Origin: Candidatus Bathyarchaeia archaeon
GTDB taxonomy: Archaea > Asgardarchaeota > Heimdallarchaeia > JABLTI01
Length of the DNA stretch: 32,000 bases
Assembly: GCA_035528035.1 (NCBI GenBank)
Contig: DATKZI010000026.1
Coordinates: 187,053-219,052, forward strand
Direction: 5' to 3'
Part shown: positions 1 through 32,000 of the stretch, piece by piece
Numbering within the stretch: the stretch's first letter is position 1
Layout: the number at the start of each line of letters is the position of its first letter
Translations under genes and position numbers: made by a program
Notes under the pieces: model-generated
Databases searched by the model: none
What the model saw: only the letters and a program-made list of their open reading frames with translations
What the model was told of the DNA's origin: nothing

Positions 1-1404
1 GAACAAGAGAGTAGTAAGCGGATTATAAATTCTAAAGATTATTTACAAAATGATGGAATAGCGCCAGACATAAAACGAGTAATTTTTGAATTATTAAAAT
101 TATTAAGAGAAAAACCAAAGAAAATATTACCAGAAGAAGGGTTGGAGCAATTAATTGATAATTGTTCAAAAACAGATATTCTGCGAGCAAAGGAAATAGC
201 AAGAAATGAAGCTCTTATCAAAATAATTGAAAGTTCACCGGATGATTCAACTGAAAAAATCAATCTTTTGAAATTAACTGAAAGAGGAGATGAATACTAC
301 CGAAGTTATTTGAATCTACAAAAACAAATTCCCTTAATTTCCATTACTTCTCTTGCTGTTGAGAAGAATTTTGAAAGAGATATTTTGGAACGTATGGGGA
401 ACGCTGATAAATACATTGAAGTAGGAAATTATGACAAAGCCATAGAAAATTTGTTGGAAATATCTGTGAGAATGTTAGCGGTATTACCAGAAGAGGATAG
501 ATTCAAGAATGGAAAAGAAGCTGCTAAATTACTTGAAAAGTGGTCCTATTTATCGTCCTCAAAAGAAACAGGCAATACTAGTATAGTTAAGCGATTATTC
601 ATGGAGTTTTCTCAAATAGTTGTAAATAGCCTTAAAACAATAAAACAACAAACAATAAAGACAGATGATTTAGAACAGAATTCCGAACCAAAGAGATCAG
701 CTAATGTTAGCAATAAAAAGAAGACAAGTAATAACAATGACACAGAAAATGATGATGATTTTGAAATTGATTTTAATATAGTAAATAAATCAGCTACTGA
801 ACCTGTAAAGATCGACCCATGGAAAAAACAAGTAGAAGTTATTGATGAAGCAAAGAGTAAAAATACTCAAACAACATCCAATGAAGACTCAAGTTTATTT
901 AAAGCCGCTGCAGCAGATCTACGATCAGCAGGTATGGCTCACATAGATGATAAAGGGGATATCTATAACCCCAAAAAAGACAATATCTTTGCCGATGATT
1001 TTTTTGAACGTGAACCTGATTTAGAAATTTTAAATAAAAATCCTTTCGCACCAATTAATGATAAGGATGATTCAGCGACAGTTATTATAGATAGTCAAAT
1101 AGCAAAATTGGACCAATTAAAAACAAAATTAATGATTCGAATAGCTCAAGCACTTGGAGTATCAGTTATTGATGATGAGAAATTCATCTGGCACGTTCTA
1201 GAGACCAGATATAATGGAAAACTAGATGAGAAATATACTATCTCAGAAATTGTTACCCTAATGAAAACCCTTTATCATGATGCAATGAATAAGGCATTAA
1301 TTTCCGAAATAACTTTCGCTAAAATTGAAAAGCTAATTTCTAGTGAATGTTTGCTTACTGATAATCTAATTATTGATTTGAAACAATATGTTCAAGACCT
1401 ATAA
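1..1404 (+). CDS. hypothetical protein, 5'-truncated at window edge (charged, Asp/Lys/Asn-rich; no domain recognised)
   Basis: Frame 1 is open from base 1 (GAA CAA GAG ...) to TAA at 1402-1404. The track's TTG start at 142 lies inside this open frame, so the true start is probably upstream of the window. Confidence 0.55.
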   Translation, partial: EQESSKRIINSKDYLQNDGIAPDIKRVIFELLKLLREKPKKILPEEGLEQLIDNCSKTDILRAKEIARNEALIKIIESSPDDSTEKINLLKLTERGDEYYRSYLNLQKQIPLISITSLAVEKNFERDILERMGNADKYIEVGNYDKAIENLLEISVRMLAVLPEEDRFKNGKEAAKLLEKWSYLSSSKETGNTSIVKRLFMEFSQIVVNSLKTIKQQTIKTDDLEQNSEPKRSANVSNKKKTSNNNDTENDDDFEIDFNIVNKSATEPVKIDPWKKQVEVIDEAKSKNTQTTSNEDSSLFKAAAADLRSAGMAHIDDKGDIYNPKKDNIFADDFFEREPDLEILNKNPFAPINDKDDSATVIIDSQIAKLDQLKTKLMIRIAQALGVSVIDDEKFIWHVLETRYNGKLDEKYTISEIVTLMKTLYHDAMNKALISEITFAKIEKLISSECLLTDNLIIDLKQYVQDL

Positions 1405-1929
1405 ATTGTTTTCAAGGGAATTTTTTTTCAACCTTTTTTTAATAAGACTGATTATTGCGTTAGTCCTAGCTTTAGGTATATTTAGTTCACTCGGTCGTAA
1501 GATCGATTTTATCGTTCTATCAAATGAAATTGAAACAATACCTATACCATTTATCTTTGCCATTTGTATTTGTTCTTGATCGGTTGGAGCTTGATATTCT
1601 TCAGGATATGCAAGAATGACTCGATGAGCAAATTCCCTATAGAGAAGTGGGTGGGTGATCCAAAGACCATTTTCAACTTCAATAAAGGTTATTTTATCAT
1701 CTTTAAAGGCTGCAACATCTATTCGTAATTTCGTTATTTCTTTTCCTGAAATGAATTTTATATCAAATAATGTATTATCCAAAACCAGCTCAGTAACTAC
1801 TACATAACCAAGTTGATGTAAGTGCTCTACAAGTACTTGAGCTATTTTTCTTTCCGATAATTGCGTTTGATTTCCTGAAGACATTTTATCTGCGATAATT
1901 AATGGAAAATTTTCAATATAAATTAACAA
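1399..1929 (-). CDS. hypothetical protein with a PD-(D/E)xK (restriction-endonuclease-fold)-like core
   Basis: 176-aa ORF with an alternative ATG at 1884 (MSSGNQ...). The segment SERKIAQVLVEHLHQLGY...RIDVAAFKDDKITFIEVEN resembles the E...D...E-x-K/N core of Hjc/NucS-like nucleases. This is a by-eye assignment only. The 3' end overlaps the convergent CDS by 6 nt. Confidence 0.45.
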   Translation of the reverse strand: MLIYIENFPLIIADKMSSGNQTQLSERKIAQVLVEHLHQLGYVVVTELVLDNTLFDIKFISGKEITKLRIDVAAFKDDKITFIEVENGLWITHPLLYREFAHRVILAYPEEYQAPTDQEQIQMAKINGIGIVSISFDRTIKSILRPSELNIPKARTNAIISLIKKRLKKNSLENNL

Positions 1930-1997
1930 ATAATTTGTATCTTATTTAGCTCTTTTAAAAGAAAAATAAGCTAATAATAGTTGAATCAAAAATAGGT

Positions 1998-2843
1998 TTG
2001 GGTTTAAACCAAGTATCAAATGAAGAAAAATTAGTGATAGCAATGATTGGAATAGGAAATTCTGAGCTGTTAACAACGGGTTTTATGGATAAATACCTTG
2101 ATTGGTTAATAAACATCCTAAAATTTACTGGAATGACTTTTAGCTCAATATTTCTAATTCTATTTATCATCTATCTTATAATTAATGTTTTACTCAATCT
2201 CCTATCAGATATTCCTATTATTAAAGGCGTCTTAAGATTATTAGAATATCTACTTATACCAGGACCAATTATGCATTCTGTATGGCATGTTTTTGCTGCT
2301 AAGAAACTCAACATTCAAACTGAACATCAATATAATTTTGGTTTTGCTTGGAGTCGATCAGCAATTAAATTAGTTGATCGTCTCAAGAATCTGAGAGAAG
2401 CTGTTATTTTCTTTTGGGCACCAATAATGAATATTTTCGTCATAGTTTTTTGGGTATTTCCTGGTATATTTCTTTTCCAATGGTTGGATTCACTTCTAGA
2501 TAGAACAGTTTTCTATTGGATATGGTTATACATTCTATTATCATTAGTGATTTTTGGGTTACCAAGTGTTTCAGATTTATTAAATCCATTACAGATTACC
2601 ATTGTTAAAACACCAGAATTTTATCTCTTCGTTATTTTTTACGTAATTCTTGCTCCTATAACACTTGTTTTATGGGGATATGGTATGACTATCATTTTTT
2701 CACTTGGATACGCTATTATTGCATTTTATGAAGTACATAAGATAGCGAAAAAGGAAGAGAATCGCTTGGCTAAAAGCCATGACAAAATATTACAAAAAAC
2801 AAAAACTGTTTACATATTAACTGATTCAAACACGCCAGAATAA
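1998..2843 (+). CDS. polytopic integral membrane protein, unknown function
   Basis: 281-aa ORF with a TTG start in the track; an alternative ATG at 2043 gives MIGIGN. It has at least 6 long hydrophobic segments. No catalytic motif is recognised with confidence. Confidence 0.55.
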   Translation: MGLNQVSNEEKLVIAMIGIGNSELLTTGFMDKYLDWLINILKFTGMTFSSIFLILFIIYLIINVLLNLLSDIPIIKGVLRLLEYLLIPGPIMHSVWHVFAAKKLNIQTEHQYNFGFAWSRSAIKLVDRLKNLREAVIFFWAPIMNIFVIVFWVFPGIFLFQWLDSLLDRTVFYWIWLYILLSLVIFGLPSVSDLLNPLQITIVKTPEFYLFVIFYVILAPITLVLWGYGMTIIFSLGYAIIAFYEVHKIAKKEENRLAKSHDKILQKTKTVYILTDSNTPE

Positions 2844-2865
2844 ATTTGTCATTTTTCAGAAAAAA

Positions 2866-3678
2866 TCATTTGGGTTGCTGTAATTGAGTGTATTCGTATA
2901 AACTAATTAGATCTTTTTGAAGTCTCCTGAGAAGAATGATTGGTGCTAAACGATCTGCTGCTAATTCACGATCAAAAACAATGAGTAGAATTTCAAGTTG
3001 TTTCATCACATAACTTGTATAATGTTGAGTGATTGGTAATTGCGGATTGCCTGATATAAGATGAATTGTACCGGTATATGTTTTATCAGTAATCAAAGTA
3101 GTAACATCCCATAGTAATTCCTCAGTTATAGGTACTCCTTCATCTTTAAGGCGAGTTAAAATAGCTTCCACTAAAGGTTTGATATTTAATAGTTTTTTAA
3201 TTTCTTTTATGATAGAAGGTTCTTCAGGAATGATCTTATACAATCGATATTGATTTAATAAATGGTATTTGTGATATATAGGGTGTTGAGTTGGAATAGA
3301 ATCAATTTTTGTTTTAAGTGAAGAACTAACATATTCACCATCAAAAGTAAGATTAACCAGATGAATGGCTGAACCAAAGGTTAAGAGATTTTTTCGCATA
3401 AACATATTTACAGAAGCATAAATATCACTATCACTCCAGATTTGAACCGTTTGTTCAATGGAAAATGGATCAATTAAAGTTAGTCTAAGATAGGGTTTTT
3501 TGTTTTTCGCTACAAGGTCTATAGCATCTTTTAAGGTAGCAAAAATACTTACAGTACCTGGCTTGACCATTTCTTTGAAGAATAATATCGGTTCAGAATC
3601 TATCAATTTCAATAACTCCTCAGTTTTTTCTTTGATGTTTATTCTCATACCACTTTTTAGAGATTGCGCAATTGACAA
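2866..3678 (-). CDS. hypothetical protein with a probable N-terminal OB-fold and a helical C-terminal domain
   Basis: 270-aa ORF. Residues ~38-125 (VKPGTVSIFATLKDAIDLV...YLRLTLIDPFSIEQTVQIWSDSD...FGSAIHLVNLTFDGEY) follow the alternating beta-strand pattern of RPA/SSB-type OB folds. Confidence 0.5.
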   Translation of the reverse strand: MSIAQSLKSGMRINIKEKTEELLKLIDSEPILFFKEMVKPGTVSIFATLKDAIDLVAKNKKPYLRLTLIDPFSIEQTVQIWSDSDIYASVNMFMRKNLLTFGSAIHLVNLTFDGEYVSSSLKTKIDSIPTQHPIYHKYHLLNQYRLYKIIPEEPSIIKEIKKLLNIKPLVEAILTRLKDEGVPITEELLWDVTTLITDKTYTGTIHLISGNPQLPITQHYTSYVMKQLEILLIVFDRELAADRLAPIILLRRLQKDLISLYEYTQLQQPK

Positions 3679-3722
3679 CTCCTTGTCTCGTATTCACTGA
3701 ACTTCTGGAACCACTCGGAAGC

Positions 3723-3730
3723 TTTAAATA
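3723..3730 (+). promoter_or_regulatory. archaeal TATA box (TTTAAATA) for the thermosome gene
   Basis: The octamer TTTAAATA lies 58 nt upstream of the ATG at 3788. The same octamer precedes the 5S locus at 19284. Confidence 0.5.
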
Positions 3731-3787
3731 TCAGTACAAATCAGCAGAAAATAGCAAATAATCACTTTTCTTGGTGAGAATAACAAA

Positions 3788-5425
3788 ATGTCTCAACAAA
3801 ACATTCCAATTATACTACTAAAAGAGGGCACAACCCGAACACGAGGGAAAGAAGCTCAAAAGAACAATATGAGAGCTGCTATGGCTATTGCTGAAGCAGT
3901 ACGTTCAACTCTTGGACCAAAAGGTTCAGATAAAATGCTTGTTGATTCTCTTGGTGATGTGGTCATTACTAATGATGGTGCTACAATTTTAGAAGAAATA
4001 GATGTCGAACATCCAGCTGCAAAATTGATGACTCAAGTTGCAAAAACTCAAGATGATCAAGTTGGCGATGGAACAACTTCTGCAGTAATATTAGCTGGAG
4101 CACTCCTAAAAAATGCTGATGCATTAATTGAAATGGGAATTCATCCATCCATAATTATTTCTGGTTATAAAAAAGCAACAGATAAAGCACGAGAGGTTCT
4201 CGATAAAATAGCTATCGATATTGATCCTCAAGATAAAAAGACTTTACTTAAAGTTGCTTCTACTGCATTAAATAGCAAAGTTGTTTCAGCTGAAAAAGAT
4301 TTAATGACTGAAATAGCTGTTGATGCAGTTCTTCAAATTACTGAGGAACGTAATGGCAAACGAATAGCTAATCTTGACTGGATTAAAATTGTTCAAAAAG
4401 CTGGCAAAGCATTAGGTAACACCCAACTTATTAAAGGTGTTTTACTCGATAAAGAAATAGTTCATCCAGGTATGCCTAAATTTATTGAAGGCGCAAAGAT
4501 TGCTTTAATTGATGATAACATTGAAATTCAAAAGACAGAGTTCAGTGCTGAAATAAAAATCGAAGAAACAAGCCAGATGCAAGCTTTCCTTGATAGAGAA
4601 CAACAAATGATCGAAGAAATGGTTCAAAAAATTGTTAAGTCAGGTGCAAATGTACTTGTCTGTCAAAAAGGCATAGATGATCTAGCACAACATTTCTTAG
4701 CTAAGAAAGGTATTTTAGCTGTTCGTCGTGTCAAGAAAAGCGACATGGAAAAACTTGCCCGAGCAACCGGTGGTAAAATTGTCTCAACAGTTTACGAATT
4801 AACAAAGGACGATCTTGGTGTTGCAGGCAAAGCAGAACATATGAAAATCGGTGATGATGATAATGTTCTTATTTCTGAAGGAAAGAATCCTCGTTCTGTA
4901 ACTATCCTTGTTAGAGGTGGCAGTAAATATATCACTGATGAAGCTGAAAGATCATTAAATGATGCTTTGTGTGTAGTTAGAGATGCTATCGAAGATGGGA
5001 AAGTTGTCGCAGGTGGTGGAGCTTCTGAAGTTGAAATCGCATTGGTTCTTCGTAGTCTTGCTGAAAGTATTGGTGGACGTGAACAATTAGCCATTGAGAA
5101 ATTTGCGGATGCTATGGAAATCATTCCTAAAACTTTAGCTGAAAATGCAGGTCTTGATGCTATTGATATCGTTACAGAGATTAGATCAAAACATACAGGT
5201 GTTGATGGACCACATTTTGGAATTGATCTCTTCAAAGGTAAAGTGGGTGATTTAACTAAATCAGGTGTTATCGAACCTCTTAGAGTAAAATCACAAGCTA
5301 TACGATCAGCATCAGAAGCAGCTGAATTGATTCTTCGAATTGATGATGTCATAGCTGCAAAATCAAAACCAGCTGGTGCCGGTATGCCTGGTGGTATGCC
5401 TGGTGGCATGATGCCTCCAATGTAA
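3788..5425 (+). CDS. ths: thermosome subunit (group II chaperonin, CCT/TCP-1 family)
   Basis: 545 aa. Hallmark motifs present: [34 protein letters not shown]. The C-terminal [14 protein letters not shown] tail is typical of chaperonins. Confidence 0.97.
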
Positions 5426-5438
5426 TTTTAAAAAGCAC

Positions 5439-5454
5439 GAGACCTTTTGGTCTC
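5439..5454 (+). terminator. stem-loop plus T-tract downstream of the thermosome gene
   Basis: GAGACC-TTTT-GGTCTC is followed by TTTCTAATTTTTTATTT. Confidence 0.5.
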
Positions 5455-5524
5455 TTTCTAATTTTTTATTTCAAAATAATTTTTATGTGTAATAATAAAA
5501 AGAAAGAAAAAAAAATTTAAGAAT

Positions 5525-6088
5525 TCAGATGGATGTTATTGCTTCTAGTTCTTTTCTCAAATCGTCAATATCTTTTTCGTTCAAATCAACTTCTTCAGAT
5601 TCACCGAAATCACTAGTCTTTACAGAAATTGTTTTATCTTTGATTTCTCTTTCTCTTTGTTGTAAAAATCTTTTCTCTCGAGCTTGTAAATCGGATTTAA
5701 TTATCTCAAAGAAATTATTGAATTGAGCTAAATCGTTTGGTGGAATTACCCAATAACGATTGGGTGAAAAACTAAAGGATTCCATCCCTAAACCAAAAAC
5801 ACTTGAACGTAGTTTTATTAAATTGCTAAATTCACCCAAATATGTAACTATGCAAATATTTCCATCAGTTGTTACAGGTAACCAATCTATTGAATTTCTT
5901 GTTCTAACTAATGAAACAATTCTACGTAATTTTTTTTCTTTTTCCCCACCACAGTTTTGAAAAACCCAGAGTGAGCAAACAGTCTCATCCTTTTCAGGTG
6001 TTCCTTTACTGCTATCTGTAGGGATTTTTATATTGTCTATAGTGATGGCTTTATTGGGTTCAGTAGCTTTTGGATTCATATAAATCAA
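5525..6088 (-). CDS. hypothetical protein
   Basis: 187-aa ORF with an alternative ATG at 6079. It has a charged, coiled-coil-like C-terminus. No motif recognised. Confidence 0.5.
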   Translation of the reverse strand: MIYMNPKATEPNKAITIDNIKIPTDSSKGTPEKDETVCSLWVFQNCGGEKEKKLRRIVSLVRTRNSIDWLPVTTDGNICIVTYLGEFSNLIKLRSSVFGLGMESFSFSPNRYWVIPPNDLAQFNNFFEIIKSDLQAREKRFLQQREREIKDKTISVKTSDFGESEEVDLNEKDIDDLRKELEAITSI

Positions 6089-6234
6089 TATAGAAATATT
6101 CCTTTTAGTATTTTATGTTTTCTCAAGAGACATTTTTCCAAAAAGCTAAATTTGGTATTATTTTTCTTTGATTCTCGATAGTTTTTTATTTAATTTTAAC
6201 ATAATCCAATTTATTAGTTCGGAGAGTTTCTCAG

Positions 6235-7005
6235 GTGTCAATACTAAAAAATATTCCTGGAGTAGAACCATTCTTTTACAAAAGAGGGAAGGTTGGTTGC
6301 CTTCTTTGCCATGGTTTTACAGGTGTTCCTCATGAAGTTCATGAACTTGGGAGTTATCTTTCGGAAAAAGGGATAACAACAATCGGTCCTAGATTGCCTG
6401 GTCATGGAACTACTCTTAAGGATATGCAAAAAACATCAGCTAAAGATTGGTATTCTGAATATTTGAAAGCTTACAGTATCTTGCAAAAACATTGTCAGGA
6501 GATCTTTATTGGAGGTTTATCATTAGGTGGATTACTAACTTTGAAATGCGCAACAGAAAAGCCTGTTAAAGGAGTAATATCCCTAGCAACGCCTTTGAAA
6601 GTTAAATTTCCAACAATGACAGTACTCCCTCTAATTGCTCCTCTCCTTCAAAATGCTTCAGTTAAAAAAAGTAAAAGAGATTTGGAATACCAACAGAAAT
6701 ACGGTATAATTTGTTATGATAGAGATCCGATTGGACCAGCAAAATTCGTTGTTAAATTAATAAAAGAAATGCGAAGCAGATTGAAAGAGATAACTGCCCC
6801 AATACTGATCATTCAAGGATTAAAAGATTCAAATTGGATCATTAAATCAGCGAAAATATTAATGGAGAATGTTTCATCTCAAGAAAGAGAATTGGTTTTC
6901 TTAGAACAATCCCCCCACTGTTTTACAATAGGTCCTGAAAAAGAGAAAGTTAATGAAATCGTTTATGAATTTATTAGAAAGAAGTCTGACATTTTAGAAA
7001 AATAA
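6235..7005 (+). CDS. alpha/beta-hydrolase (carboxylesterase / monoacylglycerol-lipase-like)
   Basis: 256 aa with a GTG start. It has the oxyanion-type CHGFTG motif and the nucleophile elbow GGLSLGG (GxSxG). The length and layout are typical of Est/YvaK-type esterases. Confidence 0.85.
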   Translation: MSILKNIPGVEPFFYKRGKVGCLLCHGFTGVPHEVHELGSYLSEKGITTIGPRLPGHGTTLKDMQKTSAKDWYSEYLKAYSILQKHCQEIFIGGLSLGGLLTLKCATEKPVKGVISLATPLKVKFPTMTVLPLIAPLLQNASVKKSKRDLEYQQKYGIICYDRDPIGPAKFVVKLIKEMRSRLKEITAPILIIQGLKDSNWIIKSAKILMENVSSQERELVFLEQSPHCFTIGPEKEKVNEIVYEFIRKKSDILEK

Positions 7006-7911
7006 GTGGGAGCTGAAAACTTGACACTCAAATGGAGTTATTTACAGAATGCAAATGCAATGGATGTAGGAAGATATTTTGAATATGATGAAGATGCGTT
7101 GAAGCAATTTGATAAATGGTTATGTTTTTTGAAAAAACCAAAAACAAAGCTTTTAGAGATTGGCTCTGGAAGCGGGTATTTCACTAATCTATTATTGAAA
7201 CTATTCCCACAAATTGAATTATCTTGTTTAGAATATGATGAGGAATTAGTAAGAACACTCGCTAAAAAATTCGATAATAAAATAACGATCATAAATGAAG
7301 CTATAGAAAATACTTCAATAAAATCGAATACTTACGATAATGCTATTTCACATATTGTCATACATAATTTAAATGACCCATTAAAAGGAATACTTCAAAT
7401 GGCTCGAGTTGTAAAACCTGGAGGACATGTAGTAACAATAGAACCTTTACCTGCGAGTAGACATTATTATCCAAATAGTGATGTTGAGAGCGCTTTTGAT
7501 TTACTTGATAAAGTGCAAATGTACAAGTGTATCGAATGGAGCGCCAAAAACGATATCAATCCACAAGGTAATCCTTGGCAATATTGTTATCCAAAATTCT
7601 TTGAGGAAGTGGGATTAAAAAATATTACTTGTTTTGGTTGGACATCGATTTTTACTTTATCTGATGAAAGATTTGATTTTGATGAAAAGAAAAAATGGCT
7701 AAAAATGAAATATAATTTTATGAAAAGTAAAGAAGATGAAACAACTAATATCCTATTAGCAGCTGATAACAAAGAGGAAGAAATAAAGAAAGCTCATGAA
7801 ATTATTTACAATTATTATGATGAACTCCTAAAAGCATCAAAAGAACAACTAGCTCACATACATGAACAAGAGATAGTTCATCGAATTATTACTATAGGAA
7901 CTAAAAATTAA
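7006..7911 (+). CDS. class I SAM-dependent methyltransferase
   Basis: 301 aa. The SAM motif I LLEIGSGSGYFT and post-I LEYDEE are present, followed by VKPGGHVV. The GTG start directly abuts the upstream stop; an alternative ATG lies at 7060. Confidence 0.8.
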   Translation: MGAENLTLKWSYLQNANAMDVGRYFEYDEDALKQFDKWLCFLKKPKTKLLEIGSGSGYFTNLLLKLFPQIELSCLEYDEELVRTLAKKFDNKITIINEAIENTSIKSNTYDNAISHIVIHNLNDPLKGILQMARVVKPGGHVVTIEPLPASRHYYPNSDVESAFDLLDKVQMYKCIEWSAKNDINPQGNPWQYCYPKFFEEVGLKNITCFGWTSIFTLSDERFDFDEKKKWLKMKYNFMKSKEDETTNILLAADNKEEEIKKAHEIIYNYYDELLKASKEQLAHIHEQEIVHRIITIGTKN

Positions 7912-7939
7912 AAGATAATTAATTAAATGTAATGGAAAT

Positions 7940-7955
7940 ATGTAACAAGAAACAT
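7940..7955 (+). promoter_or_regulatory. putative PadR operator, dyad ATGT-N8-ACAT
   Basis: ATGTAACAAGAAACAT lies immediately upstream of a TTTATAA TATA-like element and 36 nt upstream of the padR-like ATG at 7991. Confidence 0.45.
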
Positions 7956-7990
7956 TTATAACGTAAAAGTAAGACCTCTTACTGATTGAC

Positions 7991-8419
7991 ATGTGGATTC
8001 TTGACGTAGTTTCAAACGCAGGAAAGATGAGTTCAATACAAGTAGCGATCTTGATGGAATTTGCAAAAAGTGGGAGTGAACCTAAAAAAATTCCTGAGAT
8101 AATAGCTGTTTTAGAGGAAGTTTTTAAGGATATTTGGAAACCCAAAAAAGGTACAATTTATCCAGCTATTCATCAACTTGCTCTCAAAGGATATCTCAAG
8201 ATGCATGCAGTGCAACCATATGGTTATTCGATAACTGAAAATGGATTAAATATAATTAATGAGGTTATCAAAAACATTAATCTTCAAATGGAATCATACA
8301 TGCAATATTACACCTATATATTGAAGAGTTATTCTGAACTTAATGAACAAAAAGCAAAAGAGATTAGCTCAGAGATAATCAAGACAATTAATACAAAAAT
8401 TAAACAGTTCTCAATTTGA
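7991..8419 (+). CDS. PadR-family winged-helix transcriptional regulator
   Basis: 142 aa. KKGTIYPAIHQLALKGYLK matches the PadR recognition-helix/wing signature (GTLYPxLxxLExxGxI). An alternative start at 8027 gives MSSIQ. Confidence 0.8.
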   Translation: MWILDVVSNAGKMSSIQVAILMEFAKSGSEPKKIPEIIAVLEEVFKDIWKPKKGTIYPAIHQLALKGYLKMHAVQPYGYSITENGLNIINEVIKNINLQMESYMQYYTYILKSYSELNEQKAKEISSEIIKTINTKIKQFSI

Positions 8420-8504
8420 AAATAGCTAATAAAAAAGAATGAGTAAGTTCTAGAAGAAAGCAATGAAAAAAGTACGAGTCAATTATAAACAGTATTAGAA
8501 AAGT

Positions 8505-8582
8505 TGGAGCCGTTAGAGGGATTCGAACCCTCGATCTACTGATTACGAATCAGTCGCCTTAACCGAGCTTGGCCATAACGGC
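8505..8582 (-). tRNA. tRNA-Thr (anticodon CGU), no intron, CCA encoded
   Basis: The reverse complement folds as a cloverleaf. Acceptor stem GCCGTTA/TAACGGC. D arm carries GG. Anticodon stem ACTGA/TCAGT with loop TTCGTAA. Variable loop is 5 nt. T arm GAGGG-TTCGAAT-CCCTC. Discriminator U, then CCA. Confidence 0.93.
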
Positions 8583-8836
8583 TATTTTCATAATTTCATA
8601 CGAATTATTTTTATTAATATCTTTTATTATACTATTAAAAATTATACTTTTCTTTTTAGTCTTTGAAAGATTTCCTTATCGAACACGAATCTTTTCAAAC
8701 AAAGATTTATCACTTTATAATTTTTGGTAACATATTCATCCCCAAAGGTTTTAAGTATTAGTTTCACGTAAAAACGTATTACCAACTAAGAATATTTTTT
8801 ATCGCAGGAAATGAACAAAAGGTGTAACTTGTAACA

Positions 8837-8995
8837 ATGAACTTAATCTCAGTAAAAATCCCAGAAACATTTCTTGAAGGTTTAGATGATTTAGTTCGTC
8901 TAGGCGTTTATCCGAGCAGGTCTGAAGCAATTAGAGTAGCAATTAGGGACCTCCTGAGAAAGGAATTGTGGGATAGTAAGCGTCATTCTACCTAA
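8837..8995 (+). CDS. ribbon-helix-helix (CopG/MetJ/Arc-type) DNA-binding protein, 52 aa
   Basis: ATG 8837 to TAA 8993-8995 encodes [52 protein letters not shown]. This shows the canonical RHH pattern: an N-terminal beta-strand (VKIP), helix, G-x-Y/F-x-S/N-RSE, then a second helix. It is below the ORF-track length cut-off. Confidence 0.75.
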
Positions 8996-9071
8996 AGTAA
9001 CCAAAATTATTAAGTAATTATTTAAGATAAGATTGCTAATAATTTGTCAAGTATAAAGAAGTGATAAAGAA

Positions 9072-9491
9072 ATGGTCGTCTATTCAGCAGAAATAACCTT
9101 GGATACAGAAGAAGAAATACAGATAATCGATATTACTCTTCAAGTAAGAAATATCATAAAAGACTCAGGTATAAAAAGTGGTCTTGTGAATGTTTTTAAC
9201 CCTGGAGCAACAGGAGCAATTACAACCATGGAGTATGAACCTCGTTTGGTTGAAGATACTATTAATTTTATGAAAAGGATCATTCCTAAAGGTATAGGTT
9301 ATCAACATGATTACCAAGATGATAATGCACATAGCCATCTGCTAGCAAGTTTATTCTCTCCAGAGATAACCGTAACTGTAGCTAATTTTGAACCCATTTT
9401 GGGAACTTATCAACAAATAGTCTTCTTTGAGCTTGATACTCGAGGTAGAGAAAGAAAAATTGCTGTAACAGTAATTGGAGATAAGAAATAG
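9072..9491 (+). CDS. YjbQ/UPF0047-family protein (secondary thiamine-phosphate synthase-like)
   Basis: 139 aa. The family pattern is present: GLVNVFNPGATGAITTMEYEP..., NAHSHLLASLFSPEITVTV..., LGTYQQIVFFELD...R.RKI.V. Confidence 0.8.
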   Translation: MVVYSAEITLDTEEEIQIIDITLQVRNIIKDSGIKSGLVNVFNPGATGAITTMEYEPRLVEDTINFMKRIIPKGIGYQHDYQDDNAHSHLLASLFSPEITVTVANFEPILGTYQQIVFFELDTRGRERKIAVTVIGDKK

Positions 9492-9556
9492 TTCTTAGAT
9501 TTTCTTATCTTGCATCTTTTTTTTTATTAGCTGATCATTAAGTGTGTGTTCACCCA

Positions 9557-9766
9557 ATGTCTGAAAAAGAATTTATAGTAATTCGATGTCAAAGATGTGG
9601 TAAATATACATATGCTAAATTAAAGCAAAAAACAAGGTTTTGTAGTAGATGTGAAAAGCAATTTACTATTAATCCCTTAGAGGTTATTTACGCAGAAAGC
9701 CATAAAAAAGCAAATATTCTAGTCAAATATAAAAATGAAGAGGAAATGAAGAAGAATAAGAAATAA
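9557..9766 (+). CDS. small zinc-ribbon protein (DUF1922-like)
   Basis: The ATG at 9557 sits inside the track's GTG-started ORF. A CxxC...CxxC motif (RCQRCGK...FCSRCEK) is followed by a Lys/Glu-rich tail. Confidence 0.6.
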   Translation: MSEKEFIVIRCQRCGKYTYAKLKQKTRFCSRCEKQFTINPLEVIYAESHKKANILVKYKNEEEMKKNKK

Positions 9767-9881
9767 GATAAAAGTTATATTCTCGAAAATAGCACAAACA
9801 AACGGAAAAATATTTTAAACACAAATTTTTAAAAGCAATAGTCCAGAAAAAACTAGACATTAGATAAATGTGGTGTAAATC

Positions 9882-10076
9882 TTGAAACCAAGAGCATGGA
9901 TGATCCTAATATTAGCTGTCGGTTCTATAGCACTTGTTATTGGGATAATTTTACAAAGATATGAATTAATTCCCGAATATTTCAATATCTCTCCAACAAG
10001 AATTGAAGCATTCAGAAACTTCATTGAGCAATATATCAAAGGCATTCCAATTCCACCTCCCACAACGTGGTTCTAA
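9882..10076 (+). CDS. possible small single-pass membrane protein
   Basis: 64-aa ORF with a TTG start; an ATG at 9900 gives MILILAVGSIALVIGIILQ. It has one clear TM segment and ends 25 nt before the polyferredoxin gene. Support is weak. Confidence 0.3.
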   Translation: MKPRAWMILILAVGSIALVIGIILQRYELIPEYFNISPTRIEAFRNFIEQYIKGIPIPPPTTWF

Positions 10077-10101
10077 ATAAACTAGTACGGAGTAAAACAA
10101 A

Positions 10102-11052
10102 ATGGGAACACGAACAGAAGATTCAAAGATAAAAACATTCAGTTTACGCGTCTTAAACGCCATGAATTCAAGGAAAGTTAGATTATTACGTTGGTTAGTA
10201 CAAATTGCTTCTTTCCTCTTAGTCAATGGTGGTTTAATAGGCGTGGGTTGGACTATAGGCATTTTACCAATTAACCAACCTGGTGGAGCAACATTCACAA
10301 CAATAATAGGTGGATTTGATGCTTTTCAACAATTCTTCACTGATGGACTATTTCCGTTCTTAGTATTTGGTATAAGTTTACTAATAGGAGGCATACTTGG
10401 TAGAACCCTTTGTGGTTGGGTCTGTCCATTTGGCTTTTTCCAAGATCTACTAAGATTAGTACCAATTAAAAAATTAAAAGTCTCTAAACCAATGAATAAA
10501 AGCTTAAGAGATATTAGAGCAGTGATCTTTTGGGCTGTAATACTTGTTGCAGGTTTTGTTGGGTATAAGGAACTAATCGGTGAAAGTATTACAGGAAACT
10601 TTGGTGCTTTTGCTAATCAACCTTGGACACCATTCAATCCAGCAGCAACATTATTTGTAATGTTCTTCTATATGATCTTCTGGAAACAATATCCAGGAGG
10701 AGATGAAGACTTTTCAGCTGGTGATTGGAAATTTATGTTCTATTTTAGAATTGTAATATTACTTGTAGTAGTAATCATGAGTGTCTTAATACCAAGATTC
10801 TATTGTAGATATATTTGTCCAACAGGATATGCAATGGGCTTTACTGCAAAATATAGTTTAGTAGGAATCGCAAGAAATCCTGCAAGATGCACGCGATGTG
10901 GTAGTTGTGAAGATATGTGTGAAAAGAATGCTATGCAGGTACCTATTCTCGATTATTCCTACAAACGAGTAAGAGATGCTAATTGCAATAATTGTGGAAG
11001 TTGTTTAGATGCCTGCCCACACGGTGCAATTTATTTCAAATTTAAAGGATAG
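10102..11052 (+). CDS. integral-membrane polyferredoxin, NapH/MauN/CcoG-like (4Fe-4S binding)
   Basis: 316 aa. It has the membrane-proximal motifs CGWVCPFG and CRYICPTG, plus two C-terminal ferredoxin motifs: CTRCGSCEDMC and CNNCGSCLDACP. Confidence 0.85.
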   Translation: MGTRTEDSKIKTFSLRVLNAMNSRKVRLLRWLVQIASFLLVNGGLIGVGWTIGILPINQPGGATFTTIIGGFDAFQQFFTDGLFPFLVFGISLLIGGILGRTLCGWVCPFGFFQDLLRLVPIKKLKVSKPMNKSLRDIRAVIFWAVILVAGFVGYKELIGESITGNFGAFANQPWTPFNPAATLFVMFFYMIFWKQYPGGDEDFSAGDWKFMFYFRIVILLVVVIMSVLIPRFYCRYICPTGYAMGFTAKYSLVGIARNPARCTRCGSCEDMCEKNAMQVPILDYSYKRVRDANCNNCGSCLDACPHGAIYFKFKG

Positions 11053-11141
11053 ACTTTCAAAATTATGAAGGTATATCTTTTTTCCTTTTCTTTTACAATA
11101 AAATAACAAAATAATTTTAGATTAGTTTTTTTATCTTCAAT

Positions 11142-11900
11142 ATGAGTAAAATGATTTCAGAAATTGAGGATGCAGCACTTCTTGTAAAAAAGGCTTTTCA
11201 AAGTAAGAGTATTACTTCCTATGTTTTAACTGGTGCAGGTTTATCCAAAGGTTCTAACATACCTACTTTCAGAGGAGAAGATGGATTGTGGGAAAAATAC
11301 AAATTCGAGGAAGTAGCAACAAAAAAAGCATGGCAAAAAAATCCCGAAAAACTTTGGTTCTTTTATGCTGATGGAATAGATCTCATCCTTAAAGCACAAC
11401 CAAATCCAGCCCATTATGCTATTACTGATTTAGAAACAAATGGCTACTGTGATTATATCGTTACCCAGAACGCTGATGGTTTACATCAAAAAGCTGGTTC
11501 AAAAAACGTTTTAGAAATTCATGGCAATATTACACATGTTCGTTGTACAAAATGTAACAAAATAAAAGAATTCATTGAGCTACCAAAAATAGTCCCCCCT
11601 ATATGTGATTGTGGTGGAATGTTTAGACCTGATGTAGTTTTATTTGATGAAATATTACCTCACAAATTAATTGAGAAGGCATATAATGTCGCAAAAAAAG
11701 CAAAATTAGTAATTATCGTTGGCACTAGCGCAGAAGTAATGCCAGCAGCATATTTACCAATTTTATCAAAACAAAACAAAGCACAAATTTTAGTATTTAA
11801 TACTGAAAAAACAGAACATACAACAGTTGCAGATATTTTCATACAAGGAAAATGTGAAGAAACTTTACCATTATTCGTGAAAAAATTGCTCGAAGTATAA
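11142..11900 (+). CDS. cobB: NAD-dependent protein deacylase, Sir2 family
   Basis: 252 aa. Motifs present: GAGLSKGSNIPTFRG, TQNADGLHQKAGS, EIHGN, a Zn module CTKC...CDCGG, and GTSAEV. Confidence 0.93.
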   Translation: MSKMISEIEDAALLVKKAFQSKSITSYVLTGAGLSKGSNIPTFRGEDGLWEKYKFEEVATKKAWQKNPEKLWFFYADGIDLILKAQPNPAHYAITDLETNGYCDYIVTQNADGLHQKAGSKNVLEIHGNITHVRCTKCNKIKEFIELPKIVPPICDCGGMFRPDVVLFDEILPHKLIEKAYNVAKKAKLVIIVGTSAEVMPAAYLPILSKQNKAQILVFNTEKTEHTTVADIFIQGKCEETLPLFVKKLLEV

Positions 11901-11990
11901 GAGGAGAACAAAAACTAATTATATCCCTAGTATCGGAATATTTACATCTGAGTATTTAATCAAAGTTATCTGAAGCTTGGAGAAATAAAA

Positions 11991-13220
11991 ATGAAAATTC
12001 ATCTCGTAGTAACATTAGCAGGAGCCTTTGCATTAGATGATGAAGGGAACATAATTAATACAAGGCCATTTAAGTTAATTCCTAAAGAAGTCGCTAAAAA
12101 AATTAATGATATAAGACAAGGTATTTTGCCGAAAGAATTAGATGAGATTATTAAAGAGCATAAACAAGATGAATTTGTAGTTCAGAATGCTAATTTGGGT
12201 CATATTCTTCAAGGTATGGGATACCAAGTGAATTTCGAATTTCAAGACCAAATTATAGCTAATTTTCATAAAGATATCGTTAATAATTTATTGAATATGG
12301 GTTTTATCAAAAAAGAAGAGGAATACATCAAATATCTTCATACCACAACGATTCTCATAACAAAAGAAAAAGTAAGACAAGCCGCAGATAAGCGAGATAG
12401 ATTAATTGTTCATGCAATAGAAACGATTGATGATGTTGATAAAACATTAAACCTATTTTCAAATCGTTTGCGTGAGTTCTATGGCATGCATTTTCCTGAA
12501 TTAGTAGATGCGATAGAAAATCATTACACTTTCGCAAAAATAGTTGGTGTTACTGGTAATAAATCAAATATTGACAAGAAATTACTAGTTGAAGAAATCA
12601 ATTTACCTGAGGATAAAGCAGAAACGATTCTGGCTGATCGTGAAACCACTATGGGTTCAAATCTATTAGAACAAGATATAATGATAATTCAAGATCAAGC
12701 AAAAATAGTTGTTGACCTTTATCAAAGAAGGCAATCATTGGAAAAATGGATGGAAGAAGCAATGAAAACAGTTGCTCCTAATATCTGCGGAGTGATCAAT
12801 CCCTTATTGGGTGCTCGACTTATCTCTCTAGCAGGAAGTCTAAAAGATCTTGCGTTAAGTCCATCAAGTAAAATTCAGGTTTTAGGAGCAGAAAAAGCTC
12901 TTTATCGAACAATAAAAACTGGTGCACCACCACCAAAACATGGTATAATATTTCAAGATCCTAGACTTAATCAATCAAAATGGTGGCAGAGAGGAAAGAT
13001 AGCTCGAGTTCTTTCAGGGCGTATATCCATTGCTTCACGTATGGATTATTTTGAAGCTGAAGATAGATCAGTATTGTTTGCAAAAGAAATCACTGAGAAA
13101 ATTAATGATGTTTTGGAAAAATATCCTGACCCACCAAAAGGTCAACCAAAACAATACCCGAAAAAACCCCAAATGGGTCCACCAAATAGAAGGAAAGCTC
13201 CACCTAAAAGGAGAAATTGA
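11991..13220 (+). CDS. nop5: C/D box sRNP core protein Nop5 (Nop56/58)
   Basis: 409 aa. The Nop domain is present: APNICGVINPLLGARLISLAGSLKDLALSPSSKIQVLGAEKALYR...KHGIIFQ. It lies immediately upstream of fibrillarin, the conserved archaeal operon arrangement. Confidence 0.93.
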   Translation: MKIHLVVTLAGAFALDDEGNIINTRPFKLIPKEVAKKINDIRQGILPKELDEIIKEHKQDEFVVQNANLGHILQGMGYQVNFEFQDQIIANFHKDIVNNLLNMGFIKKEEEYIKYLHTTTILITKEKVRQAADKRDRLIVHAIETIDDVDKTLNLFSNRLREFYGMHFPELVDAIENHYTFAKIVGVTGNKSNIDKKLLVEEINLPEDKAETILADRETTMGSNLLEQDIMIIQDQAKIVVDLYQRRQSLEKWMEEAMKTVAPNICGVINPLLGARLISLAGSLKDLALSPSSKIQVLGAEKALYRTIKTGAPPPKHGIIFQDPRLNQSKWWQRGKIARVLSGRISIASRMDYFEAEDRSVLFAKEITEKINDVLEKYPDPPKGQPKQYPKKPQMGPPNRRKAPPKRRN

Positions 13221-13233
13221 GGCGATATGATAA

Positions 13234-13920
13234 ATGAATGTAGACAAGTACAAATCGTTTAAGGAAATTTATAATGTAATCTTTCCAGATAATAGCAGAA
13301 AAATTGCTACAAGAAATTTTACTCCTGGATTGAAAGTTTATGGAGAAGAATTAATTACAGTAAAAAATGTAGAATATCGTCTCTGGGATCCAACAAGGTC
13401 AAAATTAGCAGCAGCTTTAGTAAAAGGATTAAAATTCAATCCAATCGTACCAGGGTGTAAGGTTTTGTATTTAGGCGCTGCTTCAGGTACAACACCTAGT
13501 CATGTTTCTGATATAATTGGTGTTAAAGGATTTCTCTTTTGTGTTGAATTTTCTCCAAGGTCAACTCGAGATTTAGTATTCTTATGTGAAAAAAGAGAAA
13601 ATATGGTTCCTATTCTTGATGATGCTCGTTACCCTAAAAATTATGAGTTTTTAGTAGATAAAGTAGATGTTGTTTACTGTGATGTTGCTCAACCTGATCA
13701 AGCAAAAATTATTGCTGATAATGCTCATACATTCCTAAAAAGAGGAGGATATCTCCTATTGGCAATTAAAGCAAGAAGTATTAGTTCAACTAAGAATCCT
13801 TCAGTTGTCTATAAACAACAGATGGAAATCTTGGAAGAAGAAGGATATGAAATCTTAGAAGCTGTTGATTTACATCCACTCGAGAAGGACCATGCAATGA
13901 TCCTTGCAAAGTTACCTTAG
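13234..13920 (+). CDS. flpA: fibrillarin, rRNA/tRNA 2'-O-methyltransferase
   Basis: 228 aa. Motifs present: YRLWDPTRSKLAAAL, VLYLGAASGTTPSHVSDI, DVAQPDQA. Confidence 0.95.
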   Translation: MNVDKYKSFKEIYNVIFPDNSRKIATRNFTPGLKVYGEELITVKNVEYRLWDPTRSKLAAALVKGLKFNPIVPGCKVLYLGAASGTTPSHVSDIIGVKGFLFCVEFSPRSTRDLVFLCEKRENMVPILDDARYPKNYEFLVDKVDVVYCDVAQPDQAKIIADNAHTFLKRGGYLLLAIKARSISSTKNPSVVYKQQMEILEEEGYEILEAVDLHPLEKDHAMILAKLP

Positions 13921-14028
13921 TAAAAGTTTTTCATCAACAAAAGAACTAATAAACACAAATGTTATCATTAAATAATAGCTCCAAGAGAATCTATTCAAAT
14001 CCTAAAGATAAATTAGGAGTTTGACACA

Positions 14029-14904
14029 TTGAAGTTACGAAAGAATCCCTTATTAAAAATAATTAAAAACAGAAAAGCTGTATCTGAAATATTAGCTGCA
14101 ATAATGATGATTTTTATGTTCATAGCAGCAATAGGGGTAGTTTGGGCTTGGCTCTTTCCAGCCTATCAACGTTTTCAAACAACAAATACAATTAATAGTG
14201 TAAATTCGTATATGTTAAGAGTGGATGAAACATTTTATGATATCTATGGAGAAGGTGTTGGTTCAACAAAGGCTGTGAGAATGGATCCAAGTTATGGAAC
14301 TTTCATTTATGAATCGGGTAGGAATGTCAGTGTAAGATTTTCCGATGCAGGAACTACTTTTAGTGATACTTATACTCTAACTGATCTTGGAAGATTTTCT
14401 TATACTTTGAATAATCGTCGTGGAGTTATGATAAACGAAGGCGACCATAAATATCTGAAGGGACCATCAACTCAAAAGGTGTTTTTCGTTAATGGTTCGG
14501 CAGACGGGGTAGTTTACCAAGGACTAACTAATTTGACACTTTTACGTCCAGCAGAAAAAAGTATGAAAATGGAGTTAGAATACCGGGTAAGAATTTATAC
14601 ATGGTTTGACCAAACAAACAATGTTTTATCAATAACAGTTAATATTATACAAATAGATATTAAAGCAACAGATTTTTCATTCTTTAGTTATAATACCTTG
14701 AAAATTAATTATAACAGCTCTAGAACAGTTTACAGTACAACTACTAATGTAGCAACAGATTTCTATGTTGATGGATCAATAGATTCACAAAGTTTTATTC
14801 CCATTGAACGACCTTTGTTGTTTAATAAACCGAGTTCTGTTGTAAATTATGACGTAAATATAGAAATAGTTGTCAATCAATTCTTGTTATGGGTTGGTGG
14901 ATAA
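14029..14904 (+). CDS. archaeal type IV pilin-like protein (class III signal peptide)
   Basis: The TTG start is preceded by AGGAG. The N-terminus KNRKAVSEILAAIMMIFMFIAAIGVVWAW matches the archaeal pilin/archaellin N-terminal pattern (RK-G/A | VS-x-(I/V)...). The remainder is Ser/Thr/Asn-rich and looks extracellular and beta-rich. Confidence 0.65.
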   Translation: MKLRKNPLLKIIKNRKAVSEILAAIMMIFMFIAAIGVVWAWLFPAYQRFQTTNTINSVNSYMLRVDETFYDIYGEGVGSTKAVRMDPSYGTFIYESGRNVSVRFSDAGTTFSDTYTLTDLGRFSYTLNNRRGVMINEGDHKYLKGPSTQKVFFVNGSADGVVYQGLTNLTLLRPAEKSMKMELEYRVRIYTWFDQTNNVLSITVNIIQIDIKATDFSFFSYNTLKINYNSSRTVYSTTTNVATDFYVDGSIDSQSFIPIERPLLFNKPSSVVNYDVNIEIVVNQFLLWVGG

Positions 14905-15007
14905 AAAACATTCTAATAAAAGTTATATCTTTACAATGCTAACTTTTAAATACAAGCAATTAATGCAGAAATACAACTGCAGAGAAAAAACTGGAGTCTT
15001 GTACACA

Positions 15008-15316
15008 ATGGTTAAAATACCCGCAAAAATGCGTACCTACTGCAAAAAGTGCAACAAACATACATTACAGACTGTTCGTCAAGAAAAAGGTGGACGACGT
15101 GGTAGTGGTCTTGTTCTAGGTACTAGAAGAGCAAATAGACACAAGAAAGGATCTGGAAACAAAGGTAGATATTCCAAGAAAGCTATTAGTCAATCAAAGA
15201 TGGCTTCAAAAACATCACAAAAAGTTGATTTGCGTTTAACCTGTGAAAAATGTAAGGCTACTTGGGTACGAACATATCCTCGTGCAAGAGCAGTTGAAAT
15301 TGTAAAGACAACCTAA
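15008..15316 (+). CDS. rpl44e: 50S ribosomal protein L44e (eL42)
   Basis: MVKIPAKMRTYCKKCNKHTLQTV...CEKCKATW shows a zinc ribbon with 4 Cys and a basic composition. The track ORF starting at 14870 is a 5' read-through of the same frame. Confidence 0.9.
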   Translation: MVKIPAKMRTYCKKCNKHTLQTVRQEKGGRRGSGLVLGTRRANRHKKGSGNKGRYSKKAISQSKMASKTSQKVDLRLTCEKCKATWVRTYPRARAVEIVKTT

Positions 15317-15453
15317 ACTTCAATTTCTTTCTCATTTTTCATTATCATCTCTTATTTTTCAAATGAATTTAGGTATTACTTTAGTTTCTCAAAGTTAGTC
15401 ATTATATTAAAGTAAGTCTATAAGGTGTTATAGAAGAATAACTTGTGAGAATT

Positions 15454-16242
15454 ATGAGCCAAAATAATCTTAATATTATTACTAAAATAGAAAAAGAACA
15501 TAAACTGAAAAACGGTGTTTTAATACAATGCTTTCCTGGGCAAGGATTGGTTGGTAGAATAGCAGGAATGCAATTAATAGAATATTTTAATGCAAAAGAA
15601 GACGCTAAAATTTATTCAAGTCATTTTCCTCATTTGGTAATTTTTAATGGTAATTTAGGTAAACTTGTTCATGGTGAACTATGGGTGATTGAATCAACGA
15701 CTCCTCCTATAGTGGTATTGACTGGTGAAAGTCAACCTCAAGAGGGACCTCAGGGGATGTTTGAAGTATTAATTACTGCTTTAGATATAGCTATAAATTG
15801 GGGTGTAACAAAGGTAGTAGCAATTGGTGGGTTCAGACCTGCTGATATAGAGAAAACAGCTGAAGTAACTGGTTTTGCTTATAGTGAAAAAGATACTAAA
15901 ACACTCAAGCAGAATAAAATAGACTTGTTTACCGAAGGTAGAGTAAGCGGAGCTGTTGGAGTATTAACAGCTTTAGCAGCCGAAAGAGGATTAGAATCAT
16001 TTGGAATAATGGGTAAGGTTAGACCTAGTGAACAAGCACCTGCTGCTTTTGGTGTAGATCCTATTGCATCAAAGAATGTCTTGAAAGCATTGAAAGATCT
16101 TTTAGGTTTTGATATGGACTTAACAAAAATGGATGAAATGATTTCTGAAATAGAAGAATCAGAAGCAAATGCTATGAAAGCAATTGAAGACCTAAATAGA
16201 ACACAAGGTCAAAGAAGCGATAGAAGGAATTATTATTTATAG
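15454..16242 (+). CDS. PAC2-family proteasome assembly chaperone (PbaA/PbaB-like)
   Basis: The ATG at 15454 is 3 codons after the track's GTG start. The pattern LIQCFPGQGLVGRIAG... is typical of the PAC2/COG1938 family. The C-terminus ends in Y-Y-L, an HbYX-type motif. Confidence 0.7.
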   Translation: MSQNNLNIITKIEKEHKLKNGVLIQCFPGQGLVGRIAGMQLIEYFNAKEDAKIYSSHFPHLVIFNGNLGKLVHGELWVIESTTPPIVVLTGESQPQEGPQGMFEVLITALDIAINWGVTKVVAIGGFRPADIEKTAEVTGFAYSEKDTKTLKQNKIDLFTEGRVSGAVGVLTALAAERGLESFGIMGKVRPSEQAPAAFGVDPIASKNVLKALKDLLGFDMDLTKMDEMISEIEESEANAMKAIEDLNRTQGQRSDRRNYYL

Positions 16243-16250
16243 AAGAAGTA

Positions 16251-16268
16251 TTTGAGAAAAATCTCAAA
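16251..16268. terminator. hairpin between convergent genes
   Basis: TTTGAGA-AAAA-TCTCAAA lies between the PAC2 stop (16242) and the Mrp stop (16292). Confidence 0.4.
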
Positions 16269-16291
16269 TAAACTTCTATTTATTAATTAAA

Positions 16292-17131
16292 TTAATGCTT
16301 ATTTAATTCGAGTAAATTATCAATTATTTTTTCAAAAATTTCTCTAGATTTACCTTCTACAGCAACAATTGGTTTTCCTTCATCTGCTAGAGGAACAATC
16401 TTAGGATCAAGTGGTATTGCCCCTAAGAAAGGTATCTTTAATTCCTCTGCTGCTTTCTTACCGCCATCTTTGCTAAAAATATTTACTTCTTGATTGCAAT
16501 GAGGACAAACAAAACCACTCATATTCTCAATTATTCCTAAAACTTTCATACCAACTTTTTCTACAAAACTAATAGATTTTATAACATCAAGTAATGCTAC
16601 TTCTTGAGGAGTTGTTACAATTATTACTCCATCTGCTTTTGGAATCATTTGAGCAACACTAAGAGGTTCATCACTAGTTCCAGGTGGTAGATCGATAATC
16701 AAATAGTCTAAATGACCCCATTTAACATCACCTAGGAATTGGTTAATAGCACCCATTTTAAGTGGACCTCTCCAGATTACTGCATCTGCTTTATTTTCTA
16801 ATAAGAATTCCATGGAAATTACTTTTACACCAAAAGTAGATTCTATCGGAATGATTTTCTTTTGTTCTGAATCGAAATCTGGGTGTTCATTTTCCAAACC
16901 AAGCATTTTTGGTACATTAGGACCTGTAATATCAGCATCCAAAATACCAACCGAAAATCCTCGTTTAGCTAAGGCTGTAGCTATATTTATTGCAACGGTT
17001 GTCTTTCCTACTCCTCCTTTCCCACTTGCTACAACGAAAACATGATCAATGTCTTTTAGAGCAGCCATTATCTTTGCTTTAAGTGGATCAATACTGGGAA
17101 CACCAGTTGGCATTTTTACTTTTTCATTCAT
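16292..17131 (-). CDS. apbC: Mrp/NBP35/ApbC-family Fe-S cluster carrier ATPase
   Basis: 279 aa. It has the deviant Walker [10 protein letters not shown], the DxPPGTSD motif and the cluster-ligand motif CPHC. Confidence 0.92.
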
Positions 17132-17216
17132 TATTAAACCTTCAATTATTATCCACTAAAAAGCTTCATTCTTTTTTCTTTTAAAAGTGACTGATGATTT
17201 GTTAAAGAATAAAAGA

Positions 17217-17248
17217 AAGACTGAATTAGAAAATTAACCTTCAGTCTT
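17217..17248 (-). terminator. 9-bp stem-loop downstream of the dsrH-like gene
   Basis: AAGACTGAA-(14 nt)-TTCAGTCTT. On the minus strand it follows the stop at 17265 and precedes a T-rich run. Confidence 0.4.
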
Positions 17249-17264
17249 ATATTAAGAAAAACAA

Positions 17265-17594
17265 TTAACACCAAGTTATCACTTTATCATATTGATCCAT
17301 AATAATGGATATTGCTTCATCATAATTTACCTGTTTTATTCCAGGATGAACATTTTCCGTAAAGATGCCACGAGCTTCTAAATCTTCCTTAACAGCAAAG
17401 ATGATCATGCCATTATTAGCAGCTTCAGCAATAATGTTCTGACCACCCTTCCAGCAAGCAAGAGTACTATCTTGAATGAGTAGAATGCCAATTTCGACTC
17501 CTTTATTCATTTGAGCTTTTGTGATATCAAGAAGTGTACTTTGAGCTGCACAAGTATAGATGCTTTTAGAAGTTATATAAAGTACTTTTGTCAT
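17265..17594 (-). CDS. dsrH: DsrH/TusB-family sulfur-relay protein
   Basis: The likely start is MTKVLY at 17594; the track start at 17609 abuts the upstream stop. Pattern LLIQDSTLA...IFAVKEDLEARGI matches TusB (LLLLQDGV...VYALNEDLIARGL). Confidence 0.8.
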   Translation of the reverse strand: MTKVLYITSKSIYTCAAQSTLLDITKAQMNKGVEIGILLIQDSTLACWKGGQNIIAEAANNGMIIFAVKEDLEARGIFTENVHPGIKQVNYDEAISIIMDQYDKVITWC

Positions 17595-17609
17595 TAATCT
17601 AACCTCCAT

Positions 17610-17969
17610 CTAAAGAGCAATTGTTGCATCTGCAAGCAACAAAAGATCACTTAATTCTTGTATAGAGATAATTTTTACCTCTAAACCGGAATCTAAATCT
17701 TCAGGTTTTATTCCTCTTTGTTTCAATGAAGATTCACAAGCGAATATTGGTATATCATATCTGTGCATTGATTCAAGTGCACCTATAACAGAATGATGAC
17801 CTATTCCATCAGGTTTTTGATTTTTGATCAGATTAAAGACTCCATCGTCAATAAAAATAGCATCTGTTTCGACATCTAGAACTAATAAACCTTGAGCTAC
17901 TCGAATACCTTCTAAACTATTGATTTGTCCGTAAGGTCCCTTACGAAATATAACAATAACTTTCTCCAT
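17610..17969 (-). CDS. dsrF: DsrF/TusC-family sulfur-relay protein
   Basis: 119 aa. Pattern GPYG...EGIRVAQGL...IFIDDGVFNL...QKPD...IFACESSLKQRGI closely parallels E. coli TusC. Confidence 0.85.
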   Translation of the reverse strand: MEKVIVIFRKGPYGQINSLEGIRVAQGLLVLDVETDAIFIDDGVFNLIKNQKPDGIGHHSVIGALESMHRYDIPIFACESSLKQRGIKPEDLDSGLEVKIISIQELSDLLLLADATIAL

Positions 17970-17980
17970 GAGTGTTCCCT

Positions 17981-18346
17981 CTATGCTGTAAAGATTAAGA
18001 TACGATCAGAGTCTTCAACGAATTCGCTAAGAGCTCCTAGACCATCAAAATTAGTTCCTTCTAGTAATAGGTCATTATTTTGTGTCCCACGATATTCAGC
18101 ACAAATTGGACAAGCAACAACTTTAACTCCTTTAGCAGCAAGCTCTTTGAAGAGTTCAGCTATGTTTCTATCCCGATCATCAGATGGTTTAATCGTATTT
18201 ACATTATTATAAACACCATCAGTATACAAGTAAATTCCAGTAACCTCATGTCCAGCTTTTAGAGCTGCATTTGCTAATTTTATTACAGTATCCGAATTCT
18301 GGAAACTATAAGGTGAGGTCATTAAAAGAAATGCCAGTTTACCCAT
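17981..18346 (-). CDS. dsrE: DsrE/TusD-family sulfurtransferase
   Basis: 121 aa. Pattern SPY...AALKAGHEVTGIYLYTDGVYN...VVACPICAEYRG...GLGALSEF parallels TusD. The active-site Cys is in register, with G at +8. Confidence 0.85.
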   Translation of the reverse strand: MGKLAFLLMTSPYSFQNSDTVIKLANAALKAGHEVTGIYLYTDGVYNNVNTIKPSDDRDRNIAELFKELAAKGVKVVACPICAEYRGTQNNDLLLEGTNFDGLGALSEFVEDSDRILIFTA

Positions 18347-18519
18347 TTTTATTTCACCTTGAATACTAAAATCAAACGAATTGATAAATGTTTAAGTGAT
18401 TTGGTTTAAAAACTAATGTTTTCTCACCTTAGAAAATAAATACTAAAATTTATTTAAAGAACATATAACATAGTATCAAATTTATATTATTAAATAAACC
18501 TTAAGGAATTTTGAATATA

Positions 18520-18939
18520 ATGGCTGAAACAAAAAGAATGGCTATTGTCGTTCATTCTGGTACCCTTGACAAAGCTTACCCCCCCTTGATGTTAGCTGCT
18601 GCAGCTGGTGCATCTGATATGGAAGTTGATTTATTCTTCACTTTCTGGGGATTAAACCTTTTAAAGAAAAAAGGTCTAAAACGTGCTAAATTATCTGGCA
18701 TGTGGAGACTTGGAACTGGAATGATGAGATTGATGATAAAGCGAACTGGTATGGCTACATTACCTGACTTATTAAAAGCAGTAGTAGAAACAGGAAAGGT
18801 AAGGTTATATGCTTGTACTGCTACAATGGATATAATGATGGTTAAAAAGGAACAATTAATACCAGAAGTAACAGGATATATGGGTGCAGCAGGATTTTTA
18901 GATATTGCTGCAGATTGTGATATTCAATTGTTCATATAA
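18520..18939 (+). CDS. DsrE2/DsrE3-like (DsrE/DsrF/DrsH family, COG2210-type) sulfur carrier
   Basis: MAETKRMAIVVHSGTLDKAYPPLMLAAAAGA...FFTFWGL...LYACTATMD...GAAGFLD. The conserved Cys lies in the ACT context. The track start (TTG at 18511) is 3 codons upstream. Confidence 0.75.
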   Translation: MAETKRMAIVVHSGTLDKAYPPLMLAAAAGASDMEVDLFFTFWGLNLLKKKGLKRAKLSGMWRLGTGMMRLMIKRTGMATLPDLLKAVVETGKVRLYACTATMDIMMVKKEQLIPEVTGYMGAAGFLDIAADCDIQLFI

Positions 18940-18953
18940 AAGGTGAAATAATA

Positions 18954-19196
18954 TTGACTGACTTGCCCAAGGCTGATAAAACACTTGATGCACGAGGAAT
19001 GCAATGTCCACTACCCATTTTAAAAGCAAAGAAGGAAATTGTTACTTTAGAAATGGGTCAAGTATTAGAAGTACTTTCTAATGATCCTGGTTCAAAAGAA
19101 GATTTTCCAAGATGGGCTAAAAGAACAGGTAATGAAATGTTAGGAATTTTTGATGAAGACGGTTACGCACGATACTTCATCAAAAGACAAGCTTAA
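18954..19196 (+). CDS. tusA: TusA/SirA-family sulfur carrier
   Basis: 80 aa. The TTG start is preceded by AGGTGA at a 7-nt spacing. The signature LDARGMQCPLPILKAKK (CP-x-P motif) is present. Confidence 0.88.
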   Translation: MTDLPKADKTLDARGMQCPLPILKAKKEIVTLEMGQVLEVLSNDPGSKEDFPRWAKRTGNEMLGIFDEDGYARYFIKRQA

Positions 19197-19240
19197 TTGC
19201 TTGTATTCCTTATTTTACCTCTTTAAAGAAACAGATTTCT

Positions 19241-19258
19241 TAGCTATTTTTTTAGCTA
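19241..19258 (+). terminator. hairpin TAGCTA-T6-TAGCTA nested in a longer imperfect stem (19218-19278), downstream of tusA
   Basis: A 6-bp stem with a T6 loop. The outer arms CCTCTTTAA / TTAAAAGAGG pair with one bulge. Confidence 0.3.
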
Positions 19259-19283
19259 GTTTATTTCCTTAAAAGAGGCAAAC

Positions 19284-19291
19284 TTTAAATA
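19284..19291 (+). promoter_or_regulatory. archaeal TATA box (TTTAAATA) with an A-rich BRE-like element, for the 5S locus
   Basis: AAACTTTAAATATA. A TATA centre about 26-28 nt upstream predicts a transcription start near A19314 or G19316, just 5' of the flanking helix. Confidence 0.55.
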
Positions 19292-19318
19292 TAGAACAAT
19301 TATCCTTTTCGATACGCG

Positions 19319-19467
19319 AAAACTCATCGCTGGAAGTTAAGCCTTCAAACGTTGTGATAATTACTGATCTGAGCGATCGTTCGGGAACATCATAAAGCTG
19401 CGTCGCGACGCGGTCATAGCTGAAGGGTAACACCCGGACTCGTCCGATCCCGGAAACGATGAGTTTT
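19319..19467 (+). other. BHB-like processing structure bracketing the permuted 5S
   Basis: The outer helix is 11 perfect bp: AAAACTCATCG (19319-19329) with CGATGAGTTTT (19457-19467). The central 4-bp helix is CUGG (19330-19333) with CCGG (19450-19453), including one G-U pair. Two 3-nt bulges lie on opposite strands, each 3' of its central-helix strand: AAG (19334-19336) and AAA (19454-19456). The inner helix is weak or absent, so the motif is relaxed (HBh'-like). Confidence 0.6.
19336..19455 (+). rRNA. rrf: 5S rRNA gene in circularly permuted order (3' portion first, 5' portion second); 120-nt core
   Basis: 19336-19405 reads GUUAAGCCUUCAAACGUUGUGAUAAUUACUGAUCUGAGCGAUCGUUCGGGAACAUCAUAAAGCUGCGUCG. 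This covers the loop B 3' side, helix II 3' strand, helix V, a loop E-like element, helix IV and the helix I 3' strand. 19406-19455 reads CGACGCGGUCAUAGCUGAAGGGUAACACCCGGACUCGUCCGAUCCCGGAA. This covers the helix I 5' strand, loop A (CAUAGC), the helix II 5' strand and helix III/loop C. Long-range pairs hold: helix II 19421-19426 with 19342-19347, helix V 19352-19358 with 19389-19395, and helix I 19397-19405 with 19406-19414. Confidence 0.8.
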
Positions 19468-19592
19468 GTGCTCTAATTTTATTTTAATTCATATTTGTTA
19501 AATCAATTTGAATTTAATGTTAATTTTTTTTAGAAAAAAATTAATAATAATAAAAACTTCGTTGAGTAGAAAAGATTGAATGGATTATAACA

Positions 19593-20642
19593 ATGAACAA
19601 GAAAATCAACTTATTTACATTGGTGATAATCTCACTACTAATAATAAGCTTTTCAGCTCCAATAGATAGATCACCAATATCTAATGTTCAAGCAATTGAT
19701 ACATTAAATATTGTTGCTTCAATATCGATTGTCGCAGATATAGCTACACAAATAGGTGAAGGACTTTTTACTGTTGATAGCATTGTCTCAGGTTCAGAGA
19801 ATCCCCATTTGTATGAACCTACTCCTAGTGAGGTCGAAGCAGTTGCTAATGCTGATTTATTTATAAGATTAAATTTAGAAGATTTAGAGCCATGGGTTGA
19901 TGCAGTTCTTTTAGCTAATCCTGATGTCCCAGTTTTAAATTTAGTTAATCCTTCTATGGAACGATATGATTCCTTAATCGATGCATATAATCCTCACGTC
20001 TGGATGGATCCAACTAATGTAAAAACAATGGTTGATAAGATCTATGATGAAATAGTTGTACTTGATCCAGCAAACAATGCAACCTATACAACCAATAAAG
20101 ATTCATACACAACAGAGTTAGATAGCTTGTTAGTGTTGATAAACACTACAAAAGCTGTATTTCAAGGAATGAAAGTGGTTGTTCATCATCCATCATTTAT
20201 GTACTTGTTTGATCTTTTAGGAATAGAAAGACTAGGGATTATCGAACAAACAGAAGGTGAAGAACCTTCTCCTGAACATATTGCTGAGATAATTGAAATA
20301 ATCAGGACAGAAAATGTAACATTACTAATCAATCAACCACAATTAGATGAAAGACAAGTCTCAGAAATTGCTCGAGATACAGGATTACAAATAGGAGAAC
20401 CAACTCCTCTATTAGGAGTGCCAGATGTAGAAGGTTTAGTACAAGCTCAAGGGAGGATTATAGACAATTATATTACAATGATTGAATATGACCTTGAGGC
20501 GCTAAAAAATCCACATGATCCAGCAAAAATTACTGATAAAGCAACCTTCTGGACCTTAGTAGGGCTTGGAAGTGCTGGTTTTATTGCAACATTTATTGCT
20601 GTTATTGTAGTAAGAGTTAGGAAACCAAATGAGGTAGCATGA
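19593..20642 (+). CDS. metal (Zn/Mn/Fe) ABC transporter substrate-binding protein, cluster A-I (ZnuA/TroA-like)
   Basis: 349 aa. It has an N-terminal signal/anchor, the motifs NPHLYEPTPSEV, NPHVWMDP and HHPSFMYL, and a C-terminal hydrophobic segment followed by basic residues. Confidence 0.88.
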   Translation: MNKKINLFTLVIISLLIISFSAPIDRSPISNVQAIDTLNIVASISIVADIATQIGEGLFTVDSIVSGSENPHLYEPTPSEVEAVANADLFIRLNLEDLEPWVDAVLLANPDVPVLNLVNPSMERYDSLIDAYNPHVWMDPTNVKTMVDKIYDEIVVLDPANNATYTTNKDSYTTELDSLLVLINTTKAVFQGMKVVVHHPSFMYLFDLLGIERLGIIEQTEGEEPSPEHIAEIIEIIRTENVTLLINQPQLDERQVSEIARDTGLQIGEPTPLLGVPDVEGLVQAQGRIIDNYITMIEYDLEALKNPHDPAKITDKATFWTLVGLGSAGFIATFIAVIVVRVRKPNEVA

Positions 20643-21658
20643 TGTCAAAATTAGGTGATTTTTTCCAAGCATTTCAATATAGCTTCATGCAAAGAGCATT
20701 AATAGCTAGTATAGTTATTGCAGTAGTATGTTCAATAATAGGTGTTTTTGTCCTATTAAAAGGAATGGTTTTTTTGGGGCAAGCTATTGCCCATTCATCC
20801 TTTGCTGGGGCAACACTCGCTATACTTATTGGTGTGCAAAATCCTCTTATGATCATTATGGGGTTTTCGATTCTTTCAGCTGTAACTATTGGTTATGTTA
20901 ATCAAAAACGGCTTATGAGAGATGAGGTAATAATTGGTATAGTTTTTTCATTCTTTATTGCTCTAGCAGCTTTATTTATTGGGCTAAAGAAGACTTATAC
21001 TTCAGATATAAAATCAGTTCTTTTTGGTAATCTTTTGACAGTAGATATAGAGGATTTTATTCTTTTAATTATTTTTTCAGCTTTAGTACTCTTGATTCTT
21101 TTCTTAATTAAAAAGGAGCTATATTTTATCACTTTTGATCAAGAATTAGCATCTATCGCGGGGATACCAGTAGTTTTTCTAAATTATCTATTCTTGATAT
21201 TAGTTTCAATTACTATTGCTGTTTCTTTAAAAGCTATTGGAGCGATTTTGGTTTTTACAATGATCGTTACTCCTGCTGCAGCGGCTTATCAATGGACTTT
21301 CAAGTTAAATAAAATGATTATTCTTTCAGTTATTTTTGCTATAATATCATCAGTTATTGGATTGTTTATTTCATATATGTTAAATCTAGCATCTGCTGCA
21401 TCTATCGCTATCATAATTACAATTATCTTTCTAATTTCATTTCTATTCTCACCTAAAAGAAGATCATCCAAGAAGGTCGGTATAGAATGTCCATTCTGTA
21501 AACATCTTATTGATAAAGACGGAACTTGTGAAAATCCAAATTGTCAATTCGGTGATGTCCCTCATAAACATCTTGATGAAACTGTAGGAATAAGTTTGAA
21601 ACAGTTGCCAGAAAAAGAACCCACAATACATGAACATGATGAGGAAAAATTAGAATAG
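20639..21658 (+). CDS. metal ABC transporter permease (ABC-3 / ZnuB-TroCD family) with a Cys/His-rich C-terminal extension
   Basis: 339 aa. ATGA start/stop overlap with the upstream gene. It has 8-9 TM segments in the typical ABC-3 pattern (GQAIAHSSFAG..., MIVTPAAAA). The 67-aa tail reads CPFCKHLIDKDGTCENPNC...PHKH...HEHD. Confidence 0.88.
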   Translation: MMSKLGDFFQAFQYSFMQRALIASIVIAVVCSIIGVFVLLKGMVFLGQAIAHSSFAGATLAILIGVQNPLMIIMGFSILSAVTIGYVNQKRLMRDEVIIGIVFSFFIALAALFIGLKKTYTSDIKSVLFGNLLTVDIEDFILLIIFSALVLLILFLIKKELYFITFDQELASIAGIPVVFLNYLFLILVSITIAVSLKAIGAILVFTMIVTPAAAAYQWTFKLNKMIILSVIFAIISSVIGLFISYMLNLASAASIAIIITIIFLISFLFSPKRRSSKKVGIECPFCKHLIDKDGTCENPNCQFGDVPHKHLDETVGISLKQLPEKEPTIHEHDEEKLE

Positions 21659-21669
21659 AGGATGAAAAG

Positions 21670-22437
21670 ATGACAACTAATTACACTGAAGAAGAATGTA
21701 AAAGTTCACAAAACAAAAATATCCTTATCTGTATAAGGGACTTTGCTGTTGCCTATCAATCAAATGTAGCACTTTTTGATATTAATCTTGATGTTTATAG
21801 AAACGATTTTTTTGGCATATGTGGACCAAATGGTTCGGGAAAAAGCACTTTATTGAAATCAATTGTTGGTTCAGTAAAATCTTTCAGAGGTAATTTGCGT
21901 GTTTTTGGGAAGGATATGAGTAAAGGACATATCAGTTATCTTAAATCAAAGATTGGTTATTTACCTCAAATAGATCAGATAGATAGGAATTTTCCAGCCT
22001 TAGTTAAAGATGTAGTAGGTATGGGATTATATTCACAAGTAGGATTCTTTAAATCACTTTCAAAAAATGAAGACGAAAAGGTCTTTAATGCACTAAAATT
22101 AGTAGGGATGGAAAATATGATTCAAAGACCAATTGGTCATCTAAGTGGTGGGCAACAACAAAAAGTAAGGATCGCTAGAGCCTTGGTAAATAATCCCGAT
22201 ATATTGCTGATTGATGAGCCTTTTAGTGCTTTGGATTTTAAAATAGCAAAAAATATTGCTGATCTAATTGCTGAGATACATGAAAAAACAAACCTAACGA
22301 TAGTTATGATTAGCCATAGTTTAAGTTTGATAAAAGAACACTGTAATAAAGTCATATGTCTTGATAAAAGAATAGTTTGGCAAGGCGATCCAAAATCAGC
22401 TGATTTCGATTCTGCTGTGAGAACAGTTTTTCTTTAA
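21670..22437 (+). CDS. metal ABC transporter ATP-binding protein (ZnuC-like)
   Basis: Walker A GPNGSGKST, signature LSGGQQQKV, Walker B LLIDEPFSALD, and an H-loop ISHS. Confidence 0.92.
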   Translation: MTTNYTEEECKSSQNKNILICIRDFAVAYQSNVALFDINLDVYRNDFFGICGPNGSGKSTLLKSIVGSVKSFRGNLRVFGKDMSKGHISYLKSKIGYLPQIDQIDRNFPALVKDVVGMGLYSQVGFFKSLSKNEDEKVFNALKLVGMENMIQRPIGHLSGGQQQKVRIARALVNNPDILLIDEPFSALDFKIAKNIADLIAEIHEKTNLTIVMISHSLSLIKEHCNKVICLDKRIVWQGDPKSADFDSAVRTVFL

Positions 22438-22446
22438 GAAAAAGTC

Positions 22447-23730
22447 TTAAGGTAAAGCTGATTTCAAAAATTCAATAATATGTTTTTTAGAGATCTTTGA
22501 TTCTCCTCTAATTCGAGGATTGAAAATATAACCAACTCGTCCCACTTTTGTATCTTTACGTGGCGAATGTTTTAAAAGTTCAAACATAATCTTGTAACCT
22601 TTTGGTCGGAAACCTTTAGGATTTTTCTCAATTATTATTTGAGCATAATTTGTTTTTCCACCAAAAAAGCCACTCATAACATCACCACAAGTAGCTGAAC
22701 GATGAATCCATAAAGAGAATTTTCCGATAACACTAGCTCCCCAGGATATTAATCTTCTTTTGAATGACCATTCAGGTATTTCATCACGTTCTCCTACAAC
22801 AAAATGGTAACTTTCTGTTAGTTTAACAGCTATTTCTGCTACTTTTTCTGGTGGGTGCTGAAAATCACAATCCATAACGATAAAATAGGGTGTTTTAGTC
22901 ATTTTAATAGCATCAATAACACTTATAGTTAAGCCATGAATTTCTTCGGTCTCTCTATCGAGCAATTGGAATTTAGGATATTTTTCTGAGAATTTTCTAA
23001 CTTGTTCTCGAGTTCCATCATTTGAACCATCATCTGCAACTATTAAATTGACATTTGGGAATTTTTCAAAGAGAAGATCCATTAAGAGCCCAATATTCTC
23101 GTTTTCATTAAATGTCGGAGTGATAATTGTAATATCACTATAGTCAATATCTTTTGGAATAATAATTGGTTCTTCTGTTTTCTTTTCAAGAACCTCAAAG
23201 GTCCAAAATTCATTCCAGAAGTAATTCCAAAAAACAGTAACAATAAAAGCAATAATGGTTGAAGGGATGAGTGCATTTTTCTCTAAGGGGATAAATAGAA
23301 GGAATAATTTGATTAATCCTGAAGTTAAAAATAGTTTAAGAATAGCTCCAGAACCACCAACTAAGGCATATTTTAAAAATTGCAAGAAGAAATTTTCACT
23401 TTTAGCTTTTCTGAACGTCCAAAATTTATTTAATAGAAAATTAGAGGTAGTTGCAAAAGCAATGCCCATTATCAAAGAAACAAAACCAATGATCGAATAA
23501 TTGAAAAGGGTTGAATTACCAATGGGGATAAAAACTTCAGAAAGATGAGGCCAATATTTGTACATAATAACTTCAGTTAAATAAACTGTTAGAGTATTAA
23601 TACCAAGACCAACAAGAGAAACTATAGTAAATTGAAACAGGCGATTTTTTAATCCTATCCTTACACGGTGAAAACGTTCTTTTAATATTTCACCGAATTT
23701 CTTTTTCTCTGACTCCTCTTTTGTATCCAA
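22447..23730 (-). CDS. GtrA-like membrane domain fused to a family-2 glycosyltransferase (polyprenyl/dolichyl-phosphate hexosyltransferase-like)
   Basis: 427 aa. The N-terminal ~190 aa carry 4 TM segments and the GtrA-type pattern (KYALVGGSGAILKL...). The C-terminal part is GT2-like: ITIITPTFNENENI...VADDGSNDGT...MDCDFQHPP. Confidence 0.85.
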   Translation of the reverse strand: MDTKEESEKKKFGEILKERFHRVRIGLKNRLFQFTIVSLVGLGINTLTVYLTEVIMYKYWPHLSEVFIPIGNSTLFNYSIIGFVSLIMGIAFATTSNFLLNKFWTFRKAKSENFFLQFLKYALVGGSGAILKLFLTSGLIKLFLLFIPLEKNALIPSTIIAFIVTVFWNYFWNEFWTFEVLEKKTEEPIIIPKDIDYSDITIITPTFNENENIGLLMDLLFEKFPNVNLIVADDGSNDGTREQVRKFSEKYPKFQLLDRETEEIHGLTISVIDAIKMTKTPYFIVMDCDFQHPPEKVAEIAVKLTESYHFVVGERDEIPEWSFKRRLISWGASVIGKFSLWIHRSATCGDVMSGFFGGKTNYAQIIIEKNPKGFRPKGYKIMFELLKHSPRKDTKVGRVGYIFNPRIRGESKISKKHIIEFLKSALP

Positions 23731-23839
23731 AATAATAATTCTCCTAAACTGCTGGTATGGTTCATAATAGCATAATGATAGTTCTTATGTTATTATTAAA
23801 ACTATTTAATAATTGTCAAATTATCCCTAAATGAGTTAG

Positions 23840-24682
23840 CTATGTTTTTGTAGCAATTTTAAATAATTCATCATAACCAGCAAGTTGCCTTCTAACAATT
23901 TGCTCCGAGGAAAACCAAATACCAAAGTAGGTTTCATGAGGAAATAGTGGTAAAATGAGTACTGATTCGCCTGAATCTGAGATAATTATTCCGAGATAAT
24001 CAAGAACAGAACCCAATTTCCTTATAACGTTAAAAAATTTCAATGAGGGATTTAAATTGAGAGGAACATCGACAGTAAAATGATCAATCCCTAAATCTTT
24101 GAATGCTTTTGGTTTCATAGATGGAGCGATTAAAGCAAGTTGTTTAAAGGAAAGGCTTCTTACAATGATTCCTTTTTCCTTTATTTGATTAATTTCCCTT
24201 TCAAATAATTTGAGTGTCTCTGTACCCATAGCAATAGAGAGAACTTTTTTGACATTTAGTATTAAGCTTCTACCAATACGTAAGAAGTCATCCAAACCAC
24301 TGAAAGGATAAATTTCACCAGTAAAACTTGGTGTTTTTAAATCTGAAAGATGGTCAAGACCAGATTTGAGTTTATCCTCTAAATTTCTATTAGATTCTTG
24401 AATTTTGCGTATAATAATCTGAGGAGAAAAAGCAGTATACTGAACAGGTCGTGTTTTGGTGTGTTGAATAACTAATTCTCTTCTCAAGAGATTTTCAATT
24501 GTTTGATAAACCTTAGGTAAAGGCACATCAGTGTATTTGTGGATATCCTTTATTGTTGCAGTACCTATAGCAGAAAGTATGGCTAATACTTGAGATTCAT
24601 ATTTAGGAAATCCAAGATTAATAAAAGCTTGGACTGTAGGTTCAATACCTTGTTTTAATTCAGTGGCATTCAAAGTGATCAT
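23840..24682 (-). CDS. TrmB-family transcriptional regulator
   Basis: 280 aa. The N-terminal wHTH LGFPKYESQVLAILSAIGTATIKDIHKYTDVPLPKVYQTIENLLRRELV is typical of TrmB and is followed by a C-terminal effector-like domain. Confidence 0.85.
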   Translation of the reverse strand: MITLNATELKQGIEPTVQAFINLGFPKYESQVLAILSAIGTATIKDIHKYTDVPLPKVYQTIENLLRRELVIQHTKTRPVQYTAFSPQIIIRKIQESNRNLEDKLKSGLDHLSDLKTPSFTGEIYPFSGLDDFLRIGRSLILNVKKVLSIAMGTETLKLFEREINQIKEKGIIVRSLSFKQLALIAPSMKPKAFKDLGIDHFTVDVPLNLNPSLKFFNVIRKLGSVLDYLGIIISDSGESVLILPLFPHETYFGIWFSSEQIVRRQLAGYDELFKIATKT

Positions 24683-24709
24683 CTATCTGAAAGTAATAGC
24701 TAAATAAAT

Positions 24710-24730
24710 TTATATACTTTGAGTATATAA
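24710..24730. promoter_or_regulatory. 9-3-9 palindrome TTATATACT-TTG-AGTATATAA containing TACT-N3-AGTA; putative TrmB operator overlapping two divergent TATA-like boxes
   Basis: Perfect inverted repeat centred at 24720, 28 nt from the trmB-like ATG (24682) and 39 nt from the ABC ATPase ATG (24769). Confidence 0.55.
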
Positions 24731-24768
24731 TTTCTATTATTAAAATATTTTTGAAGTGATGAATTTAC

Positions 24769-25503
24769 ATGTCAAACTCAGCAGTCAAATTAACAGACTT
24801 GACTAAAGATTTTGGAAAATTACGAGCTGTAGACACTCTGAATCTGGAAATTACTGAAGGGGAAATATTTGCCTTAGTAGGACCAAATGGTGCGGGAAAA
24901 ACAACTACAATAAAAATGATTCTTGGAATCATTCAACCTACTTCTGGAGAAGTTCAAGTGCTTGGGTGGAATATCCCTAAAGAAAGACAAAAAATCAAAC
25001 GAGATGTAGGTTATTTAGCTCAACAAAGAGCTCTTTATGAATCACTTACTACTCGAGAAAACATAGAGTTTTTTGCTGCGATAAAGGGGATGAATAAATC
25101 AGCTATAAGAGAAAAAACTGATGAATTGATCCAAGTGTTAGATCTAGCTGATTATGAAAAAGTGCGTGCCACTAATTTATCGGGTGGAACACAACAAAGA
25201 GTTGCATTAGCATGCGCATGTGTTAATTCTCCAAGATTATTGCTGTTGGATGAGGCTACTGTGGGACTTGATCCTGTTCTTAGGAAAGATGTTTGGGATT
25301 ATTTACGAAGATTCAATAAAGAAGTAAAAGGAGCTATTATCATTACAACTCATTTTCTTGATGAAGCTGATTATGCTGATAGAGTGGGATTTATGCGAGG
25401 AGCTTCGTTGATTGCTTTAGACTCTCCTGATGTTCTTAAAAAACACACTTCATCTATAACCATGGAAGAAGTTTTTCTAAAATTAGCGAAGGAGGAGACT
25501 TAA
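24769..25503 (+). CDS. ABC-2-type exporter ATP-binding protein
   Basis: Walker A GPNGAGKTT, signature LSGGTQQRV, Walker B LLLLDEATVGLD. Confidence 0.92.
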   Translation: MSNSAVKLTDLTKDFGKLRAVDTLNLEITEGEIFALVGPNGAGKTTTIKMILGIIQPTSGEVQVLGWNIPKERQKIKRDVGYLAQQRALYESLTTRENIEFFAAIKGMNKSAIREKTDELIQVLDLADYEKVRATNLSGGTQQRVALACACVNSPRLLLLDEATVGLDPVLRKDVWDYLRRFNKEVKGAIIITTHFLDEADYADRVGFMRGASLIALDSPDVLKKHTSSITMEEVFLKLAKEET

Positions 25504-25504
25504 G

Positions 25505-26644
25505 ATGCGACTTACTTGGTTAGTTTCAAAACGAGTCTTCAAATTTTTCCTTAGAGATAAACGATTAATTGCTCTAATGCTTATTGTCCCCGTTGTTATG
25601 GCTCTTGTAATTGGTTATGGTTTTGGTGGAGAAATAAAGCATGTTTCAGTTGCAATTGTTAATTTGGATGAACCTACTGCTATTCCAATTTCTTTTAGTG
25701 ATAAATTGATAGATTATTTAGATGATAAAACTGATTTAGTCGATGTTACGTTAATTAGTAGTCCAACATTAGAAAAATGGAATATAACCAAACAAGCTGT
25801 CCTTGATGGTGATTATTACGGTGCGATACTCTTCCCAGAAGGTTTTACAGATACATTAGCTGATCGTTTTCTTAATGGAAGTATGGTTGAAACCTATGTA
25901 GGGATGTTCATAGATAACTCGAATCCTCAAATCAGTGCATCAATTTTGAAAGCTGTTAGCGATGGTTTCCAATCGGAATTTGGAGCAAATATGGGATTAA
26001 CGATTAATACTGAGTTTGCTTTTGATGAAGGTCTTACCCAGTTGCAATATATGATACCTTCAATCATGCCTTTTGCAGTTTTCTTTATGTCATTTATCCT
26101 TTCAATAATTTCCTTGATAAATGAACGAAAAACAGGAACATTGGATCTCTTACTTCTTTCTCCTTACCGTAAAATCAATATTATTTTAGGTTATATGATA
26201 ACATTATCAGTTGTAGGTTTAATACAAGCAACGATACTTCTACTATTAACTATTTTTGCTTTTAATATTCCAATTATTGGTGGTGTTGGTGCCTATTTTG
26301 CAGTATATCTAATGTTATGGCTTAGCGGTCTCTGTGGTATGGGGCTTGGATTTCTGTTGTCAACTGTTGCAAAATCGGAATTACAAGCAGTTCAGTTTAT
26401 TCCCATGGTTATCTTCACAGCACTGTTATTATCAGGTATTCTTATGCCATTAGAAACACTCCCAGTTTGGTTACGACCAATTTCCTATATCATCCCATTA
26501 ACGTTTGGCGCAGAATACACCCGAACAGTGATGATTGAAGGAACAGGATTCCTGTGGCACTGGCATCTGGCACCGGTCATTGGATTTGTCCTCCTAATGG
26601 TCCTCCTCTCTACCTTAACTCTTCGAGAGAAAAAAACATTATAA
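25505..26644 (+). CDS. ABC-2-type transporter permease
   Basis: 379 aa. An N-terminal TM is followed by a large extracytoplasmic loop and then 5 C-terminal TM segments, the typical ABC-2 layout. It starts 2 nt after the ATPase stop. Confidence 0.85.
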   Translation: MRLTWLVSKRVFKFFLRDKRLIALMLIVPVVMALVIGYGFGGEIKHVSVAIVNLDEPTAIPISFSDKLIDYLDDKTDLVDVTLISSPTLEKWNITKQAVLDGDYYGAILFPEGFTDTLADRFLNGSMVETYVGMFIDNSNPQISASILKAVSDGFQSEFGANMGLTINTEFAFDEGLTQLQYMIPSIMPFAVFFMSFILSIISLINERKTGTLDLLLLSPYRKINIILGYMITLSVVGLIQATILLLLTIFAFNIPIIGGVGAYFAVYLMLWLSGLCGMGLGFLLSTVAKSELQAVQFIPMVIFTALLLSGILMPLETLPVWLRPISYIIPLTFGAEYTRTVMIEGTGFLWHWHLAPVIGFVLLMVLLSTLTLREKKTL

Positions 26645-26647
26645 AAT

Positions 26648-26668
26648 CATCCACTCAAATTGTGGATG
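26648..26668. terminator. hairpin CATCCAC-(7 nt)-GTGGATG plus T-tract between convergent genes
   Basis: A 7-bp stem followed by TTTTTCTATTTTTTTT. Confidence 0.55.
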
Positions 26669-26682
26669 TTTTTCTATTTTTT

Positions 26683-27669
26683 TTAATAAGGTGTTAATTT
26701 CATTTTACCATCTAATACGAGACAAGCATCGCCACCAATGCACATTTCTTTGATATATTCATTTACAATATCCATTTCAACAAAAATCTCGCCCTGACGT
26801 CCTGAAATTGTTTTCTGATTGAAAGCAGTGATTAATTTTGATCCTTTTGTTGGGAGTAATTTATGTTCAAAAAGAAAAGTAGCAATACTGCAATTACTTT
26901 CACCAGTTATCATATCTTCAAAATAGTTGTTTAATAAATCGCCATTTAGTTTTGGATGGAAAATTCTGGTGAAGATTTTAGTATCTGATTGGGTGGAGTC
27001 ATAATAGAATAAACAAATAAAATCGACATTGTTTTCAGTGGCCATATTGATTAATTTACTCCGGTTAAAAACCACTCGGTCAAAAGCATCTTTAGTTTTC
27101 ATAGGAATGATCATAGCCCAGTGTTTCATTTTAGTCGCTTGGATCATAATATCAGTACGGATATCATCAGATACTAACCCTAAAGATTCAGCTGTCATTG
27201 CAGTATCAAACTCAACACGACGAAATTCAGGTTTCATATCTACATTCATCATTATCATCAAACGAAGAGATTCACGACCTTTAGAATTAACGATTATTGG
27301 AAAAACACCATTTCTAGTTTGGATGGTAAGAATATTGGTGCTACTATCTTTAAGAATAACATTTTTCTCAGTAATCATAACAAAAGCAGCTGCAATGAGA
27401 CTTTGATAATCAGAGTCAATTTCTTCTTGGAAAGAAAGAACGCTGATACTAAAATCAGATTTTCCATCATTGGCATCACCAATAAAAACACCTTTTTCAG
27501 TGTTCAATTCATGAATAATAGCTAATTTTTCATCATTTGATAAGCTATCTCCATATGGAACAACAAGAATTGGATTACCTTGAAAGGGTTCAGTTGTGAA
27601 AACATCTACAAGTTTAACTTCAAGCTGCTTTGCTAACTTTCGTTGGAGAGACATTTTTGTCAACCGCAT
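26683..27669 (-). CDS. PhzF-family isomerase-like protein
   Basis: 328 aa with an alternative ATG at 27654. The N-terminal motif VDVFTTEPFQGNPILVV is characteristic of PhzF/YddE (VDAFT..PF.GNP..V). The two-domain length is appropriate for the family. Confidence 0.75.
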   Translation of the reverse strand: MRLTKMSLQRKLAKQLEVKLVDVFTTEPFQGNPILVVPYGDSLSNDEKLAIIHELNTEKGVFIGDANDGKSDFSISVLSFQEEIDSDYQSLIAAAFVMITEKNVILKDSSTNILTIQTRNGVFPIIVNSKGRESLRLMIMMNVDMKPEFRRVEFDTAMTAESLGLVSDDIRTDIMIQATKMKHWAMIIPMKTKDAFDRVVFNRSKLINMATENNVDFICLFYYDSTQSDTKIFTRIFHPKLNGDLLNNYFEDMITGESNCSIATFLFEHKLLPTKGSKLITAFNQKTISGRQGEIFVEMDIVNEYIKEMCIGGDACLVLDGKMKLTPY

Positions 27670-27793
27670 TTACACAAGTTCTATTGAACTTTTAATTGAT
27701 TAATATAACCCTTTTTATTATTTTCGAGTAAGTGTAGATTATAATTGCCATAACAATACAATTGATTAATATTTAAAATAAAAAGAAGGAAGG

Positions 27794-27821
27794 AATGAGG
27801 CTGGTTAAAAAAAACCTCATT
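27794..27821 (-). terminator. hairpin AATGAGG-(14 nt)-CCTCATT downstream of the membrane-protein gene
   Basis: A 7-bp stem located 17 nt beyond the stop at 27838 on the minus strand. Confidence 0.4.
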
Positions 27822-27837
27822 GATAAATAAAAGAAAA

Positions 27838-29223
27838 TTATCGATCAACAATAGCTGCTATGGATTTAGAAGTATCCATTTCGCTTCGAGCTTCTTTCAT
27901 ATCGCCACGTAATTCAGCAGGCATTCTGGTAGGTAATTTGAATCCTGATTCTTCATCTTGTGCATAAGCAAAGACAAAAGTCAAATAAGCAGTTTTCATA
28001 GGTCGGAAAATAAAGAATGTTGGTATACTGGCAAAAATTAATGCTGGTAAAACAGCTATTAGCATAGCAAAAGACCATGTTGCACTTACACCTGTTAACT
28101 TAAGCACTAAACCAATTATCACACCAATGATACCATAGATGAAGATTGAGATCCATTGAATGATACCCATGGCTCCTTGAACACCGGTTTCTCTAATTAA
28201 AACATCCATGTAATATCTTTTCAATAAGCTGAAACTTCGAGAAACACCTTCTTTGAATTTAGTTCCTTCAACAGTAATCGCTGGAAGAGTAAAGTAGGTA
28301 AGATATTTGTAAACAAAACCTAATAAAGCAGAAGCCATACGAACAAAAACAGCTAAAATAACAGCTCCTTTTGTACTTGCATTTGCTGCAGCATTTCGTA
28401 ACAATCGCTGTACCCAATTAACTAATGCTGTAACAATACCAAAGGTGAAAATAGCGCCAAAATTTCCAGCAACATTTTTACGACAGAATTTCATATCAGG
28501 GTCTCTTTTTCGATACCATTCATAAGCATAGGTAGTGTTAATCGCTTCAGCTGCATAGAACACCCCATAATAGACAATTAATTGAATTAAGCTTACAATG
28601 GAACCAAATACGTACCCAAGCCAATCAATTCCTAGTACATAGAACCATGAAACAAAAACAGCAAAGATTGCTCCCATAGTTATGATACTAAGAAGTGACA
28701 TGAAAGTTACAAACAAAGGTGCAAGTACCATACCTTTTTCTGCAAGAACAACTTTCCCTGTGAATTTCATAAATTCGCCTGCACGTTGGAATTTCTTTTT
28801 GTTAACAAAGAGTCCTATTATTAGGAAAACAGCAGGAGCTAATCCCGTTAATGCGTATATTCCACCTGGTCCACCGAAAACCAATCCTAGAATTGCACCA
28901 ATAACAGCTCCAACAATATAGAAAACTACTCCTGCATAAACAAGAATATGACCAAATCTGGCTACTAGTTTTAATAGAACCCATCCAAAGAATAAGCCTA
29001 GTACTATTAACCCAACAAAAGCTACTAAAATTACCCACCAATACGAAGCATAAGTCCAACCAGCTAAAGCTTCGCCAAAGGTTTGGAGGCTGTTAGGAAT
29101 AGTCAAGCTCCAGAGAATAATTAAACAAGCAATACCAGCACCATAAAAAAGTAAAGCAAAGATAAGATAAAAGATAATAGCTCTCTTATTGGCTGGTTTT
29201 ATAGTTATTTTTCCTGAAACCAT
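27838..29223 (-). CDS. polytopic membrane protein (~10 TM), possibly choline-transporter-like (CTL/SLC44/Pns1) family
   Basis: 461 aa and very hydrophobic. The C-terminal half shows a motif order reminiscent of CTL proteins: YEWYRKRDPD, then AGNFGAIFTFGIVTALVNWVQRLLRN, then TYFTLPAITVEGTKFKEGVSRSFSLLKR, then the acidic end AYAQDEE. The family call is tentative. Confidence 0.6.
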   Translation of the reverse strand: MVSGKITIKPANKRAIIFYLIFALLFYGAGIACLIILWSLTIPNSLQTFGEALAGWTYASYWWVILVAFVGLIVLGLFFGWVLLKLVARFGHILVYAGVVFYIVGAVIGAILGLVFGGPGGIYALTGLAPAVFLIIGLFVNKKKFQRAGEFMKFTGKVVLAEKGMVLAPLFVTFMSLLSIITMGAIFAVFVSWFYVLGIDWLGYVFGSIVSLIQLIVYYGVFYAAEAINTTYAYEWYRKRDPDMKFCRKNVAGNFGAIFTFGIVTALVNWVQRLLRNAAANASTKGAVILAVFVRMASALLGFVYKYLTYFTLPAITVEGTKFKEGVSRSFSLLKRYYMDVLIRETGVQGAMGIIQWISIFIYGIIGVIIGLVLKLTGVSATWSFAMLIAVLPALIFASIPTFFIFRPMKTAYLTFVFAYAQDEESGFKLPTRMPAELRGDMKEARSEMDTSKSIAAIVDR

Positions 29224-29450
29224 TTTTAATCCTCGTAAACATTTGAAATGCTAACTATCCATAGAGTATATTGTTTATAATTCTTATTCCCTTTACATAA
29301 GAAAGGGATTTTCGATCAATCATTTTAGAGAAATGAAATATAAGCAAAGATTGCAAGAATCCTTTTAAAAGAAAAATGCTGATTGGAGAGTAAATATTAA
29401 GGTAGATACATAATTAGAAGTATTAAAAATTCTAAATCTGGTGAAATAAA

Positions 29451-30899
29451 ATGACTTTAGTTGTACGAAATACTTTAACTCGAAAAATGGAAACCTTCAA
29501 ACCTCTTGTAAAAGAAAAAGTAACAATGTATACTTGTGGTCCTACCGTTTATAGTACGCCTCATATAGGAAACTATCGAACCTTCTTCATGGCTGATATG
29601 ATTAGAAGATATTTGGAATTCAAAGGGTATGATGTACTACAAGTAATGAATATCACAGATATAGATGATAAAACAATACGTGATTCTGCACAAGAGAATC
29701 TAAGTTTAAAGGAATTTACAGACAAGTACACTAAAGTTTTCTTTGAAGGAATAGATTGGCTTCACAATAAACGAGCTCATGTGTATCCTCGAGCAACAGA
29801 ACATATCAAAGAAATGATTGATCTCATCAAAAAACTTGAGCAGAAAGGTTTTGTTTATGAATCAGATGACGGGGTTTACTTTAAAATAAACAAATTCAAA
29901 GATTATGGAAAATTGGCTAATGTCAATCTTGAAACCCTAAAAGTAGGCGAACGAGCAAAAGCTGATGAATATGATAAAGGCAATGTGCAGGATTTTGCTC
30001 TTTGGAAGAAAAGTACTCCAGAAGAAATAGAACGAGGAATTTTCTACGATAGTCCCTGGGGGAAAGGTCGTCCTGGGTGGCATATTGAATGTTCAGCAAT
30101 GTCGATGAAATATCTCGGTGAAACAGTCGACATACACACTGGAGCAATTGATCTAAAATTCCCGCACCATACAAATGAAATAGCTCAGTCTGAAGGAGCA
30201 ACGGGAAAAACCTTTGTAAAATATTGGATACATGGGGAATTCCTGAATCTTAAAGAAGAAAAAATGTCTAAATCACTTGGCAATGTAACAACCTTACATT
30301 CGTTAATGGACAAATTTGATCCAGATACTATCAGATATTTCTTCCTCTCAACAAGATATGATGCTATCTTGGAATTTACTGAGGATAAATTAACCAGCGC
30401 AAAAAATAGTGTTGAGCGATTAAAAACAACATTCGAGAATGTTCAAGGTCATTTAAGAACACTTACAATAGATACACCAATGAGTGAACGCGAAACTGAA
30501 TTACTCACTGTAACTAAAGAACTTCGTAAAGAATTTGAAGAAGGCATGGATCAGAATTTCGATACTACAAAAGGATTGAAGGCAATCCACGAATTGTCAA
30601 AGCAATTGAATAAATACATTGAAGGTCAAATAAATGATGGCACATTAGCTCAAGCATTTGATATCTACAAAGAATTACTAGACACTTTTGGTCTGTTTGA
30701 GAAATTGGAAACAGAAACATCATTAGCTAGCAATCAATTATTTGACGAACTTGTAACCTTTATTGTCGAATTAAGGGATGAAGCACGAAAGAACAAAGAT
30801 TACAAAACAAGTGACGTTATTCGTGATCGATTGAATCAAATGAATATTATCTTGGAAGATTCACCAAAAGGAACACTTTGGAAATTAAAGAAAAACTAG
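29451..30899 (+). CDS. cysS: cysteine--tRNA ligase
   Basis: 482 aa. It has the class I motifs HIGN and KMSKS, the CGPTVY N-terminal context, and WHIECSAM (Zn/Cys-binding region). Confidence 0.95.
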
Positions 30900-31107
30900 A
30901 TTTTCTAGTTATTCTTTCATTTTTTTCAATAATTACATAGGATAAATCATTTTTTGTTAAAATTTGCACAAAGATTAGTTTTTAATAACTCAAAATTTCA
31001 TCTATATTCAAATACGATAGAAAAACTTCTAAAATAAAAACAATTGTTTTTCCTAAACTGTAAAAAGAATTTCCTTATTAAAGTGGAACCTAGTAGGGGT
31101 TAAAAAT

Positions 31108-32000
31108 ATGCCAACAAAACCACCATCTATTACCTTAAAAGTTGCAGAAGCAAGACAAAGGGATATTGGAAGACAAAAAGTCCGCATTGATGGCTTATCA
31201 ATGAGGCAAATTAATGTTACAACAGGTGATGTTGTAGAAATTAAAGGTAAAAAAACAACTGCTGCCATAGCTTGGCCTGCTTATCCGGAAGACCAAAATG
31301 CAGGACTAATTCGCATGGATAAATTGCTCAGAAATAATGCTGATGTTGGTCTATCAGAAAAAGTCGAGGTTACCAAAGCTAATGCTAAAAACGCAAAAAC
31401 AGTTTCCCTAGCACCTTTTCAAACACCTGTAGCTATAGATTATAGTTTCGAGAATTTCGTTAAACGTAAATTATTAGGTTATCCTTTAACAGAAGGGGAT
31501 ACTGTTCTTATACCTATTTTAGGCAAATCTCTCCCCTTTACAGTTACATCTACTAATCCAAAAGGAATAATCAGAATAACAGAAGATACTGAACTAAAAG
31601 TAATTGATAAACCAGTTCAAGTGTCAGATGAAGCACTTCCAAGAACTTCCTATGAAGATATTGGTGGTCTTGGAAATCAAATTCAAAGGATTCGTGAAAT
31701 GGTGGAGCTTCCTATGAAACATCCTGAATTATTCAAGAAATTAGGAATTGATCCACCTAAAGGTGTTCTTTTACATGGTCCTCCCGGTTGTGGGAAGACA
31801 CTTATAGCAAAAGCAGTAGCAAATGAAAGTGCTTCAAATTTTGTTGTCATTAACGGTCCTGAAATTATGTCTAAATTCTATGGTGAATCAGAGCAAAGAT
31901 TACGATCAATATTCAAAGATGCATCAGCCAAAGCACCAACGATAATTTTCATAGATGAATTAGATGCTATTGCAAGTAAACGAGCTGAAGCTACAGGTGA
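31108..32000 (+). CDS. cdc48: Cdc48/VCP-like AAA+ ATPase, 3'-truncated by window edge
   Basis: It is not in the ORF track because no stop falls within the window. ATG at 31108. The N-domain reads [53 protein letters not shown]...IRMD. The D1 domain shows YEDIGGL, Walker A GPPGCGKT and Walker B IIFIDELD. Confidence 0.93.

What the first reader, a model, noticed from the sequence alone, without database searches (positions are those of the whole stretch)
19314..19485. Circularly permuted 5S rRNA gene
Apart from the tRNA, this is the only GC-rich island in an AT-rich window, and it carries a near-complete set of conserved archaeal 5S rRNA elements in the wrong order.

The 5' third lies downstream, at 19406-19455: helix I 5' strand CGACGCGG, loop A UCAUAGC, helix II 5' strand UGAAGG, and helix III/loop C ACACCCGGACUCGUCCGAUCCCGGAA. 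The 3' two-thirds lies upstream, at 19336-19405: GUUAAGCC-UUCA, AACGUU, helix V UUGUGAU/AUCAUAA, the loop E-like AUUACUGA...GGGAA, helix IV, and helix I 3' strand CUGCGUCG.

Rotating the sequence to start at 19406 gives a molecule that aligns block by block with textbook archaeal 5S (CAUAGC...CACACCCGG...CCCGGAAGUUAAGCC...AGCGUU...AGUACUGG...GGGAA). All long-range helices (I, II, V) still pair across the rearrangement. The locus has its own TATA box (19284-19291) and downstream T-tracts, so it looks like a functional gene, not debris.

Permuted 5S genes are known to me only from some organelle genomes, and I am not aware of one described in Archaea.
Basis: partly seen in the sequence, partly recalled or inferred. 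Interest (0 to 1): 0.93.

Follow-up and report, generated by a model that had tools for sequence, protein, structure and literature searches.

The report
Permuted 5S rRNA gene, Asgard archaea
A group of Heimdall-type Asgard archaea encodes its 5S ribosomal RNA with the two parts in swapped order, flanked by a conserved splicing-type stem that should cut the RNA out and join it into a 120-nt circle; this probably explains why standard tools find no 5S gene in these genomes.

Summary
Window 19406-19455 matches Rfam 5S positions 1-51 and 19336-19401 matches positions 52-115; the native order gives no hit at threshold. A covariance model built only from rotated canonical 5S genes of unrelated Hadarchaeota hits 19336-19455 end to end (78.3 bits, E about 3e-15).

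Thirteen distinct versions from independent assemblies keep the arrangement without indels. They sit in conserved synteny (TusA-5S-ZnuA), behind a conserved TATA-like box, and show compensatory changes in 5S helices. This rules out a mis-assembly or debris.

Nine of its pairs change on both sides. It continues into a 4-bp helix (CYGG/CCGG) with 3-nt bulges AAG and AAA, a bulge-helix-bulge motif. Canonical cuts at 19335|19336 and 19455|19456 plus ligation would restore the canonical junction CCCGGAA-GUUAAGCC in a 120-nt circle. Cleavage and ligation are inferred.

The native 5S ends are fused with no spacer, and the apex varies like a YNYG tetraloop. The RNA may therefore stay circular.

I found no description of this in the searchable literature. 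One paper reports that 5S could not be predicted in circularized Heimdallarchaeum genomes.

The parts
19277..19293 (+). Candidate archaeal promoter (GGCAAACTTTAAATATA). It contains the TATA-like box 19284-19291 and lies about 25-30 nt upstream of the base of the stem.
   Evidence: The block AAACTTTAAA is identical in all 12 relatives at the same distance. Promoter function is inferred from position and conservation only. The sigma-70 scan is not applicable.
19316..19329 (+). Leader strand of the 14-bp leader-trailer (processing) stem, helix h of the BHB.
   Evidence: It pairs with 19457-19471, with G19468 bulged. Across 13 sequences 95.6% of cells are paired and 9 of 14 pairs change on both sides; 0/500 shuffles reach the observed score. 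RNAalifold recovers the stem independently.
19330..19333 (+). Leader strand (CUGG) of the 4-bp central helix H of the BHB. It looks like a remnant copy of the 5S sequence CCGG.
   Evidence: It pairs with CCGG at 19450-19453. The sequence is CYGG in 12 of 13 sequences (98.1% of cells paired). It can also pair with CCGG at 19434-19437, which the MFE and RNAalifold structures prefer.
19334..19336 (+). 5' bulge AAG. The predicted cut is at 19335|19336, so G19336 becomes the 5' end of the excised RNA.
   Evidence: Invariant in 13 sequences. The cut position follows the BHB rule (between bulge nt 2 and 3), which I checked on a tRNA-Thr intron in L047. Cleavage itself is inferred.
19336..19405 (+). 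3' two-thirds of 5S rRNA (Rfam positions 52-120): loop B/helix II 3' strand, helices V and IV, loop E region, helix I 3' strand.
   Evidence: Compensatory changes occur in helix II and helix V.
19404..19407 (+). Point where the native 3' and 5' ends of 5S are fused with no spacer (19405|19406). This is the apex of helix I.
   Evidence: The four bases read CGCG, CUCG, UGUG, UUCG or UGCG in the 13 sequences. Pair 19405:19406 is broken in 5 of 13, while the other 7 helix I pairs never break. RNAalifold draws a 7-bp stem with a 4-nt loop.
19406..19455 (+). 5' third of 5S rRNA (Rfam positions 1-51): helix I 5' strand, loop A, helix II 5' strand, helix III/loop C.
19450..19453 (+). CCGG. It forms the 3' strand of helix III in the mature fold and the 3' strand of BHB helix H in the precursor.
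   Evidence: Invariant. Both pairings score 98-100% paired.
19454..19456 (+). 3' bulge AAA. The predicted cut is at 19455|19456, so A19455 becomes the 3' end of the excised RNA.
   Evidence: Invariant. The two predicted cuts are exactly 120 nt apart. Joining them gives CCCGGAA-GUUAAGCC, the junction seen in canonical 5S genes.
19457..19471 (+). Trailer strand of the leader-trailer stem (G19468 bulged).
   Evidence: see the leader strand.
19477..19485 (+). T-run TTTTATTTT, a candidate archaeal terminator.
   Evidence: Read directly from the sequence. Relatives also have T-rich tracts after the trailer. Function is inferred.

Best explanation
This is the functional 5S rRNA gene of a Heimdall-group (Gerdarchaeota-like) Asgard archaeon, encoded in circularly permuted order.

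A transcript of about 170 nt starts just upstream of 19316 and ends in the T-run at 19477-19485. Its leader and trailer pair into a 14-bp stem. The stem continues into a bulge-helix-bulge motif: 3' bulge AAA, 4-bp helix CUGG/CCGG, 5' bulge AAG.

The archaeal splicing endonuclease would cut at 19335|19336 and 19455|19456, and the RNA ligase (RtcB type) would join the ends. That restores the canonical 5S junction CCCGGAA-GUUAAGCC and produces a covalently closed 120-nt RNA containing every 5S element.

The native 5S ends are fused with no spacer, and the apex behaves like a tetraloop. The circle is therefore most likely the mature ribosomal form, not an intermediate.

Shown: the permutation, its conservation, selection on the 5S helices and on the flanking stem, and the exact geometry of the motif. 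Inferred: transcription limits, cleavage, ligation and the final topology.
For: - **Permutation:** Split Rfam hits abut at model positions 51/52. The rotated-canonical model R1 hits 19336-19455 full length at 78.3 bits.
- **Conservation:** There are 13 distinct versions without indels from independent assemblies, in conserved synteny.
- **Selection on the 5S helices:** Compensatory changes occur in helices II and V.
- **Selection on the flanking stem:** It has 14 bp, 9 of them with changes on both sides, and 95.6% of cells paired. 0/500 shuffles reach the observed score, and slid controls collapse to about 40% paired.
- **Bulges and central helix:** The leader sequence CYGG-AAG and the AAA bulge are conserved although the leader part is not in the mature RNA.
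- **Cut geometry:** BHB geometry puts the two cuts exactly 120 nt apart and reproduces the canonical junction.
- **Cut rule checked in the clade:** A tRNA-Thr intron in L047 has H = UUCG/CGAA and bulges UA|A and AC|A.
- **Energetics:** The BHB conformer lies 0-4 kcal/mol above the MFE and is itself the MFE in 2 of 11 sequences.
- **Enzyme specificity:** Asgard archaea are reported to carry (alpha-beta)2 EndA with the L1 insert, which is linked to relaxed BHB recognition (PMC5829648).
- **Closed apex:** The four apex bases vary as YNYG (UUCG or UGCG in 7 of 13), and the terminal pair is broken in 5 of 13.
- **Tolerance of closed ends:** E. coli tolerates 5S with its native ends closed by a tetraloop (PMC7283268).
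- **Missing 5S in related genomes:** 5S could not be predicted in circularized Heimdallarchaeum genomes (PMC8813620).
Against: - No RNA data exist for this locus. Cleavage, ligation and circularity are all untested.
- In most sequences the MFE and the RNAalifold consensus pair the leader CYGG with the helix III 5' strand (19434-19437) instead of forming helix H. Covariation cannot separate the two pairings because both partners are invariant CCGG.
- There is no canonical inner helix h'. The 5' bulge opens into a multi-branch junction, so the motif is of the relaxed hBH type.
- L046 has CCGA in helix H, giving one mismatch.
- L047 carries a copy with a 55-nt internal deletion, so at least that genome must have another 5S locus.
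- I could not scan the rest of this genome for a canonical 5S.
Confidence: 0.7

Rival explanations
1. The pathway is the same up to the circle, but the circle is only an intermediate. An endonuclease reopens it at the apex of helix I (near 19405|19406), giving an ordinary linear 5S rRNA, as happens with permuted tRNA genes.
For: This is the precedent set by permuted tRNA genes, as summarised in PMC4267664. Archaeal circular pre-16S and pre-23S are usually described as re-linearised (PMC12918454; PMC10515664). Helix I is exactly 9 bp long, the same as in canonical relatives. Pair 19404:19407 is always Y:G.
Against: There is no spacer between the native ends for RNase P or tRNase Z type trimming. 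A single precise nick in a GC-rich helix end has no known enzyme. The terminal pair is broken in 5 of 13 sequences, and the second apex base varies freely, as in a tetraloop.
Confidence: 0.25
2. The RNA is cut out of the leader-trailer stem but never ligated. The mature 5S would be a linear, permuted molecule with its ends at G19336 and A19455 and helix I closed by a loop, like the permuted mitochondrial 5S of brown algae.
For: Permuted mt-5S rRNAs remain permuted in the final product (PMC4267664). The tetraloop-like apex fits this reading as well as it fits a circle. Pairs G19336:C19431 and U19337:A19430 could hold a nicked junction together.
Against: In archaea, RNAs excised at BHB motifs (tRNA introns, pre-16S, pre-23S) are found circularised (PMC3326292; PMC12918454). 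The cuts fall so that ligation restores the canonical sequence exactly. A nick would lie in the loop B/helix III region, which is highly conserved here.
Confidence: 0.15
3. The locus is a non-functional or accessory relic. The working 5S would be a canonical gene elsewhere in the genome.
For: L047 has a copy with a 55-nt deletion, so some genomes in the clade must have another 5S locus. Three contigs of a related lineage end near this locus, as expected for a repeated sequence. I could not scan whole genomes.
Against: The 120-nt core has no indels in 13 versions and 90% mean column identity. Changes in 5S helices and the flanking stem are compensatory, and the promoter block is conserved. An arrangement-neutral 25-mer scan of metagenomes found only permuted copies of the AT-rich Heimdall type; all canonical hits were Hadarchaeota. 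No canonical 5S could be predicted in circularized Heimdallarchaeum genomes.
Confidence: 0.04
4. The arrangement is an assembly artefact of this contig.
For: None found.
Against: The identical sequence occurs in ENA, JGI and Logan assemblies. The same arrangement is present in at least five NCBI genomes and several JGI metagenomes, with sequence differences between them.
Confidence: 0.01

Closest known systems
Circularly permuted tRNA genes (Cyanidioschyzon merolae; Soma et al. 2007, as cited in PMC4267664)
   Same: The 3' part of the RNA is encoded upstream of the 5' part. Leader and trailer form a BHB-type motif at the point where the two parts must be joined. Expression goes through endonuclease cleavage, ligation and a circular RNA.
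   Different: The RNA class differs (5S rRNA, in an archaeon). In permuted tRNAs an intervening sequence separates the native 3' and 5' ends and is removed by tRNA end-processing enzymes. Here the native ends are fused with zero spacer and the apex looks like a tetraloop, so re-opening is not obviously provided for.
Archaeal circular pre-16S/pre-23S rRNA pathway (BHB in the processing stem, EndA plus ligase)
   Same: A long leader-trailer helix carries a BHB that flanks the rRNA, leading to excision and circularisation.
   Different: Those genes are colinear with the mature RNA. 5S rRNA is stated not to use this route (PMC12918454). In M. maripaludis and Haloferax, 5S ends are made by other endonucleases. 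Here circularisation would be needed to restore 5S connectivity, not only to release the RNA.
Circularly permuted 23S rRNA of Pyrococcus/Thermococcus, and circular 23S rRNA within archaeal ribosomes
   Same: These are rRNAs whose topology differs from the gene because of BHB circularisation. They set a precedent for covalently closed rRNA inside mature ribosomes (PMC7758197; PMC12918454).
   Different: In those cases the gene is colinear and the RNA becomes permuted or circular. Here the gene is permuted and circularisation restores the canonical order. The subunit component also differs (5S).
Permuted mitochondrial 5S rRNA of brown algae (Rfam mtPerm-5S; Valach et al. 2014, PMC4267664)
   Same: A 5S rRNA gene with its domains in permuted order.
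   Different: It is organellar, highly derived and A+T-rich. The product stays permuted, and no BHB or processing stem is described. No mtPerm-5S match was listed for this locus, although clan competition in the tool could hide a weaker overlapping hit.
Engineered cp5S rRNA in E. coli (Huang et al. 2020, PMC7283268)
   Same: The native 5S ends are closed with a tetraloop and the ribosomes still work.
   Different: It is artificial, bacterial, and opened at loop C or D to be grafted into 23S rRNA.

Membership tests
5S rRNA (Rfam RF00001) | Colinear match to the covariance model at or above the gathering score (38 bits) | tested here: not met
   There is no hit at gathering on the window or on eight related loci. 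The best native-order hit is 17.5 bits.
5S rRNA (Rfam RF00001) | All structural elements present (helices I-V, loops A, B, C, E) once the order is corrected | tested here: met
   The split hits cover model positions 1-51 and 52-115. The rotated-canonical model R1 matches positions 1-121 of 121 at 78.3 bits with two non-standard pairs. 91.7% of cells are paired across 13 sequences.
5S rRNA (Rfam RF00001) | Incorporated into the large ribosomal subunit | not testable with these tools
   This needs ribosome purification, RNA-seq or cryo-EM.
Bulge-helix-bulge motif (hBHBh', substrate of archaeal splicing endonuclease) | Central helix of 4 bp | tested here: met
   19330-19333 pairs with 19450-19453. 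The helix is CYGG/CCGG in 12 of 13 sequences.
Bulge-helix-bulge motif (hBHBh', substrate of archaeal splicing endonuclease) | Two 3-nt bulges on opposite strands flanking that helix | tested here: met
   The bulges are AAG (19334-19336) and AAA (19454-19456), both invariant. G19336 can alternatively pair with C19431, which would leave a 2-nt 5' bulge.
Bulge-helix-bulge motif (hBHBh', substrate of archaeal splicing endonuclease) | Outer helix h of at least 2 bp on the exon side | tested here: met
   The leader-trailer stem has 14 bp with strong covariation.
Bulge-helix-bulge motif (hBHBh', substrate of archaeal splicing endonuclease) | Inner helix h' of at least 2 bp closing the second bulge | tested here: not met
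   U19337 and C19449 and the following bases do not pair. The 5' bulge opens into a multi-branch junction. The motif is therefore of the relaxed hBH type. Asgard EndA is reported to be of the broad-specificity kind (PMC5829648).
Bulge-helix-bulge motif (hBHBh', substrate of archaeal splicing endonuclease) | The motif is the preferred fold of the precursor | tested here: inconclusive
   The BHB conformer lies 0-4 kcal/mol above the MFE and is the MFE in 2 of 11 sequences. RNAalifold prefers the leader paired to 19434-19437.
Bulge-helix-bulge motif (hBHBh', substrate of archaeal splicing endonuclease) | Actually cleaved by EndA within the bulges | not testable with these tools
   This needs an enzymatic assay or end mapping.
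Permuted RNA genes expressed via a circular intermediate (permuted tRNA type) | 3' part upstream of 5' part, with a BHB formed by leader and trailer at the required junction | tested here: met
   The predicted cuts restore the canonical junction.
Permuted RNA genes expressed via a circular intermediate (permuted tRNA type) | Intervening sequence between the native 3' and 5' ends that is removed to re-linearise the circle | tested here: not met
   The native ends abut at 19405|19406 with zero spacer in all 13 sequences.
Permuted mitochondrial 5S (Rfam mtPerm-5S) | Match to that covariance model | tested here: inconclusive
   No such match was listed at E up to 10 on 19200-19600. The tool keeps only the best of overlapping hits from one clan, so a weaker overlapping hit could be hidden.

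The most novel reading that the evidence does not exclude
A whole clade of Heimdall-group Asgard archaea uses a covalently closed, circular 5S rRNA in its ribosomes. The RNA would be made from a permuted gene by the tRNA-splicing machinery and never re-opened. The permuted gene would have arisen from a tandem 5S duplication, and the leftover palindromic CCGG supplied the central helix of the splice motif.
Probability: 0.42. Interest if true: 0.92.

Novelty: new variant of a known kind. Interest (0 to 1): 0.85.

Why it matters
5S rRNA is regarded as the most invariant and easily found rRNA gene. In archaea it is explicitly described as the one rRNA that does not go through BHB circularisation.

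A permuted 5S gene that depends on the splicing endonuclease and ligase would be the first rRNA gene of the permuted-tRNA kind. It would extend RNA circularisation to the third rRNA. It also predicts a naturally circular 5S rRNA.

There is a practical side. It explains the "missing 5S" in Heimdall-group genomes: 5S could not be predicted in circularized Heimdallarchaeum genomes (PMC8813620). That gap affects MIMAG-style quality calls for MAGs in a group that includes the proposed closest archaeal relatives of eukaryotes. A permuted covariance model would fix the annotation gap.

The finding also gives a simple test case of how permuted RNA genes arise, by tandem duplication and reuse of a palindromic remnant as a splice helix.

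Tried and rejected
- **Whole-window Rfam scan at gathering:** It found only tRNA-Thr. I therefore used split-region scans to get truncated hits.
- **Genome contigs pattern scan** (GGAAGTTAAGC..CAYAGY..CCGGAA): It returned 21 loci, all chance matches in bacteria plus one Nitrosopumilaceae coding region (L012).
- **Naming the canonical comparators by exact cluster look-up:** No names were returned. A homology search placed them in Hadarchaeota, so they are not close relatives.
- **ARAGORN on the L047 intron-containing tRNA:** It found nothing. I read the intron by hand from the Rfam hit and the sequence.
- **Looking for a closer relative of the deleted L047 copy:** The three contigs obtained all stop before the locus.
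- **The sigma-70 promoter/terminator scan:** It is not relevant to an archaeon.
- **An alignment row taken from the wrong coordinates** (L031 7660-7845 in A2): discarded.
- **Rejected readings:** mis-assembly, debris or pseudogene, and a two-piece (split) 5S. The two parts are contiguous on one transcript.
Full report

Yes. The whole 32-kb window has no 5S hit at Rfam's gathering score; only tRNA-Thr at 8505-8582 is found. A permissive scan of 19200-19600 gives a 17.5-bit RF00001 hit. In that hit only 19408-19456 aligns convincingly, to model positions 1-50.

I then scanned the two blocks separately, so that Infernal could report truncated hits.
- 19406-19455 matches model positions 1-51 (31.8 bits, E 1e-5).
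- 19336-19401 matches model positions 52-115 (14.8 bits).

The two parts abut exactly at model position 51/52 and together cover the whole molecule.

I took four canonical 5S genes found later (87-97 bits to RF00001) and rotated them at 51/52. I carried the Rfam consensus structure through the rotation and built model R1. R1 hits the window at 19336-19455 over model positions 1-121 of 121, at 78.3 bits and E about 3e-15 (the calibration is rough), with two non-standard pairs.

One caveat applies. The four genes were retrieved because they share a 25-mer with the window, so part of that score is by construction. The split Rfam hits are free of that bias.

The 120-nt core is the most GC-rich stretch of the window (about 52% against 32.7% overall). 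A coding stretch at 26508-26627 reaches 50.8%.

**2. Whose genome is it, and is the arrangement an artefact?**

The window encodes a thermosome, Nop5, fibrillarin and other archaeal proteins. The closest named relatives of the thermosome and of the Mrp/NBP35 ATPase are "Candidatus Heimdallarchaeota", "Asgard group" and "Gerdarchaeota" MAGs at 77-93% identity. The next hits fall to about 60%. The exact sequence occurs in a 246-kb JGI contig and in ENA and Logan assemblies.

I fetched the neighbourhoods of Mrp homologues and found the same gene order (DsrE/F/H-DsrE2-TusA-[locus]-ZnuA-ABC transporter) in every relative. The same permuted 5S sits in the TusA-ZnuA spacer at 86-99% identity.

I also ran an arrangement-neutral metagenome scan with the helix III/loop C 25-mer. 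It returned 12 loci.
- Seven are AT-rich Heimdall-type copies, and all seven are permuted (six complete, one cut by a contig end).
- Five are GC-rich canonical 5S genes followed by tRNAs. Their RNA polymerase genes place them in Hadarchaeota, an unrelated lineage.

In total there are 13 distinct permuted sequences with no indel over 169 aligned columns (A5). None reaches RF00001 gathering in native order. Mis-assembly is excluded.

**3. Is it under selection as a 5S rRNA?**

On A5, with the rotated Rfam structure, 91.7% of cells form standard pairs. Fourteen pairs show changes on both sides. 0 of 500 column shuffles reach the observed pairing or covariation, and sliding the partners by 1-3 columns drops pairing to about 40%.

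This is a maintained, presumably transcribed gene.

**4.

The core is bracketed by AAAACUCAUCG (19319-19329) and CGAUGAGUUUU (19457-19467). Three further pairs extend the stem beyond a bulged G19468. The result is 14 bp (19316-19329 with 19457-19471).

Across the 13 sequences 95.6% of cells are paired and 9 of the 14 pairs change on both sides, for example G-C to A-U, C-G to G-C, and UC/GA to CU/AG. RNAalifold finds the same stem unaided.

Immediately inside the stem, the leader continues CUGG-AAG (19330-19336), and the 5S 3' end reads CCGG-AA followed by trailer A (19450-19456). Pairing CUGG with CCGG gives a 4-bp helix flanked by a 3-nt bulge on each strand. Together with the outer helix this is a bulge-helix-bulge motif as defined in PMC7714728.

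The accepted cut position is between the second and third bulge nucleotide. I checked this within the clade on an intron-containing tRNA-Thr in L047, whose ortholog in the window is intronless. There H = UUCG/CGAA and the bulges are UA|A and AC|A, which gives the canonical 37/38 intron.

Applied here, the cuts fall at 19335|19336 and 19455|19456. They are exactly 120 nt apart. Ligation of the excised piece gives CCCGGAA-GUUAAGCC, the sequence found at that position in canonical 5S genes. The motif was read from the flanks alone, yet it restores the 5S sequence to the nucleotide. That agreement is the strongest argument that it is the processing signal.

**5. Weak points of the motif**

- The leader CYGG can pair equally well with the other CCGG, the helix III 5' strand at 19434-19437. 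There it mimics the mature 3' strand. The MFE structure and the RNAalifold consensus prefer that fold.
- The BHB conformer lies 0-4 kcal/mol above the MFE and is itself the MFE in 2 of 11 sequences. It is accessible but not dominant.
- Covariation cannot decide between the two pairings, because both partners are invariant.
- There is no inner helix h', so the motif is of the relaxed hBH type. Asgard archaea are reported to carry the (alpha-beta)2 endonuclease with the L1 insert, which is associated with relaxed-motif cleavage (PMC5829648).
- L046 has one mismatch in helix H.

**6. The other junction**

The native 3' end (…GCUGCGUCG, ending at 19405) and the native 5' end (CGACGCGGU…, starting at 19406) are fused with no spacer. 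Helix I has the same 9 bp as in the canonical comparators.

The four apex bases (19404-19407) read CGCG, CUCG, UGUG, UUCG or UGCG in the 13 sequences. The seven lower pairs never break. The would-be terminal pair is broken in 5 of 13 sequences, and the second apex base varies freely. This is what a YNYG/UNCG-like tetraloop on a 7-bp stem would show, and RNAalifold draws it that way.

In permuted tRNA genes a spacer at this point is trimmed to re-open the circle (PMC4267664). Nothing comparable exists here. E. coli ribosomes work with 5S native ends closed by a tetraloop (PMC7283268), and circular 23S rRNA has been reported inside archaeal ribosomes (PMC12918454). I therefore favour a mature circular 5S, but only moderately.

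**7. Origin (inference)**

The leader CYGGAA|G repeats the 5S sequence CCGGAA|G that precedes GUUAAGCC in canonical genes. This is what a tandem 5S duplication followed by loss of the outer parts would leave behind. CCGG is its own complement, so the remnant could pair at once with the 3'-terminal CCGG and provide the central helix of a splice motif.

**8. Literature**

Full-text searches found no description of a permuted or circular 5S rRNA gene in Archaea. I searched combinations of permuted or circular 5S, BHB, Heimdall and Asgard. The relevant items are these.
- Permuted mitochondrial 5S in brown algae (PMC4267664).
- Low-level, unvalidated 5S circles in Sulfolobus and Halobacterium (PMC3326292).
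- The statement that archaeal 5S, unlike 16S and 23S, is not processed through circularisation (PMC12918454).

The library lacks most subscription journals, so prior description elsewhere cannot be excluded.

**9. Open problems**

- L047 carries a copy with a 55-nt internal deletion. The deletion removes helix I and parts of helices II, IV and V, yet the copy keeps the promoter block, the stem and the bulges. That genome must have another 5S locus.
- Three contigs of a close lineage end just before the locus, which hints at a repeat.
Two questions therefore remain untested here: whether a canonical copy is absent from this genome, and how far the trait extends (Gerdarchaeales only, or wider in Heimdallarchaeia).

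**10. Verdict**

The observation and the interpretation are both supported. I add a conserved BHB-type processing stem that predicts excision and circularisation. Together with the spacer-less, tetraloop-like fusion of the native ends, this predicts a possibly circular mature 5S rRNA.

It is a new variant of known kinds (permuted RNA genes, and BHB-mediated rRNA circularisation) applied to an RNA and a lineage where it was not expected.

My confidence levels are:

| Claim | Confidence |
|---|---|
| The locus is a functional permuted gene | about 0.95 |
| The BHB cleavage and ligation pathway operates | about 0.7 |
| The mature RNA stays circular | about 0.4-0.45 |

Noticed in passing
L047 7680-7760 (minus strand): The syntenic 5S locus of this relative has a 55-nt internal deletion (…CTGAGCG|CACCCGATCCCGTCTGATCTCGGAA). 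It keeps the promoter block, the flanking stem, CCGG-AAG and the AAA bulge. Helix III has changed from CCGG/CCGG to CCGA/UCGG. It could be a pseudogene, a shorter RNA or an assembly error, and it implies a second 5S locus in that genome.
   Followed up: partly
L048, L049, L050 (contig ends): Three contigs of a lineage close to L047 all stop at or just before the TusA/5S locus. This is what a repeated or strain-variable sequence would produce.
   Followed up: no
L047 18487-18585 (+) versus window 8505-8582 (-): tRNA-Thr(CGU) carries a 24-nt canonical 37/38 intron with a textbook BHB in L047. The same tRNA is intronless in the window. ARAGORN misses the intron-containing gene.
   Followed up: yes
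L026 6147-7676: About 1.5 kb is inserted between the 5S trailer and ZnuA in the closest relative (99% identical 5S). The insert holds a 52-aa ORF and a 205-aa methyltransferase-like ORF. The original downstream sequence resumes after it.
   Followed up: no
L029 7675-7860 and L030 7676-7861 (+): Public gene calls place a 61-aa hypothetical ORF on the strand opposite the 5S locus. It is almost certainly spurious, called because the RNA gene is not recognised.
   Followed up: no
L034 2033-2153, L037 11062-11182, L039 3926-4046, L041 3845-3966: Canonical 5S genes of Hadarchaeota share an identical 25-nt helix III/loop C with the Heimdall-type permuted genes, despite 66% versus 52% GC overall. Each is followed by tRNA genes, and in L037 the 5S lies near the RNA polymerase operon.
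   Followed up: partly
window 3788-5425 and 16292-17131: The exact proteins of this contig are labelled 'Candidatus Bathyarchaeia archaeon' in NCBI. All close relatives (77-93% identity) are labelled Heimdallarchaeota, Asgard or Gerdarchaeota, so this is probably a mislabelled MAG.
   Followed up: partly
window 17265-19196: A conserved DsrE/DsrF/DsrH-like, DsrE2 and TusA sulfur-relay cluster lies directly upstream of the 5S locus. A ZnuABC-type metal transporter lies directly downstream.
   Followed up: no
window 142-1404, 1998-2843, 2866-3678, 5525-6088, 14029-14904: Five ORFs of 187-420 aa have no Pfam match at E 0.001.
   Followed up: no
window 26508-26627: This is the second most GC-rich 120-nt stretch (50.8%). 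It lies inside the ORF 25505-26644, which by position corresponds to the ABC-2 type membrane protein gene of the related loci, and no RNA family hit was found there.
   Followed up: partly

What the first reader, a model, noticed from the sequence alone, without database searches (positions are those of the whole stretch)
19319..19467. BHB-like motif whose predicted cleavage and ligation exactly restores the canonical 5S junction (120-nt circle)
The non-5S flanks are perfectly complementary over 11 bp (19319-19329 with 19457-19467). Inward of that, CUGG (19330-19333) pairs with CCGG (19450-19453). These are followed by 3-nt bulges AAG (19334-19336) and AAA (19454-19456) on opposite strands, each 3' of its central-helix strand. 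This is the topology of the archaeal bulge-helix-bulge substrate of the tRNA splicing endonuclease EndA, which also excises and circularises pre-16S and pre-23S.

Applying the tRNA rule (cut between bulge nucleotides 2 and 3) releases 19336-19455. Ligating its ends gives ...GAUCCCGGAA|GUUAAGCC..., the conserved contiguous 5S sequence, with a length of exactly 120 nt. The 4-nt GGAA direct repeat at both boundaries (19332-19335 and 19452-19455) fits this register.

This suggests that RNA-level un-permutation of the 5S depends on the splicing endonuclease and RtcB ligase.

Caveats: the inner helix of the motif is weak, and the CCGG strand must switch partners to form helix III afterwards. My placement of the cut within the bulge comes from the canonical 37/38 tRNA intron geometry as I recall it.
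Basis: inference. Interest (0 to 1): 0.9.

Follow-up and report, generated by a model that had tools for sequence, protein, structure and literature searches.

The report
Circularly permuted 5S rRNA gene, Heimdallarchaeia
This Asgard (Heimdallarchaeia) archaeon encodes its 5S ribosomal RNA with the two halves in swapped order, flanked by a conserved stem shaped like the substrate of the archaeal RNA-splicing enzyme. Cutting and rejoining there would rebuild a normal 5S sequence as a closed circle, which probably explains why 5S genes could not be found in these genomes.

Summary
Window 19336-19455 is a circularly permuted 5S rRNA gene. Positions 19336-19406 match Rfam 5S model positions 52-120, and 19406-19455 match positions 1-51. 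Helix I is closed by a 4-nt loop with no spacer.

An 11-bp perfect helix (19319-29/19457-67), a 4-bp helix (CUGG/CCGG) and two 3-nt bulges flank the gene. The standard BHB cut rule releases exactly 120 nt, and joining the ends gives the canonical ...CCGGAA|GUUAAG... junction.

The organism belongs to Heimdallarchaeia (Asgard). I found the same arrangement in 11 distinct sequences from two deep Heimdallarchaeia lineages:
- The flanking helix is kept through compensatory changes: 91.5% of cells paired, 8 pairs changed on both sides, 0/500 shuffles as good.
- The central helix is 100% paired.
- The cut register is unchanged.
- A promoter-like element is conserved upstream.

Standard Rfam thresholds miss all of these genes. 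A 2022 paper on closed Heimdallarchaeum genomes says no 5S gene could be predicted.

Cleavage by EndA, ligation by RtcB and a circular mature 5S are inferred, not shown. The motif is a relaxed BHB with a weak inner helix, and a competing precursor fold exists. I found no publication describing this.

The parts
19271..19291 (+). Promoter-like element: A-rich/GGCAAAC (BRE-like) followed by the TATA-like box TTTAAATA (19284-19291).
   Evidence: AAAA..GG.AAACTTTAAA is invariant in 8 window-type loci, while the spacer downstream of it varies. That it acts as an archaeal promoter is inferred.
19314..19317 (+). Invariant ACGC just upstream of the stem. Likely transcription start, about 26 nt from the centre of the TATA-like box.
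   Evidence: Invariant in 8 loci. The transcription start site is inferred from typical archaeal TATA-to-start spacing (my knowledge).
19319..19329 (+). Outer (exon-side, h) helix, 5' strand. Part of the discarded leader.
   Evidence: 11-nt, 100% inverted repeat with 19457-19467. 8 of 11 pairs show changes on both sides across 11 sequences.
19330..19333 (+). Central 4-bp helix H, 5' strand (CUGG). A degenerate copy of the 5S CCGG; discarded.
   Evidence: Pairs with 19450-53. This helix is 100% paired in 11 sequences.
19334..19336 (+). 5' bulge AAG. Predicted cut between A19335 and G19336.
   Evidence: Sequence. G19336 aligns to Rfam 5S model position 52. The second bulge base is A or G in relatives.
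19336..19406 (+). 3' portion of the 5S rRNA: helix III 3' strand proximal part, helix II 3' strand, helices V/IV with loops E/D, and helix I 3' strand.
   Evidence: RF00001 model 52-120, 20.6 bits, E 0.013. Consensus fold.
19397..19414 (+). Helix I closed as a hairpin: 7 bp with the 4-nt loop CGCG at 19404-19407. The natural 3' and 5' ends are fused with no spacer.
   Evidence: Alignment A3 columns 79-96. All 7 pairs are kept, 4 of them with compensatory changes. The loop is UGCG, UUCG or CUCG in relatives.
19406..19455 (+). 5' portion of the 5S rRNA: helix I 5' strand, loop A CAUAG, helix II 5' strand, helix III 5' strand, loop C, and CCGGAA.
   Evidence: RF00001 model 1-51, 31.8 bits, E 1e-5.
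19434..19437 (+). Helix III 5' strand CCGG. It is the partner of 19450-53 in the mature fold and competes for the 5' copy in the precursor.
   Evidence: Pairing with the 3' copy is 100%, including one G-C to A-U change. Pairing with the 5' copy is broken (A.C) in L029 and L037. RNAalifold nevertheless prefers the 5'-copy pairing in the precursor.
19450..19453 (+). Central helix H, 3' strand (CCGG). The same bases form the helix III 3' strand of the mature 5S.
19454..19456 (+). 3' bulge AAA. Predicted cut between A19455 and A19456. A19454 and A19455 are the conserved bulged AA of 5S helix III.
   Evidence: A19455 aligns to Rfam model position 51. The third bulge base is A in 10 sequences and U in 1.
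19457..19467 (+). Outer helix, 3' strand. Part of the discarded trailer.
19464..19485 (+). T-runs (TTTT, then TTTTATTTT) that could serve as archaeal oligo-T termination signals.
   Evidence: Sequence. Conservation ends right after the helix. The termination function is inferred.

Best explanation
Window 19336-19455 is the 5S rRNA gene of a Heimdallarchaeia (Asgard) archaeon, encoded in circularly permuted order. It runs from model positions 52-120, through a tetraloop that closes helix I, to model positions 1-51.

The gene is probably transcribed from its own promoter, from about 19314 to the T-runs after 19464. In the transcript, the leader and trailer pair into a processing stem of 11 bp. 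The leader's CUGG pairs with the 5S's own CCGG. This places A19335|G19336 and A19455|A19456 in two 3-nt bulges across a 4-bp helix, which is a relaxed bulge-helix-bulge motif.

Proposed maturation, all inferred:
1. The splicing endonuclease EndA cuts both bulges.
2. The 3'-phosphate ligase RtcB joins the ends of the excised 120-mer.
3. The CCGG strand then switches partner to form helix III, with the ligation junction directly after the conserved bulged AA.

The product is a covalently closed 120-nt 5S rRNA with a canonical fold. Because helix I is capped by a bare tetraloop with nothing to trim, I think the circle itself is the mature form.

What is shown: the sequence, the 5S homology, the permutation point, and conservation with covariation of the stem and cut register. 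What is inferred: transcription, cleavage, ligation and circularity.

The repeated CYGGAA at both ends, whose core CCGG is palindromic, suggests an origin by tandem duplication and partial deletion. That would have supplied the central helix and both bulges at once.
For: Identity and break point:
- The two Rfam half-matches abut at model positions 51|52 and 120|1.
- The un-permuted sequences, aligned with canonical archaeal 5S, give the canonical three-way fold with 19 of 34 compensatory pairs.
- The minimum-free-energy fold of the circle is the canonical 5S fold.

Real gene, not an artefact:
- An identical locus occurs in 3 assemblies.
- The same permuted gene lies in a conserved neighbourhood (PAC2, ParA, DsrH/E/E, DsrE2, TusA) in every window-type locus that reaches the 5S, at 83-100% identity. 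The one more distant locus, L040, has none.
- A promoter-like element is conserved upstream.
- There is one copy per locus.

Processing stem:
- 91.5% of cells are paired.
- 8 of 11 outer pairs changed on both sides.
- 0 of 500 shuffles reach the observed values.
- Sliding the register drops pairing to 27-54%.
- Within-lineage events include G-C to A-U next to H, C-G to G-C in L019, and U-A to C-G between L005 and L032/L035.
- Central helix H is 100% paired.

Second lineage. L005, L032, L034 and L035 have unrelated flank sequences (GGGUG/CACCC or GGCG/CGCC, plus a distal 8-9 bp helix) but the same H, bulges and cut register. In that lineage the 5' bulge is AG|G. Only a cut after bulge nucleotide 2 gives the canonical GGAA|G junction.

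The 3' copy is the one that is kept. It covaries with helix III (G-C to A-U), while the 5' copy does not and drifts (CUGG, AG).

Feasibility:
- The BHB conformer lies only 0-5.3 kcal/mol above the minimum free energy in all 11 sequences.
- Asgard archaea, including Heimdall AB_125, are reported to have the (alpha-beta)2 EndA with the L1 loop, which cleaves relaxed BHB/BHL motifs (PMC5829648).
- EndA products are circularised in archaea (PMC7714728).

Context:
- No 5S could be predicted in closed Heimdallarchaeum genomes (PMC8813620).
- Rfam gathering misses all permuted loci but finds the canonical ones.
Against: - There are no RNA data. Transcription, cleavage, ligation and circularity are all untested.
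- The inner (intron-side) helix h' is absent in the window lineage, so this is not a strict hBHBh' motif.
- RNAalifold and RNAfold prefer a different precursor fold. In it, the leader's CYGG pairs with the helix III 5' strand, and loop C is pushed out as a side hairpin.
- The evidence that the 3' copy rather than the 5' copy forms helix III rests on one evolutionary event, seen in two closely related sequences.
- The central helix and the bulge bases are largely fixed by 5S sequence constraints and by the duplicated CYGGAA, so their conservation alone is weak evidence. The covariation signal comes from the outer helix.
- I could not check the rest of these genomes for a second, canonical 5S gene.
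- No EndA or RtcB gene lies in the window.
Confidence: 0.68

Rival explanations
1. Linear permuted 5S. The gene is permuted and functional, but the RNA is never ligated. One possibility is that the stem is trimmed, by EndA or another nuclease, and the 5S works with a nick in helix III. The other is that the precursor keeps the alternative fold, in which the leader's CYGGAA supplies the helix III strand and the stem stays as an extension.
For: The alternative fold is the thermodynamically preferred precursor structure for single sequences and for the alignment. Brown-algal mitochondrial 5S rRNAs stay permuted in the final product (PMC4267664). No RNA evidence for a circle exists.
Against: The loop C sequence and the helix III covariation (G-C to A-U with the 3' copy, A.C with the 5' copy) favour the canonical helix III/loop C hairpin. 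The stem differs completely in sequence, length and architecture between the two lineages, as expected for a discarded processing stem. The bulges sit in the exact BHB register in all 11 sequences. In archaea, BHB-excised RNAs are circularised.
Confidence: 0.2
2. Circular intermediate only. EndA and RtcB make the circle, which is then re-opened in or near the helix I loop to give a conventional linear 5S. This would parallel permuted tRNAs and circular pre-16S rRNA.
For: Permuted tRNA genes and archaeal pre-16S rRNA mature through a circle that is later linearised (PMC4267664 citing Soma 2007; PMC10515664).
Against: The natural ends are fused through a 4-nt loop (CGCG, UGCG, UUCG or CUCG) with no spacer and no recognisable processing signal. 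Helix I is already about 2 bp shorter than in the canonical sequences aligned with it.
Confidence: 0.1
3. Artefact or pseudogene. The permuted order would be a mis-assembly or a decayed 5S fragment pair, and the stem would be coincidental.
For: All data come from metagenome assemblies. One relative (L027) carries an internally deleted copy, and three contigs end inside the gene.
Against: The arrangement is identical in at least 10 independent assemblies from two lineages. The 5S helices and the flanking stem both show compensatory evolution, the promoter-like element is conserved, and there is one copy per locus.
Confidence: 0.02

Closest known systems
Circularly permuted tRNA genes matured through a BHB and a circular RNA. 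Cyanidioschyzon merolae: Soma et al. 2007, cited in PMC4267664. Permuted tRNAs of the archaeon Thermofilum pendens are from my own knowledge.
   Same: The 3' half is encoded upstream of the 5' half. Leader and trailer pair to form a BHB exactly at the position where the mature sequence must be joined. Splicing endonuclease plus ligase would restore the contiguous sequence through a circle.
   Different: The RNA here is a ribosomal RNA, not a tRNA. The natural ends are fused by a bare tetraloop rather than by a spacer that RNase P and tRNase Z remove, so the circle may be the end product. The lineage is Asgard archaea.
Archaeal pre-16S/pre-23S processing stems with BHB motifs and circular pre-rRNAs, including circular 23S inside ribosomes (PMC7714728, PMC10515664, PMC12918454).
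   Same: A leader-trailer helix carries a BHB. EndA cuts, and a ligase then circularises the excised rRNA. A circular rRNA can be the form present in the ribosome.
   Different: Those genes are collinear with the mature rRNA, and ligation joins the natural ends. Here ligation creates an internal junction in helix III that the 5S sequence needs. The literature states that circularisation applies to 16S and 23S 'but not 5S' (PMC12918454). Known archaeal 5S maturation uses tRNase Z or A/U-motif cleavage. This 5S has its own promoter.
Permuted mitochondrial 5S rRNAs of brown algae and other stramenopiles (Valach et al. 2014, PMC4267664).
   Same: It is a 5S rRNA whose helix I is replaced or closed by a hairpin and whose ends lie elsewhere. 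It is missed by the standard 5S covariance model.
   Different: In the algae the ends sit at the alpha/gamma junction, there is no BHB, and the RNA stays permuted. Here the break is in helix III, directly after the bulged AA, and a BHB predicts re-joining.
Circularly permuted 23S rRNA of Pyrococcus furiosus and Thermococcus barophilus (PMC7758197; bioRxiv 10.64898/2026.03.23.713588).
   Same: It links BHB-dependent circularisation with permutation of an archaeal large-subunit rRNA.
   Different: The direction is opposite. There the gene is normal and the mature RNA is permuted, after helix 98 is excised. Here the gene is permuted and processing would restore the normal connectivity.

Membership tests
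5S rRNA (Rfam RF00001) | Score at or above the curated gathering threshold (38 bits) as a contiguous gene | tested here: not met
   Not reported at gathering. The best contiguous alignment scores 17.5 bits and only the 5' half is truly aligned. The same holds for all permuted relatives.
5S rRNA (Rfam RF00001) | Full coverage of the model by sequence and structure once the permutation is allowed for | tested here: met
   Model positions 52-120 map to 19336-19406 (20.6 bits) and positions 1-51 map to 19406-19455 (31.8 bits). The sum is 52.4 bits without the inter-half pairs.
5S rRNA (Rfam RF00001) | Three-way junction with helices I-V supported by covariation, and conserved loop A, C and E motifs | tested here: met
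   RNAalifold on 9 un-permuted plus 3 canonical sequences gives 34 pairs, 19 of them compensatory. CAUAG, ACACCCGG...CCGGAAGUUAAG, UACUG and GGGAA are conserved.
Canonical BHB splicing motif (hBHBh') | Central helix of exactly 4 bp | tested here: met
   19330-33 pairs with 19450-53. The helix is 100% paired in 11 sequences.
Canonical BHB splicing motif (hBHBh') | Two 3-nt bulges on opposite strands, each 3' of its central-helix strand | tested here: inconclusive
   The 3' bulge (AAA, or AAU in one relative) is closed on both sides. The 5' 'bulge' (AAG or AGG) is closed only by H, and the other side opens into the body of the 5S.
Canonical BHB splicing motif (hBHBh') | Exon-side helix h with at least 2 Watson-Crick pairs (definition in PMC7714728) | tested here: met
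   11 bp in the window. The 4 proximal pairs are kept in all 11 sequences with compensatory changes.
Canonical BHB splicing motif (hBHBh') | Intron-side helix h' with at least 2 Watson-Crick pairs closing the other bulge | tested here: not met
   In the window lineage, U19337 faces C19449 and no adjacent pairs form. In the L005 lineage GUU could pair with AAC next to H, giving a 2-nt bulge (by eye). The motif therefore belongs to the relaxed hBH/BHL class, which only broad-specificity EndA types cleave.
Canonical BHB splicing motif (hBHBh') | Actual cleavage by EndA at the two bulges | not testable with these tools
   This needs an in vitro assay or RNA end mapping.
Permuted RNA genes expressed via a circular intermediate (C. 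merolae type) | 3' half upstream of the 5' half, with a BHB formed by leader and trailer at the junction to be restored | tested here: met
Permuted RNA genes expressed via a circular intermediate (C. merolae type) | An intervening sequence between the natural 3' and 5' ends that is removed to linearise the circle | tested here: not met
   Model positions 120 and 1 meet at C19406. Only a 4-nt hairpin loop lies between the helix I strands.
Permuted RNA genes expressed via a circular intermediate (C. merolae type) | A detectable circular RNA | not testable with these tools
   No transcriptome data can be reached with these tools.
Archaeal rRNA processing stem (16S/23S type) | A long leader-trailer helix with an embedded BHB, conserved by covariation | tested here: met
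   The L005 lineage adds a distal 8-9 bp helix.
Archaeal rRNA processing stem (16S/23S type) | The rRNA gene is collinear with the mature rRNA | tested here: not met
   The gene is permuted.

The most novel reading that the evidence does not exclude
The functional 5S rRNA in the ribosomes of Heimdallarchaeia, the archaeal class from which eukaryotes are thought to have emerged, would be a covalently closed circle. It would be made by the tRNA-splicing machinery from a circularly permuted gene. The arrangement would be ancestral to a large part of the class. It would be the first permuted rRNA gene that needs RNA ligation to function, and the first naturally circular 5S.
Probability: 0.5. Interest if true: 0.95.

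Novelty: new variant of a known kind. Interest (0 to 1): 0.9.

Why it matters
- 5S rRNA is universal, and its gene is considered trivially recognisable. Here it is invisible to standard annotation. This gives a concrete answer to why 5S 'could not be predicted' in closed Heimdallarchaeum genomes (PMC8813620). It probably also explains why Heimdallarchaeial MAGs would lack a detectable 5S when scored for the 5S rRNA that high-quality-draft MAG descriptions report (my inference; not checked).
- It would make the tRNA-splicing endonuclease and ligase essential for producing a core ribosomal RNA sequence, not only for trimming. It would extend BHB-dependent circularisation to the one archaeal rRNA said not to use it.
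- It predicts a circular 5S in ribosomes of the closest archaeal relatives of eukaryotes. This is directly testable in existing enrichment cultures and metatranscriptomes.
- It offers a clean case of how an RNA gene becomes permuted. A tandem duplication leaves a palindromic CCGGAA repeat that immediately supplies the central helix and bulges of a BHB.
- A covariance model for the permuted form, such as R1 here, would let annotators find these genes.

Tried and rejected
1. Rfam at gathering threshold on the window and 15 loci. It finds canonical 5S in unrelated archaea but none of the permuted genes. This is why the half-by-half searches were needed.
2. Pattern scan of genome contigs. It gave 8 hits, of which only L005 was a true permuted 5S. 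Four were canonical 5S genes with a chance upstream GTTAAGC, and three were random bacterial hits. In hindsight the pattern was too strict: CAYAG misses the CAAAG relatives, and CCCGG/CCGGAA misses the CCCGA/UCGGAA relatives. The scan therefore says nothing about how widespread the gene is.
3. Pattern scan of metagenome contigs. It gave a single hit, L012.
4. A more distant syntenic locus, L040 (DsrE2 64% identical). No permuted or canonical 5S was found within 12 kb.
5. Thermodynamic folding does not recover the BHB as the minimum-free-energy structure. I kept this as a rival conformer rather than dismissing it.
6. I looked for EndA and RtcB in the window. Neither is present.
7. Ten literature searches for a prior description returned no such paper (terms included permuted or circular 5S, Asgard or Heimdall 5S, and BHB with 5S). 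The library lacks most subscription-journal papers.
8. Taxonomy of the loci from Eme et al. 2023 supplements. Only JAFGMH01 was found, labelled Heimdallarchaeaceae.
9. Assembly-artefact and pseudogene readings were rejected (see rival explanations).
Full report
**What is in the sequence**

Window 19319-19467 reads AAAACUCAUCG-CUGG-AAG...CCGG-AAA-CGAUGAGUUUU. The repeat finder reports arms 19319-19329 and 19457-19467 as an 11-nt, 100% complementary inverted repeat with 127 nt between them. Inside the repeat, CUGG (19330-33) can pair with CCGG (19450-53). Each of these strands is followed on its 3' side by three unpaired bases, AAG at 19334-36 and AAA at 19454-56.

**The enclosed 120 nt are a circularly permuted 5S rRNA**

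Rfam at its gathering threshold finds only a tRNA-Thr in the 32-kb window and no 5S. In permissive mode, a 17.5-bit 5S hit aligns only the 5' half properly. I then searched the two pieces separately, so that Infernal could treat each as a truncated hit:
- 19336-19406 matches RF00001 model positions 52-120 (20.6 bits, E 0.013).
- 19406-19455 matches model positions 1-51 (31.8 bits, E 1e-5).

So the gene starts at model position 52 (the G of GUUAAG) and runs to the natural 3' end. It continues without a spacer into the natural 5' end and stops at model position 51 (the last A of CCGGAA).

When the sequence is cut in the helix I loop and re-ordered, it folds into the three-way 5S shape. RNAalifold returns helices I to V with 34 pairs, 19 of them showing compensatory changes. 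In the Rfam consensus structure, the break point lies inside helix III, directly after the conserved bulged AA (alignment).

**Which organism**

The window encodes a thermosome, Nop5, PAC2, a DsrE/F/H-TusA cluster and ZnuABC, at about 32% G+C.

Homologues of the DsrE2 neighbour at 70-92% identity are named 'Candidatus Heimdallarchaeota archaeon' by NCBI. One of those assemblies, JAFGMH01 (locus L013), has a 5S identical to the window's. It is labelled Heimdallarchaeaceae in the supplement of Eme et al. 2023.

**The gene is real and conserved**

The exact TusA protein of the window occurs on three independent assemblies with an identical intergenic region.

I used DsrE2 homologues to fetch syntenic loci. 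Every locus with the neighbourhood PAC2, ParA, DsrH/E/E, DsrE2 and TusA that reaches the 5S position carries the same permuted 120-nt gene, at 83-100% identity.

A pattern scan of one genome per species found one more case, L005. It comes from MAG Dive96-bin3.136 from a Southwest Indian Ridge vent. GTDB classifies it as class Heimdallarchaeia with no order assigned. Homologues of its neighbour gene led to three more loci of that lineage, L032, L034 and L035.

A covariance model built from the 11 distinct precursors finds one copy per locus. It finds no further copy in the window. Rfam at gathering threshold misses every permuted locus, yet it finds the canonical 5S genes of unrelated archaea in the same run.

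**The flanking structure is under selection**

In the 11-sequence alignment A3 I counted pairs for the outer helix (columns 1-11 with 140-150) and the central helix (columns 12-15 with 133-136). The results:
- 91.5% of cells form standard pairs.
- 8 of the 11 outer pairs show changes on both sides.
- None of 500 column shuffles reaches the observed pairing, the double-change counts or the covariation score.
- Sliding the 3' partner by 1-3 columns drops pairing to 27-54%.
- The four outer pairs next to the motif are paired in all 11 sequences.
- The central helix is 100% paired.

Individual events within otherwise near-identical genes:
- G-C to A-U at the pair next to the central helix.
- C-G to G-C in L019.
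- Several U-A to U.G changes.
- U-A (L005) to C-G (L032, L035) in the second lineage.

That second lineage has entirely different flank sequences: a 4-5 bp proximal helix, an internal loop with a small trailer hairpin, and a distal 8-9 bp helix. It still has the same 4-bp helix, the same bulges (AG|G and AA|A or AA|U) and the same register.

Outside the stem, conservation collapses downstream. Upstream, it is limited to AAAA..GGCAAACTTTAAA, which is BRE/TATA-like, and to an invariant ACGC about 26 nt further on, just before the stem. This fits a dedicated transcription unit that starts near 19314.

**Register**

The canonical geometry follows from tRNA numbering. Of the seven anticodon-loop bases, 32-35 form the central helix, 36-37 are bulge bases 1-2 before the 37/38 cut, and 38 is base 3 of the other bulge. 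Each bulge therefore lies 3' of its helix strand, and each cut falls after bulge base 2.

Applied here, the cuts are 19335|19336 and 19455|19456. The excised piece is exactly Rfam positions 52-120 plus 1-51, and ligation yields CCGGAA|GUUAAG.

Most relatives carry CCGGAA on both sides, so several symmetric registers would give the same product in them. In the L005 lineage the leader reads CCGGAG, and only the BHB register gives the canonical GGAAG.

The leader copy is the one that drifts (CUGG in the window, AG in L005-type). The 3' copy covaries with the helix III 5' strand, G-C to A-U in L029 and L037. The leader copy would give an A.C mismatch there. That is one evolutionary event, so it is only modest support.

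**How it most likely works**

The transcript forms the leader-trailer stem. The leader's CYGG captures the 5S CCGG, which presents a relaxed BHB. It has an exon-side helix, a proper 3' bulge and a 4-bp helix, while the 5' site is closed only on one side.

- Enzyme range. Strict hBHBh' motifs need an intron-side helix of at least 2 Watson-Crick pairs (definition in PMC7714728). That feature is not met in the window lineage. Only (alpha-beta)2 and epsilon2 endonucleases cut such relaxed motifs. Asgard archaea, including Heimdallarchaeota AB_125, are reported to have the (alpha-beta)2 enzyme with the L1 specificity loop (PMC5829648).
- Ligation. Archaeal EndA products, both introns and pre-rRNAs, are circularised by the ligase (PMC7714728).
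- After ligation. CCGG re-pairs with 19434-37 to form helix III. The minimum-free-energy fold of the circle is the canonical 5S.
- End product. Helix I is capped by a bare 4-nt loop (CGCG, UGCG, UUCG or CUCG) with nothing to trim. I therefore favour the circle as the mature form. Circular 23S rRNA in archaeal ribosomes has been reported recently (PMC12918454).

**Caveat: a competing fold**

RNAfold and RNAalifold prefer a precursor in which the leader CYGG pairs with the helix III 5' strand, and loop C plus the 3' copy form a side hairpin. The BHB conformer costs 0-5.3 kcal/mol more. This leaves room for the rival in which the RNA stays linear and permuted. Only RNA data can settle it.

**Origin (inference)**

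The CYGGAA repeat at both ends is what a tandem 5S duplication followed by loss of the outer parts would leave. Because CCGG is its own reverse complement, the two copies pair. The following AA-G and AA-N become the bulges. Only the outer helix had to evolve.

**Comparison with what is known**

- Mechanism. The nearest mechanistic relative is the permuted tRNA gene processed through a BHB and a circle (Soma 2007, via PMC4267664). There, a spacer at the natural ends is removed to linearise the circle.
- Archaeal 16S/23S stems. They use the same enzymes but the genes are collinear. The literature explicitly excludes 5S from this pathway (PMC12918454).
- Known archaeal 5S maturation. It uses tRNase Z or A/U-motif cleavages.
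- Circular 5S reads. Low-level reads in Sulfolobus and Halobacterium were noted but could not be validated. They concern canonical genes (PMC3326292).
- Brown-algal mitochondrial 5S. It is permuted at a different site and stays permuted.
- Pyrococcus 23S. This is the reverse case, with a normal gene and a permuted RNA.

**Novelty**

The ten literature searches returned no description of a permuted or circular 5S gene in archaea. Wu et al. [quoted passage not shown] The present gene offers an explanation. The library lacks most subscription-journal papers, so prior description cannot be fully excluded.

I class this as a new variant of a known kind. BHB-mediated repair of a permuted RNA gene is known. 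Its use for an rRNA is new, and so is a probable circular end product.

Noticed in passing
window 19214-19231 / 19265-19282 (inner palindrome about 19240-19259): An 18-nt imperfect inverted repeat (83%) lies between the tusA stop codon and the 5S promoter-like element. It produced spurious microRNA hits on both strands. It could be the tusA terminator or a regulatory hairpin abutting the BRE/TATA-like element.
   Followed up: partly
window 19514-19530 / 19534-19550: An AT-rich hairpin (17-nt arms, 88% complementary, 3-nt loop) lies between the 5S unit and znuA. It may be a terminator or an operator for the metal-uptake operon.
   Followed up: no
L027 4823-4916; ends of L028, L030, L031 (about 4879, 4880, 4868): One relative carries the permuted 5S with an internal deletion of about 55-60 nt (GAGCG|CACCCG). 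Three other contigs all end at the same point, about 57 nt into the precursor. This could be an assembly break at a palindromic stretch or strain heterogeneity. It is not explained.
   Followed up: partly
L037 6757-9205; L013 4428-5203: Extra genes are inserted next to the 5S in some relatives. L037 has two ORFs without Pfam hits (317 and 296 aa) between tusA and the 5S. L013 has a methyltransferase plus a 52-aa ORF between the 5S and znuA. The surrounding synteny is otherwise rigid.
   Followed up: no
L005 4590-4800; L032, L034, L035 equivalent regions: In the second Heimdallarchaeia lineage the leader and trailer also form a distal 8-9 bp helix (GACGCGUG/CACGCGUC), with a small hairpin in the trailer. 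The TATA-like box (CTTTTATAAA) lies about 50 nt upstream of the stem, so the leader is longer.
   Followed up: partly
window 142-1404, 1399-1929, 1998-2843, 2866-3678, 5525-6088: Five sizeable ORFs have no Pfam match at E <= 0.001. The first pair overlap on opposite strands, so some may not be genes.
   Followed up: no
window 17265-19196: A compact sulfur-relay cluster (DsrH, DsrE, DsrE, DsrE2, TusA) sits immediately upstream of the 5S. It is conserved in order in all window-type relatives examined and also in the more distant L040, which has no 5S nearby.
   Followed up: partly
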